This document shows positions 1 to 34,786 of a DNA stretch of 34,786 nucleotides, piece by piece; the stretch's first letter is position 1; each line of letters starts with the position of its first letter. Source of the DNA: Candidatus Roizmanbacteria bacterium CG_4_9_14_0_2_um_filter_39_13 (lineage in GTDB: Bacteria; Patescibacteriota; Microgenomatia; UBA1406; GWC2-37-13); assembly GCA_002788865.1 (NCBI GenBank), contig PFSC01000156.1, positions 1-34,786 on the forward strand. The letters run 5' to 3'. Both the position numbers and the translations under genes were made by a program. The notes under the pieces were generated by a model. That model ran no database searches. It was not told where the DNA came from and saw only the letters and a program-made list of their open reading frames with translations.

Positions 1-47
1 ATGAGATTATTACTAAAGTTAATCGTGGTAAAGCTATTTTAAAGACA

Positions 48-329
48 CTACACTAGAAGTAAAATAAAAACAACAAACCCAATTATTCCACCCCATTTAA
101 TTAAATTATTTCTTTGACCAATTTTAAATCTTTCATGAGATTGCATTCTCTCTTCGTGAATATATTTGTGCGTCTCTCTTCTCTGACTTAATACTTCGGA
201 GATGTGACTTTCACTCATTTTATCGTTATTGCCCCTCTCAATCTCGCGGAAAACTAAAGCAAGCTTTTCTTCGTTCTCTGTAAATATCGACTCCTTCTTT
301 TTTTGAATTTCTTTACTTTCGTTTTTCAT
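48..329 (-). CDS. hypothetical small protein with C-terminal membrane anchor
   Basis: 93-aa ORF with a charged helical N-part and a hydrophobic tail (WGGIIGFVVFILLLV). Its ATG overlaps the stop of the upstream ORF (ATGA at 326-329). No family recognised with certainty. Confidence 0.4.
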   Translation of the reverse strand: MKNESKEIQKKKESIFTENEEKLALVFREIERGNNDKMSESHISEVLSQRRETHKYIHEERMQSHERFKIGQRNNLIKWGGIIGFVVFILLLV

Positions 330-571
330 AAAGAAAAATAATCCTTCGTATTAGATTGATAGGTAAACAATATTTGTTTTTCTTTATAAGTTTTATTGAA
401 TCTACAAATGGTACTAATATTGTTAAGTAATTCTTTCTTGATATAAAAAGACATTAGGCGGGTTGCTAAAGTTTTTGAAATTTTTTTTCCTACTAAAAGC
501 TCCTCAATTTTTTCAATTTTAGCACCTAATATATCTTCGTATTGTTCTTTGATTTCATCCACATTGTTCAT
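326..571 (-). CDS. hypothetical small protein
   Basis: 81-aa ORF translationally coupled (4-nt overlap) to 48-329. No recognisable motif. Confidence 0.35.
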   Translation of the reverse strand: MNNVDEIKEQYEDILGAKIEKIEELLVGKKISKTLATRLMSFYIKKELLNNISTICRFNKTYKEKQILFTYQSNTKDYFSL

Positions 572-664
572 ATTTCAATAATATCATGAAATATAAAATT
601 AGTAAATTTTTTGATATCTTATACCGATGCGTGGTCTTTTTATCCTTGTTGTTAATATTTTTCT

Positions 665-1234
665 CTATAAGCTTATACTATTTTTATCCCTCTCCGAAAG
701 AATCATTGCTTCTTTCCCTATTGGCCAGTCGATTGCTAACTTAGGGTCAAATAATGAAATTGCCGCATCTCCACTCTTATCTCGATCTGCGTAGAGTCGA
801 TCCACAAAATAGACATAATCCATCGGACCATCAAGGACTGCATACGAATTCCCTACCCCAATGGGGACATACAGTGAACCGTCCAACGCTCCTTCGCCAA
901 AACCAAGGATGAATGTCTCAATCGTTTTGTATGTAGGAGATTGAGGTCGAAGATCAACAAGTGCGCAATATGCTTTTCCCGCAGTCACAAAAATAAATTT
1001 GTTCCAACCCTCGGCATGGATCCCGCGAACTACATTCTTAATTGATCGTGCATGATTGATTTGTTTGACAATAAAAGTTTGACCTGTTACAGCCTCAATT
1101 TCGGGTATTCGTCCAATTTCAGAAAAAAATCCCCGCTCATCTTCATGAAAGGATTTTTCAACAAAAAACAAACCATCAATAGATGTTTTAAAGATTCCCT
1201 TTGCTATTTGGTTTTCAGTTTTCAGTTGATACAT
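665..1234 (-). CDS. rfbC: dTDP-4-dehydrorhamnose 3,5-epimerase (RmlC-type cupin)
   Basis: 189 aa. The segments HEDERGFFSE, RGIHAEGWNKFIFVTAGKAYCALVDLR and YVPIGVGNSY are typical of RmlC epimerases. Confidence 0.85.
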   Translation of the reverse strand: MYQLKTENQIAKGIFKTSIDGLFFVEKSFHEDERGFFSEIGRIPEIEAVTGQTFIVKQINHARSIKNVVRGIHAEGWNKFIFVTAGKAYCALVDLRPQSPTYKTIETFILGFGEGALDGSLYVPIGVGNSYAVLDGPMDYVYFVDRLYADRDKSGDAAISLFDPKLAIDWPIGKEAMILSERDKNSISL

Positions 1235-1260
1235 ATTTTCATTATTTTATTAATTTCCAT

Positions 1261-1331
1261 GTCATTCCCGACTAGATCGGGAATCCATAATACAGAACTA
1301 GAGAATGGATCCCCGCATTCGCGAGGATGAC
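1261..1331. repeat. GTCAT-hairpin repeat pair (cluster A, inverted orientation)
   Basis: Forward unit gtcATTCCCGactagatCGGGAATccat (1261-1288). Reverse unit atggATCCCCGCattcGCGAGGATgac (1305-1331). Same termini as clusters at 20.3, 27.6, 29.4, 30.7 and 34.6 kb. Confidence 0.85.
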
Positions 1332-1711
1332 TGATTATTAAAATATTCTCTCGCCTGTCTTTCATCATCGTGCATTTGTGCAATCAATGCTTCCTTGTTT
1401 TCAAACTTCATATTATCACGAATTTTCTGAATACATATTACTTTCATTTCTTTTCCATAAATATTGGTGTCAAAATCAAGTATATAAATCTCGGCTTTTT
1501 TATCATGTTCATCAAAGGTGAGCGCTTTTCCAACAAAAATGAGAGATGGATACAGTACTTCATCAATCTGTGCAAATCCAACAAAAATCCCTTCAGGAGT
1601 TTTTGGCTCCACGTCAATATTTGCCGTTGGATATCCAAGTTCGGTACCGCGACGCAGATGCTTTTTTACCGCTCCAGAGAAGGAAAATAATACCGATTGT
1701 GTATTCATCAT
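1298..1711 (-). CDS. riboflavin kinase (monofunctional flavokinase domain)
   Basis: 137 aa. FSGAVKKHLRRGTELGYPTANI and EIYILDFDTNIYGKEMKVICIQKIRDNMKF match the RibF C-terminal flavokinase domain, and there is no FAD-synthetase domain. The last ~11 codons (SSRMRGSIL) are encoded by a repeat unit. Confidence 0.8.
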   Translation of the reverse strand: MMNTQSVLFSFSGAVKKHLRRGTELGYPTANIDVEPKTPEGIFVGFAQIDEVLYPSLIFVGKALTFDEHDKKAEIYILDFDTNIYGKEMKVICIQKIRDNMKFENKEALIAQMHDDERQAREYFNNQSSSRMRGSIL

Positions 1712-1758
1712 TTTTATTATCTAATAGCCATTAGCTATCAGCTAAGGGCTAATCCACG

Positions 1759-1831
1759 TGGCTGAGGAGAGAATCGAACTCTCGACCTGTCGCTTATGAA
1801 ACGACCGCTCTAACCGCTGAGCTACCCAGCC
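1759..1831 (-). tRNA. tRNA with CAT anticodon (elongator Met, or Ile2 if lysidine-modified)
   Basis: The reverse complement GGCTGGGTAGCTCAGCGGTTAGAGCGGTCGTTTCATAAGCGACAGGTCGAGAGTTCGATTCTCTCCTCAGCCA folds as a cloverleaf. It has a 7-bp acceptor stem, a GCTC/GAGC D-stem, anticodon loop TTCATAA and a GAGAG-TTCGATT-CTCTC T-arm. The G1-C72 pair argues against an initiator. CCA is not encoded. Confidence 0.92.
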
Positions 1832-1908
1832 TATTTACAATAATGAATCAATTAGTTTCCACTAAACAATAATAACAAAAACAGTCCTGTTGAATTATAA
1901 TATAAAGT

Positions 1909-2826
1909 ATGCCTTCAAACAATAGCCCTCACACGAAGATAGAGCTTTCTATCATCGTACTATCATATAATACCGCTGCGCTTACCAAGCAAACAGTCGA
2001 ATCTATTCTTACCTCACTCAAAGCGGCTCGATTTGGATATGAAATCATTGTGTTTGATAATGCTTCAAAAGACAAATCCGTAGAGTTTGTGCGCGTTCTT
2101 TCTCAGAAATTCAAACAGATTACATTAATTGCTCACCATGAAAATCTCGGCTTTTCAAAAGGAAATAATGAAGCGGTTACATTAGCTCATGGATCATATA
2201 TTCTTTTTCTCAATTCAGACATTATTATTCAAGATGATGCAATTTCAAAGTTGTTTGAGTATTACAAGAATAATCAACAATCCATCCATTTTCTCGGCGG
2301 AAAGTTGTTTAATAAAGATGGCTCTCTGCAACCATCTGGAGGACCCTTTTATTCACTTCCCGTCGTATTTGGGGCACTTTTTGCAAAAGGAGATCATTGG
2401 GGATTTTCACGTCAATCTCCCGATAAAATCACTCAAATCGACTGGGTATCTGGTGCATGTATCTTGACTACCAAAAAAATATTTAGCAAATTGAATGGTT
2501 TTGATGAAAAAATATTCATGTATATGGATGAAATTGACCTCCTGTATCGTGCAAAAAAAATGCATTATAATACCTATTTTTATCCCTATGCTCCATTTAT
2601 CCATCTTGGGTCAGCATCGAGCGAAGGGAAGACGTATCCAATCTTACAAGTGTATAAAGGATTCAAATATTTCTATAAAAAACATCACTCATCTCTCTCT
2701 ATATCTCTCCTTCTTAGTATGTTACAATTAAAAGCACTTATTGCTATTTGGATTGGTAAATTAACAAAAAATCAATATTTAACAGAGACATATGCAAAAG
2801 CTCTCGAAATTGCTAAAATGGCTTGA
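1909..2826 (+). CDS. family 2 glycosyltransferase
   Basis: 305 aa. LSIIVLSYNT, VFDNASKDKS, GFSKGNNEA and FLNSDI are GT2 (GT-A fold, DxD-type) signatures. A TATAAT box (1896-1901) lies 7 nt before the ATG. Confidence 0.85.
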   Translation: MPSNNSPHTKIELSIIVLSYNTAALTKQTVESILTSLKAARFGYEIIVFDNASKDKSVEFVRVLSQKFKQITLIAHHENLGFSKGNNEAVTLAHGSYILFLNSDIIIQDDAISKLFEYYKNNQQSIHFLGGKLFNKDGSLQPSGGPFYSLPVVFGALFAKGDHWGFSRQSPDKITQIDWVSGACILTTKKIFSKLNGFDEKIFMYMDEIDLLYRAKKMHYNTYFYPYAPFIHLGSASSEGKTYPILQVYKGFKYFYKKHHSSLSISLLLSMLQLKALIAIWIGKLTKNQYLTETYAKALEIAKMA

Positions 2827-4333
2827 TATTCATCTTTTGAAAGTTCTTGTCATTGGCTTCATTTTCCTCATCCCACTTTATCCAAAACTTCCTGTGAGAA
2901 TGGTCAACTATACCTATATAGCGATCCGTGTCGAAGATTTTTATATGGTTCTTGTGGGTCTTGCCATTGCAATTCAATTTTTTCGAAAAAAAATGGAAAT
3001 TCCTTGGAAAATATTGTATTTATTCCTTTTGTATTGGGGAGCAGTATTTCTCTCATTTATTTGGGGATATTATTTCCAAAAAACAGTCATCATTGACCAT
3101 TTGGGCTTTCTTCATAGTGCAAGACGCATCGAATACATGCTTATTTTCTTTGTTGCATATTCAACGATAAAATCAAAGAAAGATTTTTTCCTCTATCTCA
3201 AGCTTATATTTAGCGTTCTTGCAATCGTCTCGCTTTATGGATTTGGACAGAAATTTATGGGCTGGCCCGCAGTACAGACCATGAACCCCGAATACGCAAA
3301 GGGTTACATTTTGGTACTTGAGTCTTGGTCTCGTATCTCATCCACATTTGCTGGACATTATGATCTGAGTGCCTATATTATTTTACTCATGCCAATACTC
3401 ATTGGGTATTTTTTATATACAGAATCAAAAAAATATTTTATACTTTTTCTTCTTTCTCTTGGTACACTCGTTCTTGCAGGATCACGCGCATCATATATTG
3501 CATATCTATTCTCCATCACAGTATTTCTCGTGATGATGCGCAAATTCAAACTTCTTGCCATCATACTCATTGCAACTGCAGTTCTCACTCCACTTTCTGA
3601 CAATCTTGCAAATCGATTGACAAGAACATTTCAGCAAACAAAAGTCTTTGTGGATTCGGAGACTGGACAAACATTCGTAGCTCGCAATATGACACCAGAT
3701 GATTTGCCTCCTGGTGATTTCGGGTCTGGATCAAACCTTTCAACTGTAGGTAGCGGCATCCCAGTGGTAGTAGATACTGATACTGAATATGTCGCACGGC
3801 AAAAAATTCGTGAGGATTTGTTACAAGAAGGAAAAAAATCAGGAAAAACATACTCTCCTGAAGAGATTAATTCCGCAGTCGATCTCGTGTTTTTACGACA
3901 AATTCCCATAATAAAATACCTTCCTGACATTTCAATATCTACTCGACTTCAAGTCTCATGGCCAAGAGCATTTCATGCTTTTTGGAGAAATCCCCTCCTT
4001 GGCAGTGGTCCATCTTCGCTCGGTGAGGCGACTGACGGAGACTATCTACGGTGGCTCGGAGAAACTGGACTCTTGGGAACACTTTTGTTTCTTGCTATTC
4101 TCGGATCGATCATTATGCCAATATTCAAACATACAAAAAAAATGCAACAAAAGTATGCATATATTTTCTACGGATTCCTATTTGGATTCGTTGGCCTCTT
4201 TATCAATGCTGGATACATTGACCTATTTGAAGCATCAAAGCTCGCTTACATGTTCTGGCTTCTTGCAGGAATATTTTTTGCATCATCAAAGCTATTTGTG
4301 CAGAAAAAGAGCGTTGGAAAATTGAAGATATAA
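2792..4333 (+). CDS. O-antigen ligase / Wzy-like polytopic membrane protein
   Basis: 513 aa with many hydrophobic helices. The AGSRASYIAYLFS region is typical of the Wzy_C/O-antigen-ligase domain, and there is a large hydrophilic loop (about aa 275-400). The start is uncertain because the ORF overlaps the GT2 gene by 35 nt. Confidence 0.7.
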   Translation: MQKLSKLLKWLDIHLLKVLVIGFIFLIPLYPKLPVRMVNYTYIAIRVEDFYMVLVGLAIAIQFFRKKMEIPWKILYLFLLYWGAVFLSFIWGYYFQKTVIIDHLGFLHSARRIEYMLIFFVAYSTIKSKKDFFLYLKLIFSVLAIVSLYGFGQKFMGWPAVQTMNPEYAKGYILVLESWSRISSTFAGHYDLSAYIILLMPILIGYFLYTESKKYFILFLLSLGTLVLAGSRASYIAYLFSITVFLVMMRKFKLLAIILIATAVLTPLSDNLANRLTRTFQQTKVFVDSETGQTFVARNMTPDDLPPGDFGSGSNLSTVGSGIPVVVDTDTEYVARQKIREDLLQEGKKSGKTYSPEEINSAVDLVFLRQIPIIKYLPDISISTRLQVSWPRAFHAFWRNPLLGSGPSSLGEATDGDYLRWLGETGLLGTLLFLAILGSIIMPIFKHTKKMQQKYAYIFYGFLFGFVGLFINAGYIDLFEASKLAYMFWLLAGIFFASSKLFVQKKSVGKLKI

Positions 4334-4355
4334 TACTACGCTTGAAACATTCATT

Positions 4356-5789
4356 ATGAAAAAAAAAGATATCATTATTCTCGCGGTAATATTAGTTATT
4401 GGTCTTGCGTTACGACTGTATAAAATAGATACTCCTCTTGCGGATCTTCACTCATGGAGACAGGTCGATACCGCTGCAGTTGCTCGAAACTTTACCCGCG
4501 ACGGATTCAATCTTCTGAAACCGACATACGACGACCTTTCAAGTATTCAGACGGGCTTAGAAAATCCAACTGGAATTCGCATGGTAGAGTTCCCTATTTA
4601 CAATGCAGTTTTTGGATTTTTATACAAATATTTTCCAATTACATCTCTTGAAATATATGGGCGACTCACTTCGGCACTCTTTTCGCTGGTGACAATTGGA
4701 GTCTTATACTATCTTGCACTGAAAGAAAAAAGCCGAACTGCAGCTGTAGCGTCTGCAGGAATTTATGCAATTTTTCCTTTTTTTGTATTTTTCTCACGAG
4801 TTGTACTTCCTGAGTCGACTGCTGTTGCATTCATGATGTTATCGCTTCTATTTTTACATATTGGGCTCACAAACAATAAAAAGTCAATTACCCACCTTTT
4901 GGTTGGCTCTGTGTTTTTTGCGCTTTCCATTCTTACAAAACCGACAACAATATTTTATTCATTTGCTACAGGGTATCTCTTTATTCAGACATACAAATTC
5001 GATGTCTTAAAAAACTGGCGACCATATGTGTTTTTTCTCATTGGGCTTGTCCCGCTTATTCTGTGGCGCTGGTACATTCTCCAGTATCCAGAAGGTATAC
5101 CCGCAAGCGCATGGCTCATCACTCAGGTAAATACATTCGAAGGTCCAAAAGAAATATTTTTTCGCCCCGCATTTTTCCGATGGATTTTCATGGAGCGCAT
5201 TGGAACTGAAATATTTGGTATTTATGGAGTAGCGTTTGTACTATTTGGTGTTATCGGAAAGTATAAAAACCTCTTTATTCAAAGCATTCTCTTCTCGGGT
5301 CTCGTCTATCTTTTCACCTTTCAAGGGGGAAATGTACAGCATGAATACTATCAAACAATTCTTCTTCCAATGCTTGCACTCATGGGTGGAGTTGGAATCG
5401 CAAATATATTTGAACTACCATCAAAATATGTTCAAAAAATAGTACTGTATCCCACAGTATGTGTCGCAATCATTTTCAGCCTTGTGTTTTCGTTTTATAA
5501 AGTCAAAGACTTTTACACATACCCAAATGATCTTCCACAGATAGCAGCGCTCATCAAAACCTTCACTCTTCCTGAAGATAAAATCGTGACGGACAGAAGT
5601 GGAGACACAACTCTTCTGTACCTTTCCGACAGAAAGGGTGCACCTGCAGTTTATAAAGATATAGATGAGCTGAAAAATCTTGGATATAGCTATCTGGTAA
5701 CCTCGAATGAAGGATTAAAAACAGATTTAAAATCAAGAAATCTGGAAATAATGGTCGAGACCGATCTATACTTACTTGTAAAACTTTAG
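4356..5789 (+). CDS. ArnT/PMT-like (GT39/GT83-type) membrane glycosyltransferase
   Basis: 477-aa polytopic protein. The N-terminal LRLYKIDTPLADLHSWRQVDTAAVARNF resembles the first-loop motif of polyprenyl-phosphate-sugar dependent GT-C transferases. Confidence 0.7.
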   Translation: MKKKDIIILAVILVIGLALRLYKIDTPLADLHSWRQVDTAAVARNFTRDGFNLLKPTYDDLSSIQTGLENPTGIRMVEFPIYNAVFGFLYKYFPITSLEIYGRLTSALFSLVTIGVLYYLALKEKSRTAAVASAGIYAIFPFFVFFSRVVLPESTAVAFMMLSLLFLHIGLTNNKKSITHLLVGSVFFALSILTKPTTIFYSFATGYLFIQTYKFDVLKNWRPYVFFLIGLVPLILWRWYILQYPEGIPASAWLITQVNTFEGPKEIFFRPAFFRWIFMERIGTEIFGIYGVAFVLFGVIGKYKNLFIQSILFSGLVYLFTFQGGNVQHEYYQTILLPMLALMGGVGIANIFELPSKYVQKIVLYPTVCVAIIFSLVFSFYKVKDFYTYPNDLPQIAALIKTFTLPEDKIVTDRSGDTTLLYLSDRKGAPAVYKDIDELKNLGYSYLVTSNEGLKTDLKSRNLEIMVETDLYLLVKL

Positions 5790-5817
5790 CTCACATTGAA
5801 GATTAATTTCAATACGT

Positions 5818-7029
5818 ATGAATATCTTGATGCTCACCCCCTACCTTCCGTATCCTCCAGCATCAGGCGGACAGATTCGTACGCACTACTTGCTCAAATA
5901 CCTCGCGCGAAATCACTCTATTACACTTGTAGCACTCTATAAAGATGAAAAAGAAAAACAGTACGCAAAACACTTGAGCTCATATTGCTCTGAAATACAT
6001 CTATGTAAGAGAGCAAGTAAACCATGGAAGCCGAGTATCATCGCAAAAGCAGCTTTCACCAATCAGCCATTTCTGATTGTCCGAAATTATTCTAAAGAAG
6101 CAGCTGAGAAAATAAAAACTCTCCTTCAAGAAAGGACTTTTGATGTTATTCATGCGGAGACATTTTACATCATGCCACATATTCCGAAGACATCTACGCC
6201 GATTCTTCTCGTGGAGCAAACGATTGAATACAAAGTCTACCAACACTTTACATCGTCTCTACCTTCGTTTCTCCGACTTCCGCTTCATATCGATATCATT
6301 AAACTAAAACATTGGGAAAAATATTACTGGAAAAAGGCTGATCTTGTGGCAACAGTATCCGAGTTTGACAAAAATGAAATCAAACGATTGGCACCAAGTA
6401 TTGAACCAGTAGTCATTCCAAACGGTGCTGGAGATGAAATGTTTGTGAAAGATTTACCTGAAAAAATACTTTCCAAACCAAAGCTCTTGTTTCTAGGAAA
6501 CTTTTTTTGGTTGCAAAATGTCGAGGCAGCAACATATCTAATTGAGTCTATATATCCTCTTCTGAATGATCAGATTCCCAATATGGAGGTCATTATTGCT
6601 GGACAAAATGCTGAAGGAAAGATTCCCAAATCCCATAAAAAGAATATCAAGATTATCGATCTTGATCCTGGAGATGCACAAATCGTCAAAAAACTATATC
6701 GCTCAGCAACTCTTTTCATTGCACCAATTTTTGGTCCTGGTGGGACACGCCTCAAGATTTTGGCAAGTATGGCATCGGGGCTTCCCATCGTTTCGACAAA
6801 TGTGGGTGTGCAAGGACTTGGCATTATTGATGGTGAGCATGCGGTGATCGCACAAACTCCAGAAGAGTTTGTTTCACAGATCCAAAAAATTCTTTCTGAT
6901 CCTCAATTGTATAAAAAAATTCAAAAAAATGCATTTGATTTGGTGAGTGAAAAGTTCAGTTGGGAATCTATTGCCAAAAAACTTGAGAACGTATATCGAC
7001 ATATTATCCGAAAAACCATAAGCAACTAG
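5818..7029 (+). CDS. family 4 (GT-B, group 1) glycosyltransferase
   Basis: 403 aa. MNILMLTPYLPYPPASGGQIRTHYLLKYL N-terminus and GGTRLKILASMASGLPIVST C-domain motif. Confidence 0.85.
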   Translation: MNILMLTPYLPYPPASGGQIRTHYLLKYLARNHSITLVALYKDEKEKQYAKHLSSYCSEIHLCKRASKPWKPSIIAKAAFTNQPFLIVRNYSKEAAEKIKTLLQERTFDVIHAETFYIMPHIPKTSTPILLVEQTIEYKVYQHFTSSLPSFLRLPLHIDIIKLKHWEKYYWKKADLVATVSEFDKNEIKRLAPSIEPVVIPNGAGDEMFVKDLPEKILSKPKLLFLGNFFWLQNVEAATYLIESIYPLLNDQIPNMEVIIAGQNAEGKIPKSHKKNIKIIDLDPGDAQIVKKLYRSATLFIAPIFGPGGTRLKILASMASGLPIVSTNVGVQGLGIIDGEHAVIAQTPEEFVSQIQKILSDPQLYKKIQKNAFDLVSEKFSWESIAKKLENVYRHIIRKTISN

Positions 7030-7030
7030 T

Positions 7031-8152
7031 ATGAAAATTGGAGTAGACATATCACAAATTGCTCACAAAGGAACGGGAGTCGCTCGGTTTACCGAAGGTC
7101 TTGTTCGGACTATTTTGATTCAAAAAGATACAACTCATGAGTGGGTATTTTTTTACTCATCATTTCGACAAAAAATCGACTCCACTCTCAGGCAGAAAAT
7201 TACAAATAGCCCTCACTCTTTGCACTCATTTCCATTTCCACCATCGTTTCTTTCTTATGTTAGTAATAATTTTCGAGGATTCACTCAATTCGTAACTCAT
7301 AACTCTAAACTCTTAACTGACCTTGACTGGTTCATCACATCTGATTGGATCGAATATCCACTCAGTATAAAAAAAACTACAATCATACATGACCTCATAT
7401 TTGTTCGACATCCAGAAACGGTTCATTCTAAGATCATACGAGCGCAACAAAAAAGGCTACAATATATATCAAAGGAGTCAGAAATAATATTTACAGACTC
7501 AAAGTCGACAGCACAAGACTTGCAGGAAGAATATAAAATCCCTGCTGATAAAATCGTATTGAACTATCCCGGAGTAGAGATAATCTCGTCTCTTTCTATT
7601 CACGATCAACAAAAGCATCTTAACGACTATCACATCAACAAACCATTTTTGTTGTCTGTTGGGAAAAGAGAGCCCAGGAAGAATATTCAAAGACTCATCA
7701 ATGTATTTCAAAAATTGAGAAAGAATACTCCTAACCTCCAACTTGTTATTGTGGGACCGGATGGTTGGGGAAAATTACATGGAGAGCAAAATAAAAATAT
7801 ACTATTTCTTGGATTTGTCTCTGATGAAATCCTTGCAACGCTGTACTCCAACGCGCTTTGTTTCGTTTTTCCTTCATTGTATGAAGGATTCGGGTATCCA
7901 GTTGTAGAAGCGATGAAATACGGTTGCCCTGTAGCAACAAGCAATACCTCATCTCTTCCAGAAATTGCAGGAGAGGCTGCAGTACTATTTGATCCTCTCG
8001 ATGAAAACTCAATCAAGAATAGCATATCGCAACTTATCAATTCTGAAGAGCTCCGTTTACAACTCATTCAAAAGGGAATAATTCAATCCAAAAAATTCAG
8101 CTGGCAAAACTATTATAATACGTTAGTTACGTCCTTAAATGACAAAACATAG
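7031..8152 (+). CDS. family 4 glycosyltransferase
   Basis: 373 aa. FPSLYEGFGYPVVEAMKYGCPVATSNTSSLPEIAG is the E-x7-E GT4 motif. The ATG lies 1 nt after the upstream stop. Confidence 0.85.
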   Translation: MKIGVDISQIAHKGTGVARFTEGLVRTILIQKDTTHEWVFFYSSFRQKIDSTLRQKITNSPHSLHSFPFPPSFLSYVSNNFRGFTQFVTHNSKLLTDLDWFITSDWIEYPLSIKKTTIIHDLIFVRHPETVHSKIIRAQQKRLQYISKESEIIFTDSKSTAQDLQEEYKIPADKIVLNYPGVEIISSLSIHDQQKHLNDYHINKPFLLSVGKREPRKNIQRLINVFQKLRKNTPNLQLVIVGPDGWGKLHGEQNKNILFLGFVSDEILATLYSNALCFVFPSLYEGFGYPVVEAMKYGCPVATSNTSSLPEIAGEAAVLFDPLDENSIKNSISQLINSEELRLQLIQKGIIQSKKFSWQNYYNTLVTSLNDKT

Positions 8153-8188
8153 CAATGAGTGCTACGCGTTATACGTTATACGAAATAC

Positions 8189-9298
8189 ATGAATATCGGC
8201 ATTGATGGAAATGAAGCAAATGTAGACAACCACGTCGGCGTCTCTGTGTATACACTTGAACTCCTGAAACATTTTGCAAAAACCAATCACAAAGATATAA
8301 TTTTTACTATCTTTCTTCGTGAAGAACCAAAACAAAGCATGCCGAAAGCGAAAGAGAATTTTGTTTATGAAGTGGTTCCAGCAAAAATGCTCTGGTCTCA
8401 AATTTTCCTGCCCTATCATCTTTTATTTCGGTCGGATATTGATGTATTTTTTGCACCGGCGCATTATTCGCCTCGTTTTCTCAAGCAACCGCTCGTCGTG
8501 ACAATCCATGATCTCTCGTTTCTCAAATTTCCAAATGAATTCCGACGCCGCGATCTGTATAAACTCACAAACTGGACAAAGTACTCGATTCAAAAGGCAC
8601 GTCAAATCATTGGTGTTTCCAAAACTACCAAAAAGGACATTCTCCAAGAATATCCTATTAGTTCCGAAAAGATCCAAGTCATTTATAATGGATTTACCAA
8701 ATACCCAGAAACAAAAAATAGTAAGTCTGTAATCAAAAGAGAATTTGGGTTGAGTACAAATAGATATATTCTCCATGTTGGAACTCTTCAACCAAGAAAG
8801 AATATCCCCACACTCATTGTCGCCTTTAAAAAATTTCACGAACTTCATCCTGACTTCAAGCTCGTACTACAAGGAAAAAAAGGTTGGATGTTTCATGAGA
8901 TTTTTGCAACGGTTAAAGCTCTCCATATGGAAGAAAGTGTGTGTATTCCAGGATATGTTTCAGATGAAATCGAAAGTAGTCTCTATCAAAATGCATTTTG
9001 TCTTGCTTTCCCATCGCTTTACGAAGGCTTTGGGCTTCCGATTCTTGAAGCTATGAGCCATTCTTGTCCAGTAATAGCATCTCACAATGCAAGTTTGCCA
9101 GAAATTGGTGGAGATGCATGTTTGTACTTTGATCCGAAAGATAGCAATGACCTCAATGACAAGCTTGAAAAATTGTATGGTGATAAAAATCTAGTCACAA
9201 CGCTTATCGCAAAAGGAAAAAAGCGAATTAGAGATTTTTCATGGAAAAAGTGCGCCAAGGAAACTCTTGAAGTTATAAAAAGTGCTTGTCAAGAATAA
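8189..9298 (+). CDS. family 4 glycosyltransferase
   Basis: FPSLYEGFGLPILEAMSHSCPVIASHNASLPEIGG motif. The ORF track starts at a GTG (8159). I prefer the ATG at 8189 (MNIGIDGNEAN), which matches the N-terminus of the paralogue at 7031. Confidence 0.8.
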   Translation: MNIGIDGNEANVDNHVGVSVYTLELLKHFAKTNHKDIIFTIFLREEPKQSMPKAKENFVYEVVPAKMLWSQIFLPYHLLFRSDIDVFFAPAHYSPRFLKQPLVVTIHDLSFLKFPNEFRRRDLYKLTNWTKYSIQKARQIIGVSKTTKKDILQEYPISSEKIQVIYNGFTKYPETKNSKSVIKREFGLSTNRYILHVGTLQPRKNIPTLIVAFKKFHELHPDFKLVLQGKKGWMFHEIFATVKALHMEESVCIPGYVSDEIESSLYQNAFCLAFPSLYEGFGLPILEAMSHSCPVIASHNASLPEIGGDACLYFDPKDSNDLNDKLEKLYGDKNLVTTLIAKGKKRIRDFSWKKCAKETLEVIKSACQE

Positions 9299-9320
9299 AT
9301 AGCTTTTCTAATATCATACT

Positions 9321-9357
9321 TCGTTAATCACCGGCTTTTTTGATAAAATTGGAATGT
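9321..9357 (+). repeat. 37-bp direct repeat, copy 1 (immediately upstream of the Bro-N/DinD start)
   Basis: tcgttaatcaccggcttttttgataaaattggaatgt matches 10221-10257 at 34 of 37 positions. Confidence 0.9.
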
Positions 9358-9358
9358 T

Positions 9359-10216
9359 ATGATAAATAACAATTTAAACTCTTTGGCAATTTTTGAAACG
9401 TATAAAATACGTAGGCACTATGACAAAAAAACTGAAACGTGGTATTTCTCGATCATAGATATTATTGCGATTTTAATTGAACAGGATAATTTTAAAAAAG
9501 CTCAAAGTTATTGGACAACTCTTAAACATCGTCTAAAAAAAGAAGGGAATGAGTCTGTCACAAAATGTGACAAACTGAAAATGTTATCCGCTGATGGAAA
9601 ATATTACAAGACTGACGTGGCAAATGTAGAGATCCTTCTTCGCCTGATACAATCAGTCCCATCTAAAAAGGCCGAACCCATCAAGCTCTGGCTTGCAAAG
9701 GTGGGTTATGATAGAGTACAGGAAATGAGCGATCCAGAAAAAGCACTGAATCGGAGCCGTGACTATTGGCAAAAACAGGGGCGTAGCAAGAAATGGATAC
9801 AACAAAGAATGATGGGGCAAGAAACGAGAAACAAATTGACGGATTATTGGAGCGATCATAACGTGAAAAAAGGAGAAGAATTTGCAATTTTGACAAATAT
9901 TATTCATCAGGAGTGGAGTGATCTGTCTGTAAAAGGTCATAAAAACTTGAAAGGTTTGAAAACTCAAAATCTCCGAGATCACATGAGCGAAGAAGAGTTG
10001 ATTTTCACCGCCTTGGCGGAACTTTCAACAAGAAGAATTTCAGAAACGGATAAAACGGAAGGGTTGGAAGAAAATAAAATTCCCGCAAGAAAAGGTGGAA
10101 AAATTGCCAAAGATGCTCGTATTGCCTTGGAAGAAAAAATTGGACAAAGTGTAGTCACTGGGGAAAATTTTTTGCCACATTCAAGAAATCAAAAATCATT
10201 TAAGAAAAACAGCTAA
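9359..10216 (+). CDS. Bro-N domain / DinD-like (DNA-damage-inducible protein D family) protein
   Basis: 285 aa. The N-terminal LAIFETYKIRRHYDKKTETWYFSIIDIIAIL fits the Bro-N pattern (F..x..IR...d....WF...D....L). The C-terminal KGLKTQNLRDHMSEEELIFTALAELSTRR...KGGKIAKDARIALEEKIG resembles E. coli DinD. Confidence 0.6.
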   Translation: MINNNLNSLAIFETYKIRRHYDKKTETWYFSIIDIIAILIEQDNFKKAQSYWTTLKHRLKKEGNESVTKCDKLKMLSADGKYYKTDVANVEILLRLIQSVPSKKAEPIKLWLAKVGYDRVQEMSDPEKALNRSRDYWQKQGRSKKWIQQRMMGQETRNKLTDYWSDHNVKKGEEFAILTNIIHQEWSDLSVKGHKNLKGLKTQNLRDHMSEEELIFTALAELSTRRISETDKTEGLEENKIPARKGGKIAKDARIALEEKIGQSVVTGENFLPHSRNQKSFKKNS

Positions 10217-10220
10217 CCAA

Positions 10221-10257
10221 TCGTTAATCACCAGCTTTTTTGATAAAATGAGAATGT
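10221..10257 (+). repeat. 37-bp direct repeat, copy 2
   Basis: tcgttaatcaccagcttttttgataaaatgagaatgt lies directly after the Bro-N/DinD stop and runs into the GTG of the restriction-gene fragment. Confidence 0.9.
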
Positions 10258-10390
10258 GAAACACAATGAAGCAACAGATACGGATTTGAAAATAATAGAC
10301 CAACTTAAAAAGCTTGGATGGAATCCCGGCGATACTCTGCTATACCAACAGGAATATACCCTAATGCCCGAACAACAAAAACAATTTTAG
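10256..10390 (+). pseudogene. 44-codon fragment resembling the N-terminus of a type I restriction R-subunit (HsdR_N-like) protein
   Basis: The translation VKHNEATDTDLKIIDQLKKLGWNPGDTLLYQQEYTLMPEQQKQF* resembles the NEA(E/D)TR..LID..L...GW opening of HsdR_N-domain proteins. It terminates after 44 codons, far too short for a functional domain. Confidence 0.4.
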
Positions 10391-10437
10391 TTCAAAAAGT
10401 ATTTGGAGAGTTTATAAAAGAATTCAAAAAATAAACA

Positions 10438-11637
10438 ATGGCAAACAAAAATCTTACAAATGCAAAACGAGAAAAGAACGATGAGTTCTATACGCAGTAT
10501 TCCGATATTCAAAAGGAGATTGAGGCGTATCTTGAATATGACCCTGATACCTTCAAAGACAAAGTCATCTACTGCAACTGCGACGACCCGTTTGAGAGCA
10601 ATTTTTTCCGCTATTTTGTACTAAACTTCAAGCGCCTGGGACTTAAGCAACTTATCACCACAAGCTACAAACCATCACCTGTAGCCAACACGCAACTAGC
10701 ATTGTTTGGTGACGATAAAACGCTCAAACCCATCAAAGGTCGTCCAAAAATCACGGCCAACAAATTTATCATTAACGATGTTGGCGATATGGATGGCGAC
10801 GGTGCGTTTAACTTGCAGGATATTGCCATGCAGCTCAAGGCCAACAAAAATAACGAGTGGGCGCCACTGGACGGTGACGGCGATTTCCGTAGCCAAGAGT
10901 GCATAGAGCTACTTCAGCAATCTGATATCGTCGTCACTAACCCTCCATTTAGTTTATTTCGGGAATATATTACGCAACTTTTCGCGCACAAAAAACAATT
11001 TCTGATCATTGGTAATCTTAATGCAATAACCTATAAGGAAATTTTTCCAATGATTAAAGGGAATAAGGTATGGCTCGGGAACAATGCAAGAGTTAATGGT
11101 GGTGCTATGTTCTATGAAATTCCAGAAGCTATTGCAAATCTCGATCAAGTTCGCGAAATCAAAACAAATGAACAAGGAAAAAAAATATATATAACAAGAG
11201 TGCAAGGCGTACGCTGGTTTACAAATCTCGATCACGGACGATTATATCAACCAATTCCTTTAATGACCGAGGCAGATGTAATAAAGTTCAGCACTAATAA
11301 ACTGTTCGTGCACTATGATAATTATGATGCTGTCGAAATATCCCTAGTCAAAAACATCCCGAAAGACTATAACGGAGTGATGGGTGTACCAATCAGCTTT
11401 TTAGACAAGTACTCCCCTAAGCAGTTTGAAATTTTAGGAACAAGTGATAATGGTCTCGTTGATGATAAATACAAGAAAACACCAGGTTTAACAAAAAAGT
11501 TTGTTGATGATTATTATAAAGATGGTGGTACAGGAGCATATAAAGAAGGTAATCCGACAGCTGGATACTATGAAAATAACGTCGCCAAGATGGCATATAA
11601 AAGAATTTTTATCAAGCACAGAAAGGAGAAATTGTGA
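10438..11637 (+). CDS. N6-adenine DNA methyltransferase, EcoRI-methylase-like family
   Basis: 399 aa. NAKREKNDEFYTQ N-terminus, VIYCNCDDPFESNFFRYF, GDGDFRSQECIELL and the catalytic motif IV DIVVTNPPFSLFREY. Confidence 0.8.
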   Translation: MANKNLTNAKREKNDEFYTQYSDIQKEIEAYLEYDPDTFKDKVIYCNCDDPFESNFFRYFVLNFKRLGLKQLITTSYKPSPVANTQLALFGDDKTLKPIKGRPKITANKFIINDVGDMDGDGAFNLQDIAMQLKANKNNEWAPLDGDGDFRSQECIELLQQSDIVVTNPPFSLFREYITQLFAHKKQFLIIGNLNAITYKEIFPMIKGNKVWLGNNARVNGGAMFYEIPEAIANLDQVREIKTNEQGKKIYITRVQGVRWFTNLDHGRLYQPIPLMTEADVIKFSTNKLFVHYDNYDAVEISLVKNIPKDYNGVMGVPISFLDKYSPKQFEILGTSDNGLVDDKYKKTPGLTKKFVDDYYKDGGTGAYKEGNPTAGYYENNVAKMAYKRIFIKHRKEKL

Positions 11638-12800
11638 TTACAACACTCCAAAAATACACAATACATGATGTCGTAGACGGATTCGTTTATAACGAACTGG
11701 AAGGCAAAGGACTGTTTGGACTTGCGGGTAAGCTCACTATCCAGCCGGAATATCAGCGTAATTACATCTACGCCGGTGACGGTGGCAAGCGTGAGCAGGC
11801 GGTTATTGAATCGTTATTGAAAGAGTACCCCATAGGTCTACTGTATTTTAACAAGGTTAGTGATGACAAGTTTGAAGTCCTTGATGGCCAACAGCGCATC
11901 ACTAGCGTAGGGCGGTTTGTAACCGGTAAGTTTGCGATCAAAGACGCTAATGGACACGAACAGTATTTTAGTGGGATGGCTCAAAGCCAGCGCGAAAAAA
12001 TAATGAACGCGTCGCTACTAGTATATGTTTGCGTGGGTGATGAGCCTGAGATTAAAGATTGGTTCAAAACCATCAACATTGCCGGTGTGCCACTAACTCA
12101 ACAAGAAATTCTAAATGCTGTTTACTCTGGACCATTTGTCACGCTTACCAGAGAAGAGTTCAGCAACAGCAATAACTCACTTGTCCAAAAGTGGAGTGCG
12201 TATATTGCTGGCGACATAAAGCGCCAGGCATATCTAGAGTGTGCGCTGAACTGGGTGAGCCACGGTGAAATTGACGCTTATATGAGCAAGCACCGCCACG
12301 ACCATGATATTACCGAACTGAAATCACACTTTACAAAGGTTATTGATTGGATATCTGGCGTGTTTACCGATGTTGAGAGTGAGATGAGGGGCTTGGAATG
12401 GGGCAGATTGTACGAAACGTATTATAAGCAAGACTATGACCCAGCTGAAGTTTCTCAACAAGTGCGCGAGCTCCTCAGTAGTTTTGAAATAAAAGATAGG
12501 CGTGGCGTGTTCGAGTATATCTTGGGTGGTTCGCAAGATACCAAACTCCTAAATGTGAGGGTATTTGACGAACCTACTAAGAAGGTAGTTTATGCTAAGC
12601 AAACCAAAATCGCTCAGACTAAGGATAAGTCCAACTGTCCATTGTGTGCTATCGGTCACGATGCTAACCACGAAAAAATCTGGAGCTTCAGCGAGATGGA
12701 TGCCGATCACGTCTCAGCATGGAGCAAGGGTGGTGAAACAAATATTGAAAACTGCCAAATGCTCTGCAAGACGCACAATAGGGCAAAAGGGAATCGATAA
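11634..12800 (+). CDS. DUF262 (ParB/Srx-like NTPase, GmrSD N-domain type) fused to an HNH nuclease
   Basis: 388 aa. IQPEYQRNYIY and LDGQQRITS are DUF262 hallmarks. The C-terminus CPLC...DADHVSAWSKGGETNIENCQMLCKTHNRAKG is a canonical HNH. The GTG start overlaps the methyltransferase stop (GTGA). Confidence 0.8.
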   Translation: MITTLQKYTIHDVVDGFVYNELEGKGLFGLAGKLTIQPEYQRNYIYAGDGGKREQAVIESLLKEYPIGLLYFNKVSDDKFEVLDGQQRITSVGRFVTGKFAIKDANGHEQYFSGMAQSQREKIMNASLLVYVCVGDEPEIKDWFKTINIAGVPLTQQEILNAVYSGPFVTLTREEFSNSNNSLVQKWSAYIAGDIKRQAYLECALNWVSHGEIDAYMSKHRHDHDITELKSHFTKVIDWISGVFTDVESEMRGLEWGRLYETYYKQDYDPAEVSQQVRELLSSFEIKDRRGVFEYILGGSQDTKLLNVRVFDEPTKKVVYAKQTKIAQTKDKSNCPLCAIGHDANHEKIWSFSEMDADHVSAWSKGGETNIENCQMLCKTHNRAKGNR

Positions 12801-12813
12801 GTGAACCAAAATT

Positions 12814-14421
12814 ATGATCTCACAAATTAACATTAAAAATTTTCGGTCTATTAAAGAGCTGAGGTTTGAGCCCAATAGCCTTACAGCTCTGATTGGTCCG
12901 AATAGTAGTGGCAAAACTAATGTTTTGAAAGCAATCGATTTAGTTTTGGGTGAAGGGTGGACGACGAAAGCTAAGGTTGCAAGAGAACTCTTTAACGACA
13001 CAACTAAATCTATTGAAATAGAGATTGTTTTTAACACACCAATTTCTGTTCCGAGCAATAGCGGTTATCGAGACACTGAAGTTTCAAGTGTTGAACTCAC
13101 AATGTCGTTAATTCCTGAATTATCAGCCAGAACAACAATAAATGGAGGCAGTACTTTTTACGGTCAGGAAACATTTAAGAAGTTATGTCATTTCATTTTT
13201 ATCACTTCAGACCGAAATTTGTCATCTGAATTAAGGGTAAGTCAATGGACTATGCTTGGGAAGATGATGAGGCTAGTTTATGAGAATTATGTTATTCATT
13301 ATGATAACAATGAACAAAAACTAAAAGACGAATTTAAAGAAAAAATGTCTCTGGCAAAGGAGTTTCTGGAAGACGATTTCTCTCAAGATATTACTTTTAA
13401 AAAATTTGTAGATACCTTTAAAGCAAAATGTAAAGAAAATAGTCTCGGACTTGCTTGTGATTTCGATCCTAGTCTGGATATCTATAACCTAAATTGGTTC
13501 TATAAAACACTGCAAGTTCATGTAAAGGAAGATATTCCCAATAAACACTTCGATAGTGAAGAGGTGGGCGCTGGGATGCAGAACTTGTTGATGATATCTA
13601 TCTTTCAAACATATTCAGAATTAATGGGAGGAAAGGTAATTTTTGGTATTGAAGAGCCAGAAATTTATCTATATCCACAAGCACAAAGATCACTATACAA
13701 AAGCTTTATCGAGCTGTCAGAAAATACACAAATCATATATACAACACATAATCCCAACTTTGTAAGTGCATATAGGGCTGATGATATTCTTTTACTCAGA
13801 AGGAGCTCTGAACTAGGGACTTACAAACTGAAAAAGGATGACTATTTTAACAGTGAGAACGCTGAAAATGATGGTGTTAAATATAAGATATACACTCATT
13901 TCAACGCGGAGAGAAATGAGCTTTTCTTTGCAAAGAAAGTATTGTTAGTCGAGGGGGCTTCAGACAAAATTTTGTTTACCACTTTGTGCGAAGAAAAATG
14001 GAATATAGACTTGGATGCACTTGGAATTTCGGTGATATCCTGTAGTGGAAAAGGTGGAGTCAATTATTTTCTGGGGGTCTGTAACTTAATTGGATTAGAA
14101 ACTTATTTTGCAGTATGGGACGAGGATCCAGAAGATAAAAGTTACAAACCAGAAAAGGATTTTTTACCTAACGTTTTAAGTAATGGTACCGGCCTAGAGG
14201 TCGCGGTGAATTTAGAATCATTTTTAGGTTTATCTAGTTCCAATGATTCAGGGAAAGTAAAAAACGCACACAAATGGGCGCTCGATGTCAAATTCGATGA
14301 AATCCCAGACGAGTTTCAAAAGCTAAAGGATTTTTTGTCTGAGGAGATTCCGGATATCGACAATAGCGAAAAATTAGAAGAACCTATGGCGTCAAGTACA
14401 GAAGATGATATACCTTTTTAA
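12814..14421 (+). CDS. OLD-family ATP-dependent endonuclease (ABC-type ATPase + TOPRIM)
   Basis: 535 aa. Walker A GPNSSGKT, signature-like VGAGMQNLL, Walker B IFGIEEPE and H-loop TTHNP. The TOPRIM domain has LLVEGASDKILF and WDED. The acidic C-terminal tail ends EDDIPF. Confidence 0.8.
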   Translation: MISQINIKNFRSIKELRFEPNSLTALIGPNSSGKTNVLKAIDLVLGEGWTTKAKVARELFNDTTKSIEIEIVFNTPISVPSNSGYRDTEVSSVELTMSLIPELSARTTINGGSTFYGQETFKKLCHFIFITSDRNLSSELRVSQWTMLGKMMRLVYENYVIHYDNNEQKLKDEFKEKMSLAKEFLEDDFSQDITFKKFVDTFKAKCKENSLGLACDFDPSLDIYNLNWFYKTLQVHVKEDIPNKHFDSEEVGAGMQNLLMISIFQTYSELMGGKVIFGIEEPEIYLYPQAQRSLYKSFIELSENTQIIYTTHNPNFVSAYRADDILLLRRSSELGTYKLKKDDYFNSENAENDGVKYKIYTHFNAERNELFFAKKVLLVEGASDKILFTTLCEEKWNIDLDALGISVISCSGKGGVNYFLGVCNLIGLETYFAVWDEDPEDKSYKPEKDFLPNVLSNGTGLEVAVNLESFLGLSSSNDSGKVKNAHKWALDVKFDEIPDEFQKLKDFLSEEIPDIDNSEKLEEPMASSTEDDIPF

Positions 14422-14454
14422 ACTATAAATTACCAAATTATTCAAAGAAATTTT

Positions 14455-15741
14455 ATGAACGATATTATATGTCCACACTGTAAAAAAGTTTTTAAAGTTG
14501 ATGAAGCTGGGTTTGCGGATATCCTCAAGCAAGTCCGTGATCATGTATTTGACAAAGAACTACATGAACGATTAGAGCTAGCTGAAAAGGAAAAAGAGAA
14601 TGCTGTTAAGCTTGCAGAATCAAATCTTAAAAACACATTGCAGGCAGAATTGGCAAAGAAAGATAAAGAGTTGGCAGAGTTAAGAGCCGAAAATGATCGT
14701 AATCTTGCGGAGAAATTAGCAAAGAAGGAATCTGAGCTTGCTGAAATAAAGTCAAAACTTGATAAAACAGATGTTGAGAAGAAATTAAGTGTTACTGAAG
14801 CAGTAAAGAAAATTGAAAAAGAACGCGACAGTCTGGTTGGAGAGCTGAAAAGCAAAGAAACCGAGAAGCAATTGCTTGAAAAATCTTTACAGGAAAAGTA
14901 TTCCTCTGAACTCAAGACTAAAGACGACATTATCAAGATGAAAGATGATGAGATCGCCCTTCGTAAAGATATGAAATTAAAACTCAGTACCAAAATGGTG
15001 GGCGAGACTCTGGAACAGCATTGTGAGATCGAATTTAACAAGCTTCGCGCCACTGCCTTTCAAAGTGCCTATTTCGAAAAAGACAACGATTCAGCATCTG
15101 GAAGCAAGGGTGATTATATCTATCGAGAAACTGATAAGTCGGGTAATGAAATTATCTCGATCATGTTTGAGATGAAAAATGAAGGCGATGAAACTGCTAC
15201 CAAAAAACGTAATGAAGATTTTTTGCGAGAACTAGACAAAGATCGCACTGAAAAGAAATGCGAATATGCTGTTCTTGTTTCGCTTTTGGAAGCGGAAAAT
15301 GAATTATACAATACTGGTATTGTTGATGTCTCTCACAAATTTCAAAAAATGTATGTAATCCGCCCACAGTTTTTTATTCCAATAATAACTTTACTTCGAA
15401 ATGCAGCAATGAACTCTCTTAAATATAAGACTGAACTTGCTTTAGTAAAAAGTCAAAATATTGATATAACTAACTTTGAAGACAATGTTAATAAATTCAA
15501 AGAAGGGTTTGCAAAAAACTACGATCTAGCAAGTCGAAAGTTCAAAAATGCTATTGAAGAAATAGACAAAACCATTGACCATCTTCAAAAAACCAAAGAT
15601 GCCCTCCTGTCGTCAGAAAATAATCTTCGTATAGCTAATAATAAGACAGAAGATTTGACAATTAAACGGTTAACGCGAGGGAATCCTACAATGTCAGCTA
15701 AATTTGCAGAGCTTTCCGATTCCAATAAAACTATAGAATAA
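14455..15741 (+). CDS. DUF2130-like protein (Zn-knuckle, long coiled coil, C-terminal PD-(D/E)xK-like core)
   Basis: 428 aa. The N-terminus [24 protein letters not shown] is typical of DUF2130. About 170 aa of K/E/L-rich coiled coil follow, then GDYIYRE...[11 protein letters not shown] (D...ExK) and EYAVLVS, an RmuC-like architecture. Confidence 0.65.
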
Positions 15742-15799
15742 AAGATATGAACACATTCAAACAATCAGCAATAGAAATTTTTAAAATTCAGATGAACTA

Positions 15800-15828
15800 C
15801 CCCGAAGCAGAGCTTCGAGGAATTTTTT
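15800..15828 (+). terminator. putative intrinsic terminator after the DUF2130 gene
   Basis: ccCCGAAGC-aga-GCTTCGagg hairpin (15800-15820) followed by aaTTTTTT. Confidence 0.5.
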
Positions 15829-15868
15829 CGATTAAATAAGAGTTCACTAAAATCACCTTAAGAAATAT

Positions 15869-16873
15869 ATGAATATACAAACTATTCCTGACAACTTTGA
15901 CCAACAGGAATTCAATCAAGTCGCGCATCACCCCCTCCAATCCTGGGAGTGGGGAGAAGTTCGTAAAAAAACTGGTATAGCAGTGGTTCGTATTGGTCAG
16001 TACGATCAAGACGTTCTTCAGAATGTATTTACAATGACACTCCACAACATTCCGCATACTTCTTTTCAGGTTGGATATATCCCTCGCTCTGTCCTTCCGA
16101 CTGAGGCACTTCTCCACTTTTTGAAGGAATATGGAAAAGAACACAATCTTCTGTTTATTAAATTCGAGCCAGATGCTAATAAAGATATTGTAAATTGTAA
16201 ATTAATTGAAAATTGCAAATTGAAAATTGAAAATTTTAAGAATTCCCCCCACCCTCTTTTCCCAACTTGGACACAAATACTCGATTTGAAGCCCGATGAA
16301 GATACGCTCCTACAGAATATGAAATCAAAAACAAGATACAACATCCGTTACGCCGCGCGGAAAGGTGTGACTGTGCGCGAAGAGTCGGATGACCAAGGTT
16401 TTAAAGTGTTCTCAGATCTTTATTTTCAAACAACCAATCGGCAAGAGTATCGAGGACATAATAGGTCGTATCACAAAACCGTCTGGGAAGGTCTCAAAAA
16501 TACCCATGCTCATATCTTGATCGCGTACCATGGTGATGAGCCTCTTGCTGCATATGAGCTTTTTCTCTTCAAAGGAAAACTGTACTATCCGTACGGAGGA
16601 TCTTCCGAATCCAATCGAGACCTCATGGGATCAAATCTTCTCATGTGGGAAGCAATAAAGTTCGGAAAAAAATATAACGCAACAGAGTTTGATATGTGGG
16701 GATCGCTCCCTCCTACGTATGATAGGGATGGAAAATGGTCAGGATTTACGAGGTTTAAAGAAGGATATGGAACAAGCTTTGTAGAATTTGTGGGAAGTTA
16801 TGACCTTGTGATACAACCACTTCTGTACTTCGGATATAACGTGGTATTCAAGATCCGAAATATGATGATTTGA
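15869..16873 (+). CDS. FemAB/FemX-family peptidoglycan interpeptide-bridge aminoacyltransferase
   Basis: 334 aa. HPLQSWEWGEVRKK, LQNMKSKTRYNIRYAARKGVTV and WEAIKFGKKYNATEFDMWG are typical of the FemAB family. Confidence 0.75.
   Translation: MNIQTIPDNFDQQEFNQVAHHPLQSWEWGEVRKKTGIAVVRIGQYDQDVLQNVFTMTLHNIPHTSFQVGYIPRSVLPTEALLHFLKEYGKEHNLLFIKFEPDANKDIVNCKLIENCKLKIENFKNSPHPLFPTWTQILDLKPDEDTLLQNMKSKTRYNIRYAARKGVTVREESDDQGFKVFSDLYFQTTNRQEYRGHNRSYHKTVWEGLKNTHAHILIAYHGDEPLAAYELFLFKGKLYYPYGGSSESNRDLMGSNLLMWEAIKFGKKYNATEFDMWGSLPPTYDRDGKWSGFTRFKEGYGTSFVEFVGSYDLVIQPLLYFGYNVVFKIRNMMI
16188..16245 (+). repeat. AAATTGA-like degenerate heptamer array inside the femAB-like CDS
   Basis: ttgtaaattgtaaattaattgaaaattgcaaattgaaaattgaaaattttaagaattc encodes IVNCKLIENCKLKIENFKNS. 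Confidence 0.8.
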
Positions 16874-16889
16874 TCTTAAGGTCGCACCC

Positions 16890-19352
16890 TTAGTTTATCT
16901 TCTCTTTCTTGAGTGTCAAATGACGTCGTCTATCTTCAAAGACTTTCTTTTTTGTGGGAAATGTAAGTGCGGCTTGAATCACGTCATCTATATGTTTTGC
17001 AAAGACAAAGTTCAGGTCTTTTTTGACTTTATCAGGAATATCGACCAAATCTTTCTTATTCTCCTCAGGAATAATTACCGTTTTTATCTTTGCTCTGTGA
17101 GCTGCTATGATTTTTTCTTTGAGCCCTCCTATCTCTGTCACCCTTCCCCGAAGTGTGATCTCGCCGGTCATCGCTACATCATGCTTCACTGGAATACCTG
17201 TGAGTGATGAAATCATTGAAGTGACAATTGATACTCCAGCCGAAGGTCCATCTTTTGGGACAGCACCTTCTGGAACATGGACATGGATATCCATATCCAT
17301 GTAAAATTTTTCTTCAAGTTTAAACATATCCCATCGAGCTCGAATATAGGTGAGCGCCGCTTGACAGGATTCTTTCATGACGTCACCGAGATTTCCTGTG
17401 AGCGTCAATGATCCTTTTCCAGGCATATTTGCAACTTCAACGAATAGGATAACCCCGCCTACTTGCGTCCATGCAAGACCAGTTGTAATACCCACAGAAT
17501 CTTTTTCTTCGATCAATGAATCTGAATACTTATATTGACCAAGATATTTTTGAACATCGGTTTGTCCGATAGCTTTTCCTTTTCCTTTGATTTTTCCTTC
17601 AACAATATCACGAGCAACTTTTCGAAGAACAGTTGCGATTTGTCTCTCAAGTTCGCGCACTCCTGCCTCTCGAGAATATCTGCGAATGACTGTTTGAAGT
17701 GCACCATCAGTGATGGATATTCTTTTTTCTGGTATATAGTGCGCTCTCACCTGCTTTGGAATTAGGTAGTTTTTGGCAATATTGAATTTTTCTTCTTCTG
17801 TATACCCTACGAAATGAATGATCTCCAATCGATCACGAAGTGCGTCAGGAATAGTATCAAGGACATTTGCAGTTGTGATAAAAAATACATCAGACATATC
17901 AAAGGGAACCTCGAGATAATGATCCGAGAAGGCATGATTTTGCTCTGGATCCAATGCTTCAAGGAGTGCGGCAGATGGATCTCCACGATAATCGCTACCA
18001 ATTTTGTCGATCTCATCAAGCATGAACACTGGATTATTTGTGCCTGCTTGCTTTATACCTTGGATCATCCGTCCTGGAAGTGCTCCTACATATGTACGTC
18101 TGTGACCACGAATTTCTGCTTCATCTCGAATTCCTCCGAGCGATATTTTCACAAACTCTTTTCCTTGTGCTCGTGCGATAGATTTTCCCAATGAAGTTTT
18201 CCCAACTCCGGGAGGCCCAACAAAACAGAGAATTGAAGGCTGAGTTTCATGTTTTTTTGAAGGTCTCTTATCTTCTGGTTTTTTTTTCTGGGCTGCTTTT
18301 TCCTCTTCATCTTGGATGTCTTTGAGCTTCATTACTGCAAGAAATTCGATGATTCGCTCTTTCACTTTCTTCAGACCAAAATGATCCTCATCAAGAATTT
18401 TCTGTGCAAGTTTTATGTCTATATTTTGTTTTGATGCCACTTCCCATGGTATCTCAACCAACCAATCAAGATATGACCGGATATATGATGCTTCTGGATT
18501 GTACTGAGACATCTGCGTAAGACGTTTGAGTTCTTTTACTGCTTTTTTCTGCACATCTTCAGGCATCGCCGCATCTTTGATCTTTTTTTTATATTCATTT
18601 ACTTCGACATTGTCGCCCTTGTCTCCAAGCTCTTCTTCGATTGTCTTCATCTTTTCCCGGAGGAATGTCTCTCTCATGTTTTTTTCAAATTTCTTGTGTG
18701 TTTTATTTGAAATATTGTGTTCAAGCTCGAGAACTTTGATTTCCTTGTTGATATATTCAACTTCATTTTGAAGTCTTTTTAAAAGGTCTGTTTCTTCGAG
18801 AAGTTGTTGCCTTTCAGCTGTCTTTATATCTACGATCATCGCCACTTGATTTGAAAAATTGTGTGATGATTGGATATTGAGAATATTCATCAAGAATACA
18901 AAATCGATCGTTTTTCCGAGATTTATCGCTTTTTTTACCTGACCTGAGATATATTTAACTACTGCAAGTATTTCTTCGGTTTCCTGTGAAGATTCTAAAA
19001 TTTCCGAGACCGATGCCGAAAAGTATGGCTCTGTCTGCGTGTATGAGTCGATATGAACTTTATACAATCCTTTGACAAGTGCATTTATCTGCCCTTTGTC
19101 TCCCGTTGCGATTTTGTCTATCTGAGCAACCACGCCAATATCATACAAATCAGATGTCTTTGGGTCATCGAGATCCACCTTTTTTTGCATTACAAGGACC
19201 ACCTTCTTTTCTTCTTTCATTGCTTGTTTCATTGCTAAGACACTTTTGTCTCGACCGAAAACAAGTACGTTTTCTGCGGACGGGAATACTATGCCATCAC
19301 GTATCGTCACAACAGGATAAAGTTGATCATTGCTTTGTATATTTTCAGACAT
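16890..19352 (-). CDS. lon: ATP-dependent protease Lon
   Basis: 820 aa. LON N-domain (YPVVTIRDGIVFP), AAA+ Walker A GPPGVGKTSLGKSIA, and S16 protease PKDGPSAG with a downstream K. Confidence 0.95.
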   Translation of the reverse strand: MSENIQSNDQLYPVVTIRDGIVFPSAENVLVFGRDKSVLAMKQAMKEEKKVVLVMQKKVDLDDPKTSDLYDIGVVAQIDKIATGDKGQINALVKGLYKVHIDSYTQTEPYFSASVSEILESSQETEEILAVVKYISGQVKKAINLGKTIDFVFLMNILNIQSSHNFSNQVAMIVDIKTAERQQLLEETDLLKRLQNEVEYINKEIKVLELEHNISNKTHKKFEKNMRETFLREKMKTIEEELGDKGDNVEVNEYKKKIKDAAMPEDVQKKAVKELKRLTQMSQYNPEASYIRSYLDWLVEIPWEVASKQNIDIKLAQKILDEDHFGLKKVKERIIEFLAVMKLKDIQDEEEKAAQKKKPEDKRPSKKHETQPSILCFVGPPGVGKTSLGKSIARAQGKEFVKISLGGIRDEAEIRGHRRTYVGALPGRMIQGIKQAGTNNPVFMLDEIDKIGSDYRGDPSAALLEALDPEQNHAFSDHYLEVPFDMSDVFFITTANVLDTIPDALRDRLEIIHFVGYTEEEKFNIAKNYLIPKQVRAHYIPEKRISITDGALQTVIRRYSREAGVRELERQIATVLRKVARDIVEGKIKGKGKAIGQTDVQKYLGQYKYSDSLIEEKDSVGITTGLAWTQVGGVILFVEVANMPGKGSLTLTGNLGDVMKESCQAALTYIRARWDMFKLEEKFYMDMDIHVHVPEGAVPKDGPSAGVSIVTSMISSLTGIPVKHDVAMTGEITLRGRVTEIGGLKEKIIAAHRAKIKTVIIPEENKKDLVDIPDKVKKDLNFVFAKHIDDVIQAALTFPTKKKVFEDRRRHLTLKKEKIN

Positions 19353-19360
19353 ATCTTAGC

Positions 19361-19389
19361 AGTATATTAAATTGATTGCTAAAAGTCAA
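19361..19389 (-). promoter_or_regulatory. sigma70-type promoter of lon, probably producing a (near) leaderless mRNA
   Basis: The minus strand reads TTGACT - 17 nt - TATACT - gctaagat - ATG. Only 8 nt separate the -10 box from the start codon, and there is no SD. Confidence 0.5.
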
Positions 19390-19413
19390 GATGTGAGGTT
19401 GAGCACACTTTTT

Positions 19414-20259
19414 CTACACAAATGACGAGGTGAACGGAGCAAAATCGGTAAATTGTGCGCGCTTGACAAGTGGAGCTTCAAGTTGAGAAATCTGCTCATG
19501 ATACGCAGGCCTTTCTTCTTTGTACAAAATACCTAAAGGAAATTTTTCTTCATCAACTTCCATACTTTCTGCTATTGCAATTTTTTTATCATTTTGGACA
19601 TAATCTTCGGGAAGCTTATATGCGTGTTTTAAATAGTATTGATATGTGTTGACTTTATTAAAAGTAACACATGGCTGAAGGATATTTACCAGTGAAAAAC
19701 CTTTATGTGTTATAGCCGCTTTCAAAATCTCTATGAGCGATCTTGCATCCCCAGCAAAGCCTTGAGAGACAAACGTGGCGCCTTGAGAAATGGCTAGTGC
19801 GAGCGGGTTTACTGGAACTTCGATGATTCCCTGAGGAGTTGATTTGGATTTATACCCTTGTTTTGCTGTTGGCGCAACCTGCCCAGTGGTAAGTCCATAC
19901 ACCATATTGTCGTGAACAATCACGGTGATGTCATGATTTCCTCTGCATGCATGCAGAAAATGATTCCCACCTTCTCCATAAATTCCCCCGTCACCCCCCA
20001 CAACGATGGTATTCATTTCGTGATTTGCGGTTTTCATCCCGACAGCTGTTGGGATAGAGCGTCCATGAAGGCCATGTGTGGCATATCCATTTATGAAATC
20101 ATTCATGTTCCCCGAACAGCCAATGTCAAACGACATGAATATCGTCGAAGGATCATATCCAAGCTGCTCAAGCGCTGACTTTATTCCCACTCGGATTCCC
20201 CAATCACCACACCCTGGGCACCATGTTGGTGCATATCCATCAAATCCTATATTGTCCAT
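19414..20259 (-). CDS. 2-oxoacid:ferredoxin oxidoreductase, beta (TPP-binding) subunit
   Basis: WCPGCGDWGI, GGDGG..GEGGNH and a TPP-binding fold. I use the ATG at 20259 because it is preceded by AAGGAGaatatat. The longer ORF start (20277) is the ATGAC of a repeat unit. Confidence 0.85.
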   Translation of the reverse strand: MDNIGFDGYAPTWCPGCGDWGIRVGIKSALEQLGYDPSTIFMSFDIGCSGNMNDFINGYATHGLHGRSIPTAVGMKTANHEMNTIVVGGDGGIYGEGGNHFLHACRGNHDITVIVHDNMVYGLTTGQVAPTAKQGYKSKSTPQGIIEVPVNPLALAISQGATFVSQGFAGDARSLIEILKAAITHKGFSLVNILQPCVTFNKVNTYQYYLKHAYKLPEDYVQNDKKIAIAESMEVDEEKFPLGILYKEERPAYHEQISQLEAPLVKRAQFTDFAPFTSSFV

Positions 20260-20272
20260 ATATATTCTCCTT

Positions 20273-20356
20273 GTCATTCTGATCCGCCAGTTGGCGGAGA
20301 AGAATCCATGTTTTTATATTTTCAATGCATGGATCCTTCGTTTCACTCAGGATGAC
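20273..20356. repeat. GTCAT-hairpin repeat pair (cluster B), between the oxidoreductase alpha and beta genes
   Basis: Forward unit gtcATTCTgaTCCGCCAgtTGGCGGAgaAGAATccatg (20273-20310). Reverse unit catggATCCTtcgtttcactcAGGATgac (20328-20356). Confidence 0.85.
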
Positions 20357-20372
20357 TGCTATAATTTGTAAT

Positions 20373-22223
20373 TTACGCCATTTTTTGAGCTAGCTTGTTC
20401 ATGATATCTTCTTCACTTGTTTCATTTTCACTACTTACCTGACTTTGAGAATCCGACTTTGATTCTTGAATTTTCATCTCTGCCTTTTCACTATTCAAAT
20501 TCTGTTTTTTTCCGATGATAAAATCTCGAACTTCTTCTGGCCAGATTGGTCTACCGTCATATTTTAGAAATGTTTCTTTTATAGAGATTCCCGTTTGCAT
20601 CCTCAGAAGTTGGCCAAACTGTGCTTGGGAGTTGTTTTCAATAAGTATAATTCGCTTCCCTTCGCACTGTGCAAAGAGCTGTTTTATTGGCTCTTCGGGT
20701 ATTGGATATACATGAGTAAAGTGGATATAGGCAGTTTTTTTATCGTCAAGCAATTTCTGCGCTTCAAGAATCGAACCCTTTCCTGACCCCCAGGATACAA
20801 ATACGATCTCGGACTCTGTGAGATCGCCGAAAATCTTTGGCAGCTCAAAGTCATTCTTGAAGTATGTTTGAATTTTTGCATTCCGCTTGTTGACCTGTTG
20901 AACGCGCATTCCGACATCTTCAGTAGTATGCGAATCTTCCACATGCTCATATGAATTTGCCTGATAGTAGACTCCTTTTTTCCCAGGAACAAGCATTTCT
21001 GAGACTCCATCATTTTCAAGTTTGTACCGTAAATACGGCGACTCTTTTGTGTCTGATACAATTTTTCCTTTTCGTATTTTATGATTTTGAAGCAGGTGAT
21101 CGATTGTTTCCTTGTCTGGCGAAATATGTGATTCTGACAAGAATTTATCAGACATCACAATAACTGGAGTTTGATACACATCTGCAAGATCAAATGCTTT
21201 CATAGTAAGCTCTATCATCTCTTCCGAATCTCCTGGAGCAAGCACCATTTTCGGAAACTCTCCGTGACCCGCATGTACTCCAAAAAGAAGGTCACCTTGC
21301 TCGGTCCAGGTAGGGATGCCTGTCGCAGGTCCTGGCCTCATCGCAAGAAGAATTACCAAAGGAATTTCTGCTATTCCTGCGTAAGAAATTGCTTCTGTCA
21401 TGAGAGCAAATCCTCCACCTGATGTTCCTACCGAAGCACGAACGCCTGCAAATGAAGCGCCAAGTGCCGAATTTATCGCAGAAAGCTCATCTTCAGGATG
21501 GCGAACAACCATTTGATTTGTTGTTTGCCAGGCTGCCAAAGTAGTCAGAACCGAAGATGCGGGAGTCATTGGGTAGGATGCGTAATATCTACAATCAGCA
21601 GCCATAGCACCCAAACAATATGCTTCATTCCCAGCTATTACCATTTTTTGCTTAACTACATCCTTTTTTTTCAGAATATCAAGTTTGAGTAGTGTCGATT
21701 TCATTGCCTCGTCATACCCTATTTTTGCAAGTCGTAGATTGAAATTCACGACATCTTCTCCTTTTCGGTCAAACTGCTGATGAATGAGCTGCTCAAATAC
21801 ATTTAAATCACCTCCAAGAAGTGCAATACTCGCGGCAACGGCGATCGTATTCACCATCATCTGGTCGATTTTCTCTGTTTTCTTGATCTGAGTAAAACCA
21901 ATGGGGATTTGTATACAGGGAATATCGGGAGAAAACATCTCCGGATCGAATACTACCATACTCTTGTCAGTCAAGCGATACTTGTGCAAATTGAACGTCT
22001 CTTTATTCAAACAGACAAGAAGATCGATATCCCATTTTGGGGCGGTAAGCGTATCTTCTGATACTAAAACTTCGTATGTGTTGTGACCTCCTCGGATGAG
22101 CGAGGGATACTCTGCATAATCAAAAATATTGTATCCTGATCTCGTTGCAATCTTAGCAAATGCCAATCCTGAGGTCATAATGCCAAATCCTGCCTCGCCA
22201 CCAATTTTCCAGTTAAATTGCAT
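20373..22223 (-). CDS. 2-oxoacid:ferredoxin oxidoreductase, fused gamma-alpha subunit
   Basis: FNWKIGGEAGFGIMTSG (gamma domain), then an alpha domain (GNEAYCLGAMAADCRYYASYPMTPAS). There is a Ser/Glu-rich C-terminal tail of about 45 aa. ATG at 22223 is preferred over the upstream GTG at 22256. Confidence 0.85.
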   Translation of the reverse strand: MQFNWKIGGEAGFGIMTSGLAFAKIATRSGYNIFDYAEYPSLIRGGHNTYEVLVSEDTLTAPKWDIDLLVCLNKETFNLHKYRLTDKSMVVFDPEMFSPDIPCIQIPIGFTQIKKTEKIDQMMVNTIAVAASIALLGGDLNVFEQLIHQQFDRKGEDVVNFNLRLAKIGYDEAMKSTLLKLDILKKKDVVKQKMVIAGNEAYCLGAMAADCRYYASYPMTPASSVLTTLAAWQTTNQMVVRHPEDELSAINSALGASFAGVRASVGTSGGGFALMTEAISYAGIAEIPLVILLAMRPGPATGIPTWTEQGDLLFGVHAGHGEFPKMVLAPGDSEEMIELTMKAFDLADVYQTPVIVMSDKFLSESHISPDKETIDHLLQNHKIRKGKIVSDTKESPYLRYKLENDGVSEMLVPGKKGVYYQANSYEHVEDSHTTEDVGMRVQQVNKRNAKIQTYFKNDFELPKIFGDLTESEIVFVSWGSGKGSILEAQKLLDDKKTAYIHFTHVYPIPEEPIKQLFAQCEGKRIILIENNSQAQFGQLLRMQTGISIKETFLKYDGRPIWPEEVRDFIIGKKQNLNSEKAEMKIQESKSDSQSQVSSENETSEEDIMNKLAQKMA

Positions 22224-22265
22224 ATATGTGTTTATATTACATGGTAATTGTTGCACGGTGCAATG

Positions 22266-22475
22266 TCATTTTGCATAGCTTTCAAGAAAGCCACAGGATT
22301 TACAACGAAATGTAACTACTTTCGTATCATGATAATCCTCAGGCGTTGCTTTTCTGATTATTTTCTGCCCACTCTTCTTCCACGTTCCCTTTTGATCCCA
22401 CATTAGATTTAAGTAATCTGGAATAAACCCTTCCTCCATCCCTCCCTCACACTTCGGACATTTTTTTGTTTCCAT
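22266..22475 (-). CDS. small zinc-ribbon protein
   Basis: 69 aa with two CxxC pairs (CPKCEGG ... CKSCGF). No function recognisable. Confidence 0.55.
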   Translation of the reverse strand: METKKCPKCEGGMEEGFIPDYLNLMWDQKGTWKKSGQKIIRKATPEDYHDTKVVTFRCKSCGFLESYAK

Positions 22476-22517
22476 ATCTATAAATAAAAATGATAATTAT
22501 GCAATCCTCCATACAAT

Positions 22518-22621
22518 CTCCCTTTTGAAGGGAGCCCTCCGACGGTACGTCGGTGGAAGGGATGTACTCTTTGTTTTAAATAACATCCCCTGCCTTACAG
22601 GCACCCCCTTCCTGAAGGGGG
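22518..22621. other. GC-rich block of five consecutive hairpins (candidate structured RNA or novel repeat)
   Basis: The five hairpins are:
- CTCCCTT-ttg-AAGGGAG (22518-22534)
- CCGACG-gta-CGTCGG (22539-22553)
- GGGATGT-17 nt-ACATCCC (22559-22589)
- TGCC-ttaca-GGCA (22591-22603)
- CCCCCTT-cctg-AAGGGGG (22604-22621). Confidence 0.45.
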
Positions 22622-22633
22622 ATCTCGATATTT

Positions 22634-22789
22634 TCAGTCGTAACAACAGGGATCTTTGTAACCACAATTTGCACAGGTGGCATCCCGTCCCCCAGGCATT
22701 CCCTTGATCGTAAGCATGCCACACTCGGGACAGGGTCTCACATGAGATTTGTTGTCATCAGGTGTAGTCGAGGTTTTGTCAGAAATCAT
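22634..22789 (-). CDS. mini zinc-ribbon protein (51 aa)
   Basis: MISDKTSTTPDDNKSHVRPCPECGMLTIKGMPGGRDATCANCGYKDPCCYD has two CxxC pairs. The internal ATG at 22789 is chosen because the 80-aa form would overlap the ferredoxin gene by 77 nt. Confidence 0.45.
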   Translation of the reverse strand: MISDKTSTTPDDNKSHVRPCPECGMLTIKGMPGGRDATCANCGYKDPCCYD

Positions 22790-22799
22790 TGTAAGAAAA

Positions 22800-23078
22800 T
22801 TACTGAGGAAAAATCTTATTTCCGGCAGTATCTTCAATGATAATTGCAGCAGTTGGGCAAGCACGAGCACCATCAATTATTGCTTCGTTGGTGTCGTTTT
22901 CAGCAGTATCAAGAATGATAGCTTTTGCCTCTGAATCCATGACAAAGGTGTTTGGAGCAATCGCAACACAGGTTGCTGCGCCAATGCATAAATCGCGATC
23001 AACATGGAATTTCAAATCACGGACGGTGACCGGACCTGAAGGGCTTGATGGATTTTTTAAATTTTGATCGTCAGACAT
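22800..23078 (-). CDS. ferredoxin (single-cluster Fe-S type)
   Basis: 92 aa. The pattern DRDLCIGAATCVAIAPNTF ... ARACPTAAI matches small 3Fe/4Fe ferredoxins. It lies 9 nt downstream of sufU and near the oxidoreductase genes. Confidence 0.75.
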   Translation of the reverse strand: MSDDQNLKNPSSPSGPVTVRDLKFHVDRDLCIGAATCVAIAPNTFVMDSEAKAIILDTAENDTNEAIIDGARACPTAAIIIEDTAGNKIFPQ

Positions 23079-23087
23079 ATAAAAATA

Positions 23088-23444
23088 TTAAATTAGTAAT
23101 TTTCTTAAACCCTCCCAACTTAAAAGCGCACATTTCATTCGGTTGGGAGTAAGTTCTATGTTCAATAATCCTAACACATCATTGACACTTATTTCTAGTA
23201 GCTCTATTTTAGTTTTTCCTTTTGCATGTTCGGTAAGCATTGATGCTGACGCAATTGAGATTGCACAACCCTCACCGGTAAAACCAATTTCCTCAATGAC
23301 GCCATCTTTTTCACGAATTTCCATGTGGATCTTGTCCCCACACAACGGATTATCAAGATCAACTTTTGAAGTTGCTCCTTTTATCGAAGAATTGTTTCGA
23401 GGATTTTGGTAATGATCCAATATCATCTCAGCATAGATACTCAT
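23088..23444 (-). CDS. sufU: SufU/IscU-type Fe-S cluster scaffold / sulfur acceptor
   Basis: 118 aa. ILDHYQNPRN, NPLCGD and FTGEGCAISIASASM motifs. Confidence 0.85.
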   Translation of the reverse strand: MSIYAEMILDHYQNPRNNSSIKGATSKVDLDNPLCGDKIHMEIREKDGVIEEIGFTGEGCAISIASASMLTEHAKGKTKIELLEISVNDVLGLLNIELTPNRMKCALLSWEGLRKLLI

Positions 23445-23458
23445 ATTAAGTTTTTTTG

Positions 23459-24022
23459 TTAATTTATAGATTCATTCTTGTTAACAACAAACGGTGTTTT
23501 TAAATCTGCATTTACCATATGATTTCTATCTTTTTCTATATCCCATTTGATTGGATTATTTCTTATATATTCACGAATGTGAAATAATGATTTTTCGTTG
23601 CGGATAACGTGATCGTAAAATGATCGTTGCCATGCAAAATTTTCTAATCCATTTTGATGAATTATTTTTGATGATGTCGTTTTAAATGCCCCAATCAATT
23701 GCGATAATGGTTTTATTATTACCATACCCACCGTAGGGACAGGTCGCGACCTGTCCCTACCACGATCAATAACCAGAATCCCATGCATATGATTGGGCAT
23801 CACCACAAATTTGTCCAACATAATATATTCGTATTGATTGGACAACCATAACCACTGGTTTTCCACAATTTTCCCATAATCATTCAGTATCATTTCTCCA
23901 TTTTTTATTTTACCGAAAAATTCTTCCCGATCATTGATACAAATGGTGACAAAATAATACCCATTTTGAGAATAATCAAAATTCTTCAATCTATTTGATT
24001 TGCGGCGTATGAGATTCTTCAT
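23459..24022 (-). CDS. REP-associated tyrosine transposase (RAYT, IS200-like Y1 HUH family)
   Basis: 187 aa. YYFVTICINDREEFFG, HUH motif MPNHMHGILVI, and WQRSFYDHVIRNEKSLFHIREYIRNNPIKW with the catalytic-Tyr region. It is inserted between sufS and sufU. Confidence 0.8.
   Translation of the reverse strand: MKNLIRRKSNRLKNFDYSQNGYYFVTICINDREEFFGKIKNGEMILNDYGKIVENQWLWLSNQYEYIMLDKFVVMPNHMHGILVIDRGRDRSRPVPTVGMVIIKPLSQLIGAFKTTSSKIIHQNGLENFAWQRSFYDHVIRNEKSLFHIREYIRNNPIKWDIEKDRNHMVNADLKTPFVVNKNESIN
23733..23760. repeat. 28-bp perfect palindrome GTAGGGACAGGTCGCGACCTGTCCCTAC, copy inside the RAYT CDS
   Basis: Perfectly self-complementary. It is read in frame as (V)GRDRSRPVPT(V) just after the HUH motif, and is identical to 24058-24085. 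Confidence 0.95.
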
Positions 24023-24057
24023 GATTTGCCTATGGATGTATATGATTACATCGACAT

Positions 24058-24085
24058 GTAGGGACAGGTCGCGACCTGTCCCTAC
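24058..24085. repeat. 28-bp perfect palindrome, copy 36 nt upstream of the RAYT start
   Basis: Identical sequence gtagggacaggtcgcgacctgtccctac. It starts with GTAG, as classical REP elements do. Confidence 0.95.
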
Positions 24086-24122
24086 GCCTGCAATTGTAAA
24101 AATATTTCCTCAATCTGTTTTT

Positions 24123-25382
24123 CTATTTCCTCAATATCTCTCTCACTCTTTTTACTCCTTTGACCAACTTCTCCACATCTTCCTCATTATTGTAAATATA
24201 AAAACTTGTTCGAACTGTTGCAGGAATATTCAACCTTGAATGAAGGGGCATTGTACAGTGATGACCTGCTCGTACCGCAATATTATTTTCATCCAGAATT
24301 TGTGCGATATCATGGGGATGAATTCCCTTCAAATTGAAAGAAATAATCCCAGCCATAAACTCAATATGTCGAGGTCCGTACATCACTATTTCATCAGAAA
24401 ATTCTTCGTTCAATCTCCTTGCCGCATACATCGCCAACTGTTTCTCATGATTTCTGATCGTATCAAAACCAAGATTTTCCAAGTATGCAATAGCTTCCTT
24501 CAACGCAATTACTCCAGAAATATTGGGTGTTCCTGCCTCAAATTTATGAGGAACATCTGCAAATGTAGTTTCCTCAATTGACACGTTTCGGATCATATCT
24601 CCACCATATTGATATGGCGGCATTTTTTCCAGAAGATCATACTTTCCCCACAAAACTCCAACTCCGGTTGGACCCAGCATTTTATGGGAAGAAAATGCAA
24701 GAAAATCACACCCCAAGTCATGCACATCAATTTTTAAATGCGGAACTGCTTGTGCAGCGTCAACAATAGTGATAATATCTGGACTGACTTTTTTTGCTTC
24801 AGCAATAATTTCCTTTACTGGATTTATCGTTCCAAGAGTGTTGGATACCATGGAAACTGCAAGTATTTTTGTTTTTTTTGTCACGATCCCATCGAGACTA
24901 ATATTAAATATCGTATTTTCCCCCCGTCGATCTGATTTTTCCACAATTGAAAGCTCGTAATGATCATTGATACCAATCACCTTGAAATCAGCTCCGACAG
25001 TGAATGCCAACTGCTGCCACGGCACAAAATTAGCATGATGTTCCATGATCGTCACCACAACCTCATCTCCCTTACTCACGATTTCCTGTCCGAGCGTTGA
25101 TGCGACAAGATTGAGCGACTCCGTTGCATTCCGCGTGAAAACGATCTCTTCTGAGCGGTTTGCATTGATATATTTTGCAACGACGGCTCTGGTATCTTCG
25201 TATTCCTGCGATGCTCTTTCTGAAAGTTTATATATTCCACGATGGATGTTTGCAGAATACTGAGTATAGTACTCTGACATCTTGTCAATGACGGACTGTG
25301 GCTTGAGCGAAGTTGCTCCCGAATCTAGATACACCAACTCTGGATGGGCGCTAAAAATAGGAAAATCTTTTTTTACATTCAT
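24123..25382 (-). CDS. sufS: cysteine desulfurase SufS (class V aminotransferase)
   Basis: 419 aa. HHANFVPWQQLA, FSSHKMLGPTGVGVLWG (PLP lysine) and RAGHHCTMPL (catalytic Cys loop). Confidence 0.9.
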   Translation of the reverse strand: MNVKKDFPIFSAHPELVYLDSGATSLKPQSVIDKMSEYYTQYSANIHRGIYKLSERASQEYEDTRAVVAKYINANRSEEIVFTRNATESLNLVASTLGQEIVSKGDEVVVTIMEHHANFVPWQQLAFTVGADFKVIGINDHYELSIVEKSDRRGENTIFNISLDGIVTKKTKILAVSMVSNTLGTINPVKEIIAEAKKVSPDIITIVDAAQAVPHLKIDVHDLGCDFLAFSSHKMLGPTGVGVLWGKYDLLEKMPPYQYGGDMIRNVSIEETTFADVPHKFEAGTPNISGVIALKEAIAYLENLGFDTIRNHEKQLAMYAARRLNEEFSDEIVMYGPRHIEFMAGIISFNLKGIHPHDIAQILDENNIAVRAGHHCTMPLHSRLNIPATVRTSFYIYNNEEDVEKLVKGVKRVREILRK

Positions 25383-25391
25383 TGTACAGAT

Positions 25392-25416
25392 ATTATAACT
25401 GACTCCTTGTTATAAT
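25392..25416. promoter_or_regulatory. divergent sufS / sufC -10 boxes close to both start codons
   Basis: On the plus strand, TGtTATAAT (25408-25416) lies 5 nt before the sufC ATG (25422). On the minus strand, TATAAT (25392-25397) lies 9 nt before the sufS ATG (25382). Neither gene has a correctly spaced SD. Confidence 0.4.
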
Positions 25417-25421
25417 TGAAT

Positions 25422-26156
25422 ATGCTAAAAATCAACAACCTCATCGTATCCATTGATGGTAAAACAATATTAAACGATATTAACTTTATCTTTGAAAAGG
25501 GGAAAACATACGCCATCATGGGCCCAAACGGATCAGGTAAATCTACGCTTGCCTATTCGCTTATGGGACACCCCGCTTACAAAATTTCAAATTCCAAATC
25601 ACAAATATCAAATGATAATACGATAGTGTTAAATGGAGAAGATATTACTGCAATGGAACCCCACGCGCGGGCACAAGCAGGCATGTTTCTTTCTTTTCAA
25701 ACACCTTTGGCACTTTCTGGCGTGAAGGTATACCAGCTTTTGCAACTTGCAATGCATGGCAAAAAGGATCCGCTCAAAATACGGAATGAAGCCAAAGCGT
25801 ATGCAAAAGAACTTGGAATAAGTGAAGAACTGTTAAATCGCCCACTCAATGAAGGTGCCTCAGGTGGAGAACGAAAAAAAATGGAAGTACTTCAAGCGGC
25901 AGTATTGGGCAAGAGCCTGCTAATATTTGACGAAGTTGATACCGGAGTAGACGTAGACGCGCTTAAATCTATTTCAAAATTTCTTATTAAATACAAAAAA
26001 GATAAAACGTACATTGTCATCACTCATTACAATCGAATTCTTCATTATCTGAAACCAGACCACGTGCTTGTCATGGTTGAAGGTAAGATAGTAAAAGTAG
26101 GCGGTCCAGAGCTTGCCAAAACAATTGAGGATGAAGGGTATGAAGCATTTACTTAA
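25422..26156 (+). CDS. sufC: Fe-S assembly ATPase SufC
   Basis: Walker A GPNGSGKST, signature SGGERKK, Walker B LLIFDEVDTG and ITHY. ATG at 25422 is preferred over the TTG at 25416. Confidence 0.92.
   Translation: MLKINNLIVSIDGKTILNDINFIFEKGKTYAIMGPNGSGKSTLAYSLMGHPAYKISNSKSQISNDNTIVLNGEDITAMEPHARAQAGMFLSFQTPLALSGVKVYQLLQLAMHGKKDPLKIRNEAKAYAKELGISEELLNRPLNEGASGGERKKMEVLQAAVLGKSLLIFDEVDTGVDVDALKSISKFLIKYKKDKTYIVITHYNRILHYLKPDHVLVMVEGKIVKVGGPELAKTIEDEGYEAFT
25581..25615 (+). repeat. CAAATnn degenerate heptamer array inside sufC
   Basis: aaaatttcaaattccaaatcacaaatatcaaatga encodes KISNSKSQISND. This is about 8 residues more than E. coli SufC has at that loop. Confidence 0.7.
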
Positions 26157-26159
26157 TCT

Positions 26160-27572
26160 ATGAAAGTTACTCGAGACAAACAAAAAGAAGATCTCAATTT
26201 TGACTACAAATACGGGTTTTCTATGCCTGAAAAATCATTTTACAAGGCAAAAAAAGGTCTTCGAGAAGATGTGGTCCGCATGATCTCCAAGATCAAAAAA
26301 GAGCCAGATTGGATGTTGGAGTTTCGTTTGAAGGCATACAAAATCTTTCTCGAAAAGAACATGCCAAAGTTTGGTCCCAGTCTTGAAAACATAGATTTTG
26401 ACAATATATATTATTACCTCAAGCCGACAGAAAATCAGGCCGATGCTTGGGAAGACCTTCCTGCAGAAATAAAAGAGACCTACGATCGCATTGGAGTTCC
26501 AGAGGCAGAAAAGAAGTTTTTGGCTGGAGTAAGTGCGCAGTATGAATCTGAAGTCGTATACGAGAGCGTAAATAAAGAACTGGCAAAAGAAGGTGTGATT
26601 TTTTGTGACATGGACACAGCTCTTCGTGAACATGAAGATATCGTGAAGGAGTATTTTGGAACCTTGATTCCTGCACATGACAATAAGTTTGCTGCATTAA
26701 ATAGTGCCGTGTGGTCTGGTGGATCGTTTGTATACGTTCCCAAAGGTGTGAAGGTAAAACTCCCCCTTCAAGCATATTTTCGAATTAATGCTGAGCGATT
26801 TGGTCAGTTTGAACGAACCTTGATAATCGCAGAGGAAGGTAGCGATGTACATTATGTCGAGGGTTGTACTGCGCCCATCTATACAAGTGAATCGCTTCAC
26901 GCTGCAGTTGTAGAAATATTTGTAAAAAAAGATGCTCATGTTCGGTATACCACGGTGCAAAATTGGAGCACGAACATTTACAATCTCGTGACGAAGCGAA
27001 CTCATTGTGGTGAAAATGGATTTATGGAATGGATTGATTGCAATATTGGAAGTGGCATAACAATGAAGTATCCAAGTGTATACCTCCATGGAGAAGGCGC
27101 TCGCGGAGAGGTACTTTCGATTGCCTTCGCTGGCAAAGGTCAGATACAAGATGCGGGTGCCAAAATGATGCATTTTGCACCAAATACAAGCTCGCGTATC
27201 GTGTCAAAGTCCATATCAAAAGACGGAGGAAGAACATCGTATCGCGGACTCGTGCAGGTTTCCCCTGGTGCCAAAAACTCAACAGTCTTTGTGTCGTGTG
27301 ATGCTTTGATATTGGACGAAGAATCTCGATCTGATACCTACCCAACGATGAAAATTAAGGAAAATGATGTCGAGATACAACACGAAGCAACGGTCGAAAA
27401 ACTCGGCGATGAGAAATTGTTTTACCTCAGGTCTCGTGGACTAAATCGAGCCGACGCTGAAAGTGCTCTCGTTCTGGGATTTATGGAGCCAGTGACCAAA
27501 AAAATTCCTTTGGAATATTCAATTGAACTAAATAGATTAATTAAGTTAGAGATGGAAGGGAGTGTGGGGTAA
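26160..27572 (+). CDS. sufB: Fe-S cluster assembly protein SufB
   Basis: 470 aa. [34 protein letters not shown] and HEATV..L..E.LFYL.SRG motifs. Confidence 0.92.
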
Positions 27573-27579
27573 TATTATT

Positions 27580-27728
27580 GTCATTCTGAGTAGGAGCGAA
27601 AGCGACGACCGAAGAATCCATGTATTGTCATGCTGAATTTATAGTTCAGCATCTTTGATCGATAGATCCTGAAACAAGTTCAGGATGACAGTGAGATACA
27701 TGGATCCTTCGCTCACGCTCGGGATGAC
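27580..27728. repeat. GTCAT-hairpin repeat cluster C (four units) filling the sufB-sufD spacer
   Basis: - 27580-27622: gtcattctgagtaggagcgaaagcgacgaccgaagaatccatg
- 27627-27652: gtcATGCTGAAtttatagTTCAGCAT
- 27665-27689: reverse unit gATCCTGAAacaagTTCAGGATgac
- 27699-27728: reverse unit catggatccttcgctcacgctcgggatgac. Confidence 0.85.
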
Positions 27729-27743
27729 AAAGAATAAATATAT

Positions 27744-28316
27744 ATGATATTTACAAACCTCAACAAAACCAAACAAGATCACATGACCTTTGATAAAAAG
27801 GGAGAAACCTATGTGGTCTTTTTTCACAATATTTCTGGGAAATTAACCTTTGATATTACCGCTCCAAACATTGAGCTGTACATATATGGATTATTTACCG
27901 GCAAAAATTCTGATGAATTTCATATTGAAACTATTCAAAGACATACTGCTCCAGGATCGATTTCTGACCTTTTTATAAAAGGAGTATTTCAAGATACGTC
28001 CAAATTCATTTACCAAGGACTCATTCGACTGGAAAAAGACGCACAACAATCTCATTCCTATCAAAAAAATCAAAACCTCATCTTGTCTCCTGGAGTATTT
28101 GTGGATTCTCGACCGTATCTGGAAATTTTGGCTAATGATGTATTTTGTACTCACGGATCGACCACTGGTAAGCTGAGTGCCGATCAACTACTATATGCTC
28201 AAACCAGAGGCTTGGATAACGATACTGCCCGAGACATGCTCGTGCAAGGATTTATCGATGAAGTCTACGATAGAGTGAAAGCCAAGGTTCCCACATTTGA
28301 GCCTCTTAAACAGTAA
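27744..28316 (+). CDS. sufD: minimal SufD (SufBD-domain protein)
   Basis: 190 aa. HTAPGSISDLFIKGV, SHSYQKNQNLILS and EILANDVFCTHGSTTGKLSADQLLYAQTRGL match the C-terminal half of SufD. Confidence 0.75.
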   Translation: MIFTNLNKTKQDHMTFDKKGETYVVFFHNISGKLTFDITAPNIELYIYGLFTGKNSDEFHIETIQRHTAPGSISDLFIKGVFQDTSKFIYQGLIRLEKDAQQSHSYQKNQNLILSPGVFVDSRPYLEILANDVFCTHGSTTGKLSADQLLYAQTRGLDNDTARDMLVQGFIDEVYDRVKAKVPTFEPLKQ

Positions 28317-29355
28317 CATCATTCAAAGAAAGTCTCGCTACTCTATCTATCTCAGATACGTCCGATACATACAAACCTCGCTCCGCTTTGATTGCTCCAA
28401 CTAACCCGATCATTGCAGCATTATCAAAGTTCAGGTATTTGTATGGCGGAAACCATACCTGACCATCTTGTTCATGAATCATTTTTCGAAGTAAATATCG
28501 AAGTCTCTGATTCACTGCAACTCCTCCACCAACCAAAACTCTATGAATGCCAGTGTGTGCAATTGCTTTCAGTGTTTTTCGGACAATGGTAGCAAAGACC
28601 GCCTCCTGAAATGAGCTTGCAAGAGGTGCTATATGAGCGATTCTGTCTTCTTCGGATAGCGATTGAGTAAAGTATAAAAATGATGTTTTGAGTCCTGAAA
28701 ATGAAAAGTCAAAATTGTGTGATCCGATCATCGGTCGAGGAAATTTGTATTGATCTACATTCTCAACTTGAGACGCCAACCTTTCAAGCACTGGACCGCC
28801 GGGATATCCAAAACCGAGCATTCGCGCAGCTTTATCAAGTGCTTCACCTGCAGCATCATCACGCGTCTCACCAAGTATCTCGTACATTAAATGATCCTTA
28901 AACAGCACGAGCTCGGTATGCCCACCAGAAACAAGAAGTCCGATATAGGGAAATTTGAAATCAGTTTTTGGATTTCCTTTACTGTTTTGGACGAAGGGGG
29001 AATAAAGATGCCCTTCTATGTGATTTACGGCAATGATTGGTTTTTTGATTGATTGAGATATTTTTTTGGCTTTTTTGATACCGACTTCAAGGGCTATTGC
29101 AAGTCCCGGACCATAGGTTACCGCCATAGCATCGCAATTCGTAATTAGTAATTGAGCATTCTTCATTGCCTTCTCGATTACCCAATCAATCCGTTCTTCA
29201 TGTGCTCGACGAGCAATTGAAGGGACTACTCCCCCCCATTTTGTATGCATCGCAATTTGTGAATATTCGACATGCGAAAGGACTCGCCGACCGCAAACAA
29301 CGGCAGCCGATGTCTCGTCACATGATGTGTCAATTGCAAGAATTGTTATATTCAT
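28306..29355 (-). CDS. tsaD: tRNA N6-adenosine threonylcarbamoyltransferase TsaD (Kae1/Gcp family)
   Basis: 349 aa. ILAIDTSCDETSAAVV, HIEGHLYSP, LLVSGGHTEL and GGGVAVNQRLR. Confidence 0.92.
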   Translation of the reverse strand: MNITILAIDTSCDETSAAVVCGRRVLSHVEYSQIAMHTKWGGVVPSIARRAHEERIDWVIEKAMKNAQLLITNCDAMAVTYGPGLAIALEVGIKKAKKISQSIKKPIIAVNHIEGHLYSPFVQNSKGNPKTDFKFPYIGLLVSGGHTELVLFKDHLMYEILGETRDDAAGEALDKAARMLGFGYPGGPVLERLASQVENVDQYKFPRPMIGSHNFDFSFSGLKTSFLYFTQSLSEEDRIAHIAPLASSFQEAVFATIVRKTLKAIAHTGIHRVLVGGGVAVNQRLRYLLRKMIHEQDGQVWFPPYKYLNFDNAAMIGLVGAIKAERGLYVSDVSEIDRVARLSLNDVTV

Positions 29356-29368
29356 AATAAATTCTCAT

Positions 29369-29551
29369 GTCATCCTGATCCCGACTTTACCTTGGGAGAA
29401 GGATCCATGCATTGTCATCCCACACTTACCTGCTCGCCCCCGCCTGCAACGCTACTATGCGTAGCATTTGCGGGCAGGTCTGGAGAGTGATTTAGGATCC
29501 AGAAAATACATGGATTCTTCGGTCGTCGCTTTCGCTCTTACTCAGAATGAT
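29369..29551. repeat. GTCAT-hairpin repeat cluster D (three units) between tsaD and tsaC-tsaE
   Basis: - 29369-29409: gtcatcctgatcccgactttaccttgggagaaggatccatg
- 29414-29502: long unit with a nested hairpin (ACCTGC...GCTACtatgcGTAGC...GCAGGT)
- 29509-29551: reverse unit whose complement matches 27580-27622 at 41 of 43 positions. Confidence 0.85.
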
Positions 29552-29557
29552 AAATAA

Positions 29558-30655
29558 CTAACTTCTAATTGTTATCTTTCTTTCATTTTCATTCAGGTGT
29601 TCAATATTCACATGAACCACATTCGCTTTCTTACTAAACCGCTCATACATTTTTCCCAACTTTTCTCCCCACTCCACAACCATGATATTTCCTGGTTTAA
29701 GATACGATTCAAGACCTAGGTGTTCAAACTCCGCTTCTTCTTGAATATTGTATAAATCAACATGTATAAATTTCTTAGTTTGAAATTTGGATTTTGAATT
29801 TTGAAATTTCAAAATGTCATATTCATAATAAACCACATACGTAGGTGAGACAATTTTTTGTATTCCAAGATACTGAGCTATCCCTCGTGTCATTTCTGTT
29901 TTTCCTGATCCCAAGTCTCCCTTCAATACAATGACAATTGGTTTCTGATTCTTTTTTGCAATAATTTTTTTGATTATTGATTCTCCAATTTTTCGAGTTT
30001 CCTCAGAAGTTTGAGACGTCAGCTTTTCTATTTTCGCATTTGTAACTATGATGTCGCCTTCTCGAAGAATTTTCAAAGTGCTTTGGGTAAGATCAATCAC
30101 CGTTGACGGTTTGTTGAGAGGGAGCTTTCCCGCATCGACAATAAGATCTATCTGCTCATATTTGGATGTAGGAAGTTGATTTGTGAGAGATTCAATCGAA
30201 TAGTGTGGACTTTTCCCACCAAGGTTTGCAGATGTGGCGGTAATAGGAGAACCATATATTCGGGCGAGGCTCAAAAGTGGAAAATAATTGGGAATCCTCA
30301 TGCCAACTGTTCCATTTTCTGCTTCAAGTTCTTTTTGTACCGTATGTTTCGATGACAATACCATTGTAAATGGTCCTGGAAGCAGATCCGAGAGCATGAG
30401 TTTTTGTGTATGATTTATACACGCATGTCGCTCGCATTCGGCAATATCCGAAACAAAAATCGAAACTGCTTTTCCAGGAGCTCTATTTTTGAATGCAATT
30501 AATTTTTGGACAGCTTTTTCATTTGTCGCATCAACCAAAAGTCCATAAACGGTATCTGATGGAAATACCACAAGACCTCCACCTCGTAGTATTTTCGCAA
30601 CCGTCTCAATAACGTCGTTAGTATTTTTGGGTAAAAGTTTAATTATGCCTGTCAT
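29558..30655 (-). CDS. TsaC(YrdC-domain)-TsaE fusion protein (t6A biosynthesis)
   Basis: 365 aa. The N-terminal half has LRGGGLVVFPSDTVYGLLVDA and ATSANLGGKS (YrdC/Sua5-type threonylcarbamoyl-AMP synthase). The C-terminal half has LKGDLGSGKTEMTRGIAQYLG, SPTYVVYYEY and HVDLYN (TsaE/YjeE P-loop ATPase). Confidence 0.8.
   Translation of the reverse strand: MTGIIKLLPKNTNDVIETVAKILRGGGLVVFPSDTVYGLLVDATNEKAVQKLIAFKNRAPGKAVSIFVSDIAECERHACINHTQKLMLSDLLPGPFTMVLSSKHTVQKELEAENGTVGMRIPNYFPLLSLARIYGSPITATSANLGGKSPHYSIESLTNQLPTSKYEQIDLIVDAGKLPLNKPSTVIDLTQSTLKILREGDIIVTNAKIEKLTSQTSEETRKIGESIIKKIIAKKNQKPIVIVLKGDLGSGKTEMTRGIAQYLGIQKIVSPTYVVYYEYDILKFQNSKSKFQTKKFIHVDLYNIQEEAEFEHLGLESYLKPGNIMVVEWGEKLGKMYERFSKKANVVHVNIEHLNENERKITIRS
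29778..29815 (-). repeat. GAAATTT-like degenerate heptamer array inside the TsaE part
   Basis: agtttgaaatttggattttgaattttgaaatttcaaaa (plus strand) encodes ILKFQNSKSKFQTKK. This is about 10 residues more than E. coli TsaE has between the SPTY strand and the DLY motif. Confidence 0.7.
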
Positions 30656-30711
30656 AGAAAGCTCACATTATACTGAATAAGGGTCTCTAGAACAAACTTT
30701 CAATACTTAAA

Positions 30712-30837
30712 TGACACTCCCCGACCCAAGGGTCAAGGTATCTTGTGTCATCCCCGACCTGATCCCCGTTTTCACGGGGACGGATCCAGATCATTGTAAT
30801 AATCTAAAAACTGGATTCCTGCCTTCGCAGGAATGAC
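30712..30837. repeat. GTCAT-hairpin repeat cluster E upstream of ftsH / tsaC-tsaE
   Basis: - 30712-30745: partial unit (tgacactccccGACCCaaGGGTC...)
- 30747-30789: gtcatccccgacctgaTCCCCGttttcaCGGGGAcggatccag
- 30811-30837: reverse unit ctggATTCCTGCcttcGCAGGAATgac. Confidence 0.8.
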
Positions 30838-30901
30838 AAACTGTGTCAAGAACCCTGAACTCTTTCAATCTTTTTAACACCCTGATTTTCCCCACATGAT
30901 A

Positions 30902-30910
30902 TGTTAGAAT
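30902..30910 (+). promoter_or_regulatory. extended -10 box TGtTAGAAT 7 nt before the ftsH ATG
   Basis: The sequence is tgttagaat-aagctgt-ATG. There is no SD and no convincing -35. Confidence 0.35.
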
Positions 30911-30917
30911 AAGCTGT

Positions 30918-32783
30918 ATGAAAAAAGAGAGTCTAAAAAATAATAAAAATAAGAAAATTAAGGAGTTTCGCATAAACTTCGATATTAAAACAGTCTTTGT
31001 CTTTATTTTTGCAACATTTTTTCTTTACACGCTATTTGAACCTGCTATCAGCGAGTCGATGAATAATTCTGACGAAGTTCCTTTGACCAAAATTCTTCAG
31101 GATATAAAGACAAATAAAGTAAAGAGCGTACTTGTAGAAGACAATAAAGTGACCGCCACATACAAAAATGATAAAAAGCTCATCACTCGAAAAGAAGCTC
31201 GAGATAGTTTTCGACAAATCCTAAACGATAATGAAATTCCACTCGATCAGGTTGCAATTGAGACAAAAGACTCTACTCTTACTGTAGAAATTCTTCGCGT
31301 AGCGGGAAGTATCATTCCAGCGATCTTACTGTTTGCCTTTTTCTGGTTTGTCATGCGACAGGCCCGCGGAGCCCAAGATTCAGTATTTTCTTTTGGACAA
31401 TCCAAAGCCAAGCGATTTATAAAACAAAAATCAAACACCACATTCAAAGACGTTGCAGGTGTGGAAGAAGCGAAAAAAGAACTTGAAGAGATCGTAGATT
31501 TTCTTAAAAACCCTGAAAAATATCGCAAGCTCGGCGCCCGAGCTCCAAAAGGCGTCATGCTCGTAGGGCCTGCAGGAACAGGGAAAACTCTGCTTGCAAA
31601 AGCTACCGCAGGCGAAGCAAGTGTCCCATTTTACTCAATCGCAGGATCTGAGTTTATGGAAATGCTTGTTGGGATCGGTGCAGCACGTGTCAGGGACCTC
31701 TTTAATACCGCAAAAAAAACTTCTCCATCAATCATATTTATCGATGAGATCGACGCGATAGGAAGGGCACGATCACGAGGAGTCATGTCGTCACACGATG
31801 AGCGAGAACAGACGCTCAATCAAATTCTTGTTGAGATGGATGGATTCACTCCAAGTGAGCAAGTTATCGTGGTCGCTGCGACAAATCGTGGAGATCTTCT
31901 TGATCCAGCACTTCTTCGACCAGGTCGATTTGATCGAAGAATTATGGTTGACTACCCAGATGTAGAAGGTCGAGAAGCGATCATCAAAATCCATTCGCGA
32001 AACAAACCATTTGATAAAAATGTTCGCTGGGATCGAGTTGCAAAGCGGACAGTTGGCTACTCTGGAGCAGATATTGAAAATATGATGAACGAAGCAGCAA
32101 TCAGTGCGGCTCGAAACAATAAGCCAGCAATCTCTATGGAAAACATCGAAGATGCCGCTACAAAAGTCAAGCTTGGACCTGAGAAGAAGCGACTACAAAC
32201 AGAGCTCGATCGTAAGATTACTGCATATCATGAAGCTGGACATGCCGTTGTTTCTCATTTTCAAAAATTGACAGACCCTGTCCATCGAATCTCGATTGTC
32301 TCACGAGGTATGGCGCTTGGGTATACTCTCATTCCACCAGGAAAGGATCAGCTTCATACCTCTTTCTCCCAACTACTTGAACGACTCGCGGTCATCATGG
32401 GTGGACGCGCAGCAGAAGAGACGGTCTTCAAAGAAATAACAACAGGAGCATCAAATGATTTTGATCAGGCGACAAACATCGCGCGGCGTATGGTCACTGA
32501 TTTTGGTATGAGCTCTCTTGGACCGGTCAATTTTGGACCTACTCAAGACATCACAGAATGGGGATCAGAGTTTTGGGAACAGAATAATATTTCTCAAGAA
32601 ATGATGGCAAAAATCGATCATGAGATCAATAGAATCCTGACTCAAGCATATGAAAAAGCTGTTCAGATTGTCAAAAAGAATCGAAAAGCACTCGACAAAG
32701 TCGCAGCTAATCTTATGGAACATGAAAGTATGAACCAGGATCACTTTGAAAAAATTGTCGGGATAAAAAAGATCAACAAGTAA
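30918..32783 (+). CDS. ftsH: ATP-dependent zinc metalloprotease FtsH
   Basis: 621 aa. Two N-terminal TM segments, AAA Walker [14 protein letters not shown], Walker [13 protein letters not shown] region [20 protein letters not shown], and Zn motif HEAGHAV. Confidence 0.95.
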
Positions 32784-32820
32784 CTTCATACCTCTGTCTT
32801 CCATCCTGTATACTTTGCTC

Positions 32821-33753
32821 ATGAAAACACTTCTGCTTATTGACGGCCATGCGATGATTCATCGTGCTTTTCATGCGCTTCCCATGACAATGACCACAAA
32901 AGCTGGAGAGCCAACTGGTGCAATCTATGGGTTTTTTCTCATGTTTCACAAAGTTCTGGCCGACTTCAAACCGACCCATTTGGCGGTAGCTTTTGACACA
33001 CCAAAACCAACCTTTCGGAAAAAACTCTACAAAGGATATCAAGCCAAACGCCCCCCAATGGATCCAACTCTCAAAGCACAAATTCCTCAGATCAAAACGT
33101 TACTTGACGCTGGAGGAATTCAGCGTATTGAGCGTTCGGGATTTGAGGCAGATGATGTGATTGGCACCCTAGTCGAGCAAAATAAGAAAAACTTCGAACG
33201 CGTACTCATTTTGACTGGTGACAGAGATTTACTGCAACTCACTGACACAAATGTATTTTTGATTGCACCAAAAATGGGAGTCACAAACTTTGATCTCTAC
33301 ACCCCATATGAAGTTGAAAAAAAATATGGCGTGACACCTGAACATTTTCCTGATTATAAAGCACTTGCAGGAGACTCATCAGATAACTACAATACCGCCC
33401 GTGGTATTGGTCCCAAAACAACACGGATGCTTCTTTCCGATCATCCAACAATCGAAGATTTGCTGACAAACATTGATACGGTAACGAATCCCAGGTGGCG
33501 TACAATTTTGACTGAAAATAAAGACAGGATAATTCTTTTCAAAAAGATAGCTACAATTCTGCGCAGTTTAGACATCGATACCACAGAACAACAGCTTGAA
33601 TTCAATGGATATCAAGATGATTTGCAAGAAAGCCTCAAAAAATTTGAGCTTTTTGCACTTTCAAATAAATTGTTTCCAACGCCATCTACTACAAAGAAAA
33701 CAGAACCATCAATGAAGAAAAAGCTCATTCCCGAACAAATAAACCTATTCTAA
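32821..33753 (+). CDS. stand-alone 5'-3' exonuclease / flap endonuclease (Pol I N-terminal domain type)
   Basis: LLLIDGHAMIHRAFHALP, FEADDVIGTL, LTGDRDLLQL and GIGPKT (H3TH). There is no polymerase domain. ATG at 32821 is preferred over the TTG at 32815, and TATACT lies 6 nt upstream. Confidence 0.85.
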   Translation: MKTLLLIDGHAMIHRAFHALPMTMTTKAGEPTGAIYGFFLMFHKVLADFKPTHLAVAFDTPKPTFRKKLYKGYQAKRPPMDPTLKAQIPQIKTLLDAGGIQRIERSGFEADDVIGTLVEQNKKNFERVLILTGDRDLLQLTDTNVFLIAPKMGVTNFDLYTPYEVEKKYGVTPEHFPDYKALAGDSSDNYNTARGIGPKTTRMLLSDHPTIEDLLTNIDTVTNPRWRTILTENKDRIILFKKIATILRSLDIDTTEQQLEFNGYQDDLQESLKKFELFALSNKLFPTPSTTKKTEPSMKKKLIPEQINLF

Positions 33754-33793
33754 ATTGAAAAATTAGAAATTAGAAATTAGAAATTAGAAATTT
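33752..33793. repeat. tandem heptamer array (AAATTAG/AAATTGA) x ~5.7, intergenic
   Basis: aaattgaaaaattagaaattagaaattagaaattagaaattt lies directly after the exonuclease stop. Confidence 0.9.
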
Positions 33794-33801
33794 ATTCAAG
33801 C

Positions 33802-34191
33802 ATGTCCCCCGATACCCAACAAAATATATTCTATACAGCATATTTTATTATTACTCACAACGCACTCGCTTTCGTATATAGTGCTGGGATACTATTTGTG
33901 ACTACACATATGTTGTGGCGACCGAAACGAGGAAAAGTCCTCATTCTTTGGGGATTGATCATACTGCTTTTTGCATTTGAATACAGCAAGCATATTCTTG
34001 AGCCCTTGCGCCAACAGACCATTCAGTCTCTGATCACCGAACGTGAAAGTGTGCGTATTGAGTTTTATATCAATAAATTTCTGACAAAAATTGTTCCATT
34101 TGGACTCCCGATTTTTGGTTGGTTTCTGATAGGTATCGGGTTTTATTTTGATACACTTTTCTCAAAAGTAAGAAAATTCATAATTAAGTGA
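33802..34191 (+). CDS. hypothetical membrane protein
   Basis: 129 aa with three to four hydrophobic helices. No family recognised. Confidence 0.5.
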   Translation: MSPDTQQNIFYTAYFIITHNALAFVYSAGILFVTTHMLWRPKRGKVLILWGLIILLFAFEYSKHILEPLRQQTIQSLITERESVRIEFYINKFLTKIVPFGLPIFGWFLIGIGFYFDTLFSKVRKFIIK

Positions 34192-34210
34192 ATTACTATT
34201 TAATATACTT

Positions 34211-34552
34211 ATGGATATAAAAACATTACAGCTTCGTGCAGAAAAGTCTATTCTCAGAAGCAATTTAGATTTTAAACTCAATACAACCCGTGAAAAAGCA
34301 ATTCTCGCGCATACCGTCAAGCTCAATGAAGAGATGGGAGAACTCTGCAACGATATATTATCTATCCTCAAACTTCAGAGAGCTTCGAAGCTTGAAAACT
34401 TTGAAAAATCAAATATGTATGCAGAGTTTGCGGACGTACTCATCACAGTCCTTCAACTTGCTTCCATTGCACAAGTAGATATGGAGCGAGCAATACGAGA
34501 TAAGATGAAAAAGATCGAAACAAGAAAGAAAAAGGAAAAAAAAGAAGACTAA
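34211..34552 (+). CDS. MazG-like nucleotide pyrophosphohydrolase (all-alpha NTP-PPase)
   Basis: 113 aa. The pattern LNEEMGELCNDIL ... EFADVLITVLQLA fits the EExxE/ExxD helix pair of the MazG/dUTPase-like family. The C-terminal tail is lysine-rich. Confidence 0.55.
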   Translation: MDIKTLQLRAEKSILRSNLDFKLNTTREKAILAHTVKLNEEMGELCNDILSILKLQRASKLENFEKSNMYAEFADVLITVLQLASIAQVDMERAIRDKMKKIETRKKKEKKED

Positions 34553-34603
34553 TTACTATTCCATTATGATACTCTCAGACGCAGAGCATATGGGTATCTC
34601 GTT

Positions 34604-34666
34604 GTTATTCTGAGCGTAGCGAAGAATCCATGGACCCTTCTCCCACCAAGGCGGGATCAGGATGAC
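34604..34666. repeat. GTCAT-hairpin repeat pair (cluster F)
   Basis: Forward unit gttATTCTgagcgtagcgaAGAATccatg (34604-34632), sharing CCATGG with reverse unit catggacccttctcccaccaaggcgggatcaggatgac (34629-34666). Confidence 0.85.
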
Positions 34667-34760
34667 ATGTTCGATGGAAAGCGACGGGGAATTAGACTTA
34701 GTATGGGATTGGATACATAATAAATTTGAAGGTAAGAGTTCACTCTTCTTGACACACGTT

Positions 34761-34786
34761 GTCATTCCCGCCCCCGATCGGAGTCG
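34761..34786. repeat. GTCAT-hairpin repeat unit truncated by the window end
   Basis: gtcattcccgcccccgatcggagtcg starts with the family 5' terminus. Confidence 0.6.

Follow-up and report, generated by a model that had tools for sequence, protein, structure and literature searches.

The four co-directional genes described here are best explained as a compact, presumably co-transcribed defense island built of three independently mobile modules, namely a restriction-modification (R-M) pair, an OLD nuclease, and a DUF2130 protein, and we hold this reading with moderate confidence. A layered island is preferred over an integrated machine because the layout of the closest sister islands recurs with swapped parts, while DUF2130 stays 92 to 98% identical whatever gene precedes it. 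The locus lies in a CPR/Patescibacteria genome; "the window" denotes the whole stretch of DNA analyzed, 34,786 nt of contig PFSC01000156.1, and all coordinates are positions in it.

Layout of the locus and its flanks

The initial annotation reported four co-directional genes with short spacings, and its account of gene content, domains, and operon-like layout was upheld by Pfam matches for all four open reading frames (Table 1), whose junctions measure -4, +13, and +33 nt. The three nuclease folds and one methylase that it listed were all found. Judged from the translations, the products have identifiable domains with intact active sites, and the biochemical activities and triggers attributed to them below are predicted. 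A hairpin with a T-tract was found after the fourth gene, as had been noted (15803-15817), and probably closes the co-directional block as an intrinsic terminator; hairpin-type terminator sites in the region are not enriched over shuffled sequence (four found, 5.5 expected). Spacing this tight, with only one terminator, points to a single transcript, also compatible with a functional unit, and we infer that the four genes are co-transcribed.

The G+C-rich part previously pointed out at 10.4-12.8 kb is a real, compositionally foreign step. GC3 is 0.40 and 0.48 in genes 1 and 2 vs. 0.32-0.39 in the flanks; genes 3 and 4 have values of 0.32 and 0.31. The placement of the cassette between conserved cell-envelope genes was likewise recovered with Pfam: the upstream side has three GT4 glycosyltransferases, and the downstream side has FemAB and Lon. 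The Bro-N gene ahead of the cassette is genuine; it matches PDC-S13, a candidate single-gene defense family, and belongs to the island but lies outside the four-gene cassette. The proposed restriction-gene fragment did not hold up: the 44-aa ORF in question has no Pfam match at E <= 1, and blastx against three HsdR proteins gave a best E of 5. The only RNA family detected in the window was one tRNA. No empty site for the island was found, and the island is fixed in the source population, so separate gain of each module in the source genome was not directly observed.

Table 1. Features of the defense island and its immediate surroundings (window coordinates)
Feature	Position	Strand	Matches and remarks
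Left copy of 37-nt direct repeat bracketing the Bro-N gene	9321..9357	.	Ends just ahead of the start codon
Bro-N domain protein, 285 aa	9359..10216	+	Pfam Bro-N 5.6e-6; PADLOC PDC-S13 1.6e-115, full length
Right copy of 37-nt direct repeat	10221..10257	.	92% identical to left copy; directly before the 44-aa ORF
44-aa ORF	10256..10390	+	Identity as restriction-gene fragment not borne out
Gene 1, EcoRI-family N6-adenine DNA methyltransferase (MTase), 399 aa, NPPF	10438..11637	+	Pfam EcoRI_methylase 3e-120; PADLOC MTase_II 2.5e-97
Gene 2, DUF262-HNH nuclease, 388 aa	11634..12800	+	GmrSD_N/DUF262 1.4e-20; HNH (PF01844-type) 1.7e-7; 4-nt overlap with MTase gene
Gene 3, Class 1 OLD nuclease, 535 aa	12814..14421	+	AAA_15 2e-37; OLD-like_TOPRIM 4e-17; PADLOC Old 2e-46 (best)
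Gene 4, DUF2130 protein, 428 aa	14455..15741	+	Pfam DUF2130 8e-86; no PADLOC or NCBIfam match
Probable intrinsic terminator	15800..15828 (hairpin 15803-15817)	+	CCCCGAAGC-AGA-GCTTCGAGG then AATTTTTT

The methyltransferase and DUF262-HNH pair

Genes 1 and 2 are assigned, on sequence and distribution, as an autonomous, self-contained Type II-like R-M pair because they are almost always found together, lack OLD and DUF2130 neighbors elsewhere, occur on plasmids, match PADLOC Type II models, and have a distinct GC3. Gene 1 carries a SAM-dependent motif of the NPPF/DPPY type. In gene 2, the DUF262 domain is a ParB/Srx-like NTPase with a DGQQR motif and is followed by an HNH domain containing D-H...N...H-N and CxxC/CxxxC motifs; the NPPF, DGQQR, and HNH motifs named in the initial annotation can all be read in the translations. 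The gene 2 product aligns with a curated Type II REase family, PADLOC REase_II PDLC03418, at 1.5e-81 (residues 6-387 against model positions 6-371 of 372), and NCBIfam holds no model matching it. In 54 of 55 other IMG/VR loci, the separate DUF262-HNH gene directly follows an MTase homologue in the same orientation, and this adjacency is conserved across genomes. OLD, DUF2130, AAA_13, and PDC-S46 were found near the DUF262-HNH gene in 0/58 further loci, and no ATPase gene was found downstream of it in any of these 58. Neighbors of the pair differ among CPR contigs, and plasmids of Pediococcus, Enterococcus (E. faecium), and Yimella carry it without OLD or DUF2130. The EcoRI-family MTase would mark host DNA with m6A, and the DUF262 (NTPase)-HNH enzyme would cut DNA without the mark.

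Assignment of gene 2 to the Type IV GmrSD-type enzymes was rejected: its nuclease is a PF01844 HNH domain with no DUF1524 match, it is MTase-linked (54/55), and its HEC-05/06 matches are weak. The locus is thus distinct from a stand-alone GmrSD enzyme, as had been suspected. No published biochemistry of MTase-linked DUF262-HNH enzymes was found in the literature searched.

The OLD nuclease and the DUF2130 protein

Gene 3 is classified by its sequence as a known stand-alone type, the Class 1 OLD nucleases. An N-terminal ABC ATPase with a dimerization insert precedes a C-terminal TOPRIM domain, and both the Walker A motif (GPNSSGKT, K34) and the TOPRIM catalytic residues (E380-G...D436-x-D438) are intact and invariant in 37 homologues, in keeping with the original OLD-family ABC-ATPase/TOPRIM call. 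The closest solved relative is TsOLD (6P74; 2.9e-48, residues 1-438), vs. 4.7e-12 for GajA. Its neighbors are the REase and DUF2130 genes, with no UvrD-like helicase, RT/ncRNA, or DUF4435 gene beside it, and the misfit to Gabija, PARIS, and retron-OLD systems remarked on previously was confirmed. A review defines Class 1 OLD genes as not proximal to other defense genes (PMC10568477), whereas gene 3 lies 13 nt after the REase gene; the "not proximal" criterion is descriptive, not mechanistic. Class 1 OLDs act in defense as single genes (PMC12392090, PMC13261556), and tRNA anticodon stems are the cleavage target of P2 Old (PMC12445682). The gene 3 lineage (OLD-A) is habitually found within or next to R-M operons, whatever their type. 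Of 35 species-representative loci with 42-72% identity, 20 have an R-M gene (Type I, III, IIG/ISP, or AlwI) no farther than 3 kb from the OLD gene and 14 have one no farther than 300 nt, in every case co-oriented with it; neither DUF2130 nor the MTase/DUF262-HNH pair was found nearby in any of the 35. The OLD would most likely be an effector that provides a self-sacrificing second line of defense. P2 Old, PARIS, and PrrC suggest, by analogy, that its trigger would be infection or anti-restriction activity perturbing the cell and that the triggered enzyme would cleave nucleic acid, possibly tRNA.

DUF2130 has been placed in the PD-(D/E)XK fold (PMC3424549). The AF2 secondary structure of gene 4 comprises an N-terminal CxxC hairpin, a coiled coil of ~185 residues, the PD-(D/E)XK core, and a C-terminal helical region, and the core residues D220...E239-M-K241 are invariant in 27 homologues. 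The coiled coil and D...ExK core in the initial annotation therefore stand, but its Zn knuckle does not, as only a single CxxC is conserved and the Zn_ribbon_4 match (E 0.005) is below threshold. DUF2130 turns up promiscuously at the 3' end of restriction and ABC-ATPase operons. The genes upstream of it vary: HsdR, IIG, AAA_13, SF1 helicase-nuclease, OLD, PDC-S46, and RhuM occur there, as do transporters. Of 51 unbiased loci, 12 have an R-M or ABC-ATPase gene no more than 3 kb away, and in other phyla DUF2130 forms overlapping or 2-10 nt junctions with the preceding restriction or ATPase genes. It stands by itself on plasmids of Bradyrhizobium and Mitsuaria, is frequently alone among housekeeping genes, and in the unbiased scan (80 loci) mostly occurs without MTase, DUF262-HNH, or OLD. 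Across many CPR lineages the protein is 85-93% identical. This coiled-coil nuclease-like protein would probably add further nuclease activity; alternatively, it may act generically on DNA ends or damage.

A tentative alternative to three modules, and an unlikely one in our judgment, is that the locus comprises two systems: the Type II R-M pair and a genuine two-gene OLD + DUF2130 system that prefers sites beside R-M. The ABC-ATPase/TOPRIM protein would then sense or license, and the coiled-coil PD-(D/E)XK protein would be a co-effector or adaptor, by analogy with HEC-02, in which neither the ABC ATPase nor the PD-(D/E)xK partner is dispensable. OLD-family genes precede DUF2130 by 2-62 nt, always in this order and on one strand, in at least four distinct OLD lineages from CPR and Enterobacteria. 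OLD-A is directly upstream of DUF2130 in the window, L147, and L143, and OLD and DUF2130 make up one 2.9-kb block common to the window and L147, 83% identical from the exact OLD start (12813) to 15720. OLD-B (22% identical) holds this position in L149, a third variant in L066, and other OLD genes in a 59% GC lineage (L156/158/160/165) and in Enterobacteria. The enterobacterial cases are L157/L169, L178 on a plasmid of Citrobacter, and L183 of E. coli, in which the pair is ahead of Type III R-M. As the adjacency extends to Enterobacteria, OLD and DUF2130 may be functionally coupled, a suggestion to which we give limited weight. DUF2130 is missing from all 35 of the OLD-A loci with 42-72% identity, and in 80 unbiased metagenome loci an OLD gene is directly upstream of it only in L066 (L063 has a weak OLD-like match 4.7 kb away). 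Nor does DUF2130 co-vary with its partner, since OLD-B-linked and PDC-S46-linked copies are 98.4% identical; it follows AAA_13, HsdR, and IIG genes equally and is often alone. On the OLD side, Class 1 enzymes function alone, and a related E. coli OLD is solitary in a prophage.

Some observations sit less comfortably with the three-module view. The OLD-family-DUF2130 adjacency is commoner than simple island co-residence would predict, the spacing is tight with a single terminator, and in two loci (L033 and L034) a different PD-(D/E)XK gene (PDDEXK_1) lies 12-17 nt downstream of OLD-A, which would also fit a two-gene unit.

It is improbable that DUF2130 is instead a non-effector backbone or recombination gene, an RmuC-like coiled-coil nuclease at the right border of a mobile hotspot whose R-M/ATPase cargo is exchanged by recombination. 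L149, L150, L153, L080, and L143 share a left HTH_17 gene segment and a right DUF2130 with unrelated cargo between them, and serine recombinases occur nearby; Hydrolase_4 accompanies DUF2130 on the right side in L149 and L153. The high identity of DUF2130 across CPR lineages and its frequent solitary occurrence amid housekeeping genes would also suit a border gene. The HTH_17 border is, however, absent from the window, where neither a recombinase nor an att-like repeat borders the island, and the overlapping or 2-10 nt junctions in other phyla give DUF2130 an operonic look rather than that of a border.

Module exchange and relation to known systems

The closest sister islands share one layout, in which a variable R-M module is followed by OLD-A, OLD-B, AAA_13, or PDC-S46 and then by DUF2130, and modules are swapped at gene boundaries. 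L149 has REase and DUF2130 genes homologous to those of the window, with the OLD gene replaced by OLD-B. L150 carries the same R-M pair and an AAA_13 ATPase in the OLD slot, L153 combines an AlwI-type R-M module with PDC-S46, and the OLD slot of L067 is empty. That independent defense genes become embedded in R-M operons is already well established (preprint 10.1101/2024.01.29.577857).

The initial annotation put forward a candidate undescribed four-gene cassette, acting either as a layered system or as one integrated machine, and proposed co-occurrence, gene order, and PADLOC assignments as checks. The four families were found together in the same order in 0/35 loci on the OLD side, 0/58 on the REase side, and 0/80 on the DUF2130 side (unbiased scan). 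Outside the source population, this order recurs only in L149, in a different genomic context and with a non-orthologous OLD, and one conserved four-gene system was therefore rejected; the outcome named as refuting it was largely what was observed. In PADLOC, gene 1 fell to a Type II MTase model, gene 2 to a Type II REase model, and gene 3 to Old, and gene 4 was left unmatched. Of the earlier wording, "layered self/non-self system" is close to the evidence for a layered island, but the integrated machine is not. A machine with MTase-marked self DNA, a DUF262-HNH sensor-nuclease, OLD, and DUF2130 as obligate partners is very improbable: the genes are tightly packed in one orientation with a shared terminator, and L149 repeats their order, but each component is overwhelmingly found without the others, the OLD slot is filled by another lineage (L149), filled by AAA_13 (L150), or empty (L067), and the R-M and OLD/DUF2130 pairs differ in composition. 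That genes 2-4 form a Menshen-like tripartite system of DUF262 sensor (NsnA-like), ABC ATPase transducer (NsnB-like), and nuclease effector (NsnC-like) is scarcely credible and NsnABC membership was rejected, since, although the gene order fits the Menshen rule (PMC12065111), the matches of gene 2 to NsnA (2e-28) and gene 3 to NsnB (5e-22) are secondary to REase_II (full length) and Old, gene 2 has its own HNH and MTase linkage (54/55) and no downstream ATPase in 58/58 loci, gene 3 has TOPRIM and lacks the DUF3696 of NsnB, and gene 4 matches neither inPIN nor NsnC.

The layered island resembles several known systems in part. Like Menshen, it has a DUF262 protein, an OLD-type ABC ATPase, and a third nuclease-like gene in order, with weak NsnA/NsnB matches. 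In Menshen, however, NsnA (DUF262 + ParBDB) has no nuclease, NsnB is an ABC ATPase with DUF3696, NsnC is inPIN plus an effector, and the three genes are conserved together, whereas those of this locus co-occur elsewhere only in L149, with another OLD. Gabija likewise has an OLD-family nuclease with ATPase and TOPRIM domains (GajA), many models of which match gene 3. Gabija was nonetheless rejected, as GajA is a far weaker relative from Class 2 and the downstream gene is DUF2130, without a helicase domain, rather than an adjacent UvrD-like (UvrD/PcrA/Rep) GajB. PARIS, an anti-restriction sensor, was rejected because its TOPRIM is a DUF4435 subunit (AriB) separate from the AriA ATPase, of which the locus has no gene, whereas the TOPRIM of gene 3 is fused to the ATPase. 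HEC-02 is likewise an operon in which an ABC-type ATPase gene precedes a PD-(D/E)XK-fold gene, but its nuclease is NERD; DUF2130 has no PADLOC match and contains a long coiled coil, the ATPase paired with it already includes a TOPRIM nuclease, and the pairing is facultative.

Gene 3 resembles the Class 1 OLDs (P2 Old, Thermus scotoductus OLD 6P74, Vibrio cholerae OLD, and E. coli YbjD) in its ABC ATPase-TOPRIM architecture, intact Walker A and metal-binding residues, and lack of a helicase, RT, or DUF4435 partner, but differs in its lineage's proximity to R-M. Genes 1 and 2 resemble Type II R-M systems consisting of an M.EcoRI-family gamma-class m6A MTase and a cognate nuclease in their MTase-nuclease order with a 4-nt overlap, their PADLOC models, their carriage on small plasmids, and a pairing held across phyla and mobile elements. 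The nuclease differs in being a ParB/Srx-type DUF262 NTPase fused to HNH, an architecture otherwise known from the modification-dependent Type IV enzymes GmrSD, BrxU, and SspE. With R-M-embedded backups (PrrC in EcoprrI, RloC, the HEC/PDC "guilt by embedding" candidates, and PARIS), the locus shares a co-directional ABC-ATPase-nuclease gene in or beside a restriction operon. Gene 3 is not an AAA_13/PrrC homologue, and any restraint by or sensing of the neighboring R-M pair is only putative, but its slot is interchangeable in sister loci with PDC-S46 and with AAA_13, which we take to be the Pfam family holding PrrC and RloC, and it would follow the same second-line-of-defense logic.

Annotation of the four genes and their upstream flank

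The initial annotation proposed a single undescribed defence system of four genes, encoding an EcoRI-family m6A methyltransferase (MTase), a DUF262-HNH nuclease, an OLD nuclease, and a DUF2130 protein. Re-derived coordinates and Pfam searches upheld the positions and domain calls of all four open reading frames. Intergenic junctions are -4, +13, and +33 nt, spacing from which we infer co-transcription; promoter and terminator scans gave matches at chance level for the region. The motifs of gene 2 are intact (DGQQR in DUF262, and D-H...N...H-N with flanking Cys pairs in HNH). The Walker A motif (GPNSSGK34T) and TOPRIM residues E380, D436, and D438 of OLD are unchanged across 37 homologues, as is D220...E239-x-K241 of DUF2130 across 27. 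The "Zn knuckle" ascribed to DUF2130 amounts to one CxxC. A reported compositional step at genes 1 and 2 was borne out by their GC3 values of 0.40 and 0.48, versus 0.32 and 0.31 for genes 3 and 4 (flanks, 0.32-0.39).

Features of the window and of the left border of sister islands
Locus	Feature	Position	Strand	Match or note
window	37-nt direct repeat, copy 1	9321-9357		92% identical to copy 2
window	Bro-N gene	9359-10216		PADLOC PDC-S13, 1.6e-115
window	37-nt direct repeat, copy 2	10221-10257		
window	gene 1, EcoRI_methylase	10438-11637	+	Pfam 3e-120, NPPF motif
window	gene 2, GmrSD_N/DUF262 + HNH	11634-12800	+	Pfam 1.4e-20, 1.7e-7
window	gene 3, AAA_15 + OLD-like TOPRIM	12814-14421	+	Pfam, TOPRIM 3.7e-17
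window	gene 4, DUF2130	14455-15741	+	Pfam 8e-86
window	hairpin + T-tract	15803-15827		
L149	HTH_17/MerR-like segment	5487-5654		
L153	HTH_17/MerR-like segment	32-199		
L150	HTH_17/MerR-like segment	~2148-2376		
L080	HTH_17/MerR-like segment	~5726-5950		
L143	HTH_17/MerR-like segments	2215-2382, 4880-5047		

The claim of a single cassette did not survive comparison with PADLOC HMMs, which split the genes among separate models. Gene 1 matched MTase_II (2.5e-97), gene 2 matched REase_II over its full length (1.5e-81; NsnA and PD-T4-2_A were secondary), and the best model for gene 3 was Old (2e-46), above those for GajA and AriA. DUF2130 had no PADLOC HMM match, and genes 1, 2, and 4 had no counterpart in NCBIfam. 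Menshen, PD-T4-2, Gabija, PARIS, and retron readings were ruled out by absent partner domains and by neighbourhood statistics. The initial annotation was confirmed as an observation but not in its reading as a new system. The locus is a defence island in which known kinds, a restriction-modification (R-M) pair and a Class 1 OLD, are stacked; the four-gene set resolves into known categories and should not be treated as a new system. The island also carries one uncharacterised family, DUF2130, which merits a direct test.

The island reaches upstream of the reported cassette, since PDC-S13, a single-gene defence candidate, matches the Bro-N protein along its whole length. Its gene is bracketed exactly by the direct repeat, whose copies end ...AATGT ahead of start codons (ATG at 9359 for Bro-N and GTG at 10256 for a 44-aa ORF). 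Either duplication of a leader or insertion of a cassette could have produced the repeat. The 44-aa ORF, previously read as part of a restriction gene, could not be placed in any family by blastx or by Pfam at E <= 1, and its identity as an hsdR fragment was dropped. A look-up of the exact FemAB protein recovered no empty site; the island was present in every contig found.

The restriction-modification pair and modular sister islands

Genes 1 and 2 are a self-contained pair that behaves as a mobile Type II R-M system, judged by constant MTase pairing, changing neighbours, and plasmid carriage. Homologues of the DUF262-HNH protein number >8000; the best 120 share 74-94% identity and come from many CPR lineages. 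Contigs with 89%- and 76%-identical copies carry an EcoRI-family MTase directly 5', again with a 4-nt overlap; they lack OLD and DUF2130, and their remaining neighbours are wholly different. Among 58 IMG/VR loci, 55 include sequence 5' of the nuclease gene, and 54 of these have an MTase directly upstream; OLD, DUF2130, AAA_13, and PDC-S46 occur in none of the 58. Plasmids that carry the pair include one of 9 kb from Pediococcus, optrA plasmids of E. faecium, and one from Yimella. On E. faecium plasmid pBN83-1 (locus L181), a 63%-identical pair adjoins optrA and erm(A), as in all top-listed Enterococcus records, which are large E. faecium plasmids; the placement beside resistance genes may be relevant to plasmid maintenance.

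The nuclease architecture of gene 2 is unusual: elsewhere, the fusion of a ParB/Srx NTPase to HNH is known from enzymes that depend on DNA modification (PMC4619093, PMC12707154). A PDB sequence search with this protein gave chance-level matches only, and a literature search turned up nothing published on MTase-linked members. Nucleases of this kind, strictly paired with an m6A MTase, are very widespread and seemingly unexplored biochemically.

The closest relatives, defined by DUF2130 copies at least 88% identical, have a modular architecture in which a variable R-M system is followed by a variable ABC ATPase and then DUF2130.

Modules preceding DUF2130 in the window and its sister islands (OLD-A, lineage of gene 3; OLD-B, a different OLD lineage)
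Island	R-M module	ATPase module
window	EcoRI-M / DUF262-HNH	OLD-A
L149	same, REase 90% identical	OLD-B, 22% to OLD-A; PADLOC Old 1e-55
L150	same	AAA_13 (PDC-S06, 3.5e-231)
L153	AlwI-type	PDC-S46 (1e-270)
L147, L143	Type ISP	OLD-A, 84-87% identical

DNA homology ends at gene boundaries. Homology between the window and L147 starts at 12813, the exact OLD start, and comparison with L149 showed DNA homology across the REase and DUF2130 genes and none across OLD. DUF2130 is 92-98% identical regardless of the preceding gene, which argues against partner-specific co-evolution. Sister islands behave in a hotspot-like manner, being bounded on the left by a common HTH_17 and on the right by DUF2130 (± Hydrolase_4). 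The small HTH_17/MerR-like gene segment at the left border has 80-88% DNA identity and is absent from the window.

Neighbourhoods of the OLD nuclease

Gene 3 is classed by sequence as a Class 1 OLD. Among solved structures it matches Thermus scotoductus OLD best (6P74; 2.9e-48 over residues 1-438), against 4.7e-12 for GajA. The exact protein recurs solely in the same population and genome context, including NCBI assembly GCA_002793935.1, and a scan of viral contigs with the OLD alignment returned one locus only. Neighbourhoods were sampled at 35 loci (L028-L062; one genome per species, 42-72% identity) from Patescibacteria, Proteobacteria, Bacteroidota, Fibrobacterota, Planctomycetota, and Bathyarchaeia, among others. 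DUF2130, the EcoRI-family MTase, and DUF262-HNH were absent within 7 kb of OLD in all 35, and no conserved partner emerged across them. R-M genes are found no farther than 3 kb from OLD in 20 loci and within 300 nt in 14, always on the same strand; among them are Type I HsdM/S/R, Type III Mod/Res, Eco57I/MmeI/ISP (IIG/ISP), and AlwI types. The junction with the upstream gene, mostly a methyltransferase or specificity subunit, is often -4 to +12 nt. A review describes Class 1 OLDs as not located near other defence genes (PMC10568477), and the R-M association in 20 of 35 loci departs from that description. It fits the "embedded defence gene" pattern reported for R-M operons (preprint 10.1101/2024.01.29.577857).

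Two loci (L033, 6279-7025; L034, 3311-4066) have a gene for a 248-aa PDDEXK_1 nuclease 12-17 nt 3' of OLD, placing a different PD-(D/E)XK family in the position held by DUF2130 in the window. Downstream of a stand-alone OLD in L022 (7635-9892), L024, and L025 is a gene-free gap of ~2.2 kb, at a position where L023, syntenic in other respects, carries a serine recombinase. Gene decay or an unannotated element could account for the gap.

DUF2130 and comparison with known systems

DUF2130 is a promiscuous tail gene. There are >8000 homologues, the best 120 being mostly 85-93% identical and from several named CPR lineages. Among 80 metagenome loci, a diverged MTase and DUF262-HNH lie upstream in one (L067) and OLD directly upstream in another (L066); L063 has a weak OLD-like match 4.7 kb away. 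Genes 5' of DUF2130 encode HsdR (sometimes overlapping), Eco57I-like IIG enzymes, AAA_13 ATPases, SF1 helicase-nucleases, HerA, ion channels, and transporters. Of 51 unbiased loci, 12 have R-M or ABC-ATPase genes no more than 3 kb from DUF2130, and these are almost always co-directional with it and on its 5' side. DUF2130 is also carried by 76 plasmids; it is solitary on some of them, such as those of Bradyrhizobium and Mitsuaria, and is followed by a TrlF ATPase on Lactococcus pCV56A. Locus L065 (386-2499, 4674-7004), which comes from the sample series of L001, shows the module set in yet another arrangement: a PDC-S46-like ATPase (65% to the L153 copy), an EcoEI-type HsdR overlapping the DUF2130 start by 4 nt, DUF2130, and, 1.5 kb downstream, a 68%-identical Bro-N copy.

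The sole functional statement on the family is its classification as PD-(D/E)XK (PMC3424549); literature found for DUF2130/PF09903/COG4487 comprised the 2012 PD-(D/E)XK survey and incidental mentions, none on defence. A PDB sequence search gave chance-level matches only. The AlphaFold2 model, built from an alignment of near-identical homologues only, had a mean pLDDT of 61, with the nuclease core (197-340) below 50. In alignment A3, coiled-coil length varies, and variants of 498-541 aa (P0276, P0292, P0326, P0336, P0341, P0343, and P0311) have one or two additional copies of a coiled-coil segment of ~45-90 residues; the N-terminal CxxC and nuclease core are constant. The single conserved CxxC with which the long coiled coil opens may be comparable to the zinc hook of Rad50. 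Its repeated last place in restriction and ABC-ATPase operons makes DUF2130 a cheap, testable defence candidate.

An OLD-family gene followed by DUF2130, in fixed order and 2-62 nt apart, occurs beyond CPR, in lineages of 59% GC (the L156 group) and 52% GC (L157, L169), and immediately before a complete Type III R-M system on one Citrobacter plasmid and in 2 of 5426 E. coli genomes. This adjacency outside CPR, together with the precedent of HEC-02, an ABC ATPase with NERD (preprint 10.1101/2024.01.29.577857), makes functional coupling of OLD and DUF2130 possible, and facultative at best. On the Citrobacter plasmid (L178, NZ_CP056645.1) and the E. coli H5 chromosome (L183), the two genes are 2 nt apart, with an HKD+Snf2 helicase/DUF4391 pair on one side and Type III R-M on the other; the surroundings also include an upstream WYL regulator and a downstream DUF262 protein. 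Together these genes may make up a larger composite system. One E. coli prophage has a related OLD on its own.

In the proposed mechanism, the MTase would mark host DNA with m6A and DUF262-HNH would cleave incoming DNA that lacks the mark, probably with the help of NTP bound or hydrolysed by its ParB-like domain, as in GmrSD and BrxU; this first layer would be classical restriction. OLD, a putative ATP-controlled nuclease, would supply a second layer, firing as infection proceeds. Judging by its coiled coil and intact D...ExK, DUF2130 would be a dimeric nuclease directed at DNA that might act alone, with OLD, or in island maintenance. A bolder set of proposals, rather unlikely, is that DUF2130 is a defence nuclease or accessory not described before (dimerising N-terminal CxxC, long coiled coil, PD-(D/E)XK core) and serves OLD, AAA_13, PDC-S46, and restriction operons; that OLD and DUF2130 constitute a two-gene R-M-associated "guard" system extending from CPR to Enterobacteria; and, separately, that MTase-linked DUF262-HNH proteins may be a large and uncharacterised class of NTP-using, classical (methylation-blocked) restriction enzymes from the GmrSD fold.

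P2 Old is activated in cells and cuts tRNA anticodon stems (PMC12445682), and Vibrio cholerae OLD nicks DNA (PMC12392090). In contrast to the isolated genes of the textbook description, this Class 1 lineage is habitually positioned within R-M operons and so may serve as a backup, in the manner of PrrC or PARIS.

Follow-up and report, generated by a model that had tools for sequence, protein, structure and literature searches.

Among the described relatives of the locus analysed here, Class 1 OLD genes have been presented in a review as genes that occur singly and away from other defence genes (PMC10568477), and Class 1 OLD proteins work alone (PMC12392090). Class 2 OLD genes are described as always adjoining the helicase gene (PMC12796447), and both components of Gabija have been reported as necessary for defence (PMC10568477). 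Other ABC-ATPase defences are embedded in restriction-modification (RM) or Hma systems (bioRxiv 10.1101/2024.01.29.577857), and Shield ShdA is a stand-alone defence nuclease with an RmuC domain and optional partners (PMC10270631). The DUF2130 family was included in a survey of the PD-(D/E)XK superfamily (PMC3424549); our literature search found no functional study of DUF2130/COG4487 and no mention of it concerning defence.

The window, meaning the whole 34,786-nt stretch of DNA that was analysed, carries an OLD-family gene and, 33 nt downstream on the same (+) strand, a DUF2130 gene, both at the positions given in an initial annotation of this DNA. That annotation had proposed that the pair defines a further OLD class, in which an SMC/Rad50-like DUF2130 protein replaces the helicase. 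Its description did not include the genes directly upstream on the same strand, which are a Type II RM pair and a Bro-N gene.

The island and its OLD gene

The five genes form a same-strand (+) defence island at positions 9359-15741, the source of which is probably a Patescibacteria genome. The first of them (9359..10216, + strand) encodes a Bro-N domain protein (Pfam Bro-N, 5.6e-06) that matches PDC-S13, a PADLOC candidate model, at 1.6e-115. Direct repeats of 37 nt lie on either side of this gene (repeat D1, 9321-9357 and 10221-10257, 92% identical); no direct repeats were found around the island as a whole. The second gene (10438..11637, + strand) encodes an EcoRI-like N6-adenine DNA methyltransferase (Pfam EcoRI_methylase, 3.1e-120; PADLOC MTase_II, 2.5e-97), and its stop codon is overlapped by 4 nt by the start of the third (11634..12800, + strand), the product of which combines a DUF262 (GmrSD_N, 1.4e-20) and an HNH (1.7e-07) domain, matches the PADLOC REase_II model over its full length (1.5e-81) and is probably the restriction subunit. 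Judged from their sequences, these adjacent methyltransferase and endonuclease genes constitute a Type II RM system. The spacer between the OLD and DUF2130 genes (33 nt, 14422..14454, + strand) is devoid of a terminator, as is the whole + strand from 9359 to 15741; the sole terminator-like site on the island's + strand, a hairpin followed by a T-run (15803..15827), lies 62 nt past the DUF2130 stop codon. The genes from Bro-N to DUF2130 are probably transcribed together, as a unit with its 3' end at the 15803 hairpin.

The OLD gene (12814..14421, + strand) is an intact open reading frame for a 535-aa protein in which, according to its domain matches, an ABC ATPase is fused to a C-terminal TOPRIM nuclease domain (Pfam AAA_15, 2.3e-37; AAA_21, 4.7e-20; OLD-like_TOPRIM, 3.7e-17). 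Its best PADLOC model is Old (2e-46), and its top 25 PADLOC matches are to Old, GajA, AriA and NsnB models, HEC-04 not being among those 25. The closest solved structure is that of Thermus scotoductus OLD (PDB 6p74, 2.9e-48, residues 1-438), with GajA at 4.7e-12. In an alignment of 18 homologues (A1) the Walker A motif GPNSSGKT (residues 28-35, 12895..12918, + strand) has invariant G28, N30, G33, K34 and T35; the Walker B region, the H-loop and the acidic residues of the TOPRIM domain are likewise invariant, as are E280-E283 and H312. The TOPRIM domain itself (residues 371-438, 13924..14127, + strand) corresponds to the match to PF20469 and contains the conserved E380-G381, D384 and D436/D438, which are invariant columns in A1.

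As to its class, the protein is closest to Old and TsOLD, and its relatives occupy variable neighbourhoods across 40 or more loci, which places it in Class 1, with the qualification that most of the neighbours are RM genes and that one subclade carries DUF2130. The genes flanking OLD encode no helicase domain, the downstream one being DUF2130, so that it is not a Class 2 (Gabija) member. Its neighbours are devoid of a reverse transcriptase domain and no retron RNA was found in the window, where the Rfam matches comprise one tRNA only, which separates it from Class 3 (retron). Class 4 (PARIS) is set apart by the presence of ATPase and TOPRIM in one 535-aa protein and by the lack of a DUF4435 gene. 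The initial annotation was right in reporting no helicase, reverse transcriptase or DUF4435 gene nearby: none was detected in the Pfam-annotated stretch, at about 4455-25741 of the window.

The OLD protein ends in an acidic low-complexity tail, ...STEDDIPF-COOH (14338..14418, + strand), which resembles the C-terminal tip of bacterial SSB, that of E. coli ending in ...DDDIPF. An ending of the form [DE]x(0,1)[ILVMF]PF is present in 74 of the 120 closest OLD homologues, and the DDIPF-type tail is found in several phyla; it is missing from short forms and from two further OLD-type clades, B and C, described below. No functional study dealing with the SSB C-terminus together with anti-phage defence was found in the literature.

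The window's OLD has 469 homologues, 51-87% identical and derived from many phyla, and belongs to a highly conserved and horizontally spread clade. Members of the clade are regularly found in RM operons (Types I, II, IIG/ISP and III), either at the 3' end or in the interior. Pfam assignment of the immediate same-strand upstream neighbours at 29 loci of the clade gave Eco57I (7), N6_Mtase (5), Methylase_S (4), Type_ISP_C (3), MmeI (2), N6_N4_Mtase (2), AlwI (1) and Type III (1); the cases embedded in Type I RM systems are L172 and L171. The regular place of the members is thus inside methylation-based defence operons or at their ends, and a guard function is predicted for them.

The DUF2130 protein and its distribution

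The DUF2130 gene (14455..15741, + strand) encodes a protein of 428 aa that matches PF09903 (COG4487) at 8.1e-86 over residues 151-408, its 287.9 bits being above the Pfam gathering cut-off of 26.7. The layout comprises a CxxC β-hairpin, a long helical or coiled-coil region, a putative PD-(D/E)XK-type core and C-terminal helices. The CPHC motif (C6 and C9; 14470..14481, + strand) stands out by its conservation, C6, P7 and C9 being invariant in 34 diverse family members; of the Zn knuckle proposed initially, a conserved CxxC is left, which supplies one cysteine pair only. In the AlphaFold2 model, which is of low confidence (pLDDT 64.5), a β-hairpin at residues 2-15 is followed by helices 17-141 and 157-179, i.e., about 160 aa of helix. 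The same low-confidence model has an α-β-β-β-α-β core at residues 186-276 (15010..15282, + strand), for which conservation and topology together predict a nuclease. The D...ExK motif noted initially holds good across the 34 members: D220 (within GDYIY) and K241 are invariant, and E239, which like K241 lies in FEMK, is at least 90% conserved, making these three residues the catalytic candidates.

A Foldseek search of PDB with this low-confidence model gave no match with E <0.2, and phmmer and profile searches of PDB sequences returned coiled-coil noise only. Membership in the RmuC family was discarded, as there is no Pfam RmuC (PF02646) match, and homology to it was not detectable: hhalign of the 34-sequence DUF2130 profile with E. 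coli RmuC gave a probability of 0.07% and E of 0.71. The likeness to RmuC, a coiled coil plus a nuclease, is one of architecture, and the RmuC-like layout of the initial annotation is retained as an analogy. The SMC/Rad50-like identity was rejected as well: the protein has no ATPase domain that could serve as an SMC/Rad50 head, and its CxxC is N-terminal and not at the apex of the coiled coil. A comparison with defence models gave a single weak coiled-coil match, to JetC (E 0.0038), and none of the PADLOC models matches the protein. No sign of a membrane anchor was seen. Residues specific to a partner were sought in the N-terminus and none were found, the first ~40 aa being conserved family-wide whatever the partner.

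Among 102 sampled DUF2130 loci an OLD-type gene lies immediately upstream in seven, which derive from two OLD-type clades besides the window's; the others, about 93%, have no adjacent OLD, and there DUF2130 is located behind other defence genes or by itself on plasmids. OLD is still the commonest family among 48 upstream neighbours, and ABC ATPases together account for 10/48, DUF2130 also following AAA_13/PDC-S06 and AAA_15-type ATPases. It sits equally close (gaps of -4 to about 20 nt) behind HsdR, AAA_13 and other upstream genes, so that close spacing does not single out OLD. When all the upstream neighbours were scanned with PADLOC, redundant OLD/GajA models dominated the matches and little was added. 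One 'AAA family ATPase' upstream of DUF2130, in Ralstonia, was considered as a clade C OLD and rejected, being dissimilar to the clade C OLD with which it was compared.

The family is very strongly conserved, proteins of Patescibacteria sharing 57-61% identity with those of Proteobacteria or Firmicutes. Together with copies that adjoin metabolic genes (e.g., in Mitsuaria) and the failure of any PADLOC model to recognise it, this is what could be expected of an RmuC-like housekeeping factor of DNA repair or recombination that merely borders the island. Such a role is nonetheless very improbable: proteins from different candidate phyla are 85-93% identical, indicating recent horizontal transfer; the flanks differ at almost every locus; lone copies occur on plasmids, in Bradyrhizobium with insertion sequences on both sides; the surroundings are rich in RM, OLD, AAA_13/PDC-S06 and DUF4297-HerA genes; DNA homology with relatives ends at the gene boundaries; and, as stated, no homology to E. 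coli RmuC is detectable. The ubiquitous housekeeping family that the initial annotation had named as the finding that would speak against it is thus not what was encountered. DUF2130 is a separately mobile and unusually conserved gene situated tightly behind many defence genes, most often those of ABC-ATPase proteins. As to phages, none of 50,697 phage genomes was matched by a DUF2130 protein in tblastn, so the carriers designated 'viral' in IMG/VR may be integrated elements or misassigned host DNA; in scans of viral contigs neither the divergent L170-type DUF2130 nor the clade B OLD gave a match.

Recurrence of the OLD-DUF2130 pair

Wherever the two genes are paired the order is OLD then DUF2130, the distance between them ranges from -4 to +50 nt, and this holds in three separate OLD-type clades; the OLD proteins concerned are of Class 1 type and polyphyletic. 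Among relatives of the window's OLD, a DUF2130-family gene lies 3 nt downstream in L040/L041 (OLD identity 87%), L042-44 (84%), L170 (73%) and L174 (70%). The window and L040 share a contiguous 2908-bp alignment of 83% identity that covers both genes, beginning where OLD starts and stopping where DUF2130 ends, with unrelated flanks, and a [Type ISP]-[OLD]-[DUF2130] block is common to L040, L042 and L170. In L048 (clade B), the third clade with the pairing, a different OLD-type gene precedes DUF2130, and blastn homology to the window begins at 14426, so that the last ~28 nt of the spacer are held in common. The OLD proteins of clade C have 626-715 aa, share about 25% identity with that of the window and are paired with DUF2130 in L126/127/128/130/135/139. 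The clade C pair occurs in one context that recurs and carries a viral annotation in IMG/VR, and also inside an Hma-like SNF2-DUF4391-methylase system; L159, the Hma-like embedded case, shares the pair with L154 as one DNA block in different contexts. OLD-DUF2130 is thus a cassette of two genes that recurs and is transferred as one block, in one subclade of the window's clade and in two other OLD-type clades, as seen in locus samples that are small and partly redundant, with neighbour genes called crudely from open reading frames.

An enrichment of DUF2130 neighbours among OLD homologues, on which the initial proposal depended, was observed in part of the clade. In the window's OLD subclade {P0001-5, P0012}, supported by a neighbour-joining bootstrap of 72%, DUF2130 follows OLD in 5/6 members; in the rest of the clade it does so in 0/35 informative loci (Fisher p = 8e-6, uncorrected for phylogeny). 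This difference could reflect inheritance of a block from a single ancestor. For the clade as a whole the typical neighbour is an RM system and not DUF2130. The DUF2130 alleles behind the subclade's OLD genes are only 23-92% identical.

The most demanding interpretation is that the genes form an obligate two-component system, a new OLD class in which DUF2130 in complex with OLD would replace the Gabija helicase as DNA sensor or second effector, both genes being required. It accords with the tight or overlapping junctions and the constant gene order, with the presence of the partner in 5/6 members of the window's subclade, with the embedding of the cassette as a unit in an Hma-like system and with co-divergence of the clade C partners (77/77% and 84/87%). 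We consider it unlikely, as OLD relatives 72-74% identical (P0004, P0007, P0009, P0010 and P0014) and 5/10 clade C OLDs have no DUF2130, most DUF2130 genes have no OLD, and the partners do not co-diverge in clade A. Among the pairs compared, OLD proteins 84% identical go with DUF2130 proteins 59% identical and OLD proteins 29% identical with DUF2130 proteins 88% identical. Moreover, no OLD-DUF2130 fusion exists among the best 150 family representatives, all of 632 aa or less, and the window's OLD retains every catalytic motif of the autonomous Class 1 enzymes. Neither OLD nor DUF2130 needs the other to persist. Since the two genes occur separately, their partners are discordant and RM genes are the typical neighbours, an obligate class is unsupported, and what is supported of the initial proposal is a recurrent facultative pairing.

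The same separate occurrence and discordance would follow if OLD and DUF2130 were autonomous single-gene defence or selfish nucleases that share a niche at the 3' end of methylation-based defence operons, were stacked there by chance, were inherited in one ancestral block, and do not interact functionally or physically. DUF2130 stands at equally short distances behind many unrelated genes; in L049 it directly follows an RM pair related to that of the window, with no OLD; the block that includes a Type ISP gene fits a single origin; and Class 1 OLDs (PMC12392090) and ShdA (PMC10270631) each work alone. This explanation is a serious competitor, albeit one that we regard as appreciably less probable than the accessory cassette described next, because it leaves several regularities aside: the order of the genes is constant in three OLD-type clades, the slot behind one OLD subclade is kept filled by widely divergent DUF2130 alleles, the pair enters different contexts as a unit, and OLD is the top upstream family of DUF2130, although RM genes would be expected to be far commoner in genomes.

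The explanation that we prefer, with about an even chance of being correct, is that of a facultative OLD-DUF2130 accessory cassette, or a variant of Class 1 OLD defence, housed in methylation-based defence operons and not obligate in the way of GajA-GajB. In such a cassette the RM system would be the first line of defence and OLD a guard in the second line, comparable to PrrC or HEC-04; the ABC ATPase of OLD may sense infection or anti-restriction activity and thereby release the TOPRIM nuclease. DUF2130 would probably dimerise through its coiled coil and CxxC and probably add a second, PD-(D/E)XK-type, DNA-cutting activity that could cooperate with, or be licensed by, the upstream ABC ATPase. 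A bolder version, which we regard as rather doubtful, envisages an undescribed two-protein anti-phage machine: a CxxC/coiled-coil DUF2130 dimer with nuclease activity would dock onto an OLD ABC-ATPase dimer, the mobile cassette in methylation-based operons would fire when restriction is subverted, and the DDIPF tail would recruit the complex to, or sense, SSB-dependent replication or recombination intermediates. If true, this would constitute a sixth, context-defined OLD class and provide the first function for DUF2130/COG4487. That this widespread and mobile family is found in defence islands, with a preference for positions behind ABC-ATPase defence genes, offers a concrete hypothesis for its role, and the extra nuclease of one subclade and the SSB-like tip of most of the clade could account for the triggering or targeting of a stand-alone OLD.

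Comparison with known defence systems

Like the Class 1 OLD proteins (phage P2 Old, TsOLD of PDB 6P74 and the Vibrio cholerae OLD), the window's OLD has no helicase, reverse transcriptase or DUF4435 partner and variable neighbourhoods. Unlike the Class 1 genes as reviewed (PMC10568477), its clade, which is large and extends across phyla, is consistently associated with RM operons; further differences from Class 1 are the SSB-like ...DDIPF tail of most members and the DUF2130 gene directly downstream in one subclade. Gabija (GajA with the UvrD-like helicase GajB) likewise consists of an OLD-family gene with a second gene directly behind it in the same operon, whereas the partner in the window is not a helicase, GajA models score far below Old/TsOLD, and the pairing is facultative.

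With PrrC of Type I RM systems and HEC-04, an ATPase-TOPRIM fusion of Hma, OLD has in common that an ABC ATPase, be it with TOPRIM or not, is situated inside methylation-based systems or at their ends. The PrrC/HEC-type proteins are proposed to be guards of a second line that respond to an attack on the primary system; no described ABC-ATPase defence embedded in RM, BREX or Hma systems includes DUF2130. The nearest functional analogue of DUF2130 is ShdA of Shield, a PD-(D/E)XK-type nuclease that acts alone or in subtypes with different accessory genes (optional ShdB-E); ShdA, however, is a member of the RmuC family and has been described as associated with the membrane, whereas DUF2130 has a CxxC hairpin and is without detectable RmuC homology. 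In Septu (PtuA/PtuB), HEC-02 (ATPase with NERD) and Lamassu (LmuB/LmuA) an ABC ATPase sensor similarly stands beside a separate nuclease effector; in contrast to these, the ATPase in the window already bears a TOPRIM nuclease of its own, and its pairing with DUF2130 is not obligate.

OLD gene and its restriction-modification island

The two open reading frames described in the initial annotation are present on the plus strand at 12814-14421 (535 aa) and 14455-15741 (428 aa), with 33 nt between them, and the first encodes, as proposed, an intact OLD-family protein. It matches Pfam AAA_15 (2.3e-37), AAA_21 (4.7e-20) and OLD-like_TOPRIM (3.7e-17), and its top PADLOC model is Old (2e-46). Domain integrity is evident from the invariance, across 18 homologues from different phyla, of the Walker A residues G33-K34-T35, the E280-E283 block, H312 and the TOPRIM residues E380/G381/D384/D436/D438. 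Among solved structures, that of the Thermus scotoductus Class 1 OLD comes closest (6p74, 2.9e-48 over residues 1-438); the match to GajA is 4.7e-12. The protein has the defining features of the OLD family and of Class 1, and lacks the contexts that define Classes 2, 3 and 4. Genes for a helicase, a reverse transcriptase or DUF4435 are absent from the Pfam-annotated part of the window (about 4455-25741), in agreement with the initial annotation, and no retron RNA was found in the window, where the sole RNA family match is a tRNA-Met (CAU) gene at 1758-1831 on the minus strand, away from the island.

The gene content upstream of OLD, on which the initial annotation was silent, comprises three genes of the same strand: a Bro-N gene at 9359-10216 (PADLOC candidate PDC-S13, 1.6e-115), an EcoRI-like N6-adenine methylase gene at 10438-11637 (3.1e-120) and a DUF262-HNH endonuclease gene at 11634-12800 (PADLOC REase_II, 1.5e-81). 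The layout is operon-like: the endonuclease start overlaps the methylase stop, the endonuclease gene ends 13 nt before OLD, and the only terminator-like hairpin on the plus strand of the island (15803-15817) lies 3' of DUF2130. Given this sole hairpin and the restriction-modification (RM) genes upstream, OLD and DUF2130 are taken to be the pair of genes that closes a defence island headed by RM genes. Glycosyltransferase genes border the island at one end, FemAB and Lon at the other; the nearest homologues bear Patescibacteria names. The Bro-N/PDC-S13 gene is bracketed exactly by a 37-nt direct repeat (9321-9357 and 10221-10257, 92% identical), which suggests that it was inserted on its own as a cassette. 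At L047 a close homologue of Bro-N (7.5e-123) is found 3' of DUF2130, and KilA-N genes occur 5' of the RM gene at L042, L043 and L171.

The 469 OLD homologues, 51-87% identical, come from Patescibacteria, Bacteroidota, Proteobacteria, Fibrobacterota, Planctomycetota, Omnitrophota and Bathyarchaeia, a spread over many phyla that is a signature of horizontal mobility. RM linkage recurs across the clade. The 29 immediate same-strand genes 5' of its members include Eco57I (7), N6_Mtase (5), Methylase_S (4), Type_ISP_C (3), MmeI (2), N6_N4_Mtase (2), AlwI (1) and Type III (1) matches, and HsdR and HsdM are among those found 3'. Individual homologues sit in a RadC-IIG methylase operon (P0007), in an AlwI system (P0010) and within Type I hsd operons (P0009, P0014).

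The OLD protein ends in an acidic low-complexity tail (14338-14418, plus strand; ...EEPMASSTEDDIPF), terminating in STEDDIPF-COOH. A [DE]x(0,1)[ILVMF]PF terminus, mostly DDIPF or EDIPF, occurs in 74 of the 120 closest homologues and is missing from the short forms (504-513 aa) and from clades B and C, the other OLD-type proteins found ahead of DUF2130. It is identical to the C-terminal tip of bacterial SSB, through which genome-maintenance enzymes are recruited. OLD proteins with an ending of this kind did not turn up in a literature search. Since phage SSB triggers other defence systems, among them the OLD-containing Retron-Eco8, the tail may bear on targeting or regulation of the OLD of the window.

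DUF2130 family and its genomic settings

The gene downstream of OLD encodes, as proposed, a DUF2130 protein (PF09903, 8.1e-86) with D...ExK residues: D220 (in GDYIY) and K241 are invariant among 34 diverse members, as is C6-P7-x-C9, and E239 is at least 90% conserved. The proposed Zn knuckle amounts to this single conserved CxxC pair. The comparisons with RmuC and with SMC/Rad50 are analogies only, since RmuC membership is not supported (hhalign probability 0.07) and the protein has no SMC/Rad50 head. An AF2 model of low confidence from a shallow alignment (pLDDT 64.5) contains a beta-hairpin (2-15), helices (17-141 and 157-179), an alpha-beta-beta-beta-alpha-beta core (186-276) and long C-terminal helices. 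A survey of the PD-(D/E)XK superfamily includes the family, with function unknown (PMC3424549); no function is described in the literature found to mention DUF2130, and the OLD literature searched does not mention it.

More than 8000 proteins match DUF2130. The best 120 are 77-93% identical and named from different candidate phyla (WWE3, Blackburnbacteria, Roizmanbacteria, Azambacteria, Falkowbacteria, Spechtbacterales), and those on plasmids of Lactococcus, Bradyrhizobium, Ralstonia and Mitsuaria are 57-61% identical; such conservation is exceptional for a mobile gene. Clustering at 50% gave 729 clusters at E 1e-30 or better, and no OLD fusion was seen among the best 150 representatives, as every one is at most 632 aa long.

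The flanks of DUF2130 differ at nearly every one of 102 loci sampled with the protein as query. The 48 substantial same-strand genes 5' of it include AAA_21 (10), SMC_N (9), AAA_15 (7), OLD-like TOPRIM (6), ResIII (5, two of them HsdR) and AAA_13 (4) matches, with RhuM, HipA and others once each; those 3' are mixed (AAA_13, DUF4011 helicase-nucleases, recombinases and others). In annotated plasmid contexts DUF2130 adjoins DUF4297-HerA in Paraburkholderia and Ralstonia, an RM system and a TrlF-type AAA_21 ATPase (the latter 3' of it) on Lactococcus plasmids, and stands alone with IS elements on both sides on a Bradyrhizobium plasmid. AAA_13 ATPases lie close upstream at L093, L107 and L120 and downstream at L118; the two scanned, from L093 and L107, match PADLOC candidate PDC-S06. 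With the TrlF-type neighbours, they indicate that DUF2130 may associate with ABC-type ATPases generally. A ubiquitous housekeeping family, which the initial annotation named as the alternative, is very improbable in view of these varied flanks and plasmid or defence-island settings. Neither is DUF2130 a recognised defence gene, as no PADLOC model matches it and it was not found across 50,697 phage genomes. The gene is mobile, strongly conserved and resident in defence islands.

Association of OLD with DUF2130

The sample (33, 102 and 12 loci plus ten look-ups) is small and partly redundant, neighbouring genes in fetched loci being ORF calls by a simple longest-first rule. Within the OLD clade as a whole no enrichment for DUF2130 neighbours is observed: phmmer with the window protein found none within 6 kb at 33 loci from species-representative genomes, a repeat search with the family HMM and a divergent query again gave none, and what recurs beside these OLD genes is RM components. 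The OLDs closest to that of the window, P0002 (87%), P0003 (84%), P0005 (73%) and P0012 (70% OLD identity), are followed after 3 nt by a DUF2130-family gene, divergent partners being confirmed by Pfam (L170, 1.4e-55), and P0004 by DUF4357. These five and the window OLD form a subclade (72% bootstrap, neighbour-joining only), in which DUF2130 follows OLD at five of six loci, versus none of 35 informative loci outside (Fisher p = 8e-6, uncorrected for phylogeny). In two relatives, at L172 (6643-7494; faint RAMA match) and L173 (2112-2969), DUF4357 takes the place of DUF2130 right after OLD, and is possibly another accessory partner of the RM-linked clade.

That OLD and DUF2130 are independent modules stacked through a shared niche is a rather doubtful reading, though most members of either family occur without the other, DUF2130 usually starts a few nt after whatever gene precedes it, the identities of paired proteins disagree (OLD 84% with DUF2130 59%; OLD 29% with DUF2130 88%), and the subclade signal may derive from a single ancestral block. 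It is opposed by the recurrence in the subclade and by the DUF2130 alleles, which keep the same slot behind similar OLDs at a mutual identity of only 23-92%, so that the slot stays occupied while the allele changes. The pair also moves as a block: a single unbroken alignment of 2908 bp (83% identity) between window and L040 covers precisely the stretch from OLD start to DUF2130 end, with flanks that are unrelated, and [Type ISP RM]-[OLD]-[DUF2130] is common to L040, L042 and L170 (ISP enzyme 50-64% identical). A recombination breakpoint lies inside the coiled-coil region of DUF2130, near 14828 of the window and about 10021 of L042, where the nuclease half looks to have been swapped; DNA homology between the two spans OLD and the first ~125 DUF2130 codons, then stops.

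Two further OLD-type clades, both with Old as best PADLOC model, lie ahead of DUF2130 with gaps of -4 to +50 nt: B (L048; 26-29% identical to the window OLD, no Pfam TOPRIM match) and C (L126/127/128/130/135/139; 626-715 aa, about 25% identical). In clade C the partners co-diverge (77/77%, 84/87%). The clade C pair is found in one recurring context annotated viral in IMG/VR and also within an Hma-like system, described below; half of the OLDs of this clade (5/10) stand alone. A related layout is seen at L045 and L146, where a Type I RM operon containing an AAA_15-type ATPase terminates in DUF2130. At L049 (4794-8299), a methylase and a DUF262-HNH gene (49% and 34% identical to those of the window) are followed directly by DUF2130 (81%), with OLD absent.

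An obligate two-component system, as a reading of the further OLD class envisaged in the initial annotation, is unlikely, and a new class is not established; most OLD and DUF2130 genes occur apart, and the identities of those that are paired are discordant. The pair is recurrent and mobile, yet dispensable, and we see an even chance that it is a facultative functional cassette.

Possible mode of action and known systems

The RM pair would restrict unmodified DNA, with OLD as a putative back-up guard in the manner of PrrC and HEC: its ABC ATPase would answer infection cues or anti-restriction factors and set the TOPRIM nuclease free. Among characterised Class 1 enzymes, nicking of DNA and cleavage of tRNA are known (PMC12392090, PMC12445682). 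DUF2130 is likely a coiled-coil dimer whose single conserved CxxC could, speculatively, join that of the other subunit in holding one zinc ion. It may add a PD-(D/E)XK-type cut, either licensed by the upstream ABC ATPase or autonomously, on the model of Shield ShdA, an RmuC-domain nuclease that acts alone (PMC10270631).

At L159 (106-9851; the contig of L139), in the order WYL regulator - SNF2 helicase - DUF4391 - OLD (clade C) - DUF2130 - N6/N4 methylase, the pair is embedded between SNF2-DUF4391 and the methylase of an Hma-like methylation-based system. Because RM neighbours recur, the OLD clade of the window belongs with the ABC-ATPase defences, PrrC and HEC-04 among them, that lie inside methylation-based systems or are attached to them (bioRxiv 10.1101/2024.01.29.577857). 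The OLD of the window is classed as a Class 1-type protein linked to RM genes, to which DUF2130 is an optional addition as a putative accessory nuclease; in its attachment to RM systems this clade departs from the Class 1 OLD genes described in a review as single and away from other defence genes (PMC10568477).

What the first reader, a model, noticed from the sequence alone, without database searches (positions are those of the whole stretch)
14338..14421. OLD nuclease ends in an SSB C-terminal-tip mimic (…STEDDIPF*)
The last 27 residues, SEEIPDIDNSEKLEEPMASSTEDDIPF, form an acidic, low-complexity tail whose final residues D-D-I-P-F match the conserved tip of bacterial SSB proteins (E. coli SSB ends DFDDDIPF). 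That tip is the docking peptide used by SSB to recruit many genome-maintenance enzymes, including exonuclease I, RecQ, PriA, the Pol III chi subunit and RecO. It also folds back on the SSB OB fold.

A defence nuclease carrying this peptide could:
- hitch onto SSB-partner proteins at forks or on ssDNA
- be auto-inhibited in cis until displaced
- act as bait for phage proteins that target host SSB

I recall reports that an OLD-containing retron system responds to phage SSB. I cannot verify that here, but it would fit an SSB-centred sensing theme.
Basis: partly seen in the sequence, partly recalled or inferred. Interest (0 to 1): 0.8.

Follow-up and report, generated by a model that had tools for sequence, protein, structure and literature searches.

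The report
Defence nuclease carrying an SSB-type docking tail
A stand-alone anti-phage OLD nuclease ends in a floppy acidic tail whose last five residues (DDIPF) copy the peptide that the bacterial DNA-binding protein SSB uses to recruit repair and replication enzymes; most relatives across many phyla keep this tail, so it very probably connects the nuclease to that recruitment network, which has not been described for these enzymes.

Summary

**What is there**
- ORF 12814-14421 (+) encodes a 535-aa Class 1 OLD nuclease (ABC ATPase plus TOPRIM). Its closest solved structure is Thermus scotoductus OLD.
- Residues 510-535 are predicted disordered and acidic, and they end in DDIPF followed by the stop codon.

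**How widespread the tail is**
- Among the 120 closest homologues (57-100% identity, many phyla), 82 end in PF and 72 end in [DE][ILVM]PF. The linker before the tip varies in both sequence and length.
- The tip is ancestral in this clade and was lost many times independently.
- It also occurs in 23 of 125 full-length OLD-family representatives at 27-59% identity.
- P2 Old and E. coli YbjD lack it.
- I found no paper that describes it.

**What it is not tied to**
- The tail is not linked to the DUF2130 neighbour. That gene follows OLD only in the two relatives of at least 84% identity, and elsewhere it follows unrelated defence genes.
- The recurrent neighbours of this OLD clade are restriction-modification genes of several types.

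**Best explanation (inferred, not shown)**
The tail is a working SSB-C-terminus-type docking peptide that binds, in trans, the pockets that host or phage genome-maintenance proteins use for SSB. This would recruit or trigger the nuclease. Pure cis autoinhibition is less likely.

**Verdict:** new variant of a known kind; interest 0.7.

The parts
12814..14421 (+). Gene for a 535-aa stand-alone (Class 1) OLD-family nuclease
   Evidence: ORF. Pfam AAA_15, AAA_21 and OLD-like TOPRIM. PADLOC Old 2e-46. PDB 6p74 2.9e-48. Foldseek 6p74 E 5e-30.
12814..13893 (+). ABC ATPase region (residues 1-360), including the inserted helical dimerisation region
   Evidence: Pfam SMC_N and AAA_15. G33, K34 (Walker A), E280-E283 (Walker B region) and H312 are invariant or nearly invariant in 120 homologues. 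In the AlphaFold2 model, pLDDT is above 90 except in the 140-152 and 225-233 loops.
13924..14223 (+). TOPRIM nuclease domain (residues 371-470)
   Evidence: PF20469 covers residues 371-438 at 3.7e-17. E380, G381 and D436 are invariant and D438 nearly so.
14245..14340 (+). Last folded helices (residues 478-509). The final helix, IPxEFxxVKxFL, is the end of the globular protein and is where tail-less orthologues stop.
   Evidence: AlphaFold2 helices 478-491 and 499-509, with pLDDT around 94 up to residue 510. Tail-less homologues end a median of 4 residues after L508.
14341..14403 (+). Disordered acidic linker (residues 510-530, EEIPDIDNSEKLEEPMASSTE)
   Evidence: pLDDT about 35 and no secondary structure. 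In 82 tailed homologues the whole tail after L508, tip included, is 11-39 aa (median 25) with a median net charge of -6. The linker (tail minus the last five residues) is rich in E, N, I, D and S and is not conserved in sequence.
14404..14418 (+). C-terminal tip D-D-I-P-F (residues 531-535), followed by stop codon taa at 14419-14421. It matches the SSB-Ct consensus DDDIPF.
   Evidence: Sequence. P and F are invariant in 82 of 82 tailed homologues; I/L 88%, D/E 91% and 71%. The same tip occurs in 23 of 125 distant OLD-family representatives.
10438..12800 (+). Context: type II restriction-modification pair directly upstream. EcoRI-like m6A methyltransferase at 10438-11637; GmrSD_N plus HNH endonuclease at 11634-12800, ending 13 nt before OLD.
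   Evidence: Pfam EcoRI_methylase 3e-120, GmrSD_N 1.4e-20 and HNH. PADLOC MTase_II and REase_II. R-M genes of several types are the recurrent neighbours of this OLD clade.
14455..15741 (+). Context: DUF2130 protein (zinc ribbon, coiled coil, PD-(D/E)XK-type domain), 33 nt downstream of OLD. It is a lineage-specific neighbour, not the tail's conserved partner.
   Evidence: Pfam DUF2130 8e-86. Classed in the PD-(D/E)XK superfamily by the paper found (PMC3424549). Adjacent to OLD only in L081-L085 and L094. Follows other defence genes in L150 and L163.

Best explanation
**Proposed mechanism**
The gene encodes an active, stand-alone Class 1 OLD nuclease. It usually rides with restriction-modification operons. 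It has acquired the modular C-terminus of bacterial SSB: a disordered acidic linker that ends in a free-carboxylate [DE][DE][IL]PF tip.

The tip works as a short linear docking motif in trans. It inserts into the pocket (a hydrophobic hole plus a basic rim) that genome-maintenance proteins use to bind the SSB C-terminus. Two sets of proteins have such pockets:
- host enzymes, such as exonuclease I, RecJ, RecQ, PriA, RecO, primase and the clamp-loader chi subunit;
- phage proteins that must dock on host SSB, such as single-strand annealing proteins.

Because OLD proteins are dimers or tetramers, the enzyme displays two to four such tails, as an SSB tetramer does.

The consequence would be that the nuclease is brought to, or switched on at, sites where SSB-dependent DNA transactions occur. 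These include replication forks, gaps and resected ends, including restriction-generated ends of invading DNA. The docking code is nearly universal in bacteria, so the module keeps working as the gene moves between phyla.

**Shown versus inferred**
- Shown here: the enzyme family, the tail's anatomy, its conservation, its modular loss, and its independence from any encoded partner.
- Inferred: that it binds SSB-Ct pockets, and the consequence of that binding.
For: 1. The tip is identical in its last five residues to SSB-Ct and sits at the extreme C-terminus.
2. The conservation pattern is that of SSB. The tip is invariant while the linker varies in length and sequence. AlphaFold2 predicts disorder and no docking.
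3. The tail is kept in orthologues from Patescibacteria, Gammaproteobacteria, Fibrobacterota, Saganbacteria and others, and no encoded partner is shared. Neighbours are R-M systems of types I, ISP, II and III. The receptor must therefore be something present in all these hosts or in their phages.
4. The tip recurs in several deep OLD subclades (23 of 125 representatives). One copy...AYPFDDDIPF, sits alone among 118 tip-less relatives, which suggests an independent gain.
5. There are about 24 state changes on the tree, with the tailed state ancestral. The lost tails have left no relic coding sequence. No residue of the globular domain tracks tail presence once two clade signatures are set aside. 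This fits an add-on targeting or sensing module better than an essential internal latch.
6. Phage recombinases are documented to depend on the host SSB C-terminus (PMC6393309 and PMC13490951, seen). A phage SSB-like protein with the same tip controls another defence system.
7. A second, unrelated defence-type family (TIR) also carries acidic tails ending in an aromatic residue, 30 of 120 of them in PF.
Against: - No binding was measured or modelled. The tools allowed neither a protein-peptide nor a multimer prediction.
- Five residues is a short match. Other receptors for an acidic tail ending in Phe cannot be excluded.
- A protein whose single SSB-Ct pocket is occupied by the OLD tail cannot hold SSB at the same time. 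Simple hitch-hiking to SSB-coated DNA is therefore not straightforward.
- About one third of close orthologues do without the tail, including nearly all from Bacteroidota, so it is not required for core function.
- The experimentally studied Class 1 OLDs, P2 Old and E. coli YbjD, lack it. No existing phenotype bears on it.
- The SSB tip of the window's own organism was not seen.
Confidence: 0.55

Rival explanations
1. Cis (or intra-oligomer) autoinhibition. The acidic tail acts as a DNA mimic that occupies the nuclease's own DNA-binding groove, as the C-tails of SSB, T7 gp2.5 and T4 gp32 fold back on their OB folds. It would be displaced by the activating DNA or protein.
For: - The tail is strongly acidic (net about -9 in the window, median -6 across homologues) and long enough to reach any surface of the protein.
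- Class 1 OLD is known to be held in an autoinhibited oligomer (P2 OLD preprint).
- Fold-back of SSB-type tails is established knowledge.
Against: - The AlphaFold2 monomer leaves the tail undocked, with pLDDT about 35.
- No globular residue co-varies with tail presence. About 20 independently tail-less proteins keep the tailed consensus at every top-ranked position.
- Repeated natural loss of the tail is hard to reconcile with its being the safety catch of a toxic nuclease.
- The strict invariance of P-F-COOH points to a specific pocket rather than to bulk electrostatics.
- Docking between protomers could not be tested.
Confidence: 0.17
2. Integrated decoy. The tail imitates the host SSB tip in order to be grabbed by phage proteins that hijack SSB (annealing proteins, Orf-like mediators, phage replication proteins). 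That capture would destabilise the inactive oligomer and fire the nuclease. This is a special case of the best explanation and is counted separately because it makes distinct predictions.
For: - Phage annealing proteins need the host SSB C-terminus (PMC6393309 and PMC13490951).
- P2 OLD is activated by destabilisation of its tetramer, and its triggers and inhibitors map to phage recombination loci.
- The patchy gain and loss of the tail is typical of arms-race modules.
Against: - There is no direct evidence.
- The known P2 OLD triggers act through RecBCD inhibition and ssDNA hairpins, not through SSB, and P2 Old has no such tail.
- The host carries thousands of genuine SSB tails that would out-compete a low-copy decoy.
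Confidence: 0.25
3. The tail binds something other than SSB-Ct pockets. Candidates are the OB fold or condensates of SSB itself, an FtsZ-C-terminal-peptide receptor (the FtsZ tail contains D-I-P-x-F), a protease adaptor (degron), or the adjacent R-M or DUF2130 proteins.
For: - The SSB tip also contacts the SSB OB fold and drives condensation (papers listed).
- The FtsZ tail resemblance rests on my own knowledge.
- R-M genes abut OLD in most loci.
- DUF2130 abuts OLD in three related contexts and in a distant prophage lineage.
Against: - The neighbouring R-M systems are of unrelated types (I, ISP, II, III), so no common R-M partner exists.
- DUF2130 is absent from about 60 tailed loci, and the OLD of the prophage lineage that pairs with DUF2130 lacks the tip.
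- The FtsZ motif has an extra residue between P and F and is not at the chain end, whereas all 82 OLD tails that end in PF stop exactly at that PF.
Confidence: 0.1
4. The match is a chance, functionless low-complexity extension.
For: The motif is short and the tail composition is biased.
Against: - 82 of 120 orthologues and 23 of 125 distant representatives keep the exact terminal PF with the acidic -4/-5 and the I/L at -3, while the linker drifts freely.
- Only 1 of about 1290 non-OLD ORFs in the same loci has such an end.
Confidence: 0.02

Closest known systems
Class 1 OLD family nucleases (Thermus scotoductus OLD, PDB 6p74; phage P2 Old; Vibrio cholerae OLD; E. coli YbjD)
   Same: [quoted passage not shown]
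- No helicase, retron or separate TOPRIM partner.
- Best sequence and fold match is 6p74.
- Catalytic residues are conserved.
   Different: - It carries a 26-residue disordered acidic tail ending in DDIPF. P2 Old (ends ...EDFIKWI) and YbjD (ends ...ARGRAD) lack this, and the Class 1 papers and review I read do not mention it.
- It is embedded in or abutting R-M operons in at least 65% of loci. The review describes Class 1 genes as isolated.
Bacterial SSB C-terminal tail (intrinsically disordered linker plus SSB-Ct tip DDDIPF)
   Same: - Same last five residues, same position at the chain end, same organisation (folded oligomeric core, variable disordered linker, invariant acidic tip ending in Pro-Phe).
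- An upstream hydrophobic or aromatic residue is often present, as in MDFDDDIPF.
   Different: - The core is a nuclease, not an OB-fold ssDNA binder.
- The linker is short (the whole tail has a median of 25 aa) and acidic, rather than long and rich in Gly, Gln and Pro.
- Binding to SSB partner proteins is not shown.
Retron-Eco8 (Class 3 OLD effector activated by phage SSB)
   Same: An OLD-family nuclease whose firing is linked to an SSB protein.
   Different: - Sensing there goes through retron msDNA bound by the phage SSB OB fold, and the SSB C-tail is dispensable.
- The window has no reverse transcriptase or ncRNA partner and belongs to a different OLD class.
PrrC/RloC-type latent nucleases embedded in type I R-M loci (my own knowledge)
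   Same: An ABC-type ATPase fused to a nuclease, encoded inside or next to an R-M operon, plausibly as a second line of defence.
   Different: - The effector is TOPRIM, not a HEPN anticodon nuclease.
- The R-M partners are of many unrelated types.
- There is no evidence that the R-M enzyme masks it.

Membership tests
OLD family nuclease | N-terminal ABC-type ATPase with Walker A, Walker B and H-loop | tested here: met
   Pfam AAA_15 2.3e-37, AAA_21 and SMC_N. GPNSSGKT at residues 28-35. E280-E283 and H312 are invariant in 120 homologues.
OLD family nuclease | C-terminal TOPRIM domain with conserved acidic metal-binding residues | tested here: met
   PF20469 3.7e-17 over residues 371-438. E380 and D436 are invariant and D438 nearly so.
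OLD family nuclease | Fold matches a solved OLD structure | tested here: met
   6p74 is the best hit by sequence (2.9e-48) and by Foldseek (E 5e-30). The AlphaFold2 model has mean pLDDT 82.
OLD family nuclease | ATP-dependent nuclease activity and anti-phage defence | not testable with these tools
   This needs biochemistry and plaque assays.
Class 1 OLD (stand-alone) | No adjacent UvrD/PcrA-like helicase (Class 2), no retron RT/ncRNA (Class 3), and ATPase and TOPRIM on one chain (unlike Class 4 PARIS) | tested here: met
   In the window the neighbours are an MTase, an HNH REase and DUF2130. Over 105 loci the recurrent neighbours are R-M genes and a serine recombinase; the recurrent neighbour families I annotated include no UvrD/PcrA-like helicase and no RT.
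Class 1 OLD (stand-alone) | Isolated gene, not near other defence genes (as described in review PMC10568477) | tested here: not met
   At least 48 of 74 loci of 6 kb or more have an R-M gene within 4.5 kb, often abutting or overlapping OLD. The window has a type II R-M pair 13 nt upstream.
SSB-Ct type docking tail | Motif D-D-D-[IL]-P-F at the extreme C-terminus with a free carboxylate | tested here: met
   The protein ends ...TEDDIPF followed by the stop. 82 of 120 homologues end in PF and 72 end in [DE][ILVM]PF.
SSB-Ct type docking tail | Preceded by an intrinsically disordered, poorly conserved linker | tested here: met
   pLDDT about 35 with no secondary structure for residues 510-535. Tail length after L508 is 11-39 aa, and the linker sequence before the tip is not conserved.
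SSB-Ct type docking tail | Binds the SSB-Ct pocket of SSB-interacting proteins | not testable with these tools
   No complex prediction or binding assay was available.
Bacterial SSB protein | OB-fold ssDNA-binding and tetramerisation core | tested here: not met
   No OB-fold or SSB Pfam hit; the core is ABC ATPase plus TOPRIM. The protein is not an SSB. Only the tail resembles one.
Gabija GajA (Class 2 OLD) | Paired with a GajB UvrD-like helicase, and a helical insert in the TOPRIM region | tested here: not met
   No helicase is adjacent. GajA structures score far below 6p74 (4.7e-12 against 2.9e-48).
OLD plus DUF2130 two-gene module (candidate, undescribed) | DUF2130 gene conserved immediately downstream of OLD | tested here: inconclusive
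   The pairing is present in the window, in L081-L085 and L094, and in a distant tip-less OLD lineage in viral contigs L151-L153, L160 and L164, plus L155, where the upstream OLD is cut by the contig end. It is absent from about 95 other OLD loci. DUF2130 also follows a type III R-M system and a SMODS gene.

The most novel reading that the evidence does not exclude
The tail is an integrated decoy of the host SSB tip. Phage proteins that must grab the SSB C-terminus (annealing proteins, replication or recombination mediators) bind the OLD tail instead, and this capture releases the autoinhibited OLD oligomer. It would be a bacterial counterpart of plant NLR integrated decoys. SSB-tip mimicry would then be a general, portable sensing module of defence proteins, as the acidic, aromatic-ended tails of an unrelated TIR family hint.
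Probability: 0.25. Interest if true: 0.88.

Novelty: new variant of a known kind. Interest (0 to 1): 0.7.

Why it matters
**An open question becomes testable.** How stand-alone Class 1 OLD nucleases find their targets or sense infection is unresolved; the 2023 review asks whether they associate with other proteins. A conserved SSB-type docking peptide gives a concrete, cheap hypothesis to test: peptide binding, F535A or tail-deletion mutants, and pull-downs.

**A link between two fields.** It would be the first immune effector known to plug directly into the SSB interactome, the central hub of bacterial genome maintenance that many phages also exploit.

**Horizontal transfer.** Because the SSB docking code is nearly universal, such a tail would explain how a single-gene defence module stays functional while moving between distant phyla.

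**Possible generality.** If the motif is a general add-on, as the TIR family hint suggests, C-terminal SSB-tip mimicry could become a searchable signature for new defence proteins.

**Classification.** The data also revise the picture of Class 1 OLDs as isolated genes. This clade is an accessory of restriction-modification operons.

Tried and rejected
**DUF2130 as the tail's receptor: rejected.**
- tblastn of the window's DUF2130 against 35 genome loci and about 60 metagenome loci found it only next to the orthologues of 84-87% identity.
- A tip-less OLD lineage also pairs with DUF2130, and DUF2130 also follows non-OLD defence genes.

**A co-evolving cis pocket: none found.**
- A Fisher test per alignment column, tail-plus against tail-minus, ranked T361, R329 and C392 highest.
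- These positions trace to two clade signatures, one of which includes tailed members.

**AlphaFold2 monomer with a 120-sequence alignment.** The tail stays disordered and undocked. This is uninformative about docking between protomers.

**Relics of a lost tip.** I scanned downstream of the stop codon in 34 tail-less loci and found none.

**Unbiased check of what the tail resembles.** phmmer with the 27-mer and an HMM of 50 tails against all PDB sequences gave no hits. The motif is too short for HMMER.

**Conservation of the tip in a second OLD clade.** The relatives of P0230 (...FDDDIPF) are at most 42% identical, and none of the 118 has the tip. That copy is an isolated, probably independent gain and not a replicate of clade-wide conservation.

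**Link between tail presence and R-M adjacency.** 33 of 48 tailed loci against 13 of 23 tail-less loci have an R-M neighbour, so there is no association.

**Literature.** Nine full-text searches found no description of an SSB-tip-like tail on OLD or any other defence protein. The Krishnan et al. 2020 ABC-ATPase classification is not held in the library, so a mention there cannot be excluded.

**FtsZ C-terminal peptide mimicry.** Considered and set aside. That motif has P-x-F and is internal.
Full report
**1. The observation**

The ORF at 12814-14421 (+) encodes 535 residues ending ...KDFLSEEIPDIDNSEKLEEPMASSTEDDIPF.

The protein is an OLD-family nuclease:
- Pfam AAA_15, AAA_21 and SMC_N over the first ~320 residues, and OLD-like TOPRIM at residues 371-438.
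- PADLOC 'Old' 2e-46.
- Best solved relative is the Class 1 OLD of Thermus scotoductus, 6p74 (2.9e-48). GajA follows far behind at 4.7e-12.
- An AlphaFold2 model built on 120 homologues (mean pLDDT 82) again finds 6p74 first (E 5e-30).

The Walker A lysine, the Walker B glutamates, the H-loop histidine and the TOPRIM acidic residues are invariant or nearly so in the family. The enzyme therefore looks active.

In the model the folded protein ends with a helix at 499-509. Residues 510-535 have pLDDT about 35 and no structure.

**2. Is it more than chance?**

A five-residue match alone would be weak. Conservation settles the question.
- Among the 120 best homologues (57-100% identity; sources include Patescibacteria, Saganbacteria, Ignavibacteria, Chloroflexota and a bin labelled Bathyarchaeia), 82 end in PF, 72 in [DE][ILVM]PF and 53 in [DE][DE][ILVM]PF.
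- In the 82, F(-1) and P(-2) are invariant. Position -3 is I or L in 88%, -4 is D or E in 91%, and -5 is D or E in 71%. A hydrophobic residue is common at -8 or -6.
- The residues between the last helix and the tip vary freely. The whole tail after L508 is 11-39 aa (median 25) with a median net charge of -6.

This is the pattern of the SSB C-terminus: a variable disordered linker and an invariant acidic tip. The SSB tip is DDDIPF in E. coli and recruits at least 17 partner proteins (abstracts of PMC5872125 and PMC10018359).

As an internal control, 45 of 1337 distinct ORFs of at least 100 aa in the window and all loci then fetched end in [DE][ILVM]PF. Of these, 44 are OLD orthologues.

**3. 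Distribution and evolution**
- On a neighbour-joining tree of the globular part, the tailed state is ancestral and there are about 24 state changes, nearly all of them losses.
- Tail-less proteins stop a median of 4 residues after the last helix. No relic of the tip remains downstream of their stop codons.
- Nine of the ten Bacteroidota genome loci are tail-less, while seven of the ten Patescibacteria-group (CPR) loci are tailed.
- An exhaustive search of cluster representatives gave 125 full-length OLD-family proteins at 27-59% identity. Of these, 23 end in xPF, for example EDDDLPF, EDDDIPF, DEDIPF and WDDLPF. They fall in several subclades, with about 15 state changes.
- One of them, P0230 (...AYPFDDDIPF, essentially the E. 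coli SSB tip), has 118 relatives at 37-42% identity, and none is tailed. That copy is most simply an independent gain.
- P2 Old and E. coli YbjD, two experimentally studied Class 1 OLDs, do not have the tip.

**4. Surroundings**

In the window the genes run co-directionally and tightly packed:
- a Bro-N protein (9359-10216);
- an EcoRI-like m6A methyltransferase (10438-11637);
- a GmrSD_N plus HNH endonuclease (11634-12800);
- OLD (12814-14421);
- DUF2130 (14455-15741).

The only terminator-like hairpin on the + strand lies after DUF2130, at 15803-15817. That scan was not above chance. The flanks are housekeeping genes: glycosyltransferases, FemAB, Lon, POR, Suf, TsaD and FtsH. The block is therefore a small defence island in a low-GC chromosome.

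DUF2130 is a PD-(D/E)XK-superfamily protein (PMC3424549). It follows OLD only in the two closest relatives:
- P0002 at 87% identity, and P0003 at 84% identity, each with the DUF2130 gene 3 nt after the OLD stop codon by the gene calls.
- Their upstream R-M genes and downstream genes differ from the window's.

DUF2130 is absent from the other ~95 OLD loci, of which about 60 still carry the tail.

In viral contigs DUF2130 sits directly after:
- a distant (23-26% identity), tip-less 626-aa OLD (L151-L153, L160, L164, and L155, where the upstream OLD is cut by the contig end);
- a type III R-M system (L150);
- a SMODS/AGS_C gene (L163).

It therefore behaves as a generic gene at the 3' end of defence operons, not as the receptor of the tail.

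Clustering all neighbours of 105 OLD loci shows what is really recurrent, namely restriction-modification genes of unrelated types:
- Type ISP or HsdM-type methyltransferases in 28 loci;
- HsdR in 20 loci;
- type III Mod in 20 loci and Res in 6;
- AlwI-type endonuclease in 8 loci;
- Dam-type methyltransferases in 13 loci.

These genes often abut or overlap OLD. A serine recombinase occurs in 10 loci. At least 48 of 74 loci of 6 kb or more carry an R-M gene, and there is no difference between tailed and tail-less OLDs. No single encoded protein accompanies the tail.

**5. Mechanism**

Shown:
- an active-looking Class 1 OLD;
- a disordered acidic tail with an SSB-type tip;
- strong purifying selection on the tip only;
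- modular, repeated loss;
- no shared encoded partner;
- wide host range.

From this I infer that the receptor is something universal, and the obvious universal receptor for ...DDIPF-COOH is the SSB-Ct pocket of genome-maintenance proteins.

I therefore favour trans docking at about 0.55, including the decoy sub-case. The oligomeric nuclease would display two to four SSB-like tails and so be recruited to, or triggered at, sites of SSB-dependent DNA processing.

Two sub-versions cannot be separated here:
- **Recruitment by host partners**, such as ExoI, RecJ, RecQ or PriA. This would make sense next to R-M systems, whose cuts are processed by exactly these enzymes.
- **Capture by phage proteins** that need the host SSB tip. 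Phage annealing proteins are documented to do so (PMC6393309 and PMC13490951). This is the decoy reading.

The 2026 P2 OLD preprint shows that a Class 1 OLD is an autoinhibited tetramer. It fires when the tetramer is destabilised, and it senses ssDNA structures and events at phage recombination loci. This gives a plausible downstream step, but P2 Old itself has no tail.

Pure cis autoinhibition (about 0.17) is disfavoured for four reasons:
- the tail was lost roughly 20 times in nature;
- no globular residue co-varies with it;
- the model does not dock it;
- the invariance of Pro-Phe-COOH points to a specific pocket.

Docking between protomers remains untested.

A caveat applies to simple hitch-hiking. 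A partner whose single pocket holds the OLD tail cannot hold SSB at the same moment.

**6. Comparison with what is known**

The protein is a member of the OLD family and, by gene content, of Class 1. It departs from the published description of Class 1 in being R-M-associated.

The tail works like an SSB C-terminus, but the protein is not an SSB, because it has no OB fold.

There, however, phage SSB is sensed through msDNA and its OB fold, and its C-tail is dispensable, so the parallel is superficial.

Nine full-text searches and targeted reading of the Class 1 OLD papers and the review found no mention of an SSB-like tail on OLD or on any defence effector. One large classification paper could not be read.

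**7. Verdict**

This is a real, strongly conserved and apparently undescribed feature: a known kind of defence nuclease with a new, portable docking module. Its function is inferred, not shown. I score interest at 0.7 and classify it as a new variant of a known kind.

In passing, an unrelated TIR-domain family also carries short acidic C-tails ending in an aromatic residue, often ...D[DS]LPF. One member sits next to a tail-less OLD in L033. This hints that the phenomenon may be broader.

Noticed in passing
L033:7711-8721 (+), Chitinophagaceae MAG JANNSN010000047.1, directly downstream of a tail-less OLD orthologue: A 336-aa TIR-domain protein (TIR_2, 9e-9) ends ...SNDIIEDLPF, the same SSB-like tip. 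In its family (120 homologues, mostly Bacteroidota), 30 end in PF (for example EEDDSLPF and EEEDLPF). Most others end in a short, often acidic tail finishing in W or F. This suggests a second defence-type family with an SSB-style tail ending in an aromatic residue.
   Followed up: partly
window 14455-15741; L150, L151-L155, L160, L163, L164 (IMG/VR contigs): DUF2130 (zinc ribbon, coiled coil, PD-(D/E)XK) recurs as the last gene after unrelated defence modules: a tailed OLD (window), a tip-less 626-aa OLD (prophage-like contigs, 2-nt gap), a type III Mod-Res pair (L150), and a SMODS/AGS_C cyclase (L163). It may be an undescribed accessory or stand-alone defence gene.
   Followed up: partly
L001-L036 and L081-L148 (105 OLD loci); window 10438-12800: This OLD clade is embedded in or abuts R-M operons of types I, ISP, II and III in at least 65% of loci of 6 kb or more, often with overlapping stop and start codons. 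This contradicts the textbook picture of Class 1 OLD genes as isolated, and it recalls PrrC-like latent nucleases inside R-M loci.
   Followed up: partly
protein P0230 (metagenome, 592 aa): This OLD-family protein ends ...AYPFDDDIPF, nearly the full E. coli SSB-Ct nonamer. Yet all 118 of its closest relatives (37-42% identity) lack any such tip. It looks like an independent acquisition.
   Followed up: yes
protein P0182 (metagenome, 563 aa): This OLD-family representative ends ...DFVDAGPPPF. From memory, mycobacterial SSB ends in ...EPPF, so this could be a host-matched variant of the tip. No taxon could be obtained.
   Followed up: no
window 14341-14355 versus 14404-14418: The tail begins with EEIPD, an echo of the terminal DDIPF. 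Similar internal echoes occur in homologues: P0044 has QDDIPN...PDDIPF, and L030 has LDDIF...EDDIN..PDDIPF. This suggests tandem duplication within the tail, or two weak binding units as in MDF-DDDIPF of SSB.
   Followed up: no
window 9359-10216 (+): This Bro-N domain protein matches the PADLOC candidate defence family PDC-S13 almost end to end (1.6e-115). It lies at the 5' edge of the island.
   Followed up: no
window 23459-24022 (-): A 187-aa ORF has a weak partial IS200-like Y1 transposase match (3e-5) between housekeeping genes. The adjacent stretch of about 22260-23460 has no ORF of at least 120 aa.
   Followed up: no
window 26160-28316 (+): A full-length SufB/D (470 aa) is followed by a 190-aa ORF that matches only the C-terminal part of the SUFBD core. 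This may be a truncated or split SufD.
   Followed up: no

What the first reader, a model, noticed from the sequence alone, without database searches (positions are those of the whole stretch)
23459..24085. RAYT transposase carrying its own 28-bp GTAG palindrome in frame, inserted between sufS and sufU
A Y1 HUH transposase of the REP-associated (RAYT) type splits the sufS-sufU pair. The perfect palindrome GTAGGGACAGGTCGCGACCTGTCCCTAC occurs twice. One copy lies 36 nt upstream of the gene (24058-24085). The other lies inside the coding sequence (23733-23760), translated as GRDRSRPVPT immediately after the HUH motif. Classical REPs begin with GTAG and flank their RAYT in inverted orientation. 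Here the second copy is embedded in the enzyme's own gene without breaking the frame. The hairpin may therefore be both substrate and coding sequence, may autoregulate the mRNA, or may mark a recombination that rebuilt the gene. This palindrome differs from the abundant GTCAT repeats, which raises the question of which repeat family this enzyme serves.
Basis: partly seen in the sequence, partly recalled or inferred. Interest (0 to 1): 0.65.

Follow-up and report, generated by a model that had tools for sequence, protein, structure and literature searches.

The report
RAYT transposase gene carrying its own REP
A small REP-associated transposase gene, inserted between two iron-sulfur assembly genes, carries a copy of its own 28-base target palindrome inside its coding sequence; this is real, but it is a published hallmark of this transposase subfamily, so this is a new example and not a new kind of thing.

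Summary
The perfect palindrome GTAGGGACAGGTCGCGACCTGTCCCTAC occurs at 23733-23760 and 24058-24085. The first copy lies in frame (G88-T97) in a 187-aa HUH/Y1 gene (23459-24022, minus strand). The second lies 35 nt upstream of its ATG. This gene-plus-REP unit fills a 678-nt sufS-sufU spacer that is 0-18 nt long in the closest relatives.

It is not new. Quentin et al. 2018 (PMC6006769) describe TnpA_REP subclass 2.4 (RAYT group 4) with "double-foot" GTAG...CTAC REPs that flank the gene and also sit inside it, in frame, between HuH and Y. This protein fits that description: NHMH, WQ, YIRNNP, a variable beta3-alphaC loop, and 4ER8 as best fold match.

Points I did not find in the text read:
- In 75 homologous genes, about 71 keep a hairpin at this site and 42 keep a perfect 28-mer.
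- The hairpin is read in either stop-free frame (VGTGRDLSL 24, RDRSRPVPT 18, TAG frame 0).
- Ten variants differ by paired changes, and flanking or genomic copies match them.
- The exact 28-mer occurs in at least 120 stretches across many phyla.
- Single-footed upstream and internal copies are inverted relative to each other.

The DNA is the conserved entity and the peptide is a by-product. Any regulatory role is untested. Interest is modest.

The parts
23459..24022 (-). RAYT / TnpA_REP gene (187 aa, stop codon included), subclass 2.4-like
   Evidence: ORF. Pfam Y1_Tnp above cutoff. 1280 homologues, several of them named 'REP element-mobilizing transposase RayT'. AF2 model with mean pLDDT 87.5. 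Best PDB fold match is 4er8_A, E. coli TnpA_REP.
23733..23760 (.). Intragenic REP: perfect 28-nt double-foot palindrome encoding G88-T97 (GRDRSRPVPT)
   Evidence: It lies in the low-confidence loop 86-105 between the HUH strand (78-85) and helix 106-123. A hairpin is present at the same site in about 71 of 75 homologues.
24058..24085 (.). Upstream REP: identical 28-nt palindrome in the sufS-RAYT spacer, 35 nt before the ATG and 37 nt after the sufS stop
   Evidence: Eleven homologous loci, counted alongside the window, have a copy (0-3 mismatches to their internal variant) 287-389 nt upstream of the internal one; the window's spacing is 325 nt. Where inspected, the upstream copy usually ends 10-35 nt from the start codon.
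23783..23791 (-). HUH motif codons (H78-M79-H80)
   Evidence: Translation. H78 is invariant and H80 is conserved in at least 90% of the 50-sequence alignment.
23555..23569 (-). Catalytic Tyr motif Y152-I-R-N-N156 (the P157 codon follows at 23552-23554), matching the class-2 signature Y---NP and the subclass 2.4 signature YIxNNP
   Evidence: The alignment to 4er8 places Y152 on Y115 and N156 on N119. The signature is from Table 1 of PMC6006769.
23600..23632 (-). WQRSFYDHVIR (W131-R141): counterpart of the GTAG-recognition segment of E. coli TnpA_REP (W94, Q95, E100, H101, R104)
   Evidence: HMM alignment to 4er8_A. The residue roles are as stated in PMC6006769.
23445..24122 (-). Inserted segment as a whole: the 678-nt sufS-sufU spacer holding the REP, the RAYT gene and short flanks. 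There is no downstream REP.
   Evidence: The spacer is 18 nt in L201 (SufS 81% and SufU 92% identical), about 5 nt in L202 and about 0 nt in L203.
24123..25382 (-). sufS (context, upstream neighbour on the same strand)
   Evidence: TIGR01979, 544 bits against a cutoff of 475.
23088..23444 (-). sufU (context, downstream neighbour; starts 14 nt after the RAYT stop)
   Evidence: TIGR01994, 114 bits against a cutoff of 92.5.

Best explanation
This is a REPtron of the TnpA_REP subclass 2.4 / RAYT group 4 type: a Y1 HUH single-strand DNA endonuclease gene together with its cognate 'double-foot' REP. It has landed in the short sufS-sufU spacer of a probable Patescibacteria genome, in the same orientation as the operon.

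Shown: the intragenic palindrome is not a local accident. It is the family's conserved REP copy, placed in the disordered surface loop between the HUH strand and the next helix. What is conserved is the DNA hairpin. The peptide (GRDRSRPVPT here, VGTGRDLSL in relatives that read the same DNA one base over) is a tolerated by-product.

Inferred: the enzyme binds the hairpin plus GTAG foot on single-stranded DNA and cleaves and rejoins next to it, using H78/H80/Y152/N156, as shown for E. coli TnpA_REP. The in-gene copy is a genuine recognition site. It is paired in inverted orientation with the REP in the 5' leader, so enzyme and substrate are always inherited and transferred together. It is kept intact by the same forces that keep the genome's other REP copies alike: recognition by the RAYT, copying or conversion between copies, and intrastrand correction of palindromes.

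Whether it also throttles expression of the gene is unknown.
For: Identity of the gene:
- Pfam Y1_Tnp is above its cutoff.
- The best fold match is 4er8_A, TnpA_REP bound to a REP (E 2.5e-8).
- The catalytic and GTAG-contact residues align with those of 4er8.
- The motifs NHMH, WQ and YIRNNP, the 187-aa length and the variable loop fit Table 1 of PMC6006769. That paper states that subclass 2.4 has double-foot REPs flanking and inserted in frame within the gene, between HuH and Y.

The loop is tolerant:
- Residues 86-105 have no secondary structure, and mean pLDDT is 61 for block 91-100.

Conservation at the DNA level:
- Of 75 parsed homologous ORFs, 42 hold a perfect 28-nt palindrome at this site. 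It is in frame 0 in 24, frame 1 in 18, and the TAG frame in 0.
- Most of the rest keep hairpins with arms of 6-19 bp. Only four lack a hairpin; the two inspected by eye (L165, L194) have a shorter loop.
- There are ten variants, all perfect palindromes that differ by paired changes.
- Third codon positions in the two most conserved peptide motifs are only 57-62% identical between genes that share the identical 28-mer.
- The two frames are interspersed on a protein tree.

Cognate relationship:
- Flanking copies carry the same variant as the internal one: L126, L175, L180 and L200 match exactly, and L125, L187, L162 and L178 differ by 1-2 nt.
- The rare variant GTAGGGACAACCCTAGGGTTGTCCCTAC occurs in only 22 stretches. 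Seven are in one Falkowbacteria MAG, whose RAYT holds that same variant internally.

Dispersal:
- The window's 28-mer occurs in at least 120 stretches in many phyla. 105 of these have no RAYT in the same 8-kb chunk.

Orientation:
- Among single-footed copies, the upstream one has its foot on the sense strand in 17 cases and on the antisense strand in 5. The internal one has it on the antisense strand in 18 cases and on the sense strand in 3.

Insertion:
- The spacer is 0-18 nt in relatives and 678 nt here.
Against: - No activity was or could be tested.
- Only two copies are visible in this 34.8-kb window, and both belong to the REPtron. Dissemination in this particular genome is therefore not shown.
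- There is no downstream REP here.
- NCBIfam's REP_Tyr_transpos equivalog cutoff is not reached (67.4 against 80).
- The authors' subclass profiles were not available, so the subclass assignment rests on motifs and architecture.
- The strand-asymmetry counts include close relatives, giving roughly nine independent clades, so the statistics are softer than the raw numbers.
- Perfect palindromy could be kept by template-switch correction without any selection.
- The protein tree is a poorly resolved NJ tree.
Confidence: 0.75

Rival explanations
1. Neutral passenger. REPs simply insert again and again into the one loop of the protein that tolerates anything. The copy has no role and is not maintained; what we see is survivorship.
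For: - The loop is length-variable and littered with half-copies and double copies: L133, L185, L150, L167 and P0003.
- Quentin et al. suggest the loop is peripheral with little impact on activity.
- REPs occur in frame in many unrelated genes (PMC3733652).
- Four homologues have lost the hairpin.
Against: - About 71 of 75 genes that are only about 50-70% identical at protein level keep a hairpin at this one site. Only two further copies overlap the coding sequence, both at its 3' end.
- Decay is strand-asymmetric, with the antisense foot kept in 18 cases against 3, which a passenger would not show.
- The upstream partner sits at a consistent distance.
Confidence: 0.12
2. Self-regulatory element. 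Either the mRNA hairpins (one in the leader, one in the ORF) limit translation or mRNA life, or the RAYT acts on the inverted REP pair in DNA and damages or deletes the HUH-encoding half of its own gene. Either way, activity is kept low.
For: - Both copies fold as 12-bp GC-rich RNA hairpins (-27 and -28 kcal/mol; z-scores -3.8 and -5.5).
- In many relatives the upstream REP ends 10-20 nt from the start codon, where it could mask the ribosome-binding site.
- The upstream and internal copies form an inverted pair bracketing the leader and the first ~90 codons.
Against: - In imperfect internal hairpins, mismatches on the sense strand are not biased to G:U wobble (10 G:T, 24 A:C, 38 other). That argues against selection on the RNA fold.
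- In this window the upstream copy is 35 nt from the ATG, not over the ribosome-binding site.
- No deletion products were looked for, and no expression data exist.
Confidence: 0.1
3. The peptide is the selected feature: an Arg/Pro-rich loop (RDRSRPVPT) that helps bind DNA. The palindrome would then be a coincidence of codon choice.
For: RDRSRPVPT is the alignment consensus among the closest homologues. The loop lies next to the HUH strand.
Against: - 24 of 42 genes read the same DNA in the other frame, giving the unrelated peptide VGTGRDLSL.
- Variant palindromes give other peptides again, such as GRDNPRVVPT, VGTTHELSL and VGNGRDRSL.
- The same 28-mer is found at more than 100 sites with no RAYT gene in the same 8-kb chunk.
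- The loop has low model confidence.
Confidence: 0.02
4. Chance match or assembly artefact.
For: None.
Against: None of 100 shuffles gave a match. A protein 99% identical to this one, over its full length, exists in an independent assembly (P0001). The same architecture is found in dozens of genomes.
Confidence: 0.01

Closest known systems
TnpA_REP subclass 2.4 (Quentin, Siguier, Chandler, Fichant 2018, BMC Genomics 19:475, PMC6006769) = RAYT group 4 (Bertels et al. 2017, PMC5581495)
   Same: - The motif set matches (NHuH, WQ, YIxNNP), and the length is similar (187 aa; subclass median 194).
- There is a variable insert between beta3 and alphaC.
- The REP is long and 'double-foot' (5' GTAG ... 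CTAC 3').
- REPs occur next to the gene and inside it, in frame, between HuH and Y.
- The taxonomic spread is patchy and multi-phylum, and copy number is low.
   Different: - The host is apparently Patescibacteria/CPR, a group not named in the parts of those two surveys read here; Cyanobacteria, Bacteroidetes, Chlorobia and others are named.
- The HUH middle residue is Met.
- There is no downstream REP.
- The text I could read does not mention the use of two reading frames, the paired-change variants that match the flanks, the cross-phylum identity of one 28-mer, or the opposite orientation of upstream and internal copies. Their supplementary figures S6 and S10 were not seen.
E. coli TnpA_REP (YafM) with REP/BIME; structure 4ER8 (Messing et al. 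2012, PMC3479197)
   Same: It is the best fold match. H, H, Y115 and N119, and the GTAG-contact residues W94, Q95, H101 and R104, all have counterparts; E100 is replaced by D137. The REP has a GTAG foot.
   Different: E. coli belongs to subclass 2.2 (DHLH, WE, YIHYNP). Its REPs have bulged long stems and only flank the gene, and it has no beta3-alphaC insert. Sequence identity is 23%.
IS200/IS605 TnpA (IS608, ISDra2)
   Same: The HUH/Y1 fold is shared, and both recognise hairpins on single-stranded DNA.
   Different: Class 1 has the Y---Q motif, whereas this protein has Y---NP. There is no tnpB, no pair of like-oriented subterminal hairpins at defined ends, and the gene is not multicopy here.
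In-frame palindromic repeats in other genes: intragenic GTAG/CGTC REPs (Di Nocera et al. 2013, PMC3733652) and the Rickettsia RPE cited there
   Same: A short palindromic repeat is inserted in a coding sequence without breaking the frame.
   Different: Those cases are scattered across unrelated genes and sites. Here the host gene is the repeat's own enzyme, and the site is conserved across the whole subfamily.

Membership tests
RAYT / TnpA_REP (class 2 Y1 HUH endonucleases) | HUH motif and a single catalytic Tyr in the context Y---NP | tested here: met
   H78-M-H80 and Y152-IRN-N156-P157. These align to Y115/N119 of 4er8. The class signature is from PMC6006769.
RAYT / TnpA_REP (class 2 Y1 HUH endonucleases) | Profile match | tested here: inconclusive
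   Pfam PF01797 scores 24.6 bits, above its cutoff of 23. NCBIfam NF047646 'REP-associated tyrosine transposase' scores 67.4 bits, below its equivalog cutoff of 80.
RAYT / TnpA_REP (class 2 Y1 HUH endonucleases) | Fold of TnpA_REP | tested here: met
   AF2 model with pLDDT 87.5 and pTM 0.78. The top Foldseek hit is 4er8_A (E 2.5e-8, TM 0.55/0.62), followed by IS608 and ISDra2 TnpA.
RAYT / TnpA_REP (class 2 Y1 HUH endonucleases) | GTAG-footed REP hairpin next to the gene | tested here: met
   There is a 28-nt palindrome with GTAG/CTAC feet 35 nt upstream, plus one inside the gene.
RAYT / TnpA_REP (class 2 Y1 HUH endonucleases) | The same REP dispersed in many copies in the host genome | tested here: inconclusive
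   Only 2 copies are present in the 34.8-kb window. In other genomes with this RAYT type, several solo copies are seen, for example in the sponge-associated MAGs and in Falkowbacteria JACRDY01.
RAYT / TnpA_REP (class 2 Y1 HUH endonucleases) | Sequence-specific ssDNA binding and cleavage of the REP | not testable with these tools
   A biochemical assay is needed.
TnpA_REP subclass 2.4 / RAYT group 4 | Consensus motifs NH[IFV]H, WQ and YIxNNP; length about 194 aa | tested here: met
   The protein has NHMH. Met is among the hydrophobic residues the paper lists for class 2, and homologues in alignment A1 show F, I, L, V, M or T at this position. It also has WQ and YIRNNP, and is 187 aa long.
TnpA_REP subclass 2.4 / RAYT group 4 | Insert between beta3 and alphaC that varies in length and sequence | tested here: met
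   The distance from HUH to WQ ranges from 144 to 273 nt among 75 homologues. In the model, residues 86-105 form a loop between strand 78-85 and helix 106-123.
TnpA_REP subclass 2.4 / RAYT group 4 | Long 'double-foot' REP (5' GT[AG]G ... C[TC]AC 3') | tested here: met
   GTAG-GGACAGGTCGCGACCTGTCC-CTAC.
TnpA_REP subclass 2.4 / RAYT group 4 | REP inserted within the tnpA_REP gene between HuH and Y without breaking the frame | tested here: met
   Window and 42 of 75 homologues with a perfect copy.
TnpA_REP subclass 2.4 / RAYT group 4 | Placement by the authors' own HMM profiles or tree | not testable with these tools
   The profiles and reference sequences are not on hand.
IS200/IS605 TnpA (class 1) | Y---Q catalytic motif, frequent tnpB partner, multicopy IS with defined hairpin ends | tested here: not met
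   The motif is Y---NP. No second ORF fits in the 678-nt insert, and the gene is single-copy in the window.

The most novel reading that the evidence does not exclude
The intragenic REP is not merely tolerated. It is a selected cis element: one half of a conserved inverted REP pair (5' leader copy with its foot on the sense strand, in-gene copy with its foot on the antisense strand) that brackets the leader and the HUH-encoding half of the gene. In this reading it serves as the element's built-in master or seed copy, and perhaps as a DNA-level self-limiting switch. That would explain why one exact 28-mer and its enzyme travel together across more than ten bacterial phyla.
Probability: 0.2. Interest if true: 0.6.

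Novelty: new member of a known kind. Interest (0 to 1): 0.33.

Why it matters
As an annotation result it is useful but ordinary. It explains a 678-nt interruption of the sufS-sufU pair. It also explains the odd 'GRDRSRPVPT' and 'VGTGRDLSL' peptides that recur in metagenomic RAYT proteins, and it answers which repeat this enzyme goes with.

The wider pattern deserves a proper comparative study. How RAYTs and REPs stay matched, and how REPs spread, is still poorly understood. Three features stand out: an enzyme gene that always carries its own substrate, DNA-level conservation that overrides the reading frame, and near-identical REPs across phyla. Together they offer a compact system in which recognition, maintenance and possible self-regulation could be tested with one small protein and one 28-mer.

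Tried and rejected
- **Chance:** rejected.
- **Peptide-level conservation:** rejected, because two reading frames and many variant peptides are used.
- **Upstream REP as an intrinsic terminator or part of a promoter:** no terminator-like or sigma-70-like site lies in the sufS-RAYT spacer, and the hairpin is not followed by a T-run.
- **Known RNA family:** none was found in the region. The only Rfam hit in the window is a tRNA at 1759-1831.
- **GTCAT repeats as the enzyme's substrate:** no GTCAT-type unit lies within 3 kb of the gene, and flanking copies in relatives are always the GTAG palindrome. The only link seen is the composite unit in some other genomes described under Noticed in passing.
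- **Plasmid or phage vehicle:** only 6 plasmid and 1 phage records carry distant relatives (41% identity or less). Only 4 viral contigs hold the 28-mer.
- **Precise insertion boundaries or a target duplication:** the spacers of relatives are too short and too diverged to align.
- **RNA-fold selection via G:U bias:** no such bias was found.
- **REP variants tracking the protein tree:** the NJ tree is too star-like to decide.
- **Invariance of the 28-mer among the 20 genes:** this holds by construction, because those genes were selected for carrying it. Only the contrast with their variable third codon positions is informative.
Full report
**1. The observation**

The 28-nt perfect palindrome GTAGGGACAGGTCGCGACCTGTCCCTAC is present exactly twice in the window, at 23733-23760 and 24058-24085. 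No further copies appear at up to 3 mismatches, and none of 100 dinucleotide-preserving shuffles gave a match.

The ORF 23459..24022 (minus strand, 187 aa) reads ...VVMPNHMHGILVIDRGRDRSRPVPTVGMVIIKPLSQLIGAFKTTSSK.... The palindrome supplies codons G88 to T97, seven residues after H80. The second copy ends 35 nt before the ATG and starts 37 nt after the sufS stop codon.

The ORF matches Pfam Y1_Tnp (24.6 bits, cutoff 23). It also matches NCBIfam REP-associated tyrosine transposase, but below the equivalog cutoff (67.4 against 80). The neighbours on the same strand are SufS (24123-25382) and SufU (23088-23444), both well above their curated cutoffs. sufC and sufB lie divergently upstream.

**2. 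It is an insertion into sufS-sufU**

In the closest relatives found by SufS, the order is sufS-sufU-ferredoxin. L201 has SufS 81%, SufU 92% and ferredoxin 97% identical to the window; L202 has SufS 73% identical and L203 66%. Their sufS-sufU spacers are 18, about 5 and about 0 nt, and most of the more distant loci listed (L204-L225) also have spacers under ~35 nt, a few being longer. In the window the spacer is 678 nt (23445-24122).

The spacer consists of 37 nt, the REP, 35 nt, the RAYT gene and 14 nt. There is no REP downstream of the gene. No promoter-like or terminator-like site falls in the sufS-RAYT spacer. The gene is therefore probably transcribed with the operon; this is an inference.

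**3. What the protein is**

There are 1280 homologues with E of 1e-5 or better. Most come from Patescibacteria and other uncultured lineages, and several are named 'REP element-mobilizing transposase RayT' by their sources.

An AlphaFold model built on 50 homologues has mean pLDDT 87.5. Its only internal stretch of low confidence is at residues ~86-105, which have no secondary structure and lie between the HUH strand (78-85) and helix 106-123. The best PDB match is 4er8_A, E. coli TnpA_REP bound to a REP hairpin, followed by IS608 and ISDra2 TnpA.

The profile alignment to 4er8 gives these correspondences:

| Window protein | E. coli TnpA_REP |
|---|---|
| W131 | W94 |
| Q132 | Q95 |
| D137 | E100 |
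| H138 | H101 |
| R141 | R104 |
| Y152 | Y115 |
| N156 | N119 |

These cover the GTAG-contact residues and the catalytic residues listed in PMC6006769. Nothing suggests the gene is defective.

**4. This architecture is already described**

Quentin, Siguier, Chandler and Fichant (2018, PMC6006769) define TnpA_REP subclass 2.4, which equals RAYT group 4 of Bertels et al. 2017. Its features are:

- consensus motifs NH[IFV]H, WQ and YIxNNP;
- median length 194 aa;
- long REPs that are either canonical or 'double foot' (5' GT[AG]G and 3' C[TC]AC);

They model the insert as a peripheral extension with little expected effect on activity. Bertels et al. describe group 4 as spread over 17 classes in 61 species, with low-abundance flanking 16-mers.

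The window's gene fits every point I could test: NHMH, WQ, YIRNNP, 187 aa, the loop, a double-foot REP, and a REP both beside and inside the gene. In-frame REPs in other genes are also documented (PMC3733652). The finding is therefore a new member of a known kind.

**5. What the comparison adds**

I fetched 80 genomic loci encoding homologues and parsed 75 ORFs.

(a) *The hairpin is nearly universal at this site.*
- 42 ORFs hold a perfect 28-nt double-foot palindrome between HUH and WQ.
- Most of the rest keep a shorter hairpin from the same sequence, with arms of 6-19 bp.
- Only L165, L194, L173 and L181 have none; in the two I compared by eye, L165 and L194, the loop is shorter than the window's.

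(b) *The DNA is conserved, not the peptide.*
- The palindrome is read in frame 0 (VGTGRDLSL type) in 24 genes and in frame 1 (RDRSRPVPT type, as here) in 18.
- It is never read in frame 2, which would give a TAG stop.
- The two frames are interspersed on a protein tree, though that tree is poorly resolved.

(c) *Variants change by paired substitutions.*
- Ten different perfect palindromes occur.
- They differ from one another by paired changes in both arms.

(d) *The 28-mer outlasts synonymous sites.*
- Twenty genes share the identical 28-mer.
- In those genes, the third codon positions of the two most conserved peptide motifs are only 57-62% identical.
- The invariance of the 28-mer in that set is by selection of the set. 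The contrast with the third positions is the informative part.

(e) *Flanking copies follow the internal variant.*
- The match is exact in L126, L175, L180 and L200, and within 1-2 nt in L125, L187, L162 and L178.
- Eleven homologous loci besides the window have a copy (0-3 mismatches to their internal variant) 287-389 nt upstream of the internal one; the window's spacing is 325 nt.
- Downstream copies, where present, mostly lie 22-220 nt after the stop.

(f) *The genome's dispersed copies also follow the internal variant.*
- The variant GTAGGGACAACCCTAGGGTTGTCCCTAC occurs in only 22 stretches of the genome collection.
- Seven of these are in one Falkowbacteria MAG, whose RAYT carries that variant internally.

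(g) *Single-footed copies are oriented.*
- The upstream copy has its GTAG foot on the sense strand in 17 cases and on the antisense strand in 5.
- The internal copy has its foot on the antisense strand in 18 cases and on the sense strand in 3.
- The two therefore form an inverted pair around the leader and the HUH-encoding half of the gene.
- These counts include close relatives, giving roughly nine independent clades.
- In many loci the upstream copy ends 10-20 nt from the start codon.

**6. The repeat outside the gene**

The phyla include Patescibacteria, Bacteroidota, Nitrospinota, Fibrobacterota, Spirochaetia, Methylococcales, Calditrichia, Ignavibacteria, Aminicenantes and Zixibacteria.

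Only 15 of the 120 have a RAYT homologue in the same 8-kb chunk. Solo copies are depleted from long open frames: 36% lie in frames of 200 codons or more, against 81% for random positions. The repeat is rare on plasmids, phages and viral contigs.

**7. How it most likely works**

*Shown:* a subclass 2.4-type RAYT gene with intact catalytic and GTAG-contact residues; a cognate double-foot REP in its leader and in its permissive loop; and DNA-level conservation that is independent of the reading frame.

*Inferred from the E. coli enzyme (4ER8) and the family literature:* the protein binds the hairpin plus foot on single-stranded DNA and cleaves and rejoins beside it.

*My reading:* the in-gene copy is a real recognition site and the partner of the leader copy. 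Enzyme and substrate are therefore never separated, including during horizontal transfer. The copy stays intact through the same processes that keep the other REP copies alike.

*Rivals:*
- A purely neutral passenger in a tolerant loop. This is hard to square with about 95% retention at one site and with strand-asymmetric decay.
- Self-regulation through RNA hairpins or through action on the inverted DNA pair. This is plausible and untested. Both copies fold at -27 to -28 kcal/mol, but mismatches in imperfect internal hairpins show no G:U bias.
- A functional peptide. This is excluded by the two reading frames.
- Template-switch correction of palindromes could produce the paired changes without any selection. 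I cannot exclude that.

**8. Verdict**

The identification is correct, but the implied novelty is not: this is the published hallmark of TnpA_REP subclass 2.4. The host group (probable Patescibacteria) and the comparative details in section 5 may be new, but they need a proper phylogenetic treatment and a look at the 2018 supplementary figures.

The GTCAT-type repeats of the window are a different family with no detected link to this gene. In some Nitrospinota and sponge-associated MAGs, however, the GTAG palindrome sits about 20 nt from a GTCATTCCGGCGAAAGCCGGAATGAC palindrome.

Noticed in passing
REP families are usually described as species- or genus-specific, so this breadth is unusual.
   Followed up: partly
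L007:703, L010:5893, L034:2599, L076:5006, L088:143, L093:5306, L104:3070, L111:7455, L117:171; L282:3100, L284:1061, L286:5592, L298:2844, L301:4725: Some solo copies sit exactly at the centre of a locus-specific inverted repeat of 5-18 bp: 9 of 124 copies where 0.28 are expected, and 5 of 22 for the variant where 0.06 are expected. Either the REP inserts into the tip of existing hairpins (some look like terminators, with a T-run following), or palindromes grow outward by template switching.
   Followed up: partly
L133:2849-2903, L185:2781-2838, L167:2756-2819, L031:250-317, L098, L059, L109; proteins P0003 and P0060: Tandem arrays of half-palindromes (one arm plus a few bases, in units of 15-27 nt) lie next to a full copy. 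Inside RAYT genes they appear as peptide repeats such as VGTGRDAAS x3 or GKPVPT xN. These are probably the 'short repeats' mentioned in PMC6006769.
   Followed up: partly
L124, L129, L137, L138, L146, L153, L157, L164, L172, L186, L199 and others: When REPs are single-footed, the upstream copy keeps its GTAG foot on the sense strand and the in-gene copy keeps it on the antisense strand. They form an inverted pair about 300 nt apart. In many loci the upstream copy ends 10-20 nt from the start codon.
   Followed up: partly
L008, L013, L017, L023, L040, L043, L044, L061, L063, L066, L107 (Nitrospinota and sponge-associated MAGs): The GTAG palindrome lies 19-23 nt from a second palindrome, GTCATTCCGGCGAAAGCCGGAATGAC (CGTC/GTCAT type). 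Together they form a composite repeated unit.
   Followed up: partly
window 20273-20356, 27578-27728, 29366-29553, 30827-30864, 34610-34775: These are clusters of imperfect GTCAT[TC]C[TC]GA ... GGATCC/GAATCCATG ... TC[AG]GGATGAC repeats in intergenic stretches. They include a 52-nt inverted pair at 27578-27629 / 29502-29553 that brackets about 1.9 kb. They form a different family from the GTAG palindrome. The pentamer GTCAT itself is not enriched (39 observed, 37 expected).
   Followed up: partly
L049:606: One solo copy is flanked on both sides by a direct repeat of about 30 nt (agaattgtgaa.aagggattacattttatg). This is unlike the other sites.
   Followed up: no
L045:5783 and 6274; L085:1679 and 3561; L116:1608 and 1950: In each of these loci, a pair of copies shares one or both flanks. 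This points to local segmental duplication that includes the REP.
   Followed up: no
L179:~2740-2780: This in-gene hairpin has been extended to a perfect 38-nt palindrome (ATCCCGTACGGAACGGTCGCGACCGTTCCGTACGGGAT) with a mutated foot (GTACGG).
   Followed up: no
window 24000-24239 (+): A 79-aa ORF on the opposite strand reads the upstream REP as CRDRSRPVPT. This is a trivial consequence of the palindrome and almost certainly not a gene.
   Followed up: no
L201, L205, L209, L211 and others: Several MAGs titled 'uncultured Gammaproteobacteria bacterium' carry suf loci closest to this window and to Patescibacteria (Roizmanbacteria and similar). The labels may be wrong.
   Followed up: no
window 1759-1831 (-): A tRNA gene; it is the only Rfam match in the window.
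   Followed up: no
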